Shown piece after piece: positions 1 to 64,000 of a stretch of 64,000 bases of DNA; position 1 is the first letter of the stretch; the number at the start of each line of letters is the position of its first letter. The DNA lies in the NCBI GenBank assembly GCA_963709405.1, contig CAVPXM010000055.1, positions 32,001 through 96,000 on the forward strand. Direction: 5' to 3'. The translations under genes and the position numbers were made by a program. The notes beneath the pieces were generated by a model, which made no database searches, was not told the DNA's origin, and saw nothing but the letters and a program-made list of their open reading frames with translations. Origin of the DNA: an uncultured Nitrososphaerales archaeon (lineage in GTDB: Archaea; Thermoproteota; Nitrososphaeria; Nitrososphaerales; Nitrososphaeraceae).

Positions 1-2
1 AT

Positions 3-1523
3 CTTGATTATGGTGAGACTTCCTTGAATAATACTTATGGGCGCGGAGTAATTGAAAGGACCGAACTAAAAGCTTCTAATCAAGTGAACAATTTCCATTC
101 GAGAGAACCGGTCAGCTCACCAATAACACCATCTATCGTTACCAGCAAACATGAAGTTATTTTGTATTGCTTGGGTGGAGTAAAACAGGTAGGCCGGTCG
201 TGCTTTATTGTAGTAACACCAGAGAGCAAAGTGATGCTGGATTGTGGTATAAATCCAGGAGAGGCGTTAGCCTTGAACGCATATCCACGTCTTGATTGGT
301 TTTCATTCAATCTAGCCGACCTTGACGCGGTAATAATTAGTCATGCACATATTGATCACCAAGGATTTTTGCCTGCATTATACAAGTATGGCTATAAAGG
401 ACCAGTCTATTGTACTGAACCTACTTTGCCTCTTATGACTCTATTGCAGATGGATTCAATCAAGATCGCCAACAGCAATGGAGCTTATATTCCATATGAG
501 TCAAGAGATGTTAACGAAGTAATTAAGAGATGCATAACATTGCCATACGGGAAGCCAACGGATATCTCTCCAGATATCACTGTTACATTAAATAATGCAG
601 GTCATATAATGGGCAGTGCAACAGTACATCTAAACATCTCTGGTGTACACAACATTCTATATTCAGGAGATTATAAATATGCAAGGACGCAGCTCTTGGA
701 CAATGCTCTTTCTATTTATCCTAGGGTAGAAACTCTGATCACAGAAAGTACCTATGGAAATTCAGCCGACGTAATGCCAGAGCAATCATTAGTATACAGC
801 AGCTTCACAGAGAGTATCAATAATACCCTTAGAAATGGCGGGAAAGTGTTGATACCAGTTCCTGCTGTGGGCAGAGCTCAAGAAATAATGTTGGTCATAG
901 ACAAAGAGATGAAAGAAGGACGTCTATTGGAATCTCCTATTTATATTGAGGGAATGATTTCAGAGGCGAGTGCAATACATATGTCGTATGCACATTACTT
1001 GGGTTATAATGTTCGCAAGTCTGTAACTGAAGGAGTTAACCCATTTCAATCTGAGTATTTTACAATAGTTAACGGTACCAGAAAAAGGGAGGAAATTTTC
1101 AATGATGAGAGTCCATCAATTATTATGGCAACCTCAGGGATGTTAGAGGGTGGACCATCAGTTGAATATTTTAAGGAGATTGGCCCAGATGAAAAGAACA
1201 AGATTATATTTGTCTCATATCAGATAAATGGCACCCTCGGAAGGAGAGTTATAGATGGAGTAATGAATGAGATAAGTATGATGGATAAGAATGGTAAGAT
1301 GAAAGTGATTCCAGTCAAGTGTCATACTCAAAAGATCGATGGTTTTAGTGGTCATAGTGATTTCAACCAAATTATGAGTTTTGTTTCGAGGATAAAACCG
1401 AAGAGGGTTTTGGTGAATCATGGAGAAAAATCAAAGTCTGAGAATATTGCTAGCACTATTTATCATAGATTGAAGATAAGATCTGGAGTCCCAGATATGA
1501 GGGAAATTATTCGACTCCGGTGA
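3..1523 (+). CDS. beta-CASP ribonuclease aCPSF1 (5'-partial; reading frame is open from the window edge)
   Basis: Motifs GGVKQVGRSC, MLDCG, SHAHIDH, AGHIMGS, ESTYG, AVGRAQE, SGMLEGG, GFSGHSD and VNHGE of the metallo-beta-lactamase/beta-CASP family. Confidence 0.92.
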   Translation, partial: LDYGETSLNNTYGRGVIERTELKASNQVNNFHSREPVSSPITPSIVTSKHEVILYCLGGVKQVGRSCFIVVTPESKVMLDCGINPGEALALNAYPRLDWFSFNLADLDAVIISHAHIDHQGFLPALYKYGYKGPVYCTEPTLPLMTLLQMDSIKIANSNGAYIPYESRDVNEVIKRCITLPYGKPTDISPDITVTLNNAGHIMGSATVHLNISGVHNILYSGDYKYARTQLLDNALSIYPRVETLITESTYGNSADVMPEQSLVYSSFTESINNTLRNGGKVLIPVPAVGRAQEIMLVIDKEMKEGRLLESPIYIEGMISEASAIHMSYAHYLGYNVRKSVTEGVNPFQSEYFTIVNGTRKREEIFNDESPSIIMATSGMLEGGPSVEYFKEIGPDEKNKIIFVSYQINGTLGRRVIDGVMNEISMMDKNGKMKVIPVKCHTQKIDGFSGHSDFNQIMSFVSRIKPKRVLVNHGEKSKSENIASTIYHRLKIRSGVPDMREIIRLR

Positions 1524-1586
1524 CTGTGGTGCATATTTTTCCATATCCTTTTTAGCCATGTATACGTAATATAATTGCGGTAAGAG

Positions 1587-1733
1587 TTGGCAATAAGATA
1601 TAAGTGCGTAAATTGTAACATTGTTTTGAGTGGAGAAGGTGCTTCTAGACATTACCTTGCCAATCCTAACCACAAATTAGAAAAACTACCCCCACCTCTA
1701 AAACCAGTTAAGAATCCTGATGCCAGGTCCTGA
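1587..1733 (+). CDS. putative 48-aa C2H2-type zinc-finger microprotein (not in ORF track)
   Basis: Hand translation from TTG: MAIRYKCVNCNIVLSGEGASRHYLANPNHKLEKLPPPLKPVKNPDARS*; CxxC...HxxxxxxH; AT-rich TATA-like stretch at about 1567-1575. Confidence 0.6.
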   Translation: MAIRYKCVNCNIVLSGEGASRHYLANPNHKLEKLPPPLKPVKNPDARS

Positions 1734-2075
1734 CAACTAAGATTTTTTAAGTGACTCGGCAAATAAGTAAATCGCTGCCGAACTAGGCAGCCGATAGTCT
1801 TATTTTGTATTCGATCAGAATTCTGTCGGATGGAATGTATTCTTTGGATCTTTAACCATGACGCAATACGTTTTTGCGTCTAATGAATAAGGCAGAGTGG
1901 AATTGGATCAGTTATCAAAATTTCATGTCTAGAAATTATAACGAACAATGAGCAGCGTTTATGTTCCAAATGCTACGGTATTGTCTCATCCCTCATTCAG
2001 GCGATGAATCGCATTTTTAGAGAGGGTTTTGGATTACGATGGATGTTTGAAATTTGATGCACCTACAATACTCTA

Positions 2076-2875
2076 TTATCTAAAATATTCTGAAGATATG
2101 CTGTCAAAGAGTAGCTTACCCGAAACTACGATTAGCGAAATCGAAAGCAACCTGACGAGAAGAGTGTCGCTCACATATCTTGACAAATTCGCACCTATTT
2201 GCGCTCCAATAACTGACCCTATTGAGAGAAAAATTGCAGGTAGATATTCTGGATGGCCCAAAGAGATGTGGACAACATTTCCAACTATGGATGTTATTAG
2301 CAGCGAAAACTGCGACGTCGCAGCCACTGTACTCATTGTTAAATTCAAAACTACAAGCATTAATGGCACAAAAATTATCCCTCCCCCGATTCCAAACAAA
2401 CTAGAGACTAATCCAGTCTGCTAGACAACCAGCGCTCAATATGAGGTTTCCAGTTCTCTTGTTGTAGGTACTAGGATATCCTTTGATATCTCCTTTCCTT
2501 CCTATATTATTTCTTACCCAAAGATATATACCAGTTAGAAACAAAATAATAGCAAAATACATCTTGAATTGCCCTAATGGCAGAATTGAAGATAACATGG
2601 CACCTATTGCGAGCGCCAGGTATGGCAAATGATGCCATTCGTATCCCTAGACGGTACTTTATTTTCCCTTGTCTTGAATAAGCAATAGTAGAAGAAAGAG
2701 ACGTGGACGACACTGATATCAAACTAGTACTGGAAATTTGGGCGGGATTAAGACCCATGAACGTCAATACAGGCGAGATGATGATGCCACCGCCAACCCC
2801 CACCATCGCTCCCACTATTCCTGCAGCTGTTCCTATAACGATCATTACAATAATTTGTTCAATCAAATAATCCAC
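2076..2875 (-). CDS. TauE/SafE family sulfite exporter, split over three ORFs by two frameshifts
   Basis: Twin G-x-GGG-I-I motifs (GVGGGIIISPVL and GIGGGIIFVPLM), hydrophobic TM segments, GAQIGA; ORFs 2507-2875, 2401-2628 and 2076-2399 are consecutive parts. Confidence 0.8.
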
Positions 2876-3148
2876 ATCTCAATACAACGAAACCTGATTG
2901 TATCCTACTTTTGTGGAGATTGGAAGTGAAATGTTAGGGAAGACAAATTTAAATCCATTGCTAATCAACTTGGCTTCCAGTATAAAAGGCTAATCCTTCT
3001 GACAAGAACCGCGTAGATCTCATCTGGATTAAAAATCATACCAACTATATTCGGGAATGACGACGCTCAGTATTTCATAAAAGACTCGACGTCAACCATA
3101 TGTGTACTTGTAAACATATTAAAGCCAGCTCGGTATTGAAAATTTAAC

Positions 3149-4169
3149 TTGCGACTTATTTTGGCTGGATTTGGTGTTGTTGGACAAAGCCTTGCAAAGA
3201 TTCTGTTGTCACGGGCAAGCGATTTGTATACTCTATATGGAATCAATCCTAAGATTGTTGCTTGTTTGGATAAAGAGGGGTCGGCGGTTTCTCAAACTGG
3301 ACTGGACCTTCATCGGTTACTAGGGGCAAAGATGTCAAAAGGCACAGTAGCTGCTTATGACAATAATCCATCTAAAGCATCTTTGACAAGCATTATGGAG
3401 AGCGTTGAAGCAGAAATTCTTATTGAAATGACCCCTACAAATTTGGATGACGCTGAACCTGGCCTCACGAACATTATTTCTGGAATGCGGGCTGGCAAAC
3501 ACATAATTACCGTTAACAAAGGACCACTTGCGTTAGCTTTCCCTTCTTTAATAGAATTAGCACATTATAACAATATTATGTTTCGTTTCAGTGGAACTGT
3601 AGGAGGAGGGACGCCGATATTAGAGTTCGCCAAGAGATGCTTGAATGGTGACCGAATTATTTCCTTCAAAGGAATCTTGAATGGTACTACCAATTACATA
3701 TTAAGTAAGATGGATGAAGGCCTCAACTTTGATGATGCCCTCAACGACGCAAAGATAAAAGGCTATGCGGAGGCGTCGCCTATGCTTGATCTTGAAGGTT
3801 ATGATGCAGCTTCTAAACTTGTTATCATGGCCAACTGGATAATGGGATTGAAAGTAACTATTAGAGACGTTAAGAGAGAGGGTATCACTCATATCGGGCT
3901 ACCAGAAATCACTAGAGCTGCCAGTAGAAAACAATTCGATAAAACTAATTGCATATTGTGACAACAAACGTCTGGAAGTGAAGCCTACAATGATACAAAA
4001 AAATGATCCTATATGCGTGAACGGCACTCTAAATGCAGTAACATTCTGTTCAGAATACTCAGGAGACAAAACGATCATTGGGCGAGGGGCAGGCGGCATG
4101 GAGACCGCTAGTTCGATCATTAGAGATCTGATTGAAATAAGAGAATCGATAATTGAGAACAATCTTTGA
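3149..4169 (+). CDS. hom: homoserine dehydrogenase (frameshift near 3930)
   Basis: GFGVVG, TVNKGPLA, GTVGGGTP, GILNGTTNYIL, GYAE..P..DLEGYDAASKL; the C-terminal GRGAGGMETASS is in ORF 3978-4169. Confidence 0.9.
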
Positions 4170-4323
4170 GTACACTTTCTTAGTCTTTTGAATACTATCT
4201 TTTTTGACTTCTAAGATATTACTGGAATAATTTGTGAAATAAATTTTGAATAGAAAGTATAAATTTGTTTACTGATCTTATTCGTGAAAAGGATTAATAG
4301 CCTGGCCAGCCAATTTGAGCTAA

Positions 4324-4974
4324 GTGTATAGCGGGGAATTGGAAGTCCATGCCAATCGAAAGGCTCTGGCTGTATTGCATGATGTAATAAGCAGGATTCT
4401 AAATTCTGCCAGAGATTTGTCTGCTCTGATAGACTCTCTAATAAAGGGAGATGTAAAAGACATCAAGATATGTCTCAACAAGATGAAAAATTCAGAAGAG
4501 GTTGTAGAAAATTTGAGAATAATATTGACCCGCGAAGTGGCTGAAATCGGTAGTCTCACCGTTTACAGGGAGGGAGTTTTGAGAACCACTTACATAATGG
4601 ATGAAATTGGCGCCTATATCAGGTCGATTTCGGTTAGACTTCTCGATATCAATATTTCTGTCTTAAGAAGGGCAGATTTTGACCTAGATCTTAAAGATCA
4701 AATTAGTATGACCGTGGAAATGATTTTCAAAATATGTGGGATGGGACGCGCTGTTAGTAGACCCTTAAGTATTATGGAGCTTGCTGAGCAAGTACAAAAG
4801 GTAGAAGGGCGAGTCGATACTCATTATCGTACTGTAACATTAAAGGCTGTAGACGAAATCGGAATCGGTAAAGACCTTTTACTCCTAAAGGACTCTATGG
4901 ACTGTATAGAAGCCATGTCAAATAAATGCCACGAAGGTTCAGACTCGTTGACTATTTTGGCTCTCAGTATGTAG
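4324..4974 (+). CDS. DUF47 / PhoU-like helical protein
   Basis: All-helical 216-aa protein with the E..VD..YR motif; N-terminus MYSGELEV is typical of the thaumarchaeal DUF47 gene upstream of endA. Confidence 0.7.
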   Translation: MYSGELEVHANRKALAVLHDVISRILNSARDLSALIDSLIKGDVKDIKICLNKMKNSEEVVENLRIILTREVAEIGSLTVYREGVLRTTYIMDEIGAYIRSISVRLLDINISVLRRADFDLDLKDQISMTVEMIFKICGMGRAVSRPLSIMELAEQVQKVEGRVDTHYRTVTLKAVDEIGIGKDLLLLKDSMDCIEAMSNKCHEGSDSLTILALSM

Positions 4975-4976
4975 TA

Positions 4977-5534
4977 ATGCTCACATTGCATACAGAAGGA
5001 TACCTCGTCGAAAATAGGATAATAGTTTGGGACATTGATTCCTCTAGAAGATTGTACTCAAGGGGATTCTTTGGCAAGCCGATGGGCATTTCAAAGCCTC
5101 GAGGGATAGAATTTGAAAGCCCTCTCATTTTGGATTTGATAGAGAGTTGTTATCTCATGCAACATAATCAGTTGCATGTTAGGACGCGATCGCACCAGAA
5201 GGTATCAACCAGAAAAATAAAGGCTATGTGTAGAAAAGTATATTCTGATTTTGATAGAAAATACCTAGTCTTTCAGGATCTTCGAGATAAAGGGTATATC
5301 GTATCTCCCGGAATTAAATTTGGTTGTGATTTCGCGGTTTATGAGCGAGGGCCAGGTATTGATCATGCACCGTACCTGATTGAGGTATACAAAAGAAAAG
5401 AACTTGTCACGGCAACAGGAATAGTTCTTGCAGGCAGATTGGCCACGACAGTGAAAAAGCAATTCATACTGGCAATTCCGAACATGAATAAAAAAAATGT
5501 CGTTTATGTGGGATTTGAATGGTGGCGAGCATGA
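4977..5534 (+). CDS. endA: tRNA-intron endonuclease, catalytic subunit
   Basis: LILDLIE, VFQDLRDKGY, GIKFGCDFAVYERGPGIDHAPY, GRLATTVKK (Tyr/His/Lys triad); start taken at ATG 4977. Confidence 0.9.
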   Translation: MLTLHTEGYLVENRIIVWDIDSSRRLYSRGFFGKPMGISKPRGIEFESPLILDLIESCYLMQHNQLHVRTRSHQKVSTRKIKAMCRKVYSDFDRKYLVFQDLRDKGYIVSPGIKFGCDFAVYERGPGIDHAPYLIEVYKRKELVTATGIVLAGRLATTVKKQFILAIPNMNKKNVVYVGFEWWRA

Positions 5535-6218
5535 ATTTTCCTTATGCCGTAGCATTCTTTGTTAAGGTGTTCAAATGAATAATTATTATTTTTTGGATAA
5601 ATCAATCTTTCCGTCGTTTTCACCAAAGGTTGTTAACTTTGTATACGTCCCTCTGATCCTTTTTCAAATTTACTTACCGATTTTAAGATCGAATCGTAAG
5701 GGCGGCAATGCGACTGATTGTTTTTTTGCGGATTTTCTTGCAGGAGAATTTTTGTAGGTGCTTCTAGATATGTCGTACCATTGATTTATGCCGGTGCACA
5801 ATCTATATCTCACCGAATTAAGGACTAACATTAAGCCAAAGTAACAATTATTGATGTTATCATCATCAATCTTGTACTTGAAAATCTCTCGAAAGCGTGG
5901 CAGGTATTTATCGACAAATCGCTGTCCCCACTATTGCCAGTACAGTTCCACTGAAATCGATTATGACCCTGCCTCATTGTTCAATACCTTTATGTCTGGA
6001 AGGATTTTAAGTAGGCCGTCGGTACAATACCGTAACTTCTTATCATCTATACGATAAAAATCTGTATTACATGTCTCACTGTTCGCCGTTTTATTGTCCT
6101 TCTTTTAACTACTCCTCAAGACGGCTAATCCATACTGCATCCAAAGGTTAGCCTCGATCTGCTGTGAAAAGATCAGTGGATACGCTAACTTTATTTACTT
6201 CGTATTGAAGCCTAGGAT

Positions 6219-8018
6219 ATGGATTTACAGTCAGTATCATCATTAAAATTCGCAGGTAAGAATGTTCTAATCACGGGTAGCGGGACGGGCATTGGGCAGA
6301 CGATAGCATGCAAATTTGCCGAAGAGGGCGCAACTATCGTTATAATGGGCAGAAGAAGGGAACCGTTAGACTATACTACTAGTATTTTAGAAAAGTTAAT
6401 CAAATCATCCTCCTCAGGAGCTAAAGTACTTTCATTTCCAGGCATAGATGTGTCTGATGAAATTGGCATAAAGGGCATGTTCGAAGTAATCAAGAAACAG
6501 CTGGGTAAAATTGACATCGTGATCAACAACGCTGGTGTGTCTGGGCCGGTTAAAATCTTCCCCAGCTCAACGTTCAATGAATTCCGTGATTGTGTGTCGA
6601 TTCATTTGTCAGGAAGTTTTTGGACCTGTCAACATGCTATCCCAATTATGGAGAAGGGTGGAAAGATAATTACAATATCAACTTACTTTACGGAAGAAAA
6701 CCGCTTTGAACAAAGGCCATACAGGTTCCGAACCCCTTATACAGCCGCACAAGGAGCCAAGAATAGACTTGGTGAGGCCCTAGGATGGGAATTAACTGAT
6801 AGGGGAATCACTTCGATCGTTACGAACCCTGGCCCGGTACACTCTGATAGGATTTACAAAACAGTATACCCAAAGGCTGCAATGGAGTTCTTGAGAATCA
6901 GCGGCTATCCTGGCTTAACACCCTTAGAAATTGGCTCTCATTCGGAGAAGTTTTTTTCGCTTATGGGCGAGCCTCAAGATGTAATCGCTTCTGGTCTAAA
7001 GGAACTAAGTTTGGAGATCTTGGGAACCAGAAATGATCGGTGCGCAAGTTTGGAATCGCTAAAAGTAACTTTATTAGGTTTAATAAACAAGACTCAAGAG
7101 ATAGCTGAAAAGATTCAGAGTAATACTAGAAAGATGATTTCTGACGGAGAATTCCTTACTCAGGATCAAGTGGCAGAGATGGTATTGTTTCTTGCTGATG
7201 ACAAGATGAGCAAGCTATTGAATAGCCGAGTCATACCAAATGATCGTGTATTCTATCCTGTGAAACCTATAGTAGGATCGTCGGTCCGTCGTAGCAACGA
7301 TCAATTAACCTTAAAGGATAAAGTTATAGTTATTACTACAAATTCTCAACGAGAAAAGGAAATTTTACGTGTACGTGGACTAGCAACCACATTGCTTGGA
7401 TACGGTGTGAAACAGGTTGTCATCCTTTCCTCAGCGAACCACGCAGAATTAAAGGAGTTTCATACGCACTCAATTGATTATTTAAATGATAGGACTATTC
7501 AAAGGCTACTAGATTTGGTGAAAACGAGATTTGGCCAGATAGATGCCTTAGTTCATTTTACTGGAGACTTTGATTACAATTGTCCCCTATTATCTTTTCA
7601 AAGACATGAGTGGCAGTCTCTGGTTGACAATTATATAAACATACCCTACTTGATGATAAAAGGAGCGGTAAGTTCGATGTCAGCTAGCGGTGCAGCGGAA
7701 GTCCCGTCGAAATTTAGATCCTCGAGCGGAACTATCGTAATTGTAGGTCCAGATGCGCCCACTGGCAGGGTTTCAGGGCTCGTAAGGGCTAGATCTGAGG
7801 TATTTCGGGGTGCGCTTAGGCCTCTTGTTACTACGATTAATCAGGAGCTTTCTGATGTCCTAAACTCTTCTATAAGATCCTTTCTGATCCTGGCAGGCAG
7901 CATCGATGGACGGGAGCCGGATGAGCCGAATCTGAAACAATCAATAGTGAGCTTGATTACAGGTCCGGCAGAATATAGTGAACGAATTTTCTATATAGAT
8001 GAAGCGAAATCCAAGTAA
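6219..8018 (+). CDS. tandem-domain SDR oxidoreductase resembling the C-terminal module of malonyl-CoA reductase
   Basis: TGSGTGIG, NNAG, PYRFRTPY, PGPVHSDRI, a helical insert and a second degenerate SDR domain. Confidence 0.8.
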   Translation: MDLQSVSSLKFAGKNVLITGSGTGIGQTIACKFAEEGATIVIMGRRREPLDYTTSILEKLIKSSSSGAKVLSFPGIDVSDEIGIKGMFEVIKKQLGKIDIVINNAGVSGPVKIFPSSTFNEFRDCVSIHLSGSFWTCQHAIPIMEKGGKIITISTYFTEENRFEQRPYRFRTPYTAAQGAKNRLGEALGWELTDRGITSIVTNPGPVHSDRIYKTVYPKAAMEFLRISGYPGLTPLEIGSHSEKFFSLMGEPQDVIASGLKELSLEILGTRNDRCASLESLKVTLLGLINKTQEIAEKIQSNTRKMISDGEFLTQDQVAEMVLFLADDKMSKLLNSRVIPNDRVFYPVKPIVGSSVRRSNDQLTLKDKVIVITTNSQREKEILRVRGLATTLLGYGVKQVVILSSANHAELKEFHTHSIDYLNDRTIQRLLDLVKTRFGQIDALVHFTGDFDYNCPLLSFQRHEWQSLVDNYINIPYLMIKGAVSSMSASGAAEVPSKFRSSSGTIVIVGPDAPTGRVSGLVRARSEVFRGALRPLVTTINQELSDVLNSSIRSFLILAGSIDGREPDEPNLKQSIVSLITGPAEYSERIFYIDEAKSK

Positions 8019-8056
8019 ATAAAAATTTTCGAAAAGCGATGATAGTAAGATCCCAT

Positions 8057-8374
<318 letters not shown>

Positions 8375-8445
8375 TGTTAAATTACGTCAAAACATCACCA
8401 TATATAAACCGTAACAGGCTTAATCGTGTTGAAAAGGCAAAGACG

Positions 8446-9282
8446 TTACGTACCTATTCTAAAATTCTTAGATGCAGATGAGCGCACCGATTCAATTGCA
8501 GAAAGAATTGCCAGGAAGCTTGTTTTTGGATTTCCAGGTGCTTGATTATTCCGTAGTTTAATATTTAACATGCCGAAGCTCCCTTTGGCTATAATCTGAT
8601 GCTGGTTTTGATGAAGCATAGGGTCTGCGATTATCCTAACCATAGTCCTATTCATTCCGATTCCTGCTAAAGCTAAGAGTGATGAAACATTTACATTTAA
8701 AGGAAAATTGACAATTGCATCAGCAGCTGATCCTTGAAAAAGCACAGTTTTCTGAGTTATGGATTCTAGTTTGATCCCACTCTTCTCGAAAAAGGGAGCT
8801 CCCTCCAATGCTTTTGGATTTTTCGTCGTTATGAGAAGGACAGAATCAAGAACATTCCTGATGCTTCGTATGGCATCTATGCCTGCTATCGCCCCTGTCG
8901 GCAGTGACAGGTTCGCATGGTTTTTCTCCAAAGATGTCAAGAGTTCAGACAATAACCGATCATCAACCAATGCACCAACACTCATTATTATTAGATCTTT
9001 TCCCAAATCGAGTAGTCTCCTCCCGAACAATCGGACAGCAGATTGGGAAGCGCTCTCCAGAACGATATTACATGTCTTGAATTCACTAGACGAAATCAAA
9101 TTGGAAAAATCTGAAAAGCATCCAATGCTAGAATTCCTTAATTTGCTTGCGAGACCTTCAGCTGCAGCCTTATTCATGTCAAACAAGAATACAAGTGCGG
9201 TATCCCCTACCTTAGCATCATCTATCGCTAACGCAACCTGAGTTCCTATGGCCCCACAACCTAGTATCCCCACCTTTTTCAA
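8446..9282 (-). CDS. nadX: L-aspartate dehydrogenase (NAD biosynthesis)
   Basis: GCGAIG, ESASQSAV, MSVGAL, GAIAGIDAI, FPLNVNV, NPKTS.LA; near nadA and nadC. Confidence 0.9.
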   Translation of the reverse strand: MKKVGILGCGAIGTQVALAIDDAKVGDTALVFLFDMNKAAAEGLASKLRNSSIGCFSDFSNLISSSEFKTCNIVLESASQSAVRLFGRRLLDLGKDLIIMSVGALVDDRLLSELLTSLEKNHANLSLPTGAIAGIDAIRSIRNVLDSVLLITTKNPKALEGAPFFEKSGIKLESITQKTVLFQGSAADAIVNFPLNVNVSSLLALAGIGMNRTMVRIIADPMLHQNQHQIIAKGSFGMLNIKLRNNQAPGNPKTSFLAILSAIESVRSSASKNFRIGT

Positions 9283-9404
9283 TACTCAATTAATTAAGTA
9301 ACATAGGAGTACATATAACTGTAGCCGGATGAATACTTAATTAAATTGTCACCATAGTGACTCTAGTGTTTAATCGTAATTCGTTCCTACCAAAAATAGT
9401 AGTG

Positions 9405-9602
9405 CTATCTTCTTCCACCTCTTCCACCTCTTCCACCCCTTTCTGGCTTTCTTTGTCCTGGCAATCTTCTCTTTTCGAAACGCTTTTCGAAGTTGTTCTT
9501 GTTACGTAGCCTAGAAACAGGGTGTAATCGTACTTTGCCTTGAATCTTGGGTGTCTGACCTCTAACTTTTCCTGCTTTCGTTAGCGAGCCATGAGTTGGC
9601 AT
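9405..9602 (-). CDS. rps30e: 30S ribosomal protein S30e
   Basis: [20 protein letters not shown] signature. Confidence 0.95.
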
Positions 9603-9777
9603 GTAATTATCTAGCTATAAATGATTATTCTACGCCTAATATACGTTCCCCTCTATGTCAAACGGCGATAGAGAAAAAGGGGCAATCATTGCCAAATGTA
9701 GCGATAAAACAGGCAATGTAATGCCAGATTATATTAATTTAAATGCTGTTTTATATATAAATACGGTCACCAGAAAC

Positions 9778-10728
9778 ATGTCTGTCCTTGTTAATGAATA
9801 TAAACTTAGAATTGAAGAACTAAAAAAGCAAAGAGGCGCAACCATTTTAGCTCATAATTATCAGCTACCTGATATTCAAGATATTGCTGACTTCGTTGGA
9901 GATTCTTTGGGCCTTTCTAACAAAGCTGCTAAGACAGATAAAGAAACGATAGTGTTTTGCGGAGTACATTTTATGGCAGAAACGGCATCAATTATTTGTC
10001 CCGATAAACAGGTCTTAATTCCTGATCTTGAAGCAGGATGCTCATTAGCCTCTACTATTGATATCGGTCAACTGCAATCATGGAAATCTGAACATAAGGA
10101 TGCAGTGGTGGTAAGCTACGTCAACACTAGCGCGGACATTAAAGCCATGTCCGATTATTGTTGTACGTCTAGCAATGCGGTGAAGGTAGTGAATAGTATA
10201 CCGAAGGATCGGGAAGTTCTTTTTCTTCCAGACATGTTTCTAGGAGCATACGTAGCAGACGTGACTAAGCGTAAGAATATGTTTATCTGGCCAGGAGAGT
10301 GCCATGTGCACGCGGGAATTAGAGCCGAGGACGTTAACAAGATGTTAGCGAAGTTCAAAGATGCGGAGTTCCTTATCCATCCAGAATGTGGTTGCACATC
10401 TTCAGCTTTATATCATAGTTCGAATGGCGATATATCAAAGAATCCACTCGTTCTTTCCACAGAAGGAATGATGAAACATGCCAGCATGTCAACGGCCACA
10501 AATTATGTCATTGCGACAGAAGTAGGCATCTTGTACAGAATGGCCAAAGAAAATCCAACCAAGACATTTATTCCTATTAAGGAGGATGCAGTATGCAAAT
10601 ACATGAAAATGATAACCCTTGAGAAGGTTCATGATTCCCTCACAAGGAACGTTTATCGTGTGAAGGTGCCGCAAAAAATTGCTGACAAGGCAAGATTAGC
10701 GATCGATCGAATGATGCAACTTAGTTGA
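9778..10728 (+). CDS. nadA: quinolinate synthase
   Basis: ILAHNYQ, GDSL, FCGVHFMAETA, AGCSLA, YVNTSA, GECHVH, HPEC, CKYMKMITL; ATG 9778 follows a TATA box (ttatatataaa). Confidence 0.93.
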   Translation: MSVLVNEYKLRIEELKKQRGATILAHNYQLPDIQDIADFVGDSLGLSNKAAKTDKETIVFCGVHFMAETASIICPDKQVLIPDLEAGCSLASTIDIGQLQSWKSEHKDAVVVSYVNTSADIKAMSDYCCTSSNAVKVVNSIPKDREVLFLPDMFLGAYVADVTKRKNMFIWPGECHVHAGIRAEDVNKMLAKFKDAEFLIHPECGCTSSALYHSSNGDISKNPLVLSTEGMMKHASMSTATNYVIATEVGILYRMAKENPTKTFIPIKEDAVCKYMKMITLEKVHDSLTRNVYRVKVPQKIADKARLAIDRMMQLS

Positions 10729-10819
10729 GAATTCCCACACCAGCTGGATAATGTTAAAGGGTTTTTTGAAAATGCGAGAGTAATACAAAGAACATCTCTA
10801 ATTTTTTGTGGCATTGTTA

Positions 10820-11686
10820 TTAGCTCACGATTTTCAGACTGTAATCTACAGCCTTTGCTGAATGAGTAAGATAACCAACAGAGATCGTGTCAGGTTTAGC
10901 TCTTGCGTAGTCCTTGATATTTGATAAACTAATGCCTCCCGAAATTTCTATATTAGAATTGTTTCTAATTCCCATTCTTGTAATCATATCAATTGCATCC
11001 TTTGCATCCTGCGGTTGAAAATTGTCTAACATTACAGTATCTGCTCCTTCACGAATAGCAACGATCAGATCATGCATGTTTGTTACTTCACATTCTATTT
11101 TGACTTTAGACCCACATTTCTTCTTCAATTCACGTATACAGCAAGATACTGACCCCTCGATGCGAACGTGATTGTTTTTGATTAAGACCATGTCATCGAG
11201 TCGTTGCCGGTGCATGATTCCTCCTCCGATCATAACCGCTTTCTTATCAAATATTCGCAATCCCGGACACGTTTTTCTGGTACTGCTAATCTTGGTCCGA
11301 CTGCCTGTATCTCTCACGGCTGATATCAATTTTTTGGTTTCCGTTGCAATTCCACTCATTCGCATCAATAAATTCAATGCCGTTCTTTCGCCCTTCAATA
11401 TATCCTTAGCCTGTCCCTCGATCTCCATAATCGCCTGACCTCTCTTAACCAAGGAGCCGTCCTTAACCAAGCTCCGTACGTTGCAGTTACACATATCAAA
11501 GATAACATTAGCTTCATTTATTCCACCAGCTACAATCTCATCGTGTGACTTTGCAATGATTTCAGCGCGTACATTGAGATTTCTTGATGCAAGATTATTC
11601 GTTGTTATGTCTCCAGATCCAATATCTTCGTGTAGGAAATCCGAAAGTAATTGCCGCGCTTTTAAAGAAGTATGAATGACTGTCAT
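10820..11686 (-). CDS. nadC: nicotinate-nucleotide pyrophosphorylase (carboxylating)
   Basis: EDIGSGDITT, GERTALN, STRKTCPG, HRQRLDD, MLDN, SGGI, SVGYLTHSA. Confidence 0.93.
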   Translation of the reverse strand: MTVIHTSLKARQLLSDFLHEDIGSGDITTNNLASRNLNVRAEIIAKSHDEIVAGGINEANVIFDMCNCNVRSLVKDGSLVKRGQAIMEIEGQAKDILKGERTALNLLMRMSGIATETKKLISAVRDTGSRTKISSTRKTCPGLRIFDKKAVMIGGGIMHRQRLDDMVLIKNNHVRIEGSVSCCIRELKKKCGSKVKIECEVTNMHDLIVAIREGADTVMLDNFQPQDAKDAIDMITRMGIRNNSNIEISGGISLSNIKDYARAKPDTISVGYLTHSAKAVDYSLKIVS

Positions 11687-11694
11687 CTAACTAC

Positions 11695-11883
11695 TTATGC
11701 AACTTTCTGAGCGTACTTATGCGCTACAGTAATATTCAAAGTTGCAGCAATTTTAGAATTTAATGGTTGAAATACCAAAATGATGCCGGACCAGTCAGGA
11801 GAGAGCTCGGTAGACTTACAAACAGAACAGATCTTCCCATATGTGATTGCTTTGCATTTCTTACAAGCCAACTCTTTAGGCAC
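11695..11883 (-). CDS. spt4: transcription elongation factor Spt4 (RpoE'')
   Basis: CKKC...CSVC zinc ribbon and DWSG motif; directly downstream of rpoE'. Confidence 0.9.
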   Translation of the reverse strand: MPKELACKKCKAITYGKICSVCKSTELSPDWSGIILVFQPLNSKIAATLNITVAHKYAQKVA

Positions 11884-12487
11884 TTACTTAGAACCTCCAC
11901 TTTTTTTCTCCTTGGCCGAAGGCGCAGCTTGAGCCTGTCTTGATTTCATTACTTCCTGTTCGATCCATTCATTTGAGCCTAAGAACGGCTGTCTGCATGT
12001 TATTCCAATTTTGCCCATTCCGCTCGCCTTTTCCAAGACTAATTGCAGTTACTCTAGCCCTAATTTTCGAACCAATTTTCAACGATTTTGCGGTCTGATT
12101 AGCGATTATAATTCCTTGCTTAACGTCGCTCTTTAGATAGTCGTCTGTAATTTGTGACAAATGTAAAAGAGCATCCGTAGGGCCAACTCTAACAAAGGCG
12201 CCAAAATCAGTAATTTCAACGATTTCTCCCTCTACAACCTCCTGCAATTTAGGATAAAAGGTAAGGGCCTTAAATTGCACTTTATGGTAAGTTGAGCCGT
12301 CACCAGCCACTAACTTCCCCACAGAATTTGCTGAAGCATCAACAATCATGATCACGTATCCTAATTCTGGACTAATCATACTCTCGTATTTCTCTTTTAA
12401 TATAGTAATGGCAGTATTCTTTAAGGAACTTGTTAATCTGTTAGGAGGAATTCTAACAACATCATTCATATGGATTATGAGAAACAT
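11884..12487 (-). CDS. rpoE1: DNA-directed RNA polymerase subunit E' (Rpo7), frameshift near 12020
   Basis: DVVRIPP, GDGSTYH, EVVEGEIVEITDFGAFVRVGPTDALLHLSQI; the true C-terminus MGKIGITCRQPFLGSNEWIEQEV...GGSK* is in another frame, ending at 11884. Confidence 0.9.
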
Positions 12488-12573
12488 CTGTAAGAACTGT
12501 CAACAAATATCAATTTATTAACCTTTGGCCATCAATGAAATATGTGCTCACACTCGGTTACATAATATAGTAT

Positions 12574-13122
12574 CTAATATAGAACTTCAAGTTTTATCGA
12601 TGCGTCTGTCAATTCAAAGATAGATTCCTTTCCGATAGTACTTTTGACCATAGATCGAAAAAAGCTTTCAAAAAATTTGGAGCCTTTTTTACCAAGCCTA
12701 TGTCTTACTACGATAGTTCTGGATTTTGGTTGATTAACTTCGTCATAGGTACCAAGGTGACCATAGCGACACATTATCTTTTCAACATATTCAAATACGT
12801 TCTCCTCGTTTAACTCCTTTTTCCAAAATACAATGGTGTCCTTGGGTACGGATCCCCCTAACTTGTTTCCTAATTCTAATATAGTATTTTCGTCTAACGA
12901 ATCAATAAGTGTAGTCAATAACTCTCTGTTGATGACTACCATATCTATCTTAGATAGGAATCTACCGAATTCCGCAAATCTTCTTAATATGATCCCTACA
13001 ACTGAATTTACTGAAACACCCATCCGCTCAGCCTCCTCATCTAAAATTCTAGAAAGCTCCAAATCAAATCTAAACGACCTGGTAATTGTATCTGACCTAG
13101 CATCTGGGGCTTTAGGAGACAA
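12574..13122 (-). CDS. thaumarchaeal ribbon-helix-helix-domain protein (putative regulator)
   Basis: TITRSFRFD...LDEEAERMGVSVNSVV N-terminal RHH plus a C-terminal RHRLGKKGS.FF motif; probable TTG start at 13122. Confidence 0.7.
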   Translation of the reverse strand: MSPKAPDARSDTITRSFRFDLELSRILDEEAERMGVSVNSVVGIILRRFAEFGRFLSKIDMVVINRELLTTLIDSLDENTILELGNKLGGSVPKDTIVFWKKELNEENVFEYVEKIMCRYGHLGTYDEVNQPKSRTIVVRHRLGKKGSKFFESFFRSMVKSTIGKESIFELTDASIKLEVLY

Positions 13123-13395
13123 TGCACTAATTAGATACGCTTTCAATGAGCTTGATAATAAACTAAATGGTGAAATAGGGTAAAAATCCACTGAAGCAAG
13201 TGTGCCCGATTAGTCAGTATTGTAATTTCATATACAGAAGAAATATAGGTCGGTAGGGATACTATATAATAATTTGTGCTAACACAAAATACCATCTGGT
13301 TCAAAATGATAAAAAGTCAGGCATCATTTCCGCACGAATCATATCTCAAATCTGCACAATTTAAATACTGCTAAGCCGAACTTTTGATAGATAAG

Positions 13396-14505
13396 ATGGT
13401 TCACGTGGATCAAGTTATGTCGACATTGAGAAAAGTTGTTGATCCTGAGCTTCACAGGGATATCGTCTCCATGGGAATGATTAAAGATCTGTCAATTCAA
13501 GGTGAAAAAGTAGCTTTTACTCTAGAGTTAACCACGCCAGCTTGTCCGTTTAATGGTGAAATTGAGCAAGATGTTCGTAGCCGTATGACTGAATTAGGGA
13601 TAAGAGACTTGGAACTTCGAGTCACAGCAAGAGTAACAGAAGGTAGAACTATCTCTATGGATGAACTATTGCCGGGAGTCAAAAACATCATCGCTGTTGC
13701 AAGTGGTAAGGGAGGAGTAGGTAAGACGACTGTCGCCGTAAATTTGGGCGTCGCTCTCTCTAAAGCAGGGGCTAAGGTAGGACTCTTGGATGCCGACATT
13801 TACGGTCCCAGCATTCCTCTATTCATGGGGATTAAGGAATCGCCGGTCGTCGTGGACGGAAAGATTCAACCTGTCATGACTTATGGCGTGAAGGTGATCT
13901 CAATGGGGTTTTTCTATGAACAGTCCCAGCAGGCCGGTATTTATAGGGGGCCTATCGTTTCAGGTATCGTTAAACAGTTCATCACTGATGTGAATTGGGG
14001 CGAATTGGATTATTTGATAATTGATCTGCCTCCGGGTACTGGCGATGCTCCATTAACTATGGCGCAGACTATCCCAATTACAGGAATATTGATCGTTACG
14101 ACCCCTCAAGACGTTGCTATGAATGTTGCGACAAAGGCTATTGGAATGTTCAACAAATTAAACATCCCAATTATTGGAGTCGTTGAGAATATGAGCTACT
14201 TGCAATGCCCAAACTGCAAGGAGCAAATCAATGTTTTTGGAATTGGCGGAGGTAAAAAGATAAGCGAAAAATTCGGGATATCTTTTATAGGCACTATTCC
14301 GCTCAATCCAGAGATTATGATTAACAGTGATACTGGCAAACCTATTCCTATGATAAATCCTGAATCAGATCAGGCACAAATTTTCGATAGGATTGCGCGA
14401 CAAATGGCTGGCAGAATAAGTGTAATTGCAAATGAACTGAAATCTCAACAAGAGACAGAAACAACTGGACCAGTTTCTGCGACCACTTCAGGCAGTACGC
14501 AGTAA
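13396..14505 (+). CDS. mrp: Mrp/NBP35 Fe-S cluster carrier ATPase with an N-terminal DUF59 domain
   Basis: VVDPELHRDIVSMG, LTTPACP, SGKGGVGKTT, DADIYGPS, DLPPGTGD, ENMS..CPNC. Confidence 0.92.
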   Translation: MVHVDQVMSTLRKVVDPELHRDIVSMGMIKDLSIQGEKVAFTLELTTPACPFNGEIEQDVRSRMTELGIRDLELRVTARVTEGRTISMDELLPGVKNIIAVASGKGGVGKTTVAVNLGVALSKAGAKVGLLDADIYGPSIPLFMGIKESPVVVDGKIQPVMTYGVKVISMGFFYEQSQQAGIYRGPIVSGIVKQFITDVNWGELDYLIIDLPPGTGDAPLTMAQTIPITGILIVTTPQDVAMNVATKAIGMFNKLNIPIIGVVENMSYLQCPNCKEQINVFGIGGGKKISEKFGISFIGTIPLNPEIMINSDTGKPIPMINPESDQAQIFDRIARQMAGRISVIANELKSQQETETTGPVSATTSGSTQ

Positions 14506-14509
14506 ATTT

Positions 14510-15049
14510 ATGCGTCTTTCAGAATCTGAGAAGCAAGCTCTGAAGAAGCCATTTGGCAAACTTGTACCCCGAGGAAAAATAACAAAAGAGAAAATTATTA
14601 ATTTTATAGGAAATTGTAAAATAGTAGCTTCGGTAGGCGATGAAACAACAAGCTTATTGGTGAGATTTGGGATCATTCCAACAATATCCGTTACGGACGG
14701 CAAAACTATGCGCAGAACGATAAAGATTTCGGAAAATCGAAAATATCAGTCTTTAATTAAATATCTAAAAGATGAAAAAATTACTGAATTCAGATGTAAG
14801 AATCCTACCGGTACGGTATCAATTGATGCATATTGGATCGTTATTAGATCCATTCAGATGGGCACTCGTGTTAAAATAATAATCGACGGAGAAGAAGACT
14901 TGTTGGCAATTCCTCTATTCGCCTTTCTACCTAAAAATTCAATTCTTGCATATGGTCAACCGAATGAGGGAGTGGTTTTGACTAGAATAAGTTCAGTCAT
15001 CAAGTCTATGGCCAAAGATTTATTGAGTCGATATGATTTAATTATTTGA
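14510..15049 (+). CDS. GTP-dependent dephospho-CoA kinase (DUF359)
   Basis: LKKPFG, SVGDETT, DGKTMR, NPTGTV, IDGEEDLL, YGQPNEG. Confidence 0.85.
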   Translation: MRLSESEKQALKKPFGKLVPRGKITKEKIINFIGNCKIVASVGDETTSLLVRFGIIPTISVTDGKTMRRTIKISENRKYQSLIKYLKDEKITEFRCKNPTGTVSIDAYWIVIRSIQMGTRVKIIIDGEEDLLAIPLFAFLPKNSILAYGQPNEGVVLTRISSVIKSMAKDLLSRYDLII

Positions 15050-15330
15050 TAGTGGGGATGATGATACGGTGGCTAGATGATCGTTGTGAAAATTGTGATT
15101 AATCGTCAACATTTCTGATCCCATACTCATTGTTTGGTATAGTGATTGGTAAAGCAGAACTAGACATTAAGATTGGCATTATATAAGTCCGCTGCTCAAC
15201 GTGCACCAAGATTAGCCACTGTTGGCATATTCTAATGGGTTACTAGAGATATTTTTGTTTAGAGTGTTTGGTTTTACAATTTTTGTTTATTAGCACGTAC
15301 CGGATACAAAGAAATCCAGAGGCGCACCAC

Positions 15331-15474
15331 TTACTGTGGATGGCAATCACAATTGCATTTTTTCATCAAGACATCAAAGGAACAATCATGGGTGAATCCG
15401 CTTCTGTCATCTACTGGCCATTCTCGAGGACATTCAGAATGTCTGCCTCGTTTACAAAAAAAAGTTAAGTTCAA
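15331..15474 (-). CDS. putative 47-aa Cys/His-rich metal-binding microprotein (not in ORF track)
   Basis: Hand translation from TTG: MNLTFFCKRGRHSECPREWPVDDRSGFTHDCSFDVLMKKCNCDCHPQ*; C-x4-H-x2-C...C-x-C-x-C-H. Confidence 0.65.
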   Translation of the reverse strand: MNLTFFCKRGRHSECPREWPVDDRSGFTHDCSFDVLMKKCNCDCHPQ

Positions 15475-15535
15475 TTCCCAAACTAGTATCCATTTGGATC
15501 TATAAATTCTTTTAAATATGGATATTCATGAGATG

Positions 15536-15823
15536 TCATATATTGATATTAAAGAGCTGCGGAGCATATATCGAACCGTCTCTTACGTGCTTAACCTTGG
15601 CAACAGAGAGGTAATGTGGCCAGATTGTTACCAGTATGCTGCCTTCAGGAACGCCTTCAGGAACCTCAATTACTTGAATATCATCGTAATCAATACCGTA
15701 TTCGTGTAGCTTTTCTTTACTTGACGCAACTATCTCCTGAGAAAGACCACTATTATAAACATATACTTTTCCTGAATATTCGATGTGATCAACCAATCTG
15801 TGTATTGTCGGCATAATGAACAC
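15536..15823 (-). CDS. hypothetical protein, about 92-95 aa
   Basis: Protein-like composition, clean ORF, same strand as its neighbours. Confidence 0.6.
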   Translation of the reverse strand: MFIMPTIHRLVDHIEYSGKVYVYNSGLSQEIVASSKEKLHEYGIDYDDIQVIEVPEGVPEGSILVTIWPHYLSVAKVKHVRDGSIYAPQLFNINI

Positions 15824-16182
15824 TAAAAATGTACCGATTCTAATTATTACTATCTCTTCGAATTGTAATCATGCGTATGAACTGTGATAGTGTGTATGTC
15901 TATATAATTGGTCCTAAAGCGCGTTGAATTACAGGAGTAATTTAAAGACTATGATATCTACACATCCAAAATAGTTGTACTATTTTTCGTGTCAATATGG
16001 TCCATTTGATTGTTACAGAAAATAGAGGTCGACTTCACCCCTAGTGTAGCTAACTTCAGTTGCGACTGTGCATAAGCATTCAATTTTCCCAATTGCAGTT
16101 GTAATTCGTAAGTTATGATTCTGATTGGCCGTAGATGCCGTTTCCTAAATCTCTTCCTTCAATTCAACAGGTGAAGAATATA

Positions 16183-16386
16183 CTAATGTCCTTCAATGGA
16201 CTTTTTGTGATATTTCTTCAGATCCCAAAATCCCAAGACCAGAAAGGCAATACCGAATGCGAGAATGAGGTAATCTCCAGGCAGGATTAATTTCCAAACG
16301 CTGTTCACTGACGCTGCAGAGATGAACAGCAGGGCAAGAAAGATTAAAGCAATGCCGGTTATTACTTCGCCATTTATTTTCGTCAT
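16183..16386 (-). CDS. small two-TM membrane protein
   Basis: Two hydrophobic helices separated by WKLILPGDY; basic C-terminal tail. Confidence 0.65.
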   Translation of the reverse strand: MTKINGEVITGIALIFLALLFISAASVNSVWKLILPGDYLILAFGIAFLVLGFWDLKKYHKKSIEGH

Positions 16387-17030
16387 AGCCGATTATTTAG
16401 TTCATTCCTGGCGTAAATAAGTTTGCATACTTGATAAGAGAATCTTCCATTTTCTATTGTCACTTATCATCGAAGTGATAGGAGACGAGCACGACAATTT
16501 TGGTGTATAGCTCAGGCAAAAACACAAGGTATCAATCGACTCGTAGATAGAAAAATTCGTTTTTAGGGTGTCAGCAATGCTATGCTTTTCATAATTTGAT
16601 GACCACGTTAAGTGTTCTGTCCTCCATTCCACTTCTAGGCCATTAATCTATTACTTCAGGATGAAAGTAGATACCTTTTTTCCACGAACTAACCGTGCCA
16701 AGATCCTACTCTATACGTCCCTTCTAGTATGTATTCACCGACTGACGATATCCTTGCAGTCACAATGCAGCGAATGAACCATAATGAAGTGCTGTTCGAT
16801 GAAAAGGACCTGCTATCCTCATCGAAATATTTAAGTGGAGCCTAGAAGTTGCATTCGGTAAAATGCGGCGTAGCGGCAACTCGTAATGTAAGTCTATTTT
16901 TGGGGATGAGTGCTTAGGAATGGCGTGTAATTCTTGTTCATCCAATTGGCCACCTCGCTGTTATATTTCAGCACCTAGTGGGCTACTTTGAGAGTTAGAT
17001 CAGCCTAAGATGATCTACCATAAATATTTC

Positions 17031-18059
17031 TCACTCAAATAGACTTGCCGAAACAAGGCTGGTGAACTCACTTGTGGACAGCATCCCGCCCACGTCTTTA
17101 GTTTTTTTATTGGCGATAAACAGCCGAACAATCGCATTTTCTATTAATTGACCAGCAGTACGCGTTTCTTTGTCATCAAACTTTTCTGAGAGCCATTCTA
17201 ACATCAATTTTGTAGAGAGTAAAATAGAAGACGGATTTGCGATATTTTTTCCAGCAATATCAAAAGCAGCTCCGTGGACCGGTTCAAAGAGTCCAAACCT
17301 ACTCCCAATATTTGCTGCAGGACCCATCCCTAAGCCTCCTACTAATTGTGCTGCTTCATCAGACAAAATGTCCCCATATAGATTAGTTGTTAAAACTATA
17401 TCGTGTGAAGCTGGATTTCTTATTAGTTCCATTGCGAATGCATCTACGTATGATTCACAATACTCTATGTCTGGATATTTAGTGGCAACAGTTCTACATG
17501 CACTCAAAAACAAGCCGTCGGTTTTACGCATAACATTAGCCTTATGTACTGCAACAACCTTCTTACTTTTGGCTCTAAATCGACAAAGTCTAAATGCATA
17601 GTCTGCAATTCTAAGAGACGCTTTCTCTGTGATCAGTCTAATCGCTATAGCAGTCTTTTCATCTGTGTAGAATTCCCACCCAAGATACAGATCTTCTGTG
17701 TTCTCTCTTACAGTAATGAGATCAATTTCATGAGAATAACAATCAATATTTGGGTAAGCCTTAGCCGGTCTGATATTTGCGTAAAGATCCAAAGCCCTCC
17801 TTAAAACAACTATAACATCTGCAGCAGACTCACCAACTGGACCCTTCAGACTGGCGTCAGCACTACTAATGGTCCGAAATGTTGAATCTGGAAGTGGCAT
17901 TCCAAGTCTTTCTTTTGCAATATCCCCTGCCTCGCATTCTGTCAAGGTGAACTTTACATTGGAATGATCATTGATAGTCTCAAGGACTGTCGTTGCAGAA
18001 TCTATCAGCTCTGGCCCTATACCATCTCCTTTAATAAGCGCGATTTTATATCTAGTCAG
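17031..18059 (-). CDS. leuB: 3-isopropylmalate/isocitrate dehydrogenase family protein, probably LeuB; apparent CTG start
   Basis: The frame extends upstream of the called ORF to include IALIKGDGIGPEL; also RENTEDLY, HKANV, NLYGDILSD, FEPVHGAAFDIAGKNIANP; next to ilvBH. Confidence 0.85.
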   Translation of the reverse strand: MTRYKIALIKGDGIGPELIDSATTVLETINDHSNVKFTLTECEAGDIAKERLGMPLPDSTFRTISSADASLKGPVGESAADVIVVLRRALDLYANIRPAKAYPNIDCYSHEIDLITVRENTEDLYLGWEFYTDEKTAIAIRLITEKASLRIADYAFRLCRFRAKSKKVVAVHKANVMRKTDGLFLSACRTVATKYPDIEYCESYVDAFAMELIRNPASHDIVLTTNLYGDILSDEAAQLVGGLGMGPAANIGSRFGLFEPVHGAAFDIAGKNIANPSSILLSTKLMLEWLSEKFDDKETRTAGQLIENAIVRLFIANKKTKDVGGMLSTSEFTSLVSASLFE

Positions 18060-18403
18060 ATTACAAACTCACATGCTCCAATGAAACGAACCTCTCAAAA
18101 AATCTTACGAAGCGCTCCCAGTTTGCACTGCTATGTTTAATTCACTATTAGGAAATCTTTTTTCTGATTCGATCTACCAATACTTCAACCCACGTGTTGA
18201 TTTATATGCGAGGTGTGACGGTTCTCGTCACAAGCAGTACGAGTTTTCTCAAATGCAGATCGAAGATATTCTATACATACTCAACTTCAACTTGTCTTTT
18301 AGTTAGAATTTATTATTCATACTGCTGCTCCGAGAAGGTATCGTGTCACTCGTTTAGATCACAATGCAGACCTAATATCTATCAATGATATATAAATGGT
18401 CAT

Positions 18404-18937
18404 TCAGCTGCCCCTAGGTAAGGCGGATACGCCAGTCCTAGCAAGCTGCGTAATTCCGTAATGACTTACTAAATTCTTAAACGCATCGATTTTATCTGGG
18501 GTTCCTATGATTTCGACTATTATATTCTCCTTTCCAATATCCAAGATGTTAGCTCTAAAGATAGCTGCATAGTTTATTATTTCCATCCTTATTGCTGGCT
18601 CTATGGCCTTCATCTTTATCAAAGCGAGTTCACGATAAACTGTCCTATCTTTGTCAAGAATCGTTACATCTACTACATCAATTAATTTTCTCAGCTGTTT
18701 GACGAGCTGATCCACTGTTCTCTCATCACTCTTGGTCGTGATGGTCATTCTTGATAGATCAGGCCTTTCGGTAGCCCCAACAGTGATACTCTCAATATTG
18801 AAATTGCGTGCTCGAAACAAGTTTGTGATCCTAAATAGTACACCTGGTTTATTTTCTACAAGTGAAGATAGAATGTAGAGTGGATTAGCCTTCTCAGGTG
18901 AATCGATTTCATTGCTTTTTGTCATAAAATTACGCAC
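18404..18937 (-). CDS. ilvH: acetolactate synthase regulatory (small) subunit
   Basis: LVENKPGVL ACT domain, FNIESITVG, RELALIK, ARTGVSALPRG. Confidence 0.93.
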   Translation of the reverse strand: MRNFMTKSNEIDSPEKANPLYILSSLVENKPGVLFRITNLFRARNFNIESITVGATERPDLSRMTITTKSDERTVDQLVKQLRKLIDVVDVTILDKDRTVYRELALIKMKAIEPAIRMEIINYAAIFRANILDIGKENIIVEIIGTPDKIDAFKNLVSHYGITQLARTGVSALPRGS

Positions 18938-20618
18938 CGGTTATCATATCTTTCAGGCTGGTTCCAGGTGCTACAAACGGATAGACATCTTCCTCAGGAT
19001 CTATAGTAATATCAATAACGGTAGCGACCTCGTTCTTCAATCCCGTCCTAATAGCTCTGTCAAGCTCTTGTATGGACTGAGCCTTTATTCCTTCAGCACC
19101 ATATGCTTCAGCAATTTTTGAGTAGTCAGGAATGCCATTTTGGTGTACTCCCATATATCTTCGATTATAGAAAGTTCTTTGCCACTGAGCTACCATTCCT
19201 AACATGTAATTATTCATCAAAAAGACAATTACTGGCAAATTATCCAGTACTGATACTGCTAATGAATTTTCAGTCATATTGAATGAACCATCACCAGCAA
19301 TGTCGACAACCGGCACTGATGGCCTGGCGGCCTTTGCTCCTATAGAGGCCGGAAATCCAAACCCCATTGTACCGAGCCCAGTTGAGCTGAAAAATGTGCC
19401 TGGTGAAGTTACATCGAAATGCAAAGATGCCCACATTTGACACTGGCCCACCTCCGTTGTCGTTATTGCCTCATTGGGTAATATCTCTCTTAGTTTCTTC
19501 AAGGCCTTCTTAGCAGTCAAATCTCTCGGATAATCTTTGATACTTTCCGAAAAATAATCGATCAATTCTTTTCTTCTTTTGAGCCATGGATTATCTTTTT
19601 CTTTCTTAATGACTTTCTTGGAAATCATTTTTACAAGGGCCTTGAGTGATGCCCTTACGTCACCGATTACTGCTACGTCCACCAATTTGTTCTTGCCTAT
19701 TTCAGCTGGATCTATATCCATGTGAATTATGTTCATGCCCTTACCGAATTCATCGAATCTACCCACAGATCTATCTGAAAATCTAGCTCCTACAGCTAAA
19801 ATGCAATCTGCTTCAACGATAATCTTGTTGGCCTCAGCGTGTCCGTGCATGCCAATCGGACCCATTGCTAATGGATGATTCTCTGGAAAAGCTCCTTTGC
19901 CCTTAAAGGTTGTTACCACAGGAATCAAAAGCAATTCCGCTAATGCTTGTAATTCTGAAAAGGCTCCTGATAATATTACCCCACCTCCTGCCATAATTAT
20001 CGGTCTCTCAGAATTCATTAAAAGCTCCACAGTCTTTCCTAAATGAGATAGGTCCGCCTCAAAGACTGGGTTGTATCCTCTCACCTTAACAAGGTCTGGA
20101 AAGGGTATATCACCACTAGCTTGTTGTACATCCTTCGGAACGTCTATGAGGACTGGACCAGGTCTTCCACTTTCTGAAATGTAAATGGCCTTCTTGACAG
20201 TCTCCGGTATTTCGACAGGAGTGCGGGGTTGAAATGCATACTTTGTGCACGGATTCGCGACACCTATGATGTCTGTTTCTTGGAAAGAATCTTTTCCAAT
20301 CATTGCCAACGCAACTTGACCCGTGACGGCTAACACAGGTGATGAGTCAGCATAAGCAGTAGCTATACCAGTTATCAAGTTCGTCGCACCTGGTCCAGAT
20401 GTAGCAAAGCACACCCCGACCTTCCTCTTGATCCTAGCATACCCATCGGCCATATGAGCAGCTGATTGTTCATGACGGACCAGTATGTGACGTAATCTCG
20501 AATCTACCAGTGCGTCATAGATCGGCAGGTTCGCGCCACCTGGAAGCCCAAAGACGATTTCTACTCCGTCTTTTTCTAATGCAGCAAGTAGAGCCTGCGC
20601 ACCATTCATTTCGACCAT
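18930..20618 (-). CDS. ilvB: acetolactate synthase large subunit
   Basis: FGLPGGA, RHEQSAAHMADGYAR, TSGPGATN, GLGTMGFGFP, TPP-binding GDGSFNM..NN. Confidence 0.95.
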   Translation of the reverse strand: MVEMNGAQALLAALEKDGVEIVFGLPGGANLPIYDALVDSRLRHILVRHEQSAAHMADGYARIKRKVGVCFATSGPGATNLITGIATAYADSSPVLAVTGQVALAMIGKDSFQETDIIGVANPCTKYAFQPRTPVEIPETVKKAIYISESGRPGPVLIDVPKDVQQASGDIPFPDLVKVRGYNPVFEADLSHLGKTVELLMNSERPIIMAGGGVILSGAFSELQALAELLLIPVVTTFKGKGAFPENHPLAMGPIGMHGHAEANKIIVEADCILAVGARFSDRSVGRFDEFGKGMNIIHMDIDPAEIGKNKLVDVAVIGDVRASLKALVKMISKKVIKKEKDNPWLKRRKELIDYFSESIKDYPRDLTAKKALKKLREILPNEAITTTEVGQCQMWASLHFDVTSPGTFFSSTGLGTMGFGFPASIGAKAARPSVPVVDIAGDGSFNMTENSLAVSVLDNLPVIVFLMNNYMLGMVAQWQRTFYNRRYMGVHQNGIPDYSKIAEAYGAEGIKAQSIQELDRAIRTGLKNEVATVIDITIDPEEDVYPFVAPGTSLKDMITGA

Positions 20619-20834
20619 TCACATGCAACCCCTTTAAGAACAAACAATCAATTACTCATTCCGGCAACCAGCTACTGCTCAGTACGAGCCCAGATAAGTG
20701 TTTGATTTAAAATTATTACTCTCCAATGTATGAAAAATTAAACAGAATAGATTAATCTTGGTGGTCATTTTTAATACCACTGATGTCTATTATAATTAAT
20801 AAATATTGTGTCGCCGTCAACAGATGTTTTTTAC

Positions 20835-21638
20835 TCAAACATTAATTTTGGTTGAGTTCTGTTTTTGCTCATTAAAGAAATTATATGCCTCGTCAGCAGA
20901 ATAATTGTTGTGTATTATTGATCTAACTGCCTTAGTCATTGGGACTGGATAGTCGGACTGCCAAATATTTCGTCCCATATCAACACCAGCTGCCCCGTCA
21001 CGAATCGCATTAGTAGCTAGATTCAATGCGTCTCTCTCTGACAACTTCTTTCCGCCAGCAATAATAACTGGAACCGGACAACCTGCAACAACATTCTGAA
21101 AGTTATCACAGTAATATGTCTTCACGATGTGAGCTCCTAATTCGGCAGCCACTCTACATGCCAGACTTAGATATCTTGCATCTCTTACCATTTCCTTCCC
21201 GACAGCAGTTACCGCTAGGATCGGGATCCCGTATTTTTCACCTTGGTCTACAAGTTTGGCCAAGTTTGAAAGGGTTTGATGCTCGTACTTACTACCAACA
21301 AAGATTGATAACGCTAAGCAAGAGGCATTCAGTCGAATTGCCTCTTCTATTGAAGTCGTAATGTCTTCGTTGGACAAGTCTTCACCAATAATAGATGAGC
21401 CACCAGAAACTCTTAACACAATTGGCACATTAAGTGTTGGATTTACTGACGTCCTAAGTATGCCTCTAGTTAGCATGAGAGAGTCTATGAATTCTATGAG
21501 TGGTCCGATAGTAGTCGAAGGCACTTCAAGCTTATCGGTAGGCCCTAAGAAATATCCATGATCAACTGCCAACATCAAACATCTACAATCATCTGGTCTT
21601 ATAATCTTGGATAGTCGGTTTCGCATTCCCCAATCCAT
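20835..21638 (-). CDS. lsrF: LsrF-type thiolase (class I aldolase/DhnA family)
   Basis: MDWGMRNRLS, MLAVDHGYFLGPT, AELGAHIVKTYY, IAGGKK, GVDMGRNIWQS. Confidence 0.85.
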   Translation of the reverse strand: MDWGMRNRLSKIIRPDDCRCLMLAVDHGYFLGPTDKLEVPSTTIGPLIEFIDSLMLTRGILRTSVNPTLNVPIVLRVSGGSSIIGEDLSNEDITTSIEEAIRLNASCLALSIFVGSKYEHQTLSNLAKLVDQGEKYGIPILAVTAVGKEMVRDARYLSLACRVAAELGAHIVKTYYCDNFQNVVAGCPVPVIIAGGKKLSERDALNLATNAIRDGAAGVDMGRNIWQSDYPVPMTKAVRSIIHNNYSADEAYNFFNEQKQNSTKINV

Positions 21639-21706
21639 ATATCTTCTTCCTCTCTAATCGATTAGTATATTTAAATTTTGAAAGGAGGTTTCCTATCTTG
21701 TGCTAT

Positions 21707-22738
21707 TTAGTTTGTAATAACTACTTTCATCGTATCAGTTGCCCTGTGTGCCTGTTTGACTGCACTAGCAGAACATTGTAATTTAAAGCGATGTGTTACC
21801 AAACCCTTCATATTTAGACGTCCATTAGTTATCAGCTGTAAGGCTAGATTTGTCTCTATCTCTGATGCCGCATAGCTCGGCACGATACAATGTTCGTTCG
21901 CATAGATCCGTGATAAGTCTAGCGATATCATTACATCCTTTGACGGAACTCCGAACAAAACTATTGTCCCAGCCCTTCGTGTCACGTCTAAACCGCTTCG
22001 AATGGCTGCCGCATTGCCAGTCGCGATAATCGACACATCGACGCCCCTCTTTTCAGTCAAGTCATCTACCAAATTCTTTAATGACATATGATTGGCGTTT
22101 AAAGTCTCAAAGTCTCCGAATTTCTTCGCAAAATCTAGTCTGAATTGATTAAAATCGATAATTATTACTTTACTCGCCCCAGAGGATTGGACAAGCATGG
22201 AAAGCATTACACCTGCTGGTCCGGCCCCGAATATGGCGACTTTATCCCCATACTCAAATCGGCTATGCCTAATAGCTCTGAGACAACATGCTAATGGTTC
22301 GATCAGCGAAGCTTCCTCGAAGGAAACATTACTCGGTAGCTTTATCACACCCCCTCGATCAATATTCCATTGAGGGACTAAGAACTGCTCAGAAAGGCCA
22401 CATGGCTCTATATTACTTTTTTGGTACATGGAACACATGGTAGAATTGCCGTGTAGGCAGAAGTAGCACGAAGAACAACCGACATGGTGATGCACGAATA
22501 CCCTTTCACCCTCTTGAAAGTTATGTACTTGATCCCCGATGCTAACTATCTCGCCAGCGGGTTCGTGTCCAAGCCTACCAGATCTCATTCCGTACCTTCC
22601 ATAAATTTTCTCTAAGTCAGAGCCACACAATCCGCACGCCCGCATTTGTACAAGTATGTCTCCACTTCTTATTTTTGGCACCGGGATATCCTTAACTACA
22701 ACACTAGATCTACTTCCGATGAACACTGCTTTCATCAT
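21707..22738 (-). CDS. zinc-dependent medium-chain dehydrogenase (iditol/threonine dehydrogenase-like)
   Basis: CGSD, GHEPAG, CxxCxxCx7C structural Zn site, EPLACC, GAGPAG. Confidence 0.88.
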   Translation of the reverse strand: MMKAVFIGSRSSVVVKDIPVPKIRSGDILVQMRACGLCGSDLEKIYGRYGMRSGRLGHEPAGEIVSIGDQVHNFQEGERVFVHHHVGCSSCYFCLHGNSTMCSMYQKSNIEPCGLSEQFLVPQWNIDRGGVIKLPSNVSFEEASLIEPLACCLRAIRHSRFEYGDKVAIFGAGPAGVMLSMLVQSSGASKVIIIDFNQFRLDFAKKFGDFETLNANHMSLKNLVDDLTEKRGVDVSIIATGNAAAIRSGLDVTRRAGTIVLFGVPSKDVMISLDLSRIYANEHCIVPSYAASEIETNLALQLITNGRLNMKGLVTHRFKLQCSASAVKQAHRATDTMKVVITN

Positions 22739-23292
22739 TCGACTGATTCATTTAGGAATATTAATTTGTACCAAGTCATATTTCCATCACAAGCGTCCTA
22801 TCTTTCATTCAGTAACATATGTCCGGCGACTGTGCGTTTCCAGGGTTCAGACTAAGCGATTCTTATCCCTATTAATTGAATTAAGTCCTTTTGGATCGAC
22901 AACAAAGTCAAAACTACAAATCAATTTGATCTATTTTTCGCATATTTTCTAGGTTTTCTTACAAATATCCCTTTGCATCCTTCACAACAGAAGAAGTAGG
23001 ATTTACCATTGTGATTTAAAGAAACCGCTATCTCCTCATCTAATTCTATTCCACAGACTGGGTCTAAAGGCATCAGTAAAATAATCCTAACAAGACGCTC
23101 TATTTCTAGCTAATCAAAACCTAAGGGCTACTAGATAGGATGCAATTGATTCCAGTACCATCGGGTATACTACGGGAAAATCCTCAACTAGTCGGATATT
23201 GATCTACACCATATAAAGTCACAATAGAAGAGCGATTTGTCAAGTTATTCTGATGGAATAACTCAAATTGATGAATTATGAGATGAACTGTA

Positions 23293-23463
23293 TTGTCATA
23301 TCCTTGCATCGAAATAAGTTGTGGGAAATGCGGTTGCCAAATAAGCAAGATTATACAGTTGAAGGCTATAAGGGATCTTCTTCGTCCACACAACGGAAGG
23401 TGTAAATTCTGCGGGAATTCCTTGAGTTCAACCGACTTCATAATTAATATGGAAAAGCAATAG
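23293..23463 (+). CDS. putative 56-aa zinc-ribbon microprotein (not in ORF track)
   Basis: Hand translation from TTG: MSYPCIEISCGKCGCQISKIIQLKAIRDLLRPHNGRCKFCGNSLSSTDFIINMEKQ*; two CxxCG knuckles. Confidence 0.75.
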   Translation: MSYPCIEISCGKCGCQISKIIQLKAIRDLLRPHNGRCKFCGNSLSSTDFIINMEKQ

Positions 23464-23634
23464 TCGATCCACAAGAATAGTCCCAATTTATTAGACTGTG
23501 TTGGCTGCAATTACAATCAAATAACGATTGCAGAGGTTATTCATTTTAGGTATAATTAGCAGTCGAATGTAGGATCAAATGTTTATTTATTATCGAGTAT
23601 AACACTCGCCTAATTGTCACTCACCAGGATAAAG

Positions 23635-25015
23635 TCATTCCTTAGATTTCTTCATTGCAAGCAAGAGGGCTTGCAATTTTTGATGCGTTTCATTCCATTC
23701 ATTCTTAGCGACCGAGTCAAAAACAATTCCAGCACCAGCCTGGAGATATGCTCTTTTGGAGTCTAGAAATAAAGACCGAATGGTAATCGAAAAATCGCAC
23801 GAACCGTTACATGAGAAATAACCTAATGCGCCGGCATACGGCCCACGGGCTTCCGGCTCAAGTTCATTTATTATTTGCATCGCCCTAACCTTAGGAGCAC
23901 CTGATACAGTCCCTGCAGGAAAAAGCGCTCTAAATGCGTCGAAAGCATCAAGGTTATCGGTTAGAACTCCTGTAACATGTGATACTATATGTTGCACATG
24001 ACTAAATCTCTTTACTGACATAAGTTCTAAGACATCCACGGAACCATACTTTGAGACCCTGCCTATGTCGTTTCTTGCTAGGTCTACTAGCATGGTGTGT
24101 TCTGACACCTCCTTCTTATCATTGAGCATCTCATCTCCTAACCGCCTATTTTCAGCACTGTTCTTGACTGCTGGCCTAGTTCCAGCTATGGGGAACGTTT
24201 CCAGACGATTATCAGTAATTCTGAGAAGCATTTCTGGACTCGAACCAACAATAAAGGACTTATCCATTTTTAGGAAATACATATAGGGAGAAGGGTTTAT
24301 TTCTCTCAAGTTCTGATAAAATAATAGTGGATCTCCGTCTAGTCTAAACTTTAATTTTCGAGATAAAACGACTTGATAAATATCACCCATGTATATATAC
24401 TTCTTCGCCTTGTTTACCATTTTGATAAATTGGTTCTGAGTTAGATTTGACTTGGGTCGAGAGTAGGAGAATCTTGTTTCCCTATCTGGAATTTTGCCCT
24501 CACTTAATATTCGTTTCACGACCCCTTGTCGACTTTTCTTTCCAATGTAAAAATAATAAACAATGTTCTCCCTGTGATTGAAGATGATCCCGTCTGTATA
24601 TATTCCAAATTCCATAGTAGGGAATTTGGATTCCCTCTGTTTAGAAACTGGAGAAATTTTTTCCCATAAACCAATTGCTTCATAGCTAATATAACCAACT
24701 GCACCACCACAATATCTAAAATTCTTACTTGTTATCCTAGGCAGAAGCGAGCGCAACCTTGAAAATGGTTCATCGACCTTCTTTTCGTAAATTTTCTTCC
24801 TGTTTCGACTTGTTACGGTCAAGGTTCTCTCGCTCATCCTAACAATGTATTTTGGGTCGAAACCGATGATGGATGACTCAGAAAAGCTCTTTCGGCCCAA
24901 CCAACGATTCAAATATGAATGCCCTTTCATAGCGATGATATATCTTTTTAAATAGTTCAAATTGATTACAGTCGCACTCTAATTCTACGACGTTAAACCT
25001 ACTTACTCTGGTCAT
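23635..25015 (-). CDS. trpE: anthranilate synthase component I family protein (frameshift near 24885)
   Basis: True N-terminus MTRVSRFNVVEL...AFIFESLVGPKEL from ATG 25015; GGAVGY, GDIYQVVLS, NPSPYM, SSPEML, EHTMLVDLARND, FPAGTVSGAPKVRAM, GAGIV. A PabB-like role is not excluded. Confidence 0.85.
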
Positions 25016-25098
25016 CCCAGATTCTCAGTATACGAAGGATTCAATAAATACTATTATTGAATCATGCAAGGCTGATCTAGCGATCTTATTTTAACCCC

Positions 25099-25250
25099 GG
25101 CTCTGTGGAAACCATATTTTGAACACCGTTAGAGCTTTGTAGGAGCACAATGCAATATGGATGTTGAAAGAATCAAGATATGGTAGGCTGGCTGGCAAAT
25201 ACTATGTGCCGTGTTTTGAGAAATTCAAGGATATCATTGTATATCATAGA
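25099..25250 (+). mobile_element. left-end remnant of an IS5-family element
   Basis: GGCTCTGTGGAAACC terminus-like sequence, then ATG 25161 MLKESRYGRLA and, after a one-base shift, NTMCRVLRNSRISLY, resembling thaumarchaeal IS5 transposase N-termini as I recall them. Confidence 0.45.
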
Positions 25251-25290
25251 ATATTAATAGTCAGAGCTATAACTTAACAGAGTATACATT

Positions 25291-25908
25291 TTGCCTTTGG
25301 CGATACTTATGCGACACGGAGAAGCTGAAAATAATGTTAATCGAATTTTGGTGGGCAGACATCTAGAATCCCACTTAACTTCATGTGGTAGACAGCAGGC
25401 TAGCGAAGCGGCTCGGTTAATTCAAGACATCCCAATCAAAAAGATATACGCTAGCCCAGTCATTCGAACTATAGAAACTGCTGAAATCGTTTCTAAGATC
25501 CTAGGGATTTCGTACGACATCGATGAACGGCTTTATGAGATTGATCTTGGAAATTTGGTAGGAATGAACTATGAAGAAATAATTAGGAAACATGGGAATC
25601 TCTTCTTAAAATTTTATACAGAGGAGGATCCGACCCTGGCCGACTATGGCGTAGAAAGTTTTTCATCAGTGAAGGAACGAATGACCAGCCTGCTAGAGGA
25701 GATCAGGGAAAATTACGCAAACGAAAATATTTTGATGGTTACCCACTTGGATCCAATTAAGGCTGCTATATCGGCATTGTTTCATTTAGATCCTGAGGCG
25801 TTATATCATATCAGGAATGCTTCCCTCACAATCTTGAAAAATGAAGGTAACCTGTATTCACTATTTGGGGTAAACGTGATGAACATTGATCGGTATTTGA
25901 ACGACTAG
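25291..25908 (+). CDS. histidine phosphatase family protein (PGM/CobC-like)
   Basis: MRHGE, YASPVIRTIETA, DERLYEIDLG, ESF, VTHLDPIK, RNAS. Confidence 0.9.
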   Translation: MPLAILMRHGEAENNVNRILVGRHLESHLTSCGRQQASEAARLIQDIPIKKIYASPVIRTIETAEIVSKILGISYDIDERLYEIDLGNLVGMNYEEIIRKHGNLFLKFYTEEDPTLADYGVESFSSVKERMTSLLEEIRENYANENILMVTHLDPIKAAISALFHLDPEALYHIRNASLTILKNEGNLYSLFGVNVMNIDRYLND

Positions 25909-26064
25909 ATTATTTTTGGAAATTAATGGATCATATCATGTGAGGCAAGTTAAATGTCTATCTTGACTGGAATCATATTATTAGATCCCAATTAAACCAA
26001 TAGATTTGGTCTTTAATTTTCCTCTATTACGAATTATATTAGGTTGAAATATTATATAATTAAA

Positions 26065-26326
26065 GTGGCCAAAATTACAAATTTTTTGGCGAAATATTCT
26101 TCTCAAGTTTGTCATTGTCGATAATAGTGCTGAATATTATTGTCGCAGCGTCATTAATCCGTACTGCCTTTGGCCATTTATCGCACCTTCCGCATTATAA
26201 CGGTGGTGTTTGGGTATCGGGAACTATTATGTCTACCAGGCTATGGATCCAGAATATACGCCTACTAATCAGCCTGCTAAAATGAGTTTTAGCATACAGG
26301 ATTATAATGGCCTGTTATTAGACTAA
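26065..26326 (+). pseudogene. truncated, frameshifted secreted-protein gene
   Basis: Signal-peptide-like LSIIVLNIIVAASLIRTAFG followed by HLSHLPHYNGG; after a shift it reads GIGNYYVYQAMDPEYTPTNQPAKMSFSIQDYNG and stops just before the GT2 gene. Confidence 0.45.
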
Positions 26327-26346
26327 CTGGAAAGATTCATTCGAAG

Positions 26347-27234
26347 TCATGGGACTAGCCGTAGGAGATCTCTTCGGAATCTTCCAAGTGCAGGATAACG
26401 TTCATAAAGTTTTGTTCTATTTATAGAGAGACCGTTCCGTCGTTCATCACGTGAAACGAAATTACTCTCCTGATGATATGTTGTGGCATCGCTTTCGAGA
26501 ACTAGCTTTGTACCATTTTCAAACAGACGCTGTCCGAAATCTATGTCCTCGTAACCATAATTACCATTGAATGTTTCATCCCACAGTCCAACATCAATAG
26601 CATCTTTACGCCAATATGCTACATTTCCTCCATGAAAACAATTGCTTGGGAAAGGGTGAATCTTTAGTTGTTTAAATTCTGGGATTCTCTTGTCTTTACG
26701 AGAAGCTATTAAATTATTCGAAACACTATGGATCTCTGGGAGTGATGATATCAAGGTGAAGTTGCGAGCAATGTCTGCAGGTTGTATATTACTAGCTTCC
26801 ACAAATTTCTTAGGTCCAATCGTTGCAATTTTAGTTGATTTATGAAACCAGACCATGTGCGACTCTAGAAAGCTTGGAGGGCATATCATATCCGCATCAA
26901 GAGAGACAATAACATCATTCCTAGCTACATATATCCCAGCATTTCTAGAGCTGCCGGCACCCCAGCCATTGCTAGAGAGTGTTACCAACTTCATGTTTAT
27001 TTCTCTTTCATACTGTTCTGAGATGAATTTTGCATCGGCATGATTGGCATCAGCTGCTATAATAACCTCAATTCGATCTTTCGGGTAAGTTTGCTGAGTT
27101 AGACTTGTGACAGTCTTTGCAAGTATATCACGTCCAGCGTGAAAGGGAATAACTACGCTAAGAGATAACTCATGCTTACGTGGTTCTGTTTTCACCTTAT
27201 GTTCTATGTCCGTGTAGTCATTAAATAATCCCAA
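26347..27234 (-). CDS. glycosyltransferase family 2 with a GT7-like C-terminal motif
   Basis: SVVIPF, SRNAGI, SLDADM (DxD), GLWDETF..YGYEDIDFGQRL. Confidence 0.88.
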   Translation of the reverse strand: MGLFNDYTDIEHKVKTEPRKHELSLSVVIPFHAGRDILAKTVTSLTQQTYPKDRIEVIIAADANHADAKFISEQYEREINMKLVTLSSNGWGAGSSRNAGIYVARNDVIVSLDADMICPPSFLESHMVWFHKSTKIATIGPKKFVEASNIQPADIARNFTLISSLPEIHSVSNNLIASRKDKRIPEFKQLKIHPFPSNCFHGGNVAYWRKDAIDVGLWDETFNGNYGYEDIDFGQRLFENGTKLVLESDATTYHQESNFVSRDERRNGLSINRTKLYERYPALGRFRRDLLRLVP

Positions 27235-27494
27235 TTATAGATATCCTCCCCCGATACAATTATTTCATTCGTTCACAAAATCTATAAACATTACGTGCGT
27301 GTGTGTGACCCTAGACTATTGATGAGAATAAAAAATTCATGCGTCTGCATCAACGGCATAGTCCAATTGATAGGTTAGGATTCCATATATTACAAGGTCA
27401 AGGCCCCAAATAAAAGGCTAGAGTTATGCAATTTGGTTCCCATTTGTAAATTTTCATAAGCCGAGTCAATACCGAAGATTACTATTCAAATTAT

Positions 27495-27830
27495 TATGCA
27501 ATAGTCAAGTTTTCCATTAGATCAGATGTACCCGAAAATACTACGAGAGAAGGATTAGGCAATTCCTGGATTTCATTAATTCTGACCTTGAAGACGATGA
27601 TATAGAAAATCGAACTAATGCATTTGCATATACGGCAATTCAAGAAATAAAATCGGCAGTAGAACATATGATAAGGTTTTTAAAATATCAAAAAAGCAGA
27701 GTTGAAAATGGTGACATAACTGTTGCAACTTTACGTAATTATGTTAAAGCTGTCAAATCATTTTGTGACGTTTGCGGTATTACGATCCCCTGGAAGTAAA
27801 TCACAAGAGGTCTACCAAGAGGCAAGTCTT
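27495..27830 (+). pseudogene. tyrosine integrase N-terminal remnant
   Basis: RKYYERRIRQFLDF...MIRFLKYQKSRVENGDITVATLRNYVKAVKSFCDVCGITIPWK*ITRGLPRGK, matching thaumarchaeal integrase N-termini; in-frame TAA at 27797-27799; catalytic domain absent. Confidence 0.75.
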
Positions 27831-28435
27831 CAATGAGAGGGTAAAAGAATTGTCACAAATATGGATTAGTCGATTAACTGAAGTGTATGTTTCTGCATCA
27901 ATTTCATACCAGTTGACTAGAAAATCATAACAAGTATATAACAATGAGTAATAGTACTTGAAACATCACTTGCGATTTCGATCTTCAAAGGCTCATGCAT
28001 ATCTAAAATGTCTATTTAATGCTCTGATTGGTCCTCCCCAAAATATCGGAATTGTAGTTAGTGTAAAACCATTCTAATGAATCAGCTATTGTACCCATAT
28101 TTAGGATATTCAAAACTAAGCCAAATGGATGATTTTAATGCGAAATTCTTTAGATCTTTACTTCAATATTGTCCTAATCAATTCCCAGTAATAACCAGAG
28201 TGAATTTCACGACAAGATATCTATCCGTTTGTAGAATTAATGACTTTTAGATGTTCATTTTAATTTCGTGTGGAACGCTTTAGGGTTTCTCGAAGATGCA
28301 TGCGGATTTGCTATACTTCCTTACATATAGAACGCTTATTCATTCAGCCTTTCAAAGCTATGCGTCACTTAGCATTACCTAACACCACTAAATCGTTCCT
28401 AGATTTCAATAATAAATCTTCTGCAGAAAACTCGT

Positions 28436-28792
28436 CTATGAACTGCTTTTGCTTTTTGTCCTTGCATACTTGCTGGCACATTTTCTGGAAGAATAACTCT
28501 TGACGCTACTAATATCTAATCCTCCCAGCCCGTGTTGATATTTTTCCCAAGAATTAGATCTACCAAAGAGGTTATCTCACTTCGCAGATGTTGATGCTGA
28601 TTGTGCATTTAACGTCAGATGAAGAGTCTCATGGCTGAGTAGGGAGCTGGCTATTTCTGCTATTCTACCTTCACTATCGTATAATTGCCAAGATCTATAA
28701 TTAGAAATAAAGGCACGAGATTTTCCGTAGTAATGAACGTACATTAAGCCACGTTTGCCGGCTGCCCCACGCATGATAAGATCGACCACCAA
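28436..28792 (-). pseudogene. small HExxH (zincin-like) protein interrupted by an in-frame TGA
   Basis: LLSHETLHLTL motif; the frame continues past TGA (28577-28579) as DNLFGRSNSWEKYQHGLGGLD to TAG at 28436. Confidence 0.5.
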
Positions 28793-29020
28793 ATTCCTCG
28801 TCTCGATTTGATTAATGCATATCTATTGATTAATCTATCCTTGAAAAAAATGTCAAGTAAGTATGTTTTCTTTGTCAGATTTACAAAATTGTGCTATCTA
28901 TTATTTAATAGAGATTCAGATACAAAACTATTTTATCAAAATTATCCGATATAGATTCCGGCTCTTGTTAAATTCACGGTTTTCTATAGCTCGATGAGTA
29001 GATATTTGTGCGCATATTAG

Positions 29021-29220
29021 AAAGTTTTGGATGATTCCAGAATAATGAAAGGAGGAAGGATTACGATGCCTGAGAAAGCGAGAGGAAAACTAGGCATAAA
29101 GGATGGTGATTTCTTTCCTTTTTTTTATTGATCAAGAATGAACTTGTAAAGATAGAGAAAGTAGAATTTGATTTGGATAAAGAAACTAAGCACTTAGAGA
29201 AGTTAGGAAAGAAAAATTAG
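29021..29220 (+). pseudogene. AbrB/MazE/SpoVT-type DNA-binding protein remnant
   Basis: KVLDDSRIMKGGRITMPEKARGKLGIKDGD, the AbrB motif GRITxPxxxRxxLGIxxGD; frameshift at a poly-T run, start lost. Confidence 0.6.
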
Positions 29221-29324
29221 TGTAAGTTAACATGGTTTAGATTGTCTATGGTTAGTTTATGTTTTACATACAAATATCAGACAAACCGTTTTGTTTGTTT
29301 TAAATAATTACAACGTATGACATA

Positions 29325-29345
29325 AGATTAGGTAATACCTAATCT
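29325..29345. promoter_or_regulatory. perfect 21-bp palindrome, candidate operator upstream of glycerate kinase
   Basis: AGATTAGGTA-A-TACCTAATCT, about 45 bp upstream of a TATA-like TATATATTTA. Confidence 0.5.
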
Positions 29346-29432
29346 AAGATTAACCTGATTATCCTTACAATCGAAAATTCTTATACTAGATATATATTTA
29401 CATTCCATTCAATAATATTTGAGAAAAATAGC

Positions 29433-30833
29433 TTGCGAACAATTTTGAATCGTAAAAGTCTTGAAGCTGTTAATAGAAATTCTAAGTCAATTCATTTCGC
29501 ACTTTCAGCAATAGAAGCTGCCATGAGGTCAGTAGATCCGGTACTTTTAATCAAGAATAATATGAAGTTGAAGGGTCATAATCTCATAATTACCGATCTC
29601 TTTAAAAACATAGTTAATATTGATTTATTTACTATTCAAAGGATCTATATTATCGGTGCCGGTAAGGCTTCAGGCAAGATGGCACTTGCGGTCCATAGAT
29701 TACTAAGGGAGAGGGAGGTTGAAGGAGCAGTGAATGTACCTTACGGTTCGAATATGCGATCTGATGCAATTTCAATAACCGAAGCCGGACATCCAATACC
29801 GGACGAGAACGGTATAGAGGGTACTAAAAAAATATTAGGTATATTAAAGAAGACACACAAATTCGATCTTGTCATTGTTCTAATTTCTGGCGGTGGATCT
29901 GCTCTATTACCGATGCCAACACGAGGAATTTCATTATCGACCAAGCAATCAGTTACTCGCTCTTTGCTGTTGGCGGGGGCTTCCATCGAAGAGGTCAATA
30001 CTGTACGAAAACATCTATCCGAAGTTAAGGGGGGAAGGCTTCTTCAACATTTTCGTGAGAGATGTAGAGTTATATCAATAATTATTTCTGATGTTATAGG
30101 CGATGACCTAAGCATAGTTGCCTCTGGTCCTACTTTTCCTGACTGCTCCACGTATCAACAAGCCGTGGAAATCCTCAAGAAATATCTAGTATGGGATAGC
30201 AGTATGGCAGGAATTGTTACTGTCAAAAAGGTCATATTAAAGGGAAAGGATGGTGGAATTCCAGAAACTATAAAAATTGGGGACCAGGTTTTAACTAATG
30301 TTAGTAATATCATAATTGGTAACAACGAATTGGCATGCAAAGCAGCAATGAAGACGCTTAATAGGATGAAAATCAATACCATATATCTGGGTTCGTCGTT
30401 CGGCGGCTTAGCCATTGACCACGGTAGGTATCTTGCCCATCTAGCCAGCCAATTCTCTTCAAACTGTCTACCATCAGCATTTGTATTAGGTGGAGAGACT
30501 GTTGTCAAAGTTAGCAATGGCCATCTAGGTGGAACAGGAGGGAGAAATCAAGAAGCTGCACTGGCTTCAGCGATGAGTTTCAAATACAAAAAAGATATGG
30601 ATCTAACAATTTGTTGCCTAGGTACGGATGGGATAGATGGCAATTCTACATACGCGGGTGCAGTTGTAACCCCCAGAATTTTTCGATTAGTACAGGGTAG
30701 GAAAGAAAAATATAAGGGATATTTGGCTGAACATGATACTAGCAATGCATTTAGAGAACTGAAATCCTTGATCGTTACTGGAAGGACAGGTACAAATGTT
30801 AATGATATTTCTATAATGGTTAGAGTTAAGTAA
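29433..30833 (+). CDS. gck: glycerate 2-kinase (MOFRL family)
   Basis: GAGKAS, AGHPIPD, ISGGGSAL, VRKHLSEVKGG, SDVIGDD..IVASGPT, GGETVV, GGRNQE, GTDGIDGNS, TGTNVND. Confidence 0.92.
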   Translation: MRTILNRKSLEAVNRNSKSIHFALSAIEAAMRSVDPVLLIKNNMKLKGHNLIITDLFKNIVNIDLFTIQRIYIIGAGKASGKMALAVHRLLREREVEGAVNVPYGSNMRSDAISITEAGHPIPDENGIEGTKKILGILKKTHKFDLVIVLISGGGSALLPMPTRGISLSTKQSVTRSLLLAGASIEEVNTVRKHLSEVKGGRLLQHFRERCRVISIIISDVIGDDLSIVASGPTFPDCSTYQQAVEILKKYLVWDSSMAGIVTVKKVILKGKDGGIPETIKIGDQVLTNVSNIIIGNNELACKAAMKTLNRMKINTIYLGSSFGGLAIDHGRYLAHLASQFSSNCLPSAFVLGGETVVKVSNGHLGGTGGRNQEAALASAMSFKYKKDMDLTICCLGTDGIDGNSTYAGAVVTPRIFRLVQGRKEKYKGYLAEHDTSNAFRELKSLIVTGRTGTNVNDISIMVRVK

Positions 30834-30902
30834 TGAGTATTACTATCCTATACAATGTTTTCCTTTGTTAATAGTGATACTATTGTAGGTTTGTTGTGTT
30901 TA

Positions 30903-31832
30903 TCAGGGCATCATCCGTATCGTGACCTGATTATCGGTTACTCTAATTTGCCTTCCGTTGGCAGTTATAACTACTAACGAACCGTCAAAATCGATGTCAG
31001 ATACATATGCTTCATACCACGTGTTATCTTTATTTATAATTAGTACATGCTTATTGATCGTCTCACATCTTTTTTTCCATTCGCTTAAAATGAATGATTC
31101 CCTGTGTTCCAGCTCGTCATAGTAGTAATCTAATTTTTGTAATATTCGTGCTACAAGCTTCCCGCAATCAATATCCTTTCCTAACATTTCGTTCTTCAAG
31201 GAACCAACCTGGTAGGTGTCGCCTACAGACTTGCCAATAAACTTTAGTGACGTGTCGTCTAGATTCGCGTTTATCCCTATTCCGACTATTAGATACTTTA
31301 GCGTCATCCTTTCAGCACCAATTGAAATCAGGATGCCAGAGACCTTCTTTGATTGTATGACGATGTCATTAGGCCATTTCACTTTTGACTCTAATCCGGT
31401 TTCGACACGGATAGCCTCACATACGGAAAGCGAAGCAACGAATGACATGAAGAATGACTTATTCAATGTTATCTTCGGTCTCATAATTAATGAAAGCCAA
31501 ATTCCACCCTGGGGAGATAACCACTTCTTGCCATTCCTTCCTTTTCCTCCTCTCTGTTCAGTTGCGATAATTAATGTTTTGTCTAACTCCAAATTTGTCT
31601 CTGAGAGAAAAACTGCGATATCTTGTGTCGATTCGACTGTGTCATAGAAGAATACTCTGTTGCATGTATAGTTTTTCTTTGTGGTTGCAAAGTAATTCAA
31701 CAGATAGCCATTGCCTCTCATTATAAATGGTGTATTTATCTGTGCGGAGGGAGAGTGTATTAACTCTTTTAAGTAAAAGGCGGCAAGCGGTAGTTGAGCC
31801 AATAGAGTCAGTAGAAAATACAGCTTTATCAT
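30903..31832 (-). CDS. birA: biotin--[acetyl-CoA-carboxylase] ligase (no obvious N-terminal HTH; start uncertain)
   Basis: ESTQD, EQRGGKGRNGKKWLSP, KWPND, KKVSGIL, GIGIN. Confidence 0.88.
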   Translation of the reverse strand: MIKLYFLLTLLAQLPLAAFYLKELIHSPSAQINTPFIMRGNGYLLNYFATTKKNYTCNRVFFYDTVESTQDIAVFLSETNLELDKTLIIATEQRGGKGRNGKKWLSPQGGIWLSLIMRPKITLNKSFFMSFVASLSVCEAIRVETGLESKVKWPNDIVIQSKKVSGILISIGAERMTLKYLIVGIGINANLDDTSLKFIGKSVGDTYQVGSLKNEMLGKDIDCGKLVARILQKLDYYYDELEHRESFILSEWKKRCETINKHVLIINKDNTWYEAYVSDIDFDGSLVVITANGRQIRVTDNQVTIRMMP

Positions 31833-32290
31833 TCGCCAAGGAAGTGAATGAAGTAATTAAGCCAGCTAAACTGGTTGAATTCACTGATCTTATGTCTATC
31901 AATACAATGGAAGTATTCTGCTTAAAAGATATCATGAATGTTATTTGGGATTTTGTTTGAATCGGAAATATTTAATCAAAATTTTTGTGAATCAGTTAGG
32001 ATGACAGTTGGGTTTGAACGATCGATTAACCCGTGTACATCACACTACTGTATTAATCGGATAGATAGTTTCGCAAGTACAACCCTACTTGACTTTTCTA
32101 AATATATCTGAGTCTAGAAAGACAAGGAGCAGAAATACAAACGAAATATGGTAATGAGACAATAAATTCAAGATAAGAGATTGGCTCTGTTGCTATATTT
32201 GTTATCGATTTCTCTGGTTCCGCTACGTATAGCATCAGGTGTTTTTATTTGAAATGATGAGTAATGACACTTTTGGTGTATTCCGATTTT

Positions 32291-33129
32291 TTAAATCCTT
32301 TTTGTCAAGTCTAAAAAAGAATAACTCCTACGTTTTCTCATCAAATTTATAATATCAGGATATTTGCCCAAGTGTTGACGAAAGTCTTTCATTAAATCAG
32401 CTAATTCTTTTGGATCTGTAGGTATGTCCAGTTTTTTGTTAACTATGGCTAGCTGATCTTCAGGAACTAGCCGTTCATATTCCAACCTGTGTATTTTCCA
32501 CCCCTTGGCAGTTATCTCCTTTTCTAAGGTATCCCTTTGCATTGTTATCTTTTCCAGTTCCCTTTGTGTCACTACAAGCTTTTCTGCTACAGGCCTATTT
32601 TTCTTATAGTCCAAGAGAATATCCATAGTTAGTTTGTTTTCTTCCAGCAACTCTTCTTTCTCTATCTGCAAATCGACTACCTTTTGTACTATTTCATGTA
32701 ATATTTCCTTTTTTTGCGAAACATATTCAGGTAAAGCATCGATAGTGACGTCCAGATTATCAGAAATATCAGATATATTACTTATAAGATTAATAAATTC
32801 GTCAACTTTTAGACTACGCTTGAAACAATGGACTTCAATTTTTTCAATAAATGATTCTACTTGTTCTTCATTTAAGCCGTTATCTTCGAATATCTTTCTA
32901 AGCCTGATTGAAGAGGCTAGAAAATTAGATCTAAACCTTTATTTTTAATTATTAAAGCAACTTGCCTTAATAAATCAAAATCCGGATCGTTCTGTTTGCA
33001 TTCTTTAATTATCGAACTTACTGTCCCTGCCCCTATATCTACTTCCCTAGCGATTTGATCTCTGGAATGACCTTTAAGCCAACATCTGATGACTTCCTTT
33101 CTTATCGAAAGAGGTGTTTTGGTACCCAT
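32291..33129 (-). CDS. N-terminal HTH plus coiled-coil protein of a multicopy Nitrososphaeraceae family (frameshift near 32920)
   Basis: VIRCWLKGHSRDQIAREVDIGAGTVSSII HTH; continues in another frame as ASSIRLRKIFEDNGLNEEQVESFIEKIEVHCFK and joins ORF 32291-32671. Confidence 0.7.
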
Positions 33130-33237
33130 ACTCCTATCCCCAATTAATTTACATAATTCCAGTTTATAATAGATTGAAAATTTCTCTTTTTAATGATAGG
33201 AATTTGCACCCACCCATTTTACGAGTATGCAGTCATC

Positions 33238-33325
33238 TGACGATGATTTGACGAGCAAATGACGAAAATCCGACGCCTACCTGACGGTAATTCGACGATA
33301 TTTTGACGGTAAAATGACGATAGTA
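33238..33325 (+). repeat. phased array of 8 x 11-bp direct repeats with core YGACG
   Basis: GACG starts at 33239, 33250, 33261, 33272, 33283, 33294, 33305 and 33316, an exact 11-bp period. Confidence 0.92.
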
Positions 33326-33436
33326 AAAAAGCGTTGACTGTATAGCATGGTTTCTACAGCCCGATCGAACATTTCGTAAAATCCTAATTGTATATTGCAT
33401 CCATTTAGGTAAGGTCAAATACGATGATAATATAGT

Positions 33437-34333
33437 TTGACTAAAGGTCAATATATGATATCAAATTGGCTTCATGCCTTAAGGATCAAGTTCCTTCTTG
33501 CTTCGGTAATTTCCGTAGTAGTTGGTCTATCAGTTACTTATTGGAAAATGGGTCACATTGATTACGTATATTCAATTTTGACCATAGTAGGTGTGACTTC
33601 ACTTCACTGTAGTATTGACCTGCTAAACGATTATTGGGATTATAATAGGGGAATAGACAAGGATACTAAGAAAACAAAGTTTAGTGGCGGTTCAGGTGTC
33701 CTCCCAAACAAACTATTAAGCCCAAAGAGTGTTTACGTGGCGGGTATGGTATTTTTATGTATAGGATCTATTATTGGTGTATACTTTGTGGTCATCAGAG
33801 GGATAGTAATAGCCCTCATACTGGTTTTCGCAATTCTCTCCGTCTACTTTTACTCCACTAAAGTTGTAAATGTTGGGCTTGGGGAACTCTTTATTGTCAT
33901 AAAAGGTACTTTAATTGTCCAAGGGGCCTACTACGTGCAAACATCAATGTTGAGCTTCACGGCAGTGTATAATGGAATAATTGTAGGCCTATTTTCTGCG
34001 ATTGTTTTATTCGCAAACTCATTTCCTGATTTTGATGCAGACAAACTTCATGGTAGACGAACATTAGTAATTTTGCTTGGAAGACAGAGGGGAGCCAGAT
34101 TTTTTACAGTATTTATCCTCGTTCCTTATATTCTAATTTCAATCGGAACGTTTACTGGTTATACAAAATTGTCTTCTCTGGTATGTCTCTCAACACTACC
34201 TTTAGCAGTTAGAGGTATCATGACTCTAAATAGAGACTTCATAACGGAAAGAAGCTTACTAACAGTTATGTCAAATACTATCTGGTGTTCCCGCCTCACG
34301 GGCGGCTTACTTGCTCTCAGTCTAATAATGTGA
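33437..34333 (+). CDS. menA: UbiA-family prenyltransferase, MenA-like
   Basis: LLNDYWDYNRGID, SGGSGVL, GLGEL, NSFPDFDADKLHGRRTL; multiple TM helices. Confidence 0.85.
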   Translation: MTKGQYMISNWLHALRIKFLLASVISVVVGLSVTYWKMGHIDYVYSILTIVGVTSLHCSIDLLNDYWDYNRGIDKDTKKTKFSGGSGVLPNKLLSPKSVYVAGMVFLCIGSIIGVYFVVIRGIVIALILVFAILSVYFYSTKVVNVGLGELFIVIKGTLIVQGAYYVQTSMLSFTAVYNGIIVGLFSAIVLFANSFPDFDADKLHGRRTLVILLGRQRGARFFTVFILVPYILISIGTFTGYTKLSSLVCLSTLPLAVRGIMTLNRDFITERSLLTVMSNTIWCSRLTGGLLALSLIM

Positions 34334-34414
34334 GGGTCTCAATTTGGATTACCTAACCAGGTCAGCATATCCATATGAAGTTGTTGTTTTGGTAACATTT
34401 ATTGAATCACCCCA

Positions 34415-35758
34415 TTAAATCTGTGTTTTGGATGGAGGGTTGGCAAAAATATTGTTGGAATCTAGGTGATAATTCACCACGAGTTGAGGATCCTTTTGCC
34501 TTCCAGTAAGTATACCAACGACGACGTCATCTTTTCCTATTACTTCATCGTGTATAAGCTTCTTAACTGCTGCTGGCACTGAACCTGACGCCATTTCACA
34601 ATCGAAGCCGTTTAGTCCTACGACTGACATTCCGTCTGCCATCTCTTTATCATTCACCTGTACCACGATACCATTCGTAAAATCTAGGGCTCGGAGTGCC
34701 TTTACTATGTTGGCAGGTCTACCTATTTGGATTGCTGTAGCTTGAGTCTTTGGAAATTTACCCCTGACAGTGTTGAACTCATAATATCGATTTATCATTT
34801 GCAAATCAGGTCTACCATTATTCCAAGAAAGATTTTTTCCTTCGAACAAACCATTAACCAATTCGTAAAAAGTATTGGCTCCCTCTGAGTTAACTACAAC
34901 TAATCGAGGAATTTTTTTTATCCAACCCCATCCGTACAATTCCATAAGACACTTGCCACAACTAGCAGTGTTGCCAAGAGCACCTCCTGGATAAAATATC
35001 CAATCCGGCGGAGACCAGTTCAAATTTTCTAATACTCTATATATAATTGTCTTCTGACCCTCAATTCGAAACGGATTGATTGAATTTACGGTGTAACCTC
35101 CGTTCTCTTGAGCCGCTTTCAACGATGTGGAAAGAGCGTCATCGAAATTACCGTTAACCTCGATTACATGCGCTCCAAATTGGAATGCTTGTCCTAGTTT
35201 GCCGGGCGCAACCTCTCCTCTTGGAATATATACGCTGCAATCCATTCTCTCATTCGCAGCGTACATCGCTGCCGAAGCTGAGGTATTCCCAGTTGATGCA
35301 CATATTAAGTTTCTAACCTTTAACATCTTTGCATGGGTAACCGCCGTAGCCATGCCGTTATCCTTGAATGATCCACTCGGGTTGTACCCCTCGGGCTGTA
35401 GTAGAAGAGAATCTGGATTAATTTCAGCATACTCAGCGACTTTCGTCATCTTATAAGGCTTGGAAAGGCGACCCTCAGCTCCATCAAGGGATACAAGAAA
35501 GGTAGCGCATTGAGTGAAATTCTCACAATCAATATTTACAAAATTTATGAGATCTCTGAATCTCCAAACTCCACTTTCATCGTAAATATTTCCTCCATGA
35601 TTCCTCCTGTGGTAAAACCTATCAATGAGTTCACGCTTTGGTGCCTTCAGGTATTGCACGTCAAGGAAGTAGCCACACCCACATACATAATCGTCTGCAA
35701 GCGTATCATATGTCAGCCCGCAGTGTGGGTTAATGCATTTCTTGTTAGCTGTCTGCAT
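34415..35758 (-). CDS. thrC: threonine synthase
   Basis: EGYNPSGSFKDNG (PLP Lys), CASTGNTSAS, NSINPFRIEGQKT, PGGALGN, TAIQIGRP. Confidence 0.92.
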   Translation of the reverse strand: MQTANKKCINPHCGLTYDTLADDYVCGCGYFLDVQYLKAPKRELIDRFYHRRNHGGNIYDESGVWRFRDLINFVNIDCENFTQCATFLVSLDGAEGRLSKPYKMTKVAEYAEINPDSLLLQPEGYNPSGSFKDNGMATAVTHAKMLKVRNLICASTGNTSASAAMYAANERMDCSVYIPRGEVAPGKLGQAFQFGAHVIEVNGNFDDALSTSLKAAQENGGYTVNSINPFRIEGQKTIIYRVLENLNWSPPDWIFYPGGALGNTASCGKCLMELYGWGWIKKIPRLVVVNSEGANTFYELVNGLFEGKNLSWNNGRPDLQMINRYYEFNTVRGKFPKTQATAIQIGRPANIVKALRALDFTNGIVVQVNDKEMADGMSVVGLNGFDCEMASGSVPAAVKKLIHDEVIGKDDVVVGILTGRQKDPQLVVNYHLDSNNIFANPPSKTQI

Positions 35759-35900
35759 TTATTAGAATGTGAGCTATGTAGCGTTAGTCTATATATATAG
35801 CCTAGGTCGGAAGATTTGAATAATCGCATCGCAATATCAATTCTAGTTTTTGACATATACAGAGTAAATAATTCGAAATGAGTCGAAATAGACTTTCGGT

Positions 35901-36446
35901 ATGGATATCCTTGGCCCTTTCTATCTTAGTAATTCCAGTCAAAGGAATTACATCATTAGTTGCTTAGATGATTGTTCTAGGAAGGTAGCTAGCAAGTGGT
36001 CCGAAAGAAAGAGGTCAGTGGATGTTCTTAATGTATTAGAGGACTGGATAATGATTAATGGTAAGCCTAAGATGATGATGCATGATAACGGTAAACAGTT
36101 TACATCCAGAATATTCAGACATTTCCTTATACATAATCAGATAAAAGATAAGCAAATACCAAAATCATATCCGCAGTTACAGGGCAAAGTAGAAGCATAT
36201 AACAAGATTGTAAAGAGTGAATTCATAGCATTAGAAGATATACCAAACATAGATGATGGTAAACAAAGATACGACATGTTTGTTAAAGCATATAACGAAA
36301 CCAGAGAACATGGAGGCATAAATGGTCTTACTCCATCGGAGATGTTCCTACAAAGGTTAATTACATCCAGTACACATACGAGAACTAAACAGAAAAGTGT
36401 AACCCATGTAGGTAATTAGAAATGTAACCTATCCGTGCAAGTCAAC
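35901..36446 (+). mobile_element. IS481/IS3-like transposase fragment (rve DDE core) plus right-end sequence
   Basis: MDILGPF...DDCSR...HDNGKQF...PQLQGKVEAYN...YNETREHGGINGLTP; subterminal TGTAACCYAT repeats at 36398 and 36423; N-terminal HTH missing. Confidence 0.8.
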
Positions 36447-36506
36447 CCTAGGTAACGCCACACTGACTATTATAATAAGGGCAGAACAGACGAATTGCAT
36501 AATCCA

Positions 36507-36791
36507 TTACTTAGATTTTCGCTTTTCTGGAGTACGTGCTGGTTTATCAAGTATCTTCAAAAGCTGTTGAATAACACCGTCCATGTCTTCCTCCTTTACG
36601 TCCGGGAAGACCGCGTGATTAAGTAAATTACTTACAGTTGAGGAGGTTTCTGAGCTGACTTCCTCAAAGCTGTCCACGTCCGTATATGTCTGCTGATAGA
36701 GTTTATGAAGACGGGCCGCATACATCTGTGTTCTTTCGTTCACAGTTACCTTATACGTACGGGAATTCACCTTAATTTTTTCCTCTATCAT
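36507..36791 (-). CDS. hypothetical protein (94 aa)
   Basis: Clean ATG ORF with protein-like composition. Confidence 0.6.
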   Translation of the reverse strand: MIEEKIKVNSRTYKVTVNERTQMYAARLHKLYQQTYTDVDSFEEVSSETSSTVSNLLNHAVFPDVKEEDMDGVIQQLLKILDKPARTPEKRKSK

Positions 36792-36971
36792 CTATTTTCT
36801 AATTTCGAACTTGTATCTAAAATACTTGCCGAATATGAGGAAATTCTAGTTTCAATATACTGAGATTTTCAAAGGTTTATCCCTTTTATTTCGGAATGGA
36901 TTGAGTATGTGTTTGTAAGACTGACAGCTGGCTTCTAAAAACTATTCAATTAGCCTTTATTGAGTTTCGAC

Positions 36972-37395
36972 TCATCCACTGGCTCCATATCTTTTTACAA
37001 GGTTTAATATAAAACGTTCTGCAACAAACATGTTTCTCTCTTTTGATATGCTTATTTGAAGGATTTCTCGGTTATCATTTTCAATGGCTATCCATAACCA
37101 GATATATTCGGAACCAACTTTAATGATAGTTTCATCAATTATAAATTCAGTAATACGTATCTTTCTGGAACTTAACATCTCTGGTTTATATTTTTGAATC
37201 CAGTCTCTGATGGCAGTATGACTTCTTTTAACAAATCTAGACACAGCTTTGGAAGTATTTCTTAATGAAAGACCAAGGAAATACAGATACAGAGAATATG
37301 CTATATCCTCAGGTTCTGTTCTCTTTCTTATTTGACACATCATAACCTATATCGGAGTCATAAAGCTATAGATTTTTCCTTAACTTTACAGAGCC
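36972..37395 (-). mobile_element. IS6-family transposase fragment with left terminal inverted repeat
   Basis: YLYFLGLSLR, RSHTAIRDWIQKY, IIDETIIKVGSEYIWLWIAIE, ISKERNMFVAERF; GGCTCTGTAAAGTTA terminus on the minus strand at 37381-37395; 3' half missing. Confidence 0.85.
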
Positions 37396-37548
37396 CATCC
37401 ACTAAATGTAAATCTTAAACGGGATCCTCTCAGCTTCTTCACCATGCTAATGTCAGGAATAATCTTACATGTTGTCGTTCTATTTTGTCTAATGATCTTT
37501 TATGCATAACTTAAAGACGTAGAAGCTAGGGACGAGGCGATATATGAA

Positions 37549-37884
37549 TTGAAGAATCGTTCAGATATAGAAGTAATGGCTTCAATATTACGGTCTGCAA
37601 CAACAGGCTGGGAATATAAAACTACGATAATGAATAACGCAGTTGTATCCCATTCTCAATTAATTAGATACCTAGCGATTGCAGTAGAAAAAGGATTAAT
37701 GGAATATTCGGAAACCACCGGACTATACAGGACTACTCCAGCCGGCATAAAATACTTGGCCAAATACGAGCAGCTCCTAGTTCTCTTCCCTGCGATTCCG
37801 GATCTGCCAGATTTGGATAACGTATCAGACACGACTCAAGAGGAGAGCTTTAATGAGCCATTAAAGGATCGCCTCCTCTTTTGA
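37549..37884 (+). CDS. winged helix-turn-helix transcriptional regulator
   Basis: MKNRSDIEVMASIL...KTTIM...SHSQLIRYL...GLMEY...YRTTPAG..YL, the archaeal wHTH pattern. Confidence 0.85.
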   Translation: MKNRSDIEVMASILRSATTGWEYKTTIMNNAVVSHSQLIRYLAIAVEKGLMEYSETTGLYRTTPAGIKYLAKYEQLLVLFPAIPDLPDLDNVSDTTQEESFNEPLKDRLLF

Positions 37885-38040
37885 TTGAATCATTATATTC
37901 TTGTAAAATAATCGATAATTAAATATCGTCCGATGCATCGTTAAGTCTGGTTATTATTTATTTAGTCCTTTACGAGATATCGTAGTAAGTCGAAATTTTA
38001 ATTAATAAAACTACTTAACTGTAAAGAGAAAGTGGTACCG

Positions 38041-39021
38041 ATGGATCTCGCTACGTGCAACGAATTGAAAGCTATGCTGACCGATAGTATAGCTCGTAAT
38101 TATTCCGATAACCTGTTACTATCTGGCGGATTAGATAGTAGTATTGTCTCTTCTATATTGCATCCGAAAAAAACATTCACGGTTGCATTGTCGTACGAAG
38201 CACCAGACGTGAGTTATGCACGGTTGATCGCACGTATGTATAGCAAACAGCATCGAGAAATAATACTTACATTAAATGAATTATTTCAGGTTGTAGAAAG
38301 TGTTATTCATCTTCTCAAGACATTTGATCCTATTGAAGTAAGAAATTCTAGTGTAATCTTTGCCGCATTTGAGGTCCTTAAAAGTGAGGGATACAAAAGC
38401 ATAGTTACTGGTGACGGAGCAGATGAACTCTTCGCCGGCTATAACTACTTATTAAGGTACTTTGATGACCATGCAAGACTTAGCGATGAACTGGCTCGAC
38501 TATGGGATTTGATGAGCTTTTCATCAGTAAGAATAGGCAATAAGCTAGGAATAAGGGTCCTAACTCCATATTTAGACAAGCAGTTTGTGCAATTCGCTAA
38601 ATCACTTACGGTTGATACAAAGGTAGGCCTCCAATCGGGTAAGAAGTGGGGGAAGTTTATTTTAAGGCAATGCTTTGAAAGAGAGCTTGGTAAATTTGTT
38701 GTCTGGAGAAGAAAATATCCCCAAGAAGAGGGTTCTGGATTCGCCAAAATCAGGAATATAATTATACAAAAATACAATTCTAACAAGTTTGGTAATGAAG
38801 AAGCTAAGAGCAATTCGAATGGAGTCCAAATTAGAGACTGGGAGCATCTTTATTATTTCAATATTTATAGAAAATACTTTCCTCTGCCGATAGAAGAATA
38901 TTGTGCTGGGGAGAGATGTCCTGATTGCAGCGCATGTCTTAGTGATGGTTCGAATTATTGCCATACATGCGGATGTTTCCCGGCAAGGAAACTACATTTT
39001 AAACTGTATAGTGACATTTAG
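38041..39021 (+). CDS. asparagine synthase C-terminal (ATP pyrophosphatase) domain protein with a C-terminal Zn ribbon
   Basis: LLSGGLDSS PP-loop, TGDGADELFAGY, PYLD, KFILR; C-terminal CPDC...CHTCG; no glutaminase domain. Confidence 0.85.
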   Translation: MDLATCNELKAMLTDSIARNYSDNLLLSGGLDSSIVSSILHPKKTFTVALSYEAPDVSYARLIARMYSKQHREIILTLNELFQVVESVIHLLKTFDPIEVRNSSVIFAAFEVLKSEGYKSIVTGDGADELFAGYNYLLRYFDDHARLSDELARLWDLMSFSSVRIGNKLGIRVLTPYLDKQFVQFAKSLTVDTKVGLQSGKKWGKFILRQCFERELGKFVVWRRKYPQEEGSGFAKIRNIIIQKYNSNKFGNEEAKSNSNGVQIRDWEHLYYFNIYRKYFPLPIEEYCAGERCPDCSACLSDGSNYCHTCGCFPARKLHFKLYSDI

Positions 39022-39263
39022 AAAGGAGTTCTCATTTGAGGACTGACTTCTAAGATAGTATTAATTTTGACTAACATTCTAGCTTCATCAAAATGGATCT
39101 TATTTCTAATCTACAACTGTTCCATATCAGAATAGAGCATTGAATAAAACATTCAAAACACACATGTATTACAAACGAAGGCTACGTCGTGAAAGGCTAG
39201 ATAAGTTAAATGGTAAATAGATACCAGTACTCAGATTTATAACGCGACTCGAGAGCTGTGTGA

Positions 39264-39617
39264 TTAACTCTTCGGTTTAGGCTTGCTGTATTCACCCTTC
39301 GATGATACTATGGACATAATAGCCTTCTTAATCCTTGATATCGTTGGATAGCTATATCCCATGTGTCTATAATTTTGTATCATCGTTTTCCAGTTGGCAA
39401 GTCTCCAATTTGCCTGCTCTGTGGTTAAAAGCAAAGTCTCTCTCTTCACTTTGCTCTTTCTCCCGGGCATCAGATACCCACCTGACTGCGCTCTAGCTCG
39501 ATGGTAGGAGAATTTCAATCCAAATATAATCATGTCAGTAGTGAGTGAGTCAATGTAGAATCTAATCTCTTTGTTCTGTAGTTCAGTCGATCTTATCTTG
39601 TACAAGTACTCCTTCAA
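39264..39617 (-). CDS. basic hypothetical protein
   Basis: Clean 117-aa ORF, RARAQSGGYLMPGRKS. Confidence 0.6.
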   Translation of the reverse strand: MKEYLYKIRSTELQNKEIRFYIDSLTTDMIIFGLKFSYHRARAQSGGYLMPGRKSKVKRETLLLTTEQANWRLANWKTMIQNYRHMGYSYPTISRIKKAIMSIVSSKGEYSKPKPKS

Positions 39618-39777
39618 TATTATAACGACATAACCATGTTGGTCCTTATTACCTTTCTAAATTCGAGTTCTGAAAGAGTTTCAGCATTTTTATTCTGGTC
39701 AACGAGAATGAATACTGAGGATACCTCATAAGTGAGATCGAGATATTACAATTACAAGATCCTAAAACCAAGTTATT

Positions 39778-40996
39778 CTAAATGATGTTCAGTGTCTTAC
39801 CTATGGTTTCAATTTTTTCTATGGCGATAGATAATTGTTCCTTACGCAACATAGCGGTGATGGAAGCCCTCAATCTCGCAAATCCTATCTTGACCGTGGG
39901 ATAACGAATCGCCTGGATAAAGACACCATTTGAAAGTAGAGTCTTTGAGAACTGCATAGTTAGTTTCTCATCTCCTATTACAAGTGGAATTATTTGAGTT
40001 CTAAAAGTTGACTTATCACTATCGGTCTTAAAGCCGATCTTATTTATATTAGAAGTAAAAAAGTTAATATTCTCAATTAGCTTTTTTTGCAATCTCCCTC
40101 TGTTTGCTATAGGAATAGGCAGCTATTGCCGAAGAACAGAGGTGAGAAGGTAGAGCAGAGGAATAGATAAAGGACCGTGACCTATTTATTAATAATTCTG
40201 TAATTTGCTGCGATGCAGCGACGTAGCCGCCAAAGCATCCAAGAGCCTTACTTAAACTACTTATATATACGTCAACCATACAAACTCCTTTTGCAGAGGT
40301 AAACCTCAGGTTATGCGTATGATCAAATATGAAATCCCCATGTGAATCATCAACTATGGTCATTGCATTGTGGGATAGTGCAATTTCATGAATCCTCTTG
40401 AGATTTGATTGATCGCCATCCATACTAAAAATAGTTTCAGTTAAAATTATCTTTCTTTCTGACTTACTACTCCGAACCAGATATTCAAGATGTTCCAAAT
40501 CATTATGCTTAAATATTTCGATTCGCGCTCCACTTAGCCTGCAGCCATCTATTATACTAGCATGATTAAATTCATCGCTGAATATTGTAGTTGATTTATT
40601 TGCCAAAGTCGATATAACACCAATATTTGCCATGTAACCGTTCGGATAAATTAATGCCCTATCGGTTTTACGATGGTCTGCAAGCGTGTTCTCAAGTTTG
40701 ATTAATTCACTGCTATTCCCAGCTACTAATCTAGAACTACATTGCGACACTTGTTTTAAACTCTTGATGGTTCTTGCTAGTACTATTTTATTCTCAGACA
40801 ATCCAAGATAATCATTGGAACACAAGTTGATGCTCTCTATCCCATCGATCAGAACAACTGCCGGTTTGGTAGATTTAGACACTAAACTCAATCTTCGATA
40901 CAAATTTGCATTTTCCAGACGATTTAGTTCGTCTCTCACAAAGGCAAATTTGTGGTCCTTTGCTCGAGTCCTTGTAATCTTATGCCTTGAGACCAA
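39778..40996 (-). CDS. bioF: 8-amino-7-oxononanoate synthase (frameshift near 40115)
   Basis: CSNDYLGL, GYMANIG, SDEFNHASIIDG, FKHND, FSMDGD, SLSKALG; the C-terminal IRYPTV..ARLR is in ORF 39778-40092. Confidence 0.9.
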
Positions 40997-41967
40997 TCTC
41001 CTTAATCATTGCAATGTCATCCTTCGGATTATTGCCGCCTACTGTCAAATACCCTCCGGTAATTATCCCATTGGCTCCAGCTTTTAACGCGGTTTTATCC
41101 TGATTCTTAAGATTTATTTCTCTGCCACCTGCTATCTTTATGATTCCTCTCGGCATTATGAATCGCCAGACGGCAACAGTTCTAATGGCCTCAAGCGGAT
41201 TTATTCTCAGCTCGGTTTGCTAGTGGTGTCCCTTCTCTTCCAATCAACATGTTGAGTGGGATCTCGTCTGGTTGAAGAGATTTGATAGAGAAGGCAAGTT
41301 CCAGTCTTTGTTTTTCGTTTTCACCCATACCTATAATACCTCCACAACACAATTCCAGACCTTCTTCCTTTACAATTTTCGCTGTATTCATTCTGTCGGC
41401 AAAGTCATGCGTCTTACAGATTTGAGAAAAATAACTTTCTGCGGTTTCGAGGTTGTGGTTATACCTTTTTACCCCTATATTTTTGAGAGTCCTTGCCTGT
41501 TCTCTTGTAATTGATCCCAGGGATGCATTGACATCTATTTCGAGCCTCTTCTTGATTTCTATAATTATTTCGCAAATCTGCTCGAAATCTTTAGCAGGAG
41601 GAGATTTATATGCGCATACCAGACAGAAGCTCTTGGAGCCAGAGTCCTTAGCTTCCATAGCCTTTTCTAAGATTAACTCCTTGGGCAAAAGTGGATAAGT
41701 CTTTATTCCAGTTTGTTTATAATGTGAGGATTGCGCACAAAAATAGCAGTCCTCTGGGCAATTTCCGGATTTTGCGTTTATCAGGCTCTCAACATCTACG
41801 TCATCACCGTTAAATGTCCTCGTGATAATATTTGCACAATTAGTTAAAGTATTTAGATCGCTAGTAAGTAATATTCGTTCGGCCTCTTCGAAGGTCAAAT
41901 CCGATCCCATGAGGACCTTATTCATCATATTATAAACGAACCCGGACTCTCTATCCATTTTCTTCAT
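40980..41967 (-). CDS. bioB: biotin synthase (frameshift near 41200)
   Basis: CPEDCYFCAQS radical SAM motif, YNHNLET, CCGGIIGMGE; the C-terminus (...GGNNPKDDIAMIKEIGLKA*) is in another frame, ending at 40980. Confidence 0.92.
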
Positions 41968-42438
41968 ACAGAGTCACCGTAGGATATATAATAATCTGCT
42001 GCCGGAATCCTAGAAATTAAGATTAGTGTTGGTAGAGAACGAGGTTATGAATGTAGAAGTTTAATCAAGCGGCGAGATTTGTGAGATAGTAGGAATAATA
42101 TTTCTAATATCAAATTATGAATGAACCTCCAGATTCATTAAAGGGAGCTGGATATTTTACCAGATAGAGACGTCAAAGGTTAGGTTATAGGGGCAGAAAA
42201 GTCGATCCAAGGATAGATTAACATGAAGGCATACACGGGAAGGATGACGAATTTCGGATATTTGATTCATTTTTCTATCCGGCTATAATAGGACCCTTTA
42301 ATATACTGGCTAAATAATAGGGCCTTTTCTGAATCATTTTCCTAAGGCATATCATTTAATCACATTGAACCTTTTTTGAACTGCAAATCAGATGTATTTG
42401 ACTTTGCGTGTGTTAAGTACTAACAACCAATTCGTATT

Positions 42439-43038
42439 GTGAAGTTTGCATTAGCATATGTTAGAGTTAGTACTGAAGAACAAACAGTACTCAACCAAAG
42501 ATTGGCTATTGAAAGATGGGCAGTAGAACAAGGTTATCACGTTATCTACTTCTTTGAGGATTCGGCCATAAGCGGAAAAATACCGGCTACTATGCGGCAA
42601 GCATTTCAAGAAATGTTAGAATTGCTAAAGCATGACAGAGTTGATGCAGTATTGGTCTATGAACTATCAAGAGTTGGCAGGACATTCTGGGATACGCTCG
42701 ATGCTATCAAAGCCATTGAGCTTTACGCTCCGCTAATATCTTGTTCTCCAAGAGAAACCTTCCTTCAGAGTACTGAAGCTAGTATTAGAAAGCTGATGAT
42801 AGGTATCCTAACTTGGGTGGCAGAGCGAGAGAGAGAGATGTTAATTCAAAGGACGAAGGATGGAATGGCACGGGCGAAAAATTCTGGAAAACGCATTGGG
42901 AGGCCGCCAAAGGTGGTCGACAAGGATAACCTTATAAGACTATTGGCTGATCAGAAGTCTCGAAACGAAATTGCTAGGAATCTCGGAGTCTGCAAAGCTA
43001 CGTTATACAAAGAACTTAGAAAGCATCAAATCAACTAG
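42439..43038 (+). CDS. small serine recombinase (resolvase/invertase) with a C-terminal HTH
   Basis: YVRVSTEEQ (catalytic Ser), ISG, ELSRVGR, EREMLIQRTKDG..RAK..GKRIGRPP, IARNLGVCKATLYK. Confidence 0.92.
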   Translation: MKFALAYVRVSTEEQTVLNQRLAIERWAVEQGYHVIYFFEDSAISGKIPATMRQAFQEMLELLKHDRVDAVLVYELSRVGRTFWDTLDAIKAIELYAPLISCSPRETFLQSTEASIRKLMIGILTWVAEREREMLIQRTKDGMARAKNSGKRIGRPPKVVDKDNLIRLLADQKSRNEIARNLGVCKATLYKELRKHQIN

Positions 43039-43042
43039 CCTA

Positions 43043-44375
43043 TCAGAATCGCTCAATTTTATTTACAAGTCCGAATATCGTATCTAGAAGAAGTTTCAAA
43101 TCCTGTCTTCCTATTGCTAATGGAGGAATTATTATTATGGTATTTCCTAAAATTCTTAGAAATACCCCCATGTTAAGAGACTCTTTGGCAATATAGGAAC
43201 TGAGTGACAATCCATCCCTCAACTTAAGTAATGGCTTTTTTGCTTTTTCCAGGTCAATGCCACCAAGTAGACCCTTAACTCTTAAATTCTTGGCAATTGG
43301 AGATTGCTGTATCTCTTTTAACCTATGACTTATGTATACGCTGCTTCTCCCTTATTTTCTGTATAAGCTCGTATTTTTCATACATTTGAATATTCGCTAT
43401 AGCTGCTGCACAGCCTATTGGATGACCTGTGAACGTATGTCCATGATAAAGCCGCTTAGCGTCAGAATATTTACTTAGGAATGATTCAAAAATTTCCTTA
43501 GTGGTAAGGGTAACTGCTAGTGGAGAATAGCCACCGGTAAGGGCTTTGCCTAGGCATACAATGTCTGGAGAACACTTTTGCTCAAGATATTCTAGCATAT
43601 TCCCTAACCGTCCAAACCCTGTCGCAATTTCGTCAAGAATTAGCAAGATATCATACTTCTTGCATAAATCACCTATTTTTTTTTGGTAGTTCTTCGGAAA
43701 AATTGATACACCTCCCACTATTTGAGCACCGCTTTCCATCACAAGGGCACAGCAGTCGGAGCTGTTCTTTGCTAAAATATGTTCAGTCCTTTCAAGGCAA
43801 TGTTGTTCTACATCTTGACCAGTAAGATACGTAGTCTTGCGAACCGGTGATGGGATCTTGAGGGCTCTGTGCAGTAAAGGTGCATAAGGTGCAAAGTACC
43901 TTGGTAGGTAACCCACAGACATTGCCCCAACAGTATCTCCATGATATCCATTTTGCATTGAAATGAATTTAGTTTTTTTTTCCTTTCCTTTATTTTTCCA
44001 GTATTGTATAGCCATTTTCATACCTACTTCTATTGCGGTCGATCCATTATCTGAATAGAAAACGTGGCTCATCCCCTTCGCAAGCTTGATAAGCATCTCA
44101 GCCAATTCCGATGAGGGAGCATTCGCCAAGCCAAATAGGGTAGAGTGCTGCAGCGCACGAACTTGTTTGACCATAGTCTTCGACATCTCATTATTCCCGT
44201 GTCCCCAAACGTTGCACCACATACTAGCAATCCCATCAAGATACCTTTTGCCATGCTCATCTATTAGGTAGAAGCCATCGCCGCGTACTATAACTGGATT
44301 GTCTGAATTGATCCATTCAAGCATTTGTGTGAAGGGATGCCAAACAAAATTCTTATCGTTAGAACCTAGATTCAA
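43043..44375 (-). CDS. bioA: adenosylmethionine--8-amino-7-oxononanoate transaminase (frameshift near 43345)
   Basis: VWHPFTQM, DGIASMWC, SDNGSTAIEVGMKMA, YHGDT, DEIATGFGR, GKALTGG, HGHTFTG; C-terminus ends at TGA 43043. Confidence 0.92.
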
Positions 44376-44412
44376 TCAAAATAAAAAGCATACTCCTATT
44401 ATTATTATTCCT

Positions 44413-45156
44413 ATGCACGGACTATTCGTTACCGGGACTGATACGGGTATAGGAAAGACGACTATCTGTACTGGATTACTCTGGTTCTTGCATAACAAAG
44501 GGATCGAAGTTGGAGTAATGAAGCCATTTGCTGCTGCTGATAAGATTTTTTCGCAAAGTTACAGGTCTGAGGATACTTACAAGCTTGCAACGGCGGCGAA
44601 GATAGAGGATGCTGATGAAAGAATTAATCCGTTTTTCTATAACGTGCCAGCGTCACCATTTGTTGCCTCAAAGTTAACACACCAAAAAATCCCTAGTCTG
44701 GACCATGCTGTACGAACAGTGTTGGGTGAATCCAAAAAACGCAGATATACTATCATAGAAGGCATCGGTGGTCTTTTGGTTCCGATCTCAAGGAATTATA
44801 CTATCGCAGACTTGGCGAAAAAGCTTGGCCTGCCCACAGTTATTGTTGCTGATGCTAGGTTAGGTGGAGTGAATCACACATTGCTTACACTCCAAGCATG
44901 TGTTAATCATCGATTAGATGTAATAGCCGTAATTATAAATCGAATGCCTACAAGACCAGAAAAGCCTCAAAGACTTCTTATTAGTACTTTGCGTCAGCTC
45001 ACCGGCATAAAAGTAATTTTTTCTATTCCGAATTTTCATAAGGAACCAAATCCTAAATCCGTCGCAATCATGCTTGATAAGAAATGGCACATCCTTAGTT
45101 CGCTCGGCTTTAGATATTCTCAATTTAACGAGACACAATTTCGCTTAATGCGATAA
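44413..45156 (+). CDS. bioD: dethiobiotin synthase
   Basis: FVTGTDTGIGKT, MKP, EGIGGLLVP, LGGVNHTLLT; ATG 44413. Confidence 0.92.
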   Translation: MHGLFVTGTDTGIGKTTICTGLLWFLHNKGIEVGVMKPFAAADKIFSQSYRSEDTYKLATAAKIEDADERINPFFYNVPASPFVASKLTHQKIPSLDHAVRTVLGESKKRRYTIIEGIGGLLVPISRNYTIADLAKKLGLPTVIVADARLGGVNHTLLTLQACVNHRLDVIAVIINRMPTRPEKPQRLLISTLRQLTGIKVIFSIPNFHKEPNPKSVAIMLDKKWHILSSLGFRYSQFNETQFRLMR

Positions 45157-45359
45157 ACCAAGATAATGTCCAAGCACATATCCCCTAATATTTGATGGAA
45201 GATTCATAATCCAATATGATATCATCGAGAATCCTAGGTTTGAGTTAGGAGAAAAATATTCCAATTAATTCAGATCTTAGTAATCCCTTGTAGGTCCTAA
45301 TCATGAACCACTATACTCCCCAAAATAGATTTATAAAATCTGATTACCTATTCTCAAAC

Positions 45360-45791
45360 ATGTTAATGGTAAGAATTGGTACTGCCTTATTGATAGTCTC
45401 ACTGGCACTGCTAATAATTTATGGATTTGATGTAATTGTTGCCATGTCAAAGAATGGACCAGACGGAACAAAGAGTCCTAGAGGTTTTCTGCCTTTTAAT
45501 GAAGCTACAAGAGGCATTGCCTTGGGAGCCACGGCTGTTGTGATGTCTATCGTAGCATTTGTTATAACTAGAAAAACACCTTCTCGCAGTATAGCGATAT
45601 TATTAATTATAAACGGTGGGATAATCTTGGTAGGTATGTTTTTTATTATGACTCAGGTAGCACTAACAGTAAACTCTGCGAGAACCGTAGGCTCTACAAT
45701 CGTAATGGGACTCCTTCTCGTTGCATTGGGCATTGTAAAATCTTTCTATGACAAAAGGTATATGGCGCAAAGGAAGGAGTACCTTCGTTAA
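45360..45791 (+). CDS. membrane hypothetical protein (about 4 TM)
   Basis: Hydrophobic helices, IYGFDV and GFLPFNEATRG motifs. Confidence 0.65.
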   Translation: MLMVRIGTALLIVSLALLIIYGFDVIVAMSKNGPDGTKSPRGFLPFNEATRGIALGATAVVMSIVAFVITRKTPSRSIAILLIINGGIILVGMFFIMTQVALTVNSARTVGSTIVMGLLLVALGIVKSFYDKRYMAQRKEYLR

Positions 45792-45952
45792 TAAAAATGG
45801 CAAGAAACTTACAAAGCCTCTCAATGAGGACCCGATTCTTACCACTTGTAATAGAATAACGATGATCTTGTAACGAATATCGAATGATAATTGAGAATCT
45901 GGTTTAGCGTAATTACTTATATGTTTTATCGTAATCAACCAAGTGTATCTTA

Positions 45953-46648
45953 ATGAAAGCGGTAATATTAGCTGGAGGATTAGGCAAGAGACTACGCCCT
46001 TTGACTGACGATAAGCCAAAACCAATGATTGAGGTCCTGAATGTGCCAATTATTGAATGGCAAGTCAGATGGTTCCGGAAATATTGCATCAATGAAATCG
46101 TGATCTGCGTCGGTTATCTTAAAGAGCATATAATAGATTATATAGGAAGTGGGGCAAAGTTCGGCGTAAAGGTAGGCTATGCTGTAGAGGAAGAACCACT
46201 TGGAACTGGCGGAGCTCTGAAAAACGCGGAGAGTCTATTAGGAGGAGGTCTCAAAGATGGCTTCTTCATGGTAAATGGTGACATTTTAACTGATCTAAAT
46301 CCCACTGAGCTCAGAATCGATAATTTTCCATCATTGGCACTGGTTCCACTGAGAAGCCCATATGGAGTAGTTGAGGTCGATGTCGATTCCTTTGTCATGG
46401 GTTTTGTGGAGAAACCTCTGATACATGATAGGTGGATAAACGCTGGTGTCTATTATCTAACTAGGGAAGTCTTCGATTACCTTCCAGAATCTGGCAATAT
46501 TGAAACAACAGCACTTCCTCTAATGGCCAAAGAAAGGAAGTTGAAGGCACGAAATTTTAGCAGTTCCTTCTGGAGATCAATTGATTCGCATAAGGATATC
46601 GAAGAGGCTTCGAAAGAAATTAGGCTAGCTTTTAATGAGAAACTTTAA
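45953..46648 (+). CDS. sugar-phosphate nucleotidyltransferase
   Basis: AVILAGGLGKRLRPLT..KPKPM, EEEPLGTGGA, NGD, EKP, INAGVY. Confidence 0.9.
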   Translation: MKAVILAGGLGKRLRPLTDDKPKPMIEVLNVPIIEWQVRWFRKYCINEIVICVGYLKEHIIDYIGSGAKFGVKVGYAVEEEPLGTGGALKNAESLLGGGLKDGFFMVNGDILTDLNPTELRIDNFPSLALVPLRSPYGVVEVDVDSFVMGFVEKPLIHDRWINAGVYYLTREVFDYLPESGNIETTALPLMAKERKLKARNFSSSFWRSIDSHKDIEEASKEIRLAFNEKL

Positions 46649-47642
46649 AATCGGCTTTAGTCTTGGACCGCTCCTATCAATCAAAGAAATCATTCTAATT
46701 GCTAGATATGCAGACGAAGCTGGAGGCGTGGATTCTATTTGGATCCCAGAATCTTGGGGAAGGGAATCATTCTCAACCTTAGGCGCTATATCTCAGGTTA
46801 CACGTAAATTGAGACTTGGCAGCTCGATAATAAACGTATATTCCAGAACCCCGGCAACCATAGCCATGGGTGCAGCAACCCTCGACAAACTTTCGAACAA
46901 CAGGACAATAATTGGGCTCGGAACAAGTACACCAGAGTTAGTTACAGGTTGGCATGGCATGGAATTTGACAGTCCACTTCAGAGGGTAAAGGAATGCATA
47001 GAATGTCTTAGGCTTATCCTGAGCGGAGAGAGGGTGAAGTATAATGGTAGACATTTTAAGATAAATAATTTCAAAATTTTAGAGACACCAACGAGAAAAA
47101 CTTTGCCTATTTTTGTAGCTGCTGTTCATCAAAAAATGATTGATCTCGCAAGGTCTTACGCCAATGGAGTCGTATTCTACTTGAGACCTATCGATGAGCT
47201 GAGGAAAACAGTGTCTACCCTTAGGTCTGGGGCGAGGATCAATTCCTGTGGCGCAGACTTCGAGATCGCCTGCTCGATTATATGTGCGATCTCAAGTAGT
47301 AATCCACAAAAAGCTAGAGAACGTGCTTCAAAGACGTTAGCATACTACATATCTACTGGGAGGTACTACAATCGTTTCTTGGCTGACAACGGGTTTCGTA
47401 ATGACGTGATTTCAATTGCTCAACGATACAAAAATGTAGGGTTGGAAGCTGCAGCTGAGGCAATCACAGACAAGATGTTGGATTCTTTGACTATTTGCGG
47501 GAGTATTGAACAATGTTCAAAATCGTTTGAACGTTTTTTGTCAAGTGGAATCTCATTACCGATCATCCAAGTCAATCCTGTAGATGATTCCGTTCTTTCG
47601 TTTAAGGAGATGCTTTCCGCATTTAAATGCACAGAGTCATAG
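46635..47642 (+). CDS. LLM-class (probably F420-dependent) oxidoreductase
   Basis: WIPESWGRE, IINVYSRTPA.IAM, GLGTS, WHG. Confidence 0.87.
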   Translation: MRNFKIGFSLGPLLSIKEIILIARYADEAGGVDSIWIPESWGRESFSTLGAISQVTRKLRLGSSIINVYSRTPATIAMGAATLDKLSNNRTIIGLGTSTPELVTGWHGMEFDSPLQRVKECIECLRLILSGERVKYNGRHFKINNFKILETPTRKTLPIFVAAVHQKMIDLARSYANGVVFYLRPIDELRKTVSTLRSGARINSCGADFEIACSIICAISSSNPQKARERASKTLAYYISTGRYYNRFLADNGFRNDVISIAQRYKNVGLEAAAEAITDKMLDSLTICGSIEQCSKSFERFLSSGISLPIIQVNPVDDSVLSFKEMLSAFKCTES

Positions 47643-48731
47643 TTGGCGATTATGCTACCTCAAGATTTAGGAAGGAACAATCGCCATCACTTCTTGATAT
47701 AGCCTGCGAAGCAGGCTCAGCTCTGTTGCGCAAACAAATCCTTTTGGCGGGCGAGATTGATGCGGTGATATTTTCTAGTTGTTCGAGCGATCAATATAGC
47801 GCAAGTATACTATCCGAAATGCTTGGAATAAAACCCAAAATTGCTTATAGACTCGATAATCTATGTAATTCTGGAACAAGCGCAGTTATTTCTGGTTTTG
47901 GACTGATTTCATCTGGTTTATGTAATTCTGTCTTGGTTATTGGCGCTGAAATCTCTAGTACGTTTGGAAGAAGCCTCGGTTGGGACGTAACAAGAGGTTC
48001 TTTCGCTCTCCCGATCTATTGGGCAACCATGTTTGCGAGGAATCATATGCGCAATTATGGCACAACCGAAGAACAAATGGCCATGGTCGTCGTAAAAAAC
48101 CATGAGAATGCGATCAACAATCCCAATGCTTTGTACGGTAAGCATCTTACAATAGATGACGTGATGAACTCTAAACGAATTACCTATCCACTTAAGTTGT
48201 TGGATTGTTCATCGGTGTGCGATGGGGCATCTGCAGTTCTGCTGTTGTCAGACGATAAAGTCTCGAGGTCGAGTCGAAAATCATGTAGTTATAACTGGTA
48301 TAGGCTCTCAGACAAATTCTGCTAGTCTAACCAAGGTAATAGGCGATATGAATGGTGCCGGTACAAGTAGAATAGCTGCAAATGGCGCATTTAAAATGGC
48401 TAAGATAGCTCCAAAAAATGTCGACGTAGCAGAACTACATGACGCATTTTCTATTATGGAGATATTAGCGTATGAAGATCTTGGCTTCGTCGATAGGGGG
48501 AAAGGAGGGAGATATGTAGACGAAAAATTAATTGCAACTAATCCTAGAGGTGGTATCCTTGGGTGTGGCCATCCACTAGGAGCGACTGGAGTCTCTCAGG
48601 TTGCTGAAATAGCCGCTCAATTGAGTGGAAAGGGGGGAAGAAGACAAATAAGAGGATGCAAAACTGGATTGATACAGAATCTCTCGGCTGCCGCTACTTC
48701 TGCCATAGTAATCATTCTAGAGGTCCAGTGA
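47627..48731 (+). CDS. thiolase family protein (frameshift near 48270)
   Basis: LDNLCNSG catalytic Cys, KNHENA, LDCSSVCDGA, ELHDAF, NPRGG, GHPLGATG. Confidence 0.88.
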
Positions 48732-49064
48732 ATGCTAAGGTTTAAACACTACTTAAGAAAGGGCGACTTTCGGGTTTCGTTTTGCACGATCTGTCGGAAA
48801 AGGGTATGGCCTCCTTTCGAACTTTGTCCCAATTGTTTTTCTAAGACATCTCTGAAGAGAATTTCAAGAACTGGGATATTAGTCGAATTTAGCTCAGACT
48901 TTCTTTCTGGGGATAATCAAGTATTTGGGATAGTAGATTTTAAAGGCATATTTTTATTGGGATCTTTACAGGGAAATGATTTTTTTCCGGGATGCAAAGT
49001 GATCATGTATGATTGTGGCATTGACTACGATGATAGGATCTTTTACAAATTTAAGAGATGTTAG
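48732..49064 (+). CDS. DUF35 Zn-ribbon/OB-fold thiolase partner
   Basis: CTIC..VWPP..CPNC directly after the thiolase. Confidence 0.8.
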   Translation: MLRFKHYLRKGDFRVSFCTICRKRVWPPFELCPNCFSKTSLKRISRTGILVEFSSDFLSGDNQVFGIVDFKGIFLLGSLQGNDFFPGCKVIMYDCGIDYDDRIFYKFKRC

Positions 49065-49138
49065 CAAAGTTCACCGTAAGGCAATCAAGTTTGCGATGGT
49101 TTAATTATTATATTTCGATTGCTCTTAAATCTATTGCC

Positions 49139-49498
49139 ATGAGTTATGACAGATTTATTGACGATCGCCTTCTGACGAGCAGGGATGCATTGAATAAGAT
49201 CCAGATCAAGATAAAGATGATTGAATTTGACGAGAACGCAAGAGACTTTTCTCAAAGATTCGGAAGTAGAATGTTGATTCGGAAAATCTTGCTTACTATA
49301 AGGCACTTAGACTCTGATGAAATCGAGGAAAGGGAACTTGATATCGAGGAAATAGAAGCACGAATGAAAAGGGAGAGACTGTTTTCTTCGTCAAATCGCT
49401 GGGTTTCTCCAAATGAATTGAAGAATGGCTACGTAGTGGCCAGCCGGCATTTAGATCTTCTGGCTGATGCAGTTGCGTTAGACATATTCGTATGGTAG
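49139..49498 (+). CDS. conserved hypothetical protein
   Basis: MSYDRFIDDRLLTSRD...NGYVVASRHLDLLADAVALDI; ATG 49139. Confidence 0.65.
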   Translation: MSYDRFIDDRLLTSRDALNKIQIKIKMIEFDENARDFSQRFGSRMLIRKILLTIRHLDSDEIEERELDIEEIEARMKRERLFSSSNRWVSPNELKNGYVVASRHLDLLADAVALDIFVW

Positions 49499-49695
49499 CA
49501 GAGTTGGATTTTTGTCCTGGCCGACATCCATCTATTGACTTGACTTAGTGATCGCGTGCAATAGGCCAATTTTGGCTAAATGAATCGCTCCTGGCATGTT
49601 AGCTAGACATTTCATTAGAAAGCTGCAAGGTTTGAAATAGGTCTCTAATAGCTTTAACTTTAGAGGTATAATTTTGCGCAACTAAAATGGATAAG

Positions 49696-49803
49696 CGCCG
49701 CTGATCAGACTCGAACTGATGACCCACTGGTTAACAGCCAGCTAAGCTTAAAAGGCATTTTATAGTGCCCTAAATTTGCTCTACCATGCTGAGCTACAGC
49801 GGC
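49696..49803 (-). tRNA. tRNA-Asn(GTT) with a 34-nt intron (49742-49775) at non-canonical position 27/28
   Basis: GCCGCTG/CAGCGGC acceptor, GCTC/GAGC D-stem, spliced ACTGG/CCAGT anticodon stem with loop CTGTTAA, ATCAG-TTCGAGT-CTGAT T-arm; bulge-helix-bulge at the junctions. Confidence 0.9.
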
Positions 49804-49986
49804 GCAATATAGTGCAATTTTAAGCACAAAATAAATGTTATGCTGTTGATATATAGATGGCTGATTTAGAAAAAAATTTCAAATTTCGAATTATGAAAGA
49901 AAATGGGATATCAAATGTACGTATATCAAGCTCCCCAAACGACTGGTATGAAGGATCTAATAAGCGATGAGGCGATGATACTGAGT

Positions 49987-50541
49987 TCAGGTTTCAGCTT
50001 GATACATATACAATCCATCTAAAAATACTCTCTGATCTTTTTGTTTAACCTTAGTCGAGGATTCAATATTGGCTGCAGTCTGGGAAACGTTTTCTAAGCT
50101 TGGTCCTTGTACAATTACATCTTCACCACTAACGGTAACTTTCGTTAATTCGCCAACGATACGTGAGATCCTTGCTGATCTCTCTCCAAAGAAATTGTCG
50201 ACGTGAACTTCCCTACCTTTTACTTTAACCGAAATAGGAAAGTGTGCGTACACTATTTTCAGCTTATAAGTATATCCTTTTTCAACGCCTTTTATCATAT
50301 TTTTGATAATACTCTTACAAGTATTAGAAATTGCACGATCTCTCTTTCTAGTACCGTAAGGACTAATCGTAATTCGATTATCTTTGATCACGATATCTAC
50401 TTGTAACTTGGTAGTATCCTTCCTAATTGTCCCCAGTTTACCCTGAATACTGATTGTGTTGTCTGCAAAGGCAGCAGAAACACCCGCTGGAATATCAATC
50501 TCAGAGACTACCTTTTCCTTAGCATTTTCGCTAATAGACAA
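49987..50541 (-). CDS. rpl6: 50S ribosomal protein L6
   Basis: NMIKGV, KIVYAHFPI, NFFGER, DQRVFLDGLY. Confidence 0.95.
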   Translation of the reverse strand: MSISENAKEKVVSEIDIPAGVSAAFADNTISIQGKLGTIRKDTTKLQVDIVIKDNRITISPYGTRKRDRAISNTCKSIIKNMIKGVEKGYTYKLKIVYAHFPISVKVKGREVHVDNFFGERSARISRIVGELTKVTVSGEDVIVQGPSLENVSQTAANIESSTKVKQKDQRVFLDGLYMYQAET

Positions 50542-50923
50542 ATCCGATTAATACTCCTCCTAGGCCTCGACTTTGAGCATCATGATGTGACATTATCCCA
50601 CTACTCGTAGATACAATTATCATCCCCATGTTATACGCAGGTAAATATTGTCTCTCCCAATCAAGGTAGCCATCTTTCTTCACACTAAACCTTGGGGTGA
50701 TTACTCCACATCGATTAATCCTTGCCAAAAGTTGAATTCTAAATTTTCCAGTCCTGCCGTCATCCACCTGTTCGAATTCGCCAATGTATCCCTGCCTTTG
50801 GAGTACCCTCAATATGTCGCTTGTAAATCGTGATGAAGGTATAGCAATACACTCCTTTTTCCTTCTTGCTTCATTATTGTACAGCGTTGTTAACAAATTA
50901 GATAGCACATTTAATGCCGGCAG
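50531..50923 (-). CDS. rps8: 30S ribosomal protein S8; apparent CTG start
   Basis: GYIGEFEQVDDGR, CGVITPRF, YLPA, GIMSHHDA; CTG CCG GCA TTA AAT = (M)PALN, downstream of AAGGAG. Confidence 0.93.
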   Translation of the reverse strand: MPALNVLSNLLTTLYNNEARRKKECIAIPSSRFTSDILRVLQRQGYIGEFEQVDDGRTGKFRIQLLARINRCGVITPRFSVKKDGYLDWERQYLPAYNMGMIIVSTSSGIMSHHDAQSRGLGGVLIGFVY

Positions 50924-50938
50924 GATTTATCAAACTCC

Positions 50939-51118
50939 TTATTCATATTTCTTGAACCCCAAATTAAGAGCTACTTCCCTAAAACACTGCCTGCAAAGCA
51001 TTAGGTTATATTGATGTATCAAGCCTGTATATGAACCACATCTTTTACACCATCTTGTCCCTCTACCATGAGCAAGCTGCTTTCTCCCTGTTTCAGCATA
51101 ATCACGTGGTTTTGGCAC
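50939..51118 (-). CDS. rps14: 30S ribosomal protein S14 (59 aa, not in ORF track)
   Basis: Hand translation from GTG: [59 protein letters not shown]. Confidence 0.95.
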
Positions 51119-51642
51119 TAGGCTATCACAACCCCGTATTCTTTCTGGAAAAAGGCCATTGACTCATCCTTAGTGATTCGATGATTCTTGCCGACTTTCC
51201 CCTTATTCCTTCTCTTCGAAATCCTGTATCCTGGCCTTACCAAGGCTATACTCACGTTCATGCCAACTATCCCTATTTCTGGATTATATTTTGTACCTGG
51301 TATATCAATGTGTTCATGAATCCCAACGGAGATATTGCCCATCTCATCGAAAGATGATGCTTGAAATGTATTTGCTTTAGCGGCAATTATCCCCTTCAAA
51401 AATTGCTCTGCAACTTCTCTTCTTAGAGTCACAATCGCTGCTATAGGCTCACCCTTATGAATGCCGAAGTCACGAAAGTTCTTCTTAGCTCCCCTAACGC
51501 TTGGACTTTGACCAGTCAGTTCTTTGAGTGCTCGTTTTGCTCTTTCTAGAGGCTCTCCGGATTTACCTACTGCAATGTTAACTACAACTTTTTCTATAGA
51601 AATTTTTTTCATCCCATTTGAAACCTCTAATTGTTGAGTCAT
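51118..51642 (-). CDS. rpl5: 50S ribosomal protein L5
   Basis: [46 protein letters not shown]. Confidence 0.95.
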
Positions 51643-51646
51643 TGGA

Positions 51647-52363
51647 TTAGCTCACCTTCAAGATCGGGACATCTTGCCCTATAACCATGACTTTATCTAC
51701 AGGTAATTCCACTGATCTTCCACTCAAGGCGATTACCACCCTCTTTGGCAATGAAAATAGTCCATCCTTTATATCTTCGATCTTCCCTATTCCTCCCGCA
51801 TTCTCTCCTCCTATAATTAGCGCAGAATAACCCTTTTCAAATCTGATATGATCTTTTATCTCTAGTCGCGGGAGTTCAAGACGACACGAATCACCTACCG
51901 ACATTGTTAAATCGCTGATAATAGTTTTCCCATCGTGAAATCCGTACTGCAATTTATTATTTCTAATTGTAGTTTTACTAGTTACCAGAACTAATTTTGA
52001 AGACTTCTCGTGATTATCAATTGATAATGGAACTAGCAACCGTGAATTCTTTGGTACGAGCCGAAATACCTGACCTGTCTTAACTAGTTCGATAGTATCC
52101 ATCAATCCTACAGCCCTCTTGTCATCATGAACAATTATGCCATCAACCTTTATCATGCCTTCATTAAGTATCTTCTGGGCCTCTCGTAAAGTACTTGCTA
52201 CCTTTAAGCTATCTCGTAAAAGTACTGCCAAGGGATATGATTTTTGTCTCCGATGTGGACCTGGGCTAGTCCTGACTACAAATCTACTTTCCTTTCGTTT
52301 TATTTCCCAAAACGAAGGGGCCATCTGCCTCTTCAGGCTGCTACTTCCTCCTTTTCTTCCCAT
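51647..52363 (-). CDS. rps4e: 30S ribosomal protein S4e
   Basis: LKRQMAP, SPGPH, VGLMD, FHDG, GGENAG. Confidence 0.95.
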   Translation of the reverse strand: MGRKGGSSSLKRQMAPSFWEIKRKESRFVVRTSPGPHRRQKSYPLAVLLRDSLKVASTLREAQKILNEGMIKVDGIIVHDDKRAVGLMDTIELVKTGQVFRLVPKNSRLLVPLSIDNHEKSSKLVLVTSKTTIRNNKLQYGFHDGKTIISDLTMSVGDSCRLELPRLEIKDHIRFEKGYSALIIGGENAGGIGKIEDIKDGLFSLPKRVVIALSGRSVELPVDKVMVIGQDVPILKVS

Positions 52364-52421
52364 TAAGATGCACTCTCTCTCCCTACTTTCTTGTCACGAG
52401 CTTTTGGTTTCTTAACTTTTT

Positions 52422-52784
52422 TTATTGGTTTCTCACCACTTGTTTTTTCTGTTTTTGCCGCGACTGCAAGCGAGTTTGTCTTCGTTTGTCATCTAGGTGT
52501 AACGACGTTACAATAACATTGGAGGCATGAATTTGAACCTTAACATTTCCACCTCGAACCTTCTCTCTCTGTATGCCTTCAATCGACAACGTGCCTCTCT
52601 CTGTATTTACCTTCTCGACTTTTCCTTCCACTCCAGCGTATTCTCCTCTCATCACTCTTATGCTATCCCCTTTAACTACCCTAATACTCCGTGTCCTGTA
52701 CTGCTGACGGAGATTGTCTTTTAGTGATGAGCAAATGCTTGAATCTCTATCATTCCTGCTCAAATGTGTATGATTATAATTCAT
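52422..52784 (-). CDS. rpl24: 50S ribosomal protein L24
   Basis: RSIRVVKGDSIRVMRG (KOW motif), IHASNV. Confidence 0.9.
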   Translation of the reverse strand: MNYNHTHLSRNDRDSSICSSLKDNLRQQYRTRSIRVVKGDSIRVMRGEYAGVEGKVEKVNTERGTLSIEGIQREKVRGGNVKVQIHASNVIVTSLHLDDKRRQTRLQSRQKQKKQVVRNQ

Positions 52785-52812
52785 TATTGAATCCTCCTAA
52801 TACTAATCATAT

Positions 52813-53247
52813 CTAGATTATCATAGATGCCAAATTGGCTATCCTTGGCCATCTCTCAGCGGCTTCTGCTCCTACAGGACCTTTAACGTCAGTTCCTTTG
52901 ATCTCTCCCTCTTGTGTTACCAAAACCGCGGCATTATCTTCAAAGATCACACGTGTTCCATTAAGTCTTCGTATTGGATATTTCTGTCTGATTATGACAG
53001 CTCCGTAGATTTGTTTTCGCAATTCGGCAGGTCCTTTTTTTACAGTTACCGTAACAAAATCTCCAACTGCCGCAGAGGGCAATCTTGAATGCCTTCCTTT
53101 GTATTTCGTAACTTGTACAATCTTCAGAACCTTAGCTCCAGTATTGTCAGCGCATACTAAGCTTGCTGTAACAGGAAGAGCTCTTGTAACGTAAGGGCGA
53201 AATTCTTCTACGCCTTTAGCAGAAACCGCCCTTGTCTTAGACGCCAT
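52813..53247 (-). CDS. rpl14: 50S ribosomal protein L14
   Basis: CADNTGAK, AAVGD, FEDNAAV, GPVGAEAAERWPRI. Confidence 0.96.
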   Translation of the reverse strand: MASKTRAVSAKGVEEFRPYVTRALPVTASLVCADNTGAKVLKIVQVTKYKGRHSRLPSAAVGDFVTVTVKKGPAELRKQIYGAVIIRQKYPIRRLNGTRVIFEDNAAVLVTQEGEIKGTDVKGPVGAEAAERWPRIANLASMII

Positions 53248-53581
53248 TTCCAGACTTTACCTCAATTACAACGAATGAAACTGTTTTGGAAAGAGGCCTA
53301 CACTCCGCAATTCTAACCTCGTCCCCCTCTTTTAGATCAATACATTCAGGAGCATACGCGTGCATCCGAGATCTGCTCCTCTCATACCTCTTATATTTTA
53401 CCACAGGGCGAGAGTAACTCCTTTCAACAACTACCATGTTTTTGGCTTTGTAGCTTGCCACAAATCCAGTTAACAATTTTCCCCTTATTGAAAGGCTACC
53501 GTGGAAAGGACATAAATTATCTTCACATGATTTTCTTGGAGGTGTAACAGTAATACCGATATTTCTAACCATCAAAATCAT
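53237..53581 (-). CDS. rps17: 30S ribosomal protein S17
   Basis: CEDNLCPFHG, KYKRYER, IAECRPLSKT. Confidence 0.95.
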   Translation of the reverse strand: MILMVRNIGITVTPPRKSCEDNLCPFHGSLSIRGKLLTGFVASYKAKNMVVVERSYSRPVVKYKRYERSRSRMHAYAPECIDLKEGDEVRIAECRPLSKTVSFVVIEVKSGNGV

Positions 53582-53847
53582 CTCATTCGTAATATACGAT
53601 CCTCTGGTCTTGCTATCAAACTACAACCACTTATAAAGCAAACGCCAGAAGGCAGTTCAACTTTCATGATTTGTACTGCCTTCTTCGGTATAGCTTTCAT
53701 ACCTCTGCCAGTATCCATGACAATCATTTTTTTTGTCTCATAGATTATTTTCCCGCAGGTATTCCTTATTGAAGTCATAGATGAGGCTTTTATCGTGACT
53801 CTCAGACCTATCAATTCGTGGTTCAGAAGATTATCGCTTGTTATCAT
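53578..53847 (-). CDS. rnp1: ribonuclease P protein subunit (Rpp29/POP4)
   Basis: HELIGL, GKIIYETKKM, IPK, RPEDR; lies between rpl29 and rps17. Confidence 0.9.
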   Translation of the reverse strand: MITSDNLLNHELIGLRVTIKASSMTSIRNTCGKIIYETKKMIVMDTGRGMKAIPKKAVQIMKVELPSGVCFISGCSLIARPEDRILRMR

Positions 53848-54053
53848 TTTGACTCAGTCTTTTTTTCGTTTTGTAATGTCATTATTCTCGCGATATCTCG
53901 CCTAAGCCATTTGATATTTCCAGTTTGTTTCTTTAGAGTTCCCTTAGCACCTTCGGATCTCATTTTTGCTAATTCTGTATTCAATTCAAATAGCTTATCT
54001 GATAGATCATTATCGTTCATCTCTCTCAGTGTTTTCAGCTTAACCCTGGCCAT
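53844..54053 (-). CDS. rpl29: 50S ribosomal protein L29
   Basis: LREM...ELAK...RRDIARIMT. Confidence 0.93.
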   Translation of the reverse strand: MARVKLKTLREMNDNDLSDKLFELNTELAKMRSEGAKGTLKKQTGNIKWLRRDIARIMTLQNEKKTESK

Positions 54054-54768
54054 TTGTCTTAACCTCTGTAGTTACGGTCTCCTCGGCTTTCCCTGTAATT
54101 GGTGTTGCAGGGGCAGGGGTGTTCAAATTAGCATCTTGAATGCTAGGCAAGGGTATAGATTCTTGCTTTTGCATTACTGACTCAAGAAACTCAAACTCCG
54201 GCGGAATTTCATCTTTTATAGCGATCTTAACTTGAATGCCCAAGAGACCCATCTTTGTCGAGACGTGTGAAATACTAGATTTTACTATCCTATCTGCAAC
54301 ATCTCCACTCTTTGGAACGACTCCAGAGGAATGCTTCTCAAAATGTGCGCGTTCACTTCTTAATTTGCCACCTATGGATACTTCTACTCCCAAAGCTCCA
54401 GCCCCATTTATCGTATTGATGGTCCACAGTGCCGCCCTTCTAAATGCTGTGCCCCGCTCGATCAGCTGTGCTATCCTGTTGCACATTATTTTAGGATTCA
54501 GTTCAGGAATAGAAACTTCCTGAACAGAAATCTGTGGATTAGTTAGTCCAAATTTCTCTTCAAGTTTGGAGGTTAACTCCTTTATACCACTGCCCTTCCT
54601 ACCAATCACGAGTCCAGGTCTTGTTACATACAATGTAATCCTTGTTCCGATTGGTGTTCTTTGAATTTCAACATCACCGTATCCGGCGTCTTTAAGGCTA
54701 GTTGAGAGAAATTCATCCAGCTCTAAGTTTCGGAAATTATTTTTGACTACATTTCGAGCTGCACTCAT
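54040..54768 (-). CDS. rps3: 30S ribosomal protein S3
   Basis: RTPIGTRITLYVTRPGLVIGRKG KH domain, FRRAA, GKLRSERA. Confidence 0.96.
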   Translation of the reverse strand: MSAARNVVKNNFRNLELDEFLSTSLKDAGYGDVEIQRTPIGTRITLYVTRPGLVIGRKGSGIKELTSKLEEKFGLTNPQISVQEVSIPELNPKIMCNRIAQLIERGTAFRRAALWTINTINGAGALGVEVSIGGKLRSERAHFEKHSSGVVPKSGDVADRIVKSSISHVSTKMGLLGIQVKIAIKDEIPPEFEFLESVMQKQESIPLPSIQDANLNTPAPATPITGKAEETVTTEVKTNGQG

Positions 54769-55250
54769 TAACGTGGTCTTCCCTCCAAGGCGACTATTTC
54801 AAAATGAACTAAAGTATTAAACTTAGGGCTTGCCCTCCCCATCGCACGAGGAGTAAATCTTTCTATTTTTGTGCCCTTGTGAACGACTGCACTAACTATT
54901 GTTAAGGAATCAAGATCCATACCTTTGTATTCTGCATTTGATTCCAAATTGTCTAACAATTTAAGAACCTCTTTTGCGGTTTTCTGTGGATATCTGCCTG
55001 CACAAAAGCCATCCCTAATATTAGAACGGTGAGCTACTTCGTTTTTATACCGTCTGAACGGAACTGCGATCCTCCTGGCAATTACGTCCTCCAGGAAAAC
55101 TCTTGCTCGTTCAATAGACATTCCCTTTACTGCAATCGCAATTTCACGCGCATGTTTGTGAGAAATCGATTTCTCTCGAAGCGCGGCTCTTACATGCTTC
55201 GACCTGTCAAAGCTCTCGAACGAGTATCGAAAATCGCCCATTTTAATCAC
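54768..55250 (-). CDS. rpl22: 50S ribosomal protein L22
   Basis: ISHKHAREI, VPFRRY, GRYPQK, NAEYKGMD, PRAMGRA. Confidence 0.95.
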   Translation of the reverse strand: MIKMGDFRYSFESFDRSKHVRAALREKSISHKHAREIAIAVKGMSIERARVFLEDVIARRIAVPFRRYKNEVAHRSNIRDGFCAGRYPQKTAKEVLKLLDNLESNAEYKGMDLDSLTIVSAVVHKGTKIERFTPRAMGRASPKFNTLVHFEIVALEGRPR

Positions 55251-55654
55251 TTGAGTGGGACATACAGGCTAGATCTAGATGAGCCTACTCCGGGCGCCCC
55301 GTGTTGAACACGTTTATTTGTAATAGAATATTCGCCTAAATAATGACCTATCATCTCAGGCCTGATCGTTATAAGAGAAAATTCCTTTCCATTATGTACA
55401 TACATGCTGAGACCTACCATATCGGGTAGTATAATCATATCCCTAACATGAGTCTTCAACTGACCCTTCAGCTTTCCATCACGTAAGAGCTTTATTTCTT
55501 CTCGCAGCTTTCGCTTATCGTCACTCATATACTTTCCAACTCTCTTGTCAAGAGATCGCCTCTGTCTCGCATTTAATAGAGGTATTAGTGCCTCGATAGA
55601 CAGAGATTGCAATTGTTGAGAAGCATATCCCTTGAATTTGAATTCTCGAACCAA
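55247..55654 (-). CDS. rps19: 30S ribosomal protein S19
   Basis: KTHVRDMIILPDMVG, HNGKEF, MIGHYLGEY, GSSRSSLYVPLK. Confidence 0.96.
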   Translation of the reverse strand: MVREFKFKGYASQQLQSLSIEALIPLLNARQRRSLDKRVGKYMSDDKRKLREEIKLLRDGKLKGQLKTHVRDMIILPDMVGLSMYVHNGKEFSLITIRPEMIGHYLGEYSITNKRVQHGAPGVGSSRSSLYVPLK

Positions 55655-55719
55655 CTATGTCAATTACTCCAACCATATGCTACTTTTAAACCTAACCAAG
55701 AAGGATTTTATCATATATA

Positions 55720-56013
55720 TTATACCAAGCCCAATGTTGTAGCAAGATCCCTGGCTCCTTCGGGTTGCTTAAATTTCAATAGTGCCTTTTTCCCATGAAT
55801 CGTTCTGTACGTATTTACTTCATCTGCTTCGACTTCATACAATATCATCAGGGCGTTTATAATATCCAATTTCGAGGCGCGATCTGAGACAATAAAAGTC
55901 AACTTATTCTCTTTCTCAATTAGGTTAAATGTCTTCTCGGTGATGTATGGTTTTAATAGGATTGACTTGGCGTGGTTGATTGTCATCTCGTTCTTTTCTT
56001 CTACTTTTTTCAT
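55720..56013 (-). CDS. rpl23: 50S ribosomal protein L23
   Basis: PYITEKT, ENKLTFIV, VNT, GKKA. Confidence 0.93.
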   Translation of the reverse strand: MKKVEEKNEMTINHAKSILLKPYITEKTFNLIEKENKLTFIVSDRASKLDIINALMILYEVEADEVNTYRTIHGKKALLKFKQPEGARDLATTLGLV

Positions 56014-56826
56014 GTATTACTAGGCACCTCGATTTTATGATCTAACGGTAATTTTAGACCTCGTAATTTTTCTATAGCGTTAACCGAATAAATAGTCAGT
56101 CTTGCAGGTCTCGAACCGGGGGCCATGTCAAGCACGCTAATGTCAGTCACAGACGCAACATCTACTCCCCTTACTGAGCCCGAAAGATCAAGGATCTTCT
56201 TATTCTCATCAACAATGATTAAAACGCTTTTACCCGATCTGCTTTTCCGTCCCCTCAGTCTTCTAGTACCAGATGTGTTCTTGACAGAATTTTCGACTCT
56301 TTGCAAATCATCGCCGATACCCAGACTCACAAGCGCTTTCTTTAGGTCCTTAGTCTTCACCAAAGATTCTATATTGTTTGATACAACTAATGGTAGACTA
56401 ATTATTTTCCCTAATTTGTGACCACGTCTTTCAACAAGATCTTTATTACAGGTAGTCTGCGATAGAAGAGCATAAGCCATATTTCTTCTCTTTTTTGTTT
56501 ATTTTCTTGTATGTGTTCTTCCAAGATTCTGGAGGATGTGCCACTCTACCATGCCTTACACCTGCAACTCCAGCAGCCTGCCCGGCCCTAGGGAATCCCT
56601 CACCACGCGCTCTGGCAATTCTCGCAATTCCTTGACCAGTATTTCGAGATTCGGCACTAACAACCTCCCCTGCCATTGGATATCTACCCTGCCTCTGAAA
56701 ATTGTGAGATAGCAAATTAACATATGACTTGTGAATAATATCCTCCCGTATCGGAGTGTTAAAAACTACAGGTAGCTCAATCTCACCAGTTTCTAACCCA
56801 TCAATCTCGGATATTTTAGCCTTCAT
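56010..56826 (-). CDS. rpl4: 50S ribosomal protein L4 (frameshift near 56480)
   Basis: SAESRNTGQGIARIAR, GRVAHPP, KKINKKEK and LAPG-like LDMAPGSRPARLTIYS, split over two ORFs. Confidence 0.93.
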
Positions 56827-56828
56827 AA

Positions 56829-57827
56829 TTATTGCGTCACTATCTCCAAGACTTTTGGTTCTACTATTCTTCGACGAGGATATCTCAATGGTTGTCTCAA
56901 CTTCACCAATCTTTTCGCTACCCCAGGTATCGATCCCCTTACGATAATATAATCGGAAGTTACTATCCCAAAATGCTTGAAACCGCCCTGTGGGTTTATT
57001 CCCTTGACTTTGTCCTGTTCCGGATTCGAAATGAGCAATATACGTTTATTATACTCCGTTCTTTGGTGAAAACCTCTTTGACCTTGTCTAGGTACTGTAT
57101 ACATTACGACTGCTGGGGAAATCGGACCCAAAGTTCCCACCGCACGAACACTTTTTCTCGATTTATGTTGCTTTCTCTTCACACCGAATCTTGTAATAGG
57201 CCCTTCAACTCCCTTTCCTCTAGTAATTGCTGACACATCAATGTGCTGGCCGGGTTTAAACACATCAGAAACCCTAAATTCTTTACCAAGCTTCTCTTTC
57301 AAAAATTCATAATTCTTCCTAATATCTTGACCAGATACGGGAATTTCGAAGACAAACGGTTTCTTCTGAGAAATTCCAATTTCATGCGGAATGACCGATA
57401 CCACGGCTACAACTTCTGTAGCCGAGTCAAGGATAGATTCCGCTTTCGTAAACTGATCTTCGCTAAATTTTATTTTCAATTTGCGGGAAAGGTGTTTTAC
57501 TGTATCCTTGGTGAACAAATCAAATATCGCATGTTTTGCATCGTCACCTTGGGTGTAGCCACGAATACCGATAATCTTGATCGGGGGTACGGCAATAACA
57601 GTGGAAGGATTTAGGAGATGCTTTCCATAGTTGGGAGTCTTCTCGCGATCGTCAACTGTCAAAACCTCGATACCTCCCACTTTAAATCCAGCGAATCCAA
57701 GCAAAAAGATTCCCTCAGAGCGCTCAATTGGATAAGTCCTCAGCCTCGCCTCTAGGCTCTTTGCCCGGGCACGAGGCCTAAATGCAATGCTTCCTCTTCT
57801 AGGAGCGCTATATTTACGATGACCCAT
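56829..57827 (-). CDS. rpl3: 50S ribosomal protein L3
   Basis: PRRGSIAFRPR, GKGVEGPITRFG, GQRGFHQRTEYNKRI, GGFKHFG, GSIPG. Confidence 0.96.
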   Translation of the reverse strand: MGHRKYSAPRRGSIAFRPRARAKSLEARLRTYPIERSEGIFLLGFAGFKVGGIEVLTVDDREKTPNYGKHLLNPSTVIAVPPIKIIGIRGYTQGDDAKHAIFDLFTKDTVKHLSRKLKIKFSEDQFTKAESILDSATEVVAVVSVIPHEIGISQKKPFVFEIPVSGQDIRKNYEFLKEKLGKEFRVSDVFKPGQHIDVSAITRGKGVEGPITRFGVKRKQHKSRKSVRAVGTLGPISPAVVMYTVPRQGQRGFHQRTEYNKRILLISNPEQDKVKGINPQGGFKHFGIVTSDYIIVRGSIPGVAKRLVKLRQPLRYPRRRIVEPKVLEIVTQ

Positions 57828-57934
57828 AATATTGACAAATGAACGGTCTTAGTTAGCCATTAATAAATTTATTACTTTGACCAAGGTAGCCAGAACGATG
57901 AGCGCCAAAAAACAAGGTACGATTCAATCCGGAT

Positions 57935-58780
57935 CTAACTCAGAACATGGTTTACTATTGCAAGAGTACCCAGAATTGCTTCCTCAAGCCTTACAGTCCT
58001 CGTCCCTTGCATAGGAAACGAATTTACGACAAGTCCAAACGATCTAACGTCGCTACCCTCTCTTTTTAGAATCTCACGAAGTCCAGTTCTAGGTGCACCA
58101 AATATTATAAGCAAATTTTGCGTAGATTTTAGTCGTTCGATAAGTGTTCGTTCTATTTTTTTAAACGCGGCGCCAGTTCTTGATGTAAGAAGTAGTAATG
58201 CATCTGGTATTTTGGTAATTAGAGAAGTTAAATCAGAACTCTCCACTACTTTATAACCCCAATATTGATCCCCTATCTCATGTGAGGTCGCCTCCACCAC
58301 ATATTGATGAGGATAAGTGGCTAAAAATTTCAGATTTAGAACACTACCCTCCCTAGCACTTCCCTTAAACTTTACTCTTTCCCCCAAACCCACATCCGCA
58401 TAAAGTGTGCCACCCGTCTGAACGATTAATCCAACTCGCACTTCGCCTTCAGGTATTTGTCGCAGCTCCTGAAGCGGTTTATGATGCGGGGCAATAATAG
58501 GATGAAGTATACCAGAAAATTGTAGCTGGTCCAAGAGCGGGTAGATTTTCTTTCGAAGGTAAGGCGGAGTGTTGAGATATGCCAAGATGATCTTGAGCAA
58601 ATTTAGATCGACCTTCGTATATTTCGAGGTTTTATCATGGTAAATGTAAATCCTTCTAACTCGAAATATTGAACAGGCTCGTGCAATTTGAGAGATCATA
58701 ATAGTCTTGTCACGTTTTGTACCTTGCTCGGAGAGCGCAGAGTCAGGAATTGCTACCCATAATTTGGTATCGAGAGGCAT
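57935..58780 (-). CDS. SPOUT-family RNA methyltransferase (DUF171/MTH1-like)
   Basis: IPDS, IARACSIFRV, TPPYLRK, YWGY, FGAP, QGTRTVRLEEA; conserved position upstream of rpl3. Confidence 0.88.
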   Translation of the reverse strand: MPLDTKLWVAIPDSALSEQGTKRDKTIMISQIARACSIFRVRRIYIYHDKTSKYTKVDLNLLKIILAYLNTPPYLRKKIYPLLDQLQFSGILHPIIAPHHKPLQELRQIPEGEVRVGLIVQTGGTLYADVGLGERVKFKGSAREGSVLNLKFLATYPHQYVVEATSHEIGDQYWGYKVVESSDLTSLITKIPDALLLLTSRTGAAFKKIERTLIERLKSTQNLLIIFGAPRTGLREILKREGSDVRSFGLVVNSFPMQGTRTVRLEEAILGTLAIVNHVLS

Positions 58781-59443
58781 TTAACCTTTCAACAGTTGTT
58801 CAATCAATATGTCTAAGGATTCGGTGGATCCGAAGCTGATGTCCTGTACCAGGCCTTTCGTATCTATTAGAATACTTGAAGGGGTCCCACTTAATCCATA
58901 CTCTTCAAAAGTCTTTGCGGTGTACATCTTGGTTCTAAGATAGTCTTTAACGTTTTTGATTATTCTATCCCTTTCTGTTTGTACATATGATCTAAAGTTT
59001 TCAACATTGGCTTCGATGAAATCCATAACCTTATTCTCAGTCATATTTGTATCAACTCTTTCCAAGTAGTCCATGGCAACTGGGAACGGAATCCGATATG
59101 TTAACTTGTTCAGATCCCTGAGTTTACCATACTGCATAAGGACTCTTTGTGTTTCTCCTATAACCTCTCCATTGTCCACGAGCTTCTTTAAATTATCCAG
59201 GTTGTTCTTGTCGTAATCCTCGAATGCAGTTGCCAGTCCTATTACCTTAAAATTATCCATGCCAAATAGATTATGTAATCTAATGCTCTCTGGGATTCCG
59301 TAAATAAAGCAACCCGGACAATTAACCTGGAATACCTCTATCAGGATCACGTTGTCCTTTTCTTTATCAATATTAGTCGACTTTCCCTGTATCCATTCCG
59401 ATACCTTCAGATTTGGAGCCTTTTTACCAATCTTGCTGTTCAT
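58781..59443 (-). CDS. thioredoxin-fold redoxin (AhpC/TSA-like, CxxC)
   Basis: APNLKVSEWIQG, VFQVNCPGC, GLATAFED, GTPSSILID. Confidence 0.85.
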   Translation of the reverse strand: MNSKIGKKAPNLKVSEWIQGKSTNIDKEKDNVILIEVFQVNCPGCFIYGIPESIRLHNLFGMDNFKVIGLATAFEDYDKNNLDNLKKLVDNGEVIGETQRVLMQYGKLRDLNKLTYRIPFPVAMDYLERVDTNMTENKVMDFIEANVENFRSYVQTERDRIIKNVKDYLRTKMYTAKTFEEYGLSGTPSSILIDTKGLVQDISFGSTESLDILIEQLLKG

Positions 59444-59494
59444 GAGACAAATTTGGTTAATCGATATAGTCGCGCAGGTAGGAGCTAGGACAAG

Positions 59495-60232
59495 TCAAGA
59501 TCCACTTTCGGCTTGTCGATCCTTTGAAAACGCAGCGTACTTTTCTATCTCTTGTTCCTCAACCTTCCTCATTATTCTGTCTTCGTTGCTTATCATTGCC
59601 ATTTTTATATGCCTAGCCCCAGTTTTCTCTTCACTTACCAGGTAGATAGATTCCATGGCTAGCGCTGCTCCTTCCTCCATAGAAAGATCGCTTTTGTAAT
59701 TTTTCTCTAGAAATTCAGTCACTTGATCGCTACCAGCTCCGATAGCCACCGCATCATATCCGATATAAGTACCACTAGGATCTGTAAGATAAAGAGACGC
59801 ACCATTGGCGTCCACGCCTGCCAGTATAAGCGCTACACCGAACGGTCGTACCCCTGCATACTGCGTGAATTGTTGCGCCATATCTGCAATATTCTTAGCC
59901 ACCCCTTCCACGTCGACTGGTTCGTCATAAATCAATCTATTGCTCTGAGCAAAAAATCTGGCATGATCTATTTGAGTTCGAGCATCAGGGATATAACCAG
60001 CTGCTGCCACACCTATGTGGTCATCAACCTGAAAAATTTTCTGAGTCACGTTGGAGATTTGCAGTTTTCTAGCTTTTTCCTCTACTGCCAATATGACGCC
60101 ACCCTTAGTTTTTATCCCAATAGCTAAAGTTCCTCTCCTAACGGTTTCAATTGCATATTCAACCTGATAAAGTCTACCATCCGGAGAAAATACAGTAATT
60201 GCCCTATCATATCCTGCTGCTGCTGGTAACAA
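59495..60232 (-). CDS. psmA: proteasome subunit alpha
   Basis: GYDRAITVFSPDGRLYQVEYA, RPFGVAL, TDPSG. Confidence 0.96.
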   Translation of the reverse strand: MLPAAAGYDRAITVFSPDGRLYQVEYAIETVRRGTLAIGIKTKGGVILAVEEKARKLQISNVTQKIFQVDDHIGVAAAGYIPDARTQIDHARFFAQSNRLIYDEPVDVEGVAKNIADMAQQFTQYAGVRPFGVALILAGVDANGASLYLTDPSGTYIGYDAVAIGAGSDQVTEFLEKNYKSDLSMEEGAALAMESIYLVSEEKTGARHIKMAMISNEDRIMRKVEEQEIEKYAAFSKDRQAESGS

Positions 60233-60319
60233 TACATTTTCTACTACTTTGTAGAGTTTAATTTAAATTTACCTTATTATTTTTATATCTCGTCTTATCA
60301 TTGAGATTATATTTGTTAT

Positions 60320-60739
60320 ATGCCTGAGGATGAAATAATTTTCTATGGTCATCCTAATGTGAGATGTCTTCATAGGAGAACAATTGAAGTCACAACTGAT
60401 TCTCATTTGAGTCTAAGAGGTGATTGCATCATAGGGGTGAACGCAACCAAGGCTTGCAAGGACCTAAATGATATCGTAAAAAGGAGAATTCAGGATGATA
60501 ATCACAAGATCAAAATAGAATTTTTAGTGGGAAATATGGTGGTAGAGATAAATGGGAAAGGTGATAAGTCATTGTCTTTACTGAGCAGTACTGATATTGT
60601 AATGAGGAAATCGAATTTTGTATGTTCAAGAACCCTATGCATAAATTGTGACAAAGGGTCGGCAGATATTCCAGATGAGATGATTAGATTATTGCAAGAC
60701 TCGTCTTCCAGAGGGATTCTAAAAATAACAACTGAATAA
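60320..60739 (+). CDS. DUF371 family protein
   Basis: GHPNV..HRRTIEVT, LSLRGDCIIGV, RKSNFVCSRT. Confidence 0.88.
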   Translation: MPEDEIIFYGHPNVRCLHRRTIEVTTDSHLSLRGDCIIGVNATKACKDLNDIVKRRIQDDNHKIKIEFLVGNMVVEINGKGDKSLSLLSSTDIVMRKSNFVCSRTLCINCDKGSADIPDEMIRLLQDSSSRGILKITTE

Positions 60740-60775
60740 TATCTAGCCTAGCGCATCTGAACAACCATTCTTACA

Positions 60776-61618
60776 TTAGTGACGTTGTCCAGCTATCTTC
60801 TCAAATGCAAAAATATATCGTCTTGTTAGCTCGCCGGTGACTTCGGGTGGGATTTGAATAGACTCTTGGCTCAGCTTTTTATCACGAATTTGTTGTAATA
60901 ACCCAGTTTCTGTTAACCAATCTCTAAGGAGCTGCTTGTCGAAGCTCTTCTGATCACTTCCTGGCGCATAACTAGACTTTAACCAGAGTCGAAATTCGTC
61001 AGGGCCGATGGAATCCGCCAAGAGTATCTTCCCGTCTGAATCCATTCCGAATTCGAATTTGACATCAGCTATAATGAACTTGGCCCTTTCTGCAGCGATA
61101 CTCATCTTGTTGTATAGCGAAATTGACACCTGTTCTAAATATTCATAATCATGTGGAGACAAAATTCTGGATTCAAATATTTTTTCCTTAGTAATAGGAG
61201 CATCATGCAAATCTGATTTTGTTGTGGGGTCTAAAATAGGATACGGCAACCTGGCGGCTTTCAATGGCCTGAAAGAATCACCAAATGGATTTGCTGCCTT
61301 CTCGTTATTAGCAAATCGTTCAAACAAACTGCCATATAGATAACCTCTGACGACGAACTCTAACGGAATGATATTTAGCTTCTTCACTTCCATCATGTCA
61401 CTTTTGGGAACTAAAATCATGTGGTTTGGAAAATCAAGGAAATCAAACCAAAATTTAGCGAAGCTACACAACACCTCTCCCTTCTGCGGGACAAGGGTAG
61501 CCAGTCTTATATCGAATGCAGAAACCCGATCGGAAAAATGAAACAGTAAGTGGCCATTGCTTAATTCATAGATATCTTTCACTTTGCCTCGGCGCACAAG
61601 TTTCATTCCTTTGCACAA
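60776..61618 (-). CDS. purC: SAICAR synthetase
   Basis: GKVKDIY, DRVSAFD, EFVVRGYLYGS, PTTK, ADVKFEFG, DKQLLRDWL. Confidence 0.94.
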   Translation of the reverse strand: MCKGMKLVRRGKVKDIYELSNGHLLFHFSDRVSAFDIRLATLVPQKGEVLCSFAKFWFDFLDFPNHMILVPKSDMMEVKKLNIIPLEFVVRGYLYGSLFERFANNEKAANPFGDSFRPLKAARLPYPILDPTTKSDLHDAPITKEKIFESRILSPHDYEYLEQVSISLYNKMSIAAERAKFIIADVKFEFGMDSDGKILLADSIGPDEFRLWLKSSYAPGSDQKSFDKQLLRDWLTETGLLQQIRDKKLSQESIQIPPEVTGELTRRYIFAFEKIAGQRH

Positions 61619-61735
61619 TACTCGGGTAAATACTTCATCATTTGAGTATTAAGTATTATTGTATTGTAATGATGAAGTCTTAGGTTTATTCAATAAAATC
61701 GTACTATTTATAACCATCAAATTGAGCGAATTTAG

Positions 61736-61810
61736 AGGTCATGGTGGGATTTGGACCCACGGCCTAAGGTTTACAAAACCTTCGCTCTAACCAGGCTGAG
61801 CTACATGACC
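61736..61810 (-). tRNA. tRNA-Thr(TGT) with atypical acceptor stem and T-loop
   Basis: GGTCATG/CATGACC acceptor, GCTC/GAGC D-stem, AAGGT/ACCTT anticodon stem with loop TTTGTAA, GTGGG-TCCAAAT-CCCAC T-arm, discriminator T. Confidence 0.82.
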
Positions 61811-61906
61811 AAGCTTTATGTGCTGATCGGGTTCATCTTATTTGACGTAATTAATACTTTGTCAGATTAAATTTCCTTTATTTATGACTCTGCTTAGTCA
61901 TGATAT

Positions 61907-62197
61907 ATGAAAAATAAGTTTGTCAAAGAATCAAATTTTATGGTCCTTGTTAGTATAGAGAATAAGCCTTACGTCAGTGATCCCGAAGGAGAAACAATTC
62001 TTCGAGACCTTGTTTTAAAAAAGGGATATTCGACTGTCCAATGCATCCGAACTGCAAAAGCCTTAAAAATAACTGTGAAGGCAAGAAATTCAAAGCGTGC
62101 AGAAAAAATTGTTAGAGAACTCTGCGAAGAATTGAGAATATTCAATCCGGTCGTAAGCAACTGCACCGTAAAAGTTGAACGGCACCTTCCAACATGA
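61907..62197 (+). CDS. purS: FGAM synthase subunit PurS
   Basis: IENKP.VSDPEGETI, IRTAK, FNPVV. Confidence 0.9.
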   Translation: MKNKFVKESNFMVLVSIENKPYVSDPEGETILRDLVLKKGYSTVQCIRTAKALKITVKARNSKRAEKIVRELCEELRIFNPVVSNCTVKVERHLPT

Positions 62198-62443
62198 TTG
62201 CGAATACATATCAGTTTTTAACCGATAGGTGGAGGTAGATTTCAATTTATGTCAGAATTTTGAAGTGATGAATTTGAGTGATAATTCGTACCCGAGGGCG
62301 AGAATATTTGGTAATAAAGAGGGCAAGTCATATAATTTGGAGGCAACGGTAATTCATCGGGGTATAGAATCTACGACCCGGTGCAAGTGTTACATTAGGC
62401 TCAAGAGAAATTAATAAATCATGTTTTGCAATAACATTTTGCT

Positions 62444-63131
62444 GTGGTTCGTATTGGAATATTAGTCTTTCCAGGAAGCAATTGCGAAAGGGATGTTCAT
62501 CGAGTCCTAGGACAGATGAATGGAATGGAACCAGAACTTGTATGGCATACTAAAAATGATTTGAAAGACTATGATGCATTCATTATTCCCGGCGGATTTT
62601 CTTACGGTGATAGCTTACGCGCAGGGGCTATTGCCGCGCATAGTCCAGTAATCAGGGAATTGAAAAAGATAGCCAAACACGATATTCCGATTTTGGGAAT
62701 ATGTAACGGTTTTCAAATCTTAGTTGAATCGAATTTGCTACCCGGTGCATTGGCGACTAACTCTTGTCTAAAATTTGTATGCAAGCCAACTAATCTTATA
62801 GTAGAAAATAACAGGACCCCTTTTACCGGCTTATTAAGGAGGGGCGAAATGATCACAATTCCAGTAGCTCACGGTCAGGGTCGATATTTAATCGATGGTC
62901 GTTCATACACTAAACTTGCAAAAAATAATCAGATCATACTTAGATACGCTGGGGAAAACATTAATGGATCGATGGAAAATATAGGCAGCTGTTTGCAACG
63001 AAGAAAGGAACGTGGTAGGTATGATGCCTCATCCAGAGAGGGCAACCGGATTTCGAAAAAGCCAAGATATAATACAGTCTAGGGGCTCCCTTATTTTCGA
63101 ATCACTCCGTGCTAGTCTCTTACGGAAATAA
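62444..63131 (+). CDS. purQ: FGAM synthase subunit PurQ (frameshift near 62985)
   Basis: FPGSNCE, PGGFSYGD, GICNGFQIL, PVAHGQG; GMMPHPER is in the shifted frame, ending at TAA 63131. Confidence 0.92.
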
Positions 63132-63152
63132 CTGCCAAGGTCATCTGTTATC

Positions 63153-64000
63153 ATGTCTGTCATAAGTAAGAGTGAAGCTAAATACCTAAGAAAAAGCTTA
63201 GGACGTGAACCGAGTAGTTTTGAACTAGACGTGCTTAGCGCTGAATGGTCAGAACACTGCTCGTACAAATCATCTCGTAAATTCATCAGAATGCTTCCTA
63301 ATCGGAGCAGGTACGTCATACCAGGCCAGGCATCTGATGCAGCCATGCTCGATATTGGTCAAGGATATGTCCTAGTTGTGCACATTGAAAGTCACAATCA
63401 CCCCTCTGCAGTTGAGCCATATGGTGGCGCTGCCACAGGTGTGGGAGGCGTGATTAGAGATATCCTCTCACTGGGGGCTCGACCTATAGCTATCCTAAAT
63501 GCGCTTCGATTCGGGCCAGTTGATGTTGATGCTGAAAAACAAACACAAAAATCTAGATGGTTAATGCGAAATGTCGTCAGAGGGATTGCTGACTATGGGA
63601 ATTGCATTGGTGTTCCTACCGTTGGTGGAGAAGTGGAATTCGATAGTGGATTTAACAATTACTGCCTTGTTGACGTAGCTGCAGTTGGGATTGTCAAGCG
63701 TAATAAAGTTATACCGAACCGAGCTGATCGAGGAGACATAGTTCTCTTAGTGGGTGGGGCGACAGGAAGAGACGGCATCCATGGTTCGTCTTTTGCATCT
63801 AGGCAGTTAAATGTAGAAGATCGATCTGCTGTTCAAATTCCGGATCCCTTTGCAGAGAAGTTACTCATAGAAGGTGTATTAGAAGCCGTAGATAAGGGTT
63901 GCATAAAGGCCATGAAAGACCTAGGTGGTGGAGGCCTCTCATGTTGCCTGTCAGAGATCTCAGTAACGATAGCCAAAGGACTTGATGTTGACATTTCGAA
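63153..64000 (+). CDS. purL: FGAM synthase subunit PurL (3'-partial; not in ORF track)
   Basis: Hand translation: MSVISKSE...AEWSEHCSYKSS...ESHNHPSAVEPYGGAATGVGGVIRDI...TGRDGIHG...DLGGGGL. Confidence 0.95.
   Translation, partial: MSVISKSEAKYLRKSLGREPSSFELDVLSAEWSEHCSYKSSRKFIRMLPNRSRYVIPGQASDAAMLDIGQGYVLVVHIESHNHPSAVEPYGGAATGVGGVIRDILSLGARPIAILNALRFGPVDVDAEKQTQKSRWLMRNVVRGIADYGNCIGVPTVGGEVEFDSGFNNYCLVDVAAVGIVKRNKVIPNRADRGDIVLLVGGATGRDGIHGSSFASRQLNVEDRSAVQIPDPFAEKLLIEGVLEAVDKGCIKAMKDLGGGGLSCCLSEISVTIAKGLDVDIS

Follow-up and report, generated by a model that had tools for sequence, protein, structure and literature searches.

The window analysed here, a stretch of 64,000 nucleotides from an uncultured Nitrososphaerales archaeon, carries at positions 6219..8018 (forward strand, stop codon included) an ATG-started open reading frame of 599 amino acids, opposite which the other strand is rich in stop codons. 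The gene is the sole full-length copy found in the genome and encodes a protein with two short-chain dehydrogenase/reductase (SDR) folds in tandem, a di-SDR resembling malonyl-CoA reductase (MCR). The original prediction had described an SDR domain, a long helical insert and a second, degenerate SDR domain, and the reading frame, Pfam and an AlphaFold2 (AF2) model agree on this layout. The model, built from a 28-ortholog alignment (mean pLDDT 87.3, pTM 0.88), places a Rossmann domain first and a second beta/alpha domain at residues 369-592. All features described below lie on the forward strand.

The catalytic SDR core (residues 14-210, 6258..6848) is evident from the AF2 strands and helices and is the best stretch matched by Pfam adh_short (128.3 bits against a gathering threshold of 26.6). 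It shows the classical SDR marks, namely an invariant NNAG, a catalytic Tyr and the dinucleotide-binding motif T19-G-S-G-T-G-I-G26 (6273..6296), which is invariant in 28 of 28 orthologs. A helical insert, or putative lid, of about 97 amino acids (residues about 210-306, 6846..7136) is delimited by the AF2 helices (210-228, 235-240, 242-248, 253-271 and 278-306) and by alignment to the lid of the C-terminal MCR half (MCR-C). The insert opens with an alpha10-like helix and holds a G-x-P-G-L233 motif and an invariant K291..IAEK298.Q.NT..MI block. The second SDR-like domain (residues 365-599, 7311..8015) was recognised from the AF2 pattern, hhalign to SDR4/SDR2 and Foldseek; it starts with KVIVITTNS and has no Gly-rich cofactor motif. 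For the whole protein, no NCBIfam family among the 25 best reached its curated cut-off and the ESM Atlas returned generic SDR names only, with bacterial proteins of 1239 amino acids as the nearest non-archaeal cluster.

Active-site residues and motifs

Across 28 orthologs that share 47-82% identity with the window protein, T155, Y168, R171, Y174, R211 and G44-R45-R46 are all invariant (28/28), and mutation of their MCR counterparts is reported to abolish or strongly lower activity (PMC10470521; bioRxiv 10.1101/2023.03.21.533589). G44-R45-R46 (6348..6356) follows strand 2 and aligns with GR/AR in MCR. Arg41 and Arg616 of Roseiflexus MCR bind the 2'-phosphate of NADP (PMC10470521), and the position of G44-R45-R46 at this phosphate-binding Arg suggests a preference for NADPH. 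T155 (6681..6683) occupies the catalytic Ser/Thr position in the alignments, matching Roseiflexus Thr165 and Ser731. The substrate loop and active-site helix (residues 157-181, 6687..6761), defined from ortholog and module alignments, read FTEE...EQRP-Y168-RF-R171-TP-Y174-TAA-Q178-GA-K181; residues 158-171 have a pLDDT below 50 in the AF2 model and are probably mobile. Downstream, P204-G-P-V-H-S209-D-R211-I-Y213 (6828..6857) aligns with both MCR halves, and the counterpart of R211 is Roseiflexus Arg785 in MCR-C and Arg215 in the N-terminal half (MCR-N).

In the HMMER alignment, Y168, R171, Y174 and R211 correspond to Y731, R734, Y737 and R773 of Chloroflexus MCR-C, and Q178 to K741. All five Chloroflexus residues are described as important by mutagenesis (bioRxiv 10.1101/2023.03.21.533589), and four of the five are conserved here, K741 being the exception. 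In Roseiflexus MCR-C, Tyr743-Arg746-Tyr749 hold the malonyl carboxylate, the triad is Ser731-Tyr749-Lys753, and Lys-to-Ala mutants of both MCR halves are inactive (PMC10470521). The triad is thus incomplete in the 599-aa protein, where T155 and Y174 are kept and the Lys is replaced by Q178 in 28 of 28 orthologs. An equally invariant K181 stands three residues further on, and it is our guess that it compensates for the missing Lys. The YxxRxxY arrangement and the Lys-to-Gln exchange that had been read from the single sequence therefore hold throughout the orthologs. The motif was also taken as a hallmark of MCR-C, which does not stand: YxxRxxY is conserved in both SDR1 and SDR3 of MCR (PMC10470521), so it does not discriminate between the two halves. 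The proposed motif pairs with Chloroflexus MCR-C fared unevenly. HMMER aligns the first four with residues 571-777 of Chloroflexus MCR (PDB 8hjw), but YGVKQVVIL~YGARQVVMI lies in a non-significant stretch (score -1.0); YGVKQVVIL and TIVIVGPD do align, profile to profile, with the corresponding MCR-C positions of P0157 (a 1229-aa MCR homolog) rather than with those of Chloroflexus.

Loss of the YxxxK Lys could be taken to indicate a dead SDR-like scaffold or a regulator. Such a protein would hardly be expected to keep its cofactor motif, T155, Y174, substrate loop and R211 invariant across 47-82% identity, and the Y...Q..K arrangement recurs in distant bacterial modules, making this explanation very improbable.

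Relationship to the two MCR halves and to bacterial fusion proteins

Foldseek comparison of the AF2 model identified MCR, not unrelated SDRs, as the closest known structure. The best 23 PDB rows are all bacterial MCR (18 MCR-C, 3 MCR-N and 2 full-length; TMq 0.67-0.72, E-values 5.5e-29 to 1e-22), and the first match outside MCR is 2et6 at TMq 0.54. The more specific proposal, that the protein is a homolog of the C-terminal half, holds in part: the layout is that of an MCR-like di-SDR whose insert sits where MCR-C has its lid, but MCR-N and MCR-C score almost alike in Foldseek, family-profile and hhalign comparisons, and the protein belongs to a separate clade. With phmmer, residues 10-219 score 73.4 bits against the N half of Chloroflexus MCR and 55.6 against the C half, and hhalign gives 314 for MCR-N and 293 for MCR-C, whereas the family profile and Foldseek give a slight edge to MCR-C. 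We also tried hhalign of individual modules (d1 and d2, see below) against the MCR halves as a discriminator and rejected it, as all score somewhat higher on MCR-N; these higher scores probably stem from the gap cost of the long MCR-C lid.

Individual features divide between the halves as well. The substrate loop is about 6 residues longer, as in MCR-C (FTEE...RP vs FGGE...VP), whereas MCR-N has no such insertion, and the helical insert aligns with the MCR-C lid at the same place, with long gaps, while remaining unaligned with MCR-N. The Leu of the PGL motif (Roseiflexus Leu795) is a reported CoA-binding residue, and Arg799 in the lid and Arg1164 in SDR4 of Roseiflexus MCR-C fix malonyl-CoA (PMC10470521). 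There is no Arg four residues past L233, where E237 takes the Arg799-equivalent place in an unreliable stretch of the alignment. The helix after PGP, S209-D-R211-I-Y213, has the MCR-N form, aligning to ESERIY / ESDRI; in the alpha10 helix of MCR-N, Ser213 and Arg215 cover the substrate (PMC10470521).

These MCR-N traits raise the alternative of an MCR-N-like, NADPH-dependent semialdehyde reductase, forming the hydroxy acid from succinate or malonate semialdehyde, or of an enzyme performing both malonyl-CoA reductions at one site. In SDR1, malonate semialdehyde is likewise bound by YxxRxxY and the post-PGP Arg (PMC10470521), the S209-D-R211-I-Y helix is of the MCR-N form, MCR-N is slightly ahead in phmmer and hhalign, and a succinic semialdehyde reductase gene was also listed as missing in N. 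maritimus in 2018 (PMC6038301). However, the insert and longer loop shared with MCR-C exceed the needs of a C3-C4 aldehyde, and the family profile and Foldseek lean slightly to MCR-C. In addition, a separate malonic semialdehyde reductase is described for N. maritimus (Otte et al. 2015), and an Fe-ADH gene is present in the window's genome. We consider a semialdehyde reductase decidedly unlikely, even with the position of archaeal-like modules in some fusions (below) counted in its favour.

Phylogenetic analysis places the archaeal proteins together with modules of large bacterial fusions in a third clade (support 99), separate from both the MCR-C and the MCR-N clades in catalytic-domain and whole-module trees. 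We refer to these bacterial modules as d1, a third lineage of MCR-like modules defined in this analysis. In the catalytic-domain tree the four clades form a polytomy, in the whole-module tree archaeal/d1 is joined with d2 at an SH-aLRT of only 86, and AU tests reject neither sister relation (p-AU 0.29 for MCR-C and 0.11 for MCR-N). Y-x-x-x-Q-x-x-K and the longer substrate loop occur in 13/13 archaeal rows and in 10/10 rows of the d1 clade. Another five rows carrying the d1 label group with MCR-N or the outgroup and do not show this combination. At the sequence level, Lys-to-Gln with a Lys three residues on is the mark of the third clade.

The partner of d1 in the fusions is a second SDR module, d2, with a canonical YxxxK, and some fusions also carry an enoyl-CoA hydratase (ECH) together with an enoyl reductase or a CoA ligase domain. 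Among the nearest relatives outside the archaea, P0126 (5572 aa; AMP-binding, ECH and SDR domains) is 36% identical over query residues 10-596, and both it and P0125 (5945 aa) are collinear with the 599-aa protein over its full length, insert included. P0132 (2552 aa) combines ADH_zinc_N and ECH with two MCR-like modules. Metagenome genomes of bacteria are the source of full-length members of its cluster (P0292, 2579 aa) and of the related P0130 cluster (P0280, 2582 aa); the former cluster has members from Deltaproteobacteria metagenome genomes and the latter from Binatia and Deferrimicrobium, and the d1-bearing P0144 (6910 aa) is from a Chlamydiota metagenome genome. In P0131, P0134 and P0143 (about 1100 aa) the archaeal-like module comes first and about 75 insert residues are missing; in canonical MCR, this first place belongs to the alcohol-forming half. 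Judging by record names, none of the d1 fusion relatives is characterised. Their partner domains correspond to those of propionyl-CoA synthase, which acts after MCR in the 3-hydroxypropionate route.

Distribution, gene neighbourhood and earlier literature

The gene is near-universal in the families of ammonia-oxidizing archaea (AOA), mostly in one copy, and the search of the class outside these families found none. At E <= 1e-30 it matches 309 of the 315 genomes from four amoA-bearing families and none of the 85 from 16 further families of the class, with most listed matches spanning nearly the whole query. In the identical genome sets, archaeal amoA was found in 302/315 and 0/85. Co-distribution with amoA is not specific to carbon fixation, as many genes are AOA-specific. 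In four of four RNA-library runs, from three studies, contigs 95-99% identical to the gene cover parts of it; they are unsuited to ranking expression, and the lack of contigs from the intergenic bin 5782-6028 in the four runs is uninformative.

Other enzyme families offer few candidates for the acyl-CoA reduction. Aldedh (PF00171) was found in 38 of 51 Nitrosopumilaceae genomes, and each of the remaining 13, whose completeness is at least 95%, carries the MCR-like SDR. Each of five closed genomes has only two Semialdhyde_dh matches above the cut-off, and we found no extra Asd-like paralog in the AOA genomes searched (five closed). NAD_binding_4 matches in these genomes are weak, with none found in one of the five.

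The neighbourhood was compared over 20 loci (the window and 19 others). The conserved neighbours, which include a DNA ligase, PhoU_div, a tRNA-intron endonuclease, a TauE exporter, homoserine dehydrogenase, a PUA protein and a proteasome subunit, are housekeeping genes, and no carbon-fixation link was found among them. In eight of nine Nitrosopumilaceae loci the gene that directly follows encodes a protein of 148-158 aa, weakly similar to MaoC/hot-dog proteins (1q6w, E 1.2e-4). We rejected this following gene as an obligate partner because its distribution is patchy (not found in 6/36 Nitrosopumilaceae genomes) and it is unlinked in the window's genome.

These observations bear on another explanation, an AOA-specific reductase or dehydrogenase for a different carboxylate-bearing substrate, CoA ester or not, outside the two missing reductions. 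Placement in a clade of its own means that function cannot be transferred by orthology, the catalytic Lys is replaced, and the neighbours other than the hot-dog gene are housekeeping genes. One possible form would be a hydroxyacyl-CoA dehydrogenase like that of yeast multifunctional enzyme 2 (MFE-2), the best non-MCR fold match, working with the adjoining MaoC-like protein of Nitrosopumilaceae. The hot-dog protein, however, presumably lacks the catalytic Asp and His of the hydratase-2 motif, which counts against this form, as does the non-obligate occurrence of its gene. More generally, the malonyl-binding residues are conserved without exception and the relatives are fused to enzymes of the 3-hydroxypropionate route. 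We regard a different substrate as a serious, though unlikely, contender.

An MCR function has been considered before. Hallam et al. 2006 (PMC1403158) tentatively proposed as MCR an SDR of Cenarchaeum symbiosum whose N-terminal domain shares 32% identity with Chloroflexus MCR; this is probably the same gene, and the idea is therefore not new. N. maritimus extracts reportedly show both MCR and succinyl-CoA reductase activity, with a gene assigned to neither as of 2018 (PMC6038301), and marker sets from 2026 lack genes for the two acyl-CoA reductions, a thaumarchaeal MCR included (PMC12894919; bioRxiv 10.64898/2026.09.02.748891). Our literature search found no paper assigning a thaumarchaeal MCR gene. 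Homology visible since 2006 and still not assigned in print would fit an unpublished negative result, which is conceivable.

A candidate malonyl-CoA reductase and its comparison with known systems

Taken together, our analysis offers the 599-aa protein as a candidate NADPH-dependent malonyl-CoA reductase, perhaps also acting on succinyl-CoA, for a missing step of the AOA carbon-fixation cycle, an assignment to which we give nearly an even chance. The comparisons show its fold, conserved residues and distribution and the fusion partners of its relatives; we infer its substrate, cofactor, CoA-releasing chemistry and role in the cycle. If it works like the MCR enzymes of known structure, NADPH would bind to the N-terminal SDR domain, and the mobile loop with Y168-R171-Y174, together with R211, would grip a malonyl-type substrate by its free carboxylate. 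Hydride and proton transfer would involve T155 and Y174, the helical insert would shut over the site in the fashion of the MCR-C lid, and the second SDR domain, without a cofactor, would act as a scaffold. Succinyl-CoA may be reduced by the same enzyme.

In favour of an MCR-type reductase we count the fold matches, the invariant residues, the AOA distribution, the fusion partners and the RNA contigs, as well as the elimination of alternatives (Aldedh, Semialdhyde_dh and NAD_binding_4) and the extract activities without a gene. The substrate-loop insertion, the insert at the lid place and the PGL motif are all shared with the CoA-reducing half only. Against it we count Q178, the place outside the MCR-C clade, the scores leaning to MCR-N, the MCR-N-form helix, E237, the first-module place in P0131, P0134 and P0143 and the housekeeping neighbourhood. 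The fuller proposal, in which the AOA malonyl-CoA (and succinyl-CoA) reductase represents a third MCR-type lineage with a Tyr...Gln..Lys site and kinship to modules of bacterial mega-enzymes, is put forward tentatively, somewhat short of an even chance.

AOA account for a large share of dark-ocean and soil carbon fixation. With a specific, near-universal candidate whose substrate-binding residues are conserved, the question becomes answerable by a single expression-and-assay experiment. If the assignment is true, the gene would provide a metagenome marker for the AOA carbon-fixation pathway, a mechanistically interesting variant of the SDR active site and, for the engineering of 3-hydroxypropionate production, a malonyl-CoA reductase of a compact 600 aa. 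The thaumarchaeal step would then share its stock with bacterial 3-hydroxypropionate enzymes, not crenarchaeal ones, and its ancestry with bacterial mega-enzymes spanning the whole malonyl-CoA-to-propionyl-CoA route.

Among known systems, MCR-C of Chloroflexus, Roseiflexus and Porphyrobacter (PDB 8a30, 8hi5, 6k8s), laid out as SDR3, lid or extra domain, and SDR4, has tandem SDR folds with a cofactor motif in the first only, an insert after PGPxxxxR, the longer substrate loop, YxxRxxY, the hairpin Arg and the PGL motif in common with the archaeal protein (best Foldseek E-value 5.5e-29; TMq 0.69-0.72). Unlike MCR-C, the archaeal protein stands alone at 599 aa, has Gln for the triad Lys and an insert of about 97 aa in place of a longer lid, and carries a post-PGP helix of the MCR-N form. 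MCR-N (SDR1-SDR2; PDB 8aew, 8hi6, 6k8v) shares the di-SDR layout, YxxRxxY, Thr at the Ser/Thr position and the S-x-R-I helix (TMt 0.74), but has no lid-like insert, a short substrate loop and a retained YxxxK. The (3R)-hydroxyacyl-CoA dehydrogenase of yeast MFE-2 (2et6) likewise joins tandem SDRs on one chain and uses CoA-ester substrates; it is a weaker match (TMq 0.54, rmsd 19.5), and both its domains match the catalytic-domain profile. The malonyl-CoA/succinyl-CoA reductase of Sulfolobales (K15017), of the aspartate-semialdehyde-dehydrogenase family, would be the functional counterpart of the AOA candidate in the crenarchaeal form of the cycle but differs in having an unrelated fold, the 599-aa protein being without a Semialdhyde_dh domain.

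A candidate acyl-CoA reductase and its fold

The 599-aa product of the MCR-like di-SDR gene at window 6219-8018 (+ strand) is a candidate for the missing malonyl-CoA (or succinyl-CoA) reductase of ammonia-oxidizing archaea (AOA). We hold this tentatively, as the best single reading, because of the predicted fold, the conserved malonyl-binding residues, the near-universal presence in AOA, the absence of alternatives and the fusion partners of related modules; it is weakened by a lost Lys and by the lack of a settled branching order among clades of the malonyl-CoA reductase (MCR) type. An SDR of Cenarchaeum symbiosum was tentatively put forward as an MCR candidate by Hallam et al. in 2006 (PMC1403158), and very probably belongs to the same family, since it shares 32% identity with Chloroflexus MCR in its N-terminal domain (PMC1403158). 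For N. maritimus extracts, MCR and succinyl-CoA reductase activities are reported, neither with a gene assigned (PMC6038301). The available text of a 2020 paper again describes MCR as not identifiable (PMC6964070), and marker sets of 2026, as far as their accessible text goes, list no MCR for the thaumarchaeal variant (PMC12894919; bioRxiv 10.64898/2026.09.02.748891). In the accessible literature on malonyl- or succinyl-CoA reductase of Nitrosopumilus, AOA and Thaumarchaeota we found no gene assignment, though supplements or older candidate tables might hold one.

The gene has an ATG start and follows an intergenic stretch of ~680 bases, and the opposite strand is closed. Pfam matches of the protein are to generic SDR families only (adh_short, 128.3 bits vs a cut-off of 26.6, best stretch residues 14-210), and the best 25 NCBIfam models all fall far below their cut-offs (top score 121 bits vs 258). 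The organism's own genome holds one full-length copy; the remaining 22 matches are ordinary SDRs aligned only inside residues 6-223. An alignment of 28 orthologs at 47-82% identity to the window protein, eight from a protein search and 20 translated from loci in other genomes of the class, gave an AlphaFold2 model with a mean pLDDT of 87.3 and a pTM of 0.88. This model comprises an N-terminal Rossmann domain, an insert of five helices (residues 210-306), the helix and strand that complete the first SDR fold (315-340) and a second beta/alpha domain (369-592), with pLDDT below 50 in loop 158-171. The original prediction of an SDR domain, a helical insert and a second SDR-like domain is borne out by the ORF, Pfam and the model, and its sequence observation is confirmed.

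In a Foldseek search of the PDB with this model, the first 23 rows were all MCR entries. These were 18 rows of the CoA-acylating half, MCR-C (SDR3-lid-SDR4; TMq 0.69-0.72, TMt 0.64-0.67, E from 5.5e-29), three of the alcohol-forming half, MCR-N (SDR1-SDR2; TMq 0.67-0.68, TMt 0.74, E about 2e-27), and two of full-length MCR (TMq 0.69-0.71, TMt 0.36-0.37, E 1.2e-27 and 1.0e-22). The next match was the yeast MFE-2 di-SDR 2et6 (one row; TMq 0.54, TMt 0.55, E 1.4e-19), followed by single SDRs at TMq ~0.36. Top matches to unrelated SDRs, the outcome named beforehand as counting against the proposal, did not occur, and the structural test was passed because the first 23 rows are MCR only.

Distribution, genomic context and other reductase types

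Archaeal amoA is encoded in the window organism's genome (4.83 Mb, 100 contigs, 91% complete), which makes this organism an AOA. We searched 400 other genomes of the class for the SDR at E <= 1e-30 and for amoA with a Pfam model. Across the four amoA-bearing families, the SDR gene and archaeal amoA were found in 77/78 and 74/78 (f1), 218/223 and 214/223 (f2), 10/10 and 10/10 (f3), and 4/4 and 4/4 genomes (f5), and in 16 other families both stood at 0/85. These tallies take in five unpublished genomes (G365, G132, G231, G327, G283), each positive for both genes, and without them the amoA-bearing families give 304/310 for the SDR gene and 297/310 for amoA. Genomes among those listed mostly have one SDR match, covering nearly the whole query in the rows listed, and the five f1 and f2 genomes without a match among those listed are drafts of at least 90 contigs, 89-97% complete. 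The SDR is a core AOA gene, but its distribution alone singles out no pathway, because related genomes do not count as independent cases and AOA-specific genes are numerous. Beyond the class the family is rare, with 42 of 1.84 billion cluster representatives at E <= 1e-30, these being archaeal clusters, fragments and fusion proteins.

Among 51 Nitrosopumilaceae genomes of at least 95% completeness, 38 have aldehyde-dehydrogenase-family genes (PF00171; 37/50 once the unpublished G401 is left out); none was found in the other 13, several of them closed, all of which carry the SDR gene. Five closed genomes have two Semialdhyde_dh genes each over the cut-off and no third; these two presumably encode Asd and an enzyme of the ArgC/LysY type. 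The window's genome likewise has two. The fatty-acyl-CoA-reductase type (NAD_binding_4) gave no more than weak matches of ~300-350 aa in the five closed genomes, and zero in one of them. If the missing enzyme is of a known acyl-CoA reductase type, the SDR is the sole type found in nearly all AOA genomes searched. On contigs C31, C61, C76 and C83 of the window's genome, several aldehyde-dehydrogenase-family matches are fragmented or have in-frame stops.

The neighbours of the SDR gene are housekeeping genes in an order kept across families. In 8/9 Nitrosopumilaceae loci it is directly followed, with overlapping stop and start, by a gene for a 148-158-aa protein (L021:5546-6001, - strand; matching places in L022-L027 and L036). 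This protein has weak MaoC/hot-dog similarity (PDB 1q6w, E 1.2e-4; Pfam MaoC_dehydratas in 1/8 members, E 0.02), and presumably lacks the catalytic Asp and His of hydratase-2, judging by eye. The gene is present in 30/36 Nitrosopumilaceae genomes and in 0/64 genomes of non-AOA families; its homolog in the window's genome (C54:28854-29315, locus L037) is unlinked to the SDR. Contigs from RNA libraries lie on parts of the SDR gene at 95-99% identity in 4/4 runs from three soil studies, a faint hint that it, or a copy in a close relative, is transcribed.

Just downstream of the SDR lies an NAD biosynthesis cluster (window 8446-11686) of aspartate dehydrogenase (8446-9282, -), quinolinate synthase NadA (9655-10728, +) and quinolinate phosphoribosyltransferase (10820-11686, -). 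Other AOA loci have a TauE/SafE-type exporter gene beside the SDR as one ORF of ~252-261 aa. In the window this gene is broken into two ORFs (2076-2399, -, and 2507-2875, -) whose reading frames differ (tblastn frames -3 and -1), which points to a frameshift, pseudogene or assembly error. The genome measures 4.83 Mb vs 1.4-3.9 Mb in others of its family, and several SDR paralogs occur twice with identical scores on contig pairs C20/C41, C44/C18 and C54/C60; duplicated sequence or material from two strains may be present in the assembly, though its contamination estimate is 3.7%.

Placement among MCR-type modules

The original prediction described the protein as a homolog of MCR-C. By phmmer it scores 73.4 bits with MCR-N and 55.6 with MCR-C of Chloroflexus (8hjw), and 61.9 and 62.7 bits with those of Roseiflexus (8hi4). 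The 28-ortholog profile gives 73.4 and 72.5 bits for MCR-N of 8hi4 and 8hjw and 84.0 and 80.1 for MCR-C, and hhalign with the halves of 17 canonical MCR-length proteins gives 314 for MCR-N (395 columns) and 293 for MCR-C (479 columns), so these comparisons point both ways. A catalytic-domain tree (82 rows, 212 columns) was built from 13/28 archaeal sequences and, from the long proteins among the cluster representatives, every module covering query 20-195, with an outgroup of 12 ordinary SDRs. It contains four supported clades, whose branching order it does not resolve: MCR-N (support 100), MCR-C (99), a clade uniting the archaeal proteins with modules that stand first in non-canonical multi-domain proteins of bacteria (d1; 99), and one of the modules that stand second in these bacterial proteins (d2; 98). 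A whole-module tree (62 rows, 580 columns) recovered the same clades, with an SH-aLRT of only 86 for grouping archaeal/d1 with d2. Constraining archaeal/d1 with MCR-C cost 6.3 log-likelihood units (p-AU 0.29), and with MCR-N 6.7 units (p-AU 0.11). Since the trees hold a third clade and neither constraint is rejected, the window protein belongs to a third lineage of MCR-type modules with features of both halves mixed, and is not demonstrably orthologous to MCR-N or MCR-C. The relationship to MCR stands, by Foldseek, while the assignment to the C half is not settled.

Outside the archaea, the closest relative is found within P0126 (5572 aa), as a module with 36% identity over query 10-596; the precomputed Pfam list of P0126 includes AMP-binding, ECH_1/ECH_2 and SDR families. 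P0132 (2552 aa) runs ADH_zinc_N, ECH, then d1 and d2; its cluster includes a full-length protein, P0292 (2579 aa), from a metagenome genome of the Deltaproteobacteria. Binatia and Deferrimicrobium contribute partial members to the related P0130 cluster, which also includes P0280 (2582 aa, JGI), and the depositors differ. Propionyl-CoA synthase, the next enzyme after MCR in the 3-hydroxypropionate route, has corresponding domains, and the fusions link MCR-like modules to the chemistry of that route; the CoA-releasing module may be d1 or d2. Against a simple reading of the fusions speaks the arrangement in P0131, P0134 and P0143 (~1100 aa), where the archaeal-like module occupies the first position, with ~75 insert residues missing from it. 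Further bacterial mega-proteins are P0125 (5945 aa) and P0144 (6910 aa, from a Chlamydiota metagenome genome). P0132, P0280, P0292, P0126, P0125 and P0144 combine MCR-like SDR modules with enoyl-CoA hydratase, enoyl reductase and/or AMP-binding ligase, and such mega-proteins could be single-chain converters of malonyl-CoA to propionyl-CoA.

Active-site residues compared with those of bacterial MCR

Invariant in 28/28 orthologs are the cofactor motif T19-G-S-G-T-G-I-G26 with G44-R45-R46; N103-N-A-G; T152, I153 and T155; E159-E160, Q165-R-P-Y168-R-F-R171, P173-Y174-T175 and Q178-G-A-K181-N-R-L; N203-P-G-P-V-H-S209 and R211-I-Y-K-T-V-Y-P-K-A-A221; and, in the insert, K291, I295-A-E-K298, Q300, N302-T303 and M306-I307. 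According to the accessible text on Roseiflexus MCR, YXXRXXY is conserved in SDR1 (Tyr172-Arg175-Tyr178) and SDR3 (Tyr743-Arg746-Tyr749) and holds malonate semialdehyde or malonyl-CoA by the carboxylate, and mutations of the triad, Lys included, abolish or strongly lower activity (PMC10470521). For Chloroflexus MCR-C, the available text reports that Tyr731, Arg734 and Arg773 variants are inactive and that substrate binding closes the lid domain (bioRxiv 10.1101/2023.03.21.533589). In phmmer and ortholog-profile alignments, Tyr731, Arg734, Tyr737, Lys741 and Arg773 of that enzyme correspond to Y168, R171, Y174, Q178 and R211 of the window protein. The claim that YxxRxxY is kept while the canonical SDR Lys is replaced by Gln therefore holds throughout the 28 orthologs, in which Y168, R171, Y174 and Q178 never vary.

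Whereas MCR-N, MCR-C and d2 keep YxxxK, the archaeal/d1 clade has Gln and a Lys three residues on; this Y-x-x-x-Q-x-x-K occurs in 13/13 archaeal rows and in 10/10 d1 rows of this clade, and is more than a local peculiarity of the window protein. With MCR-C only, the protein shares a substrate loop ~6 residues longer, a helical insert at the lid position, shorter than the MCR-C lid and aligned to it across long gaps, and a P-G-L motif. The Leu of that motif, Leu795 in Roseiflexus, is counted among the CoA-binding residues in the accessible text (PMC10470521). With MCR-N only, the protein shares the S-D-R-I-Y form of the post-PGP helix. NADPH would be its cofactor, because the Arg-Arg after strand 2 sits at the position of Roseiflexus Arg41 and Arg616, which bind the 2'-phosphate.
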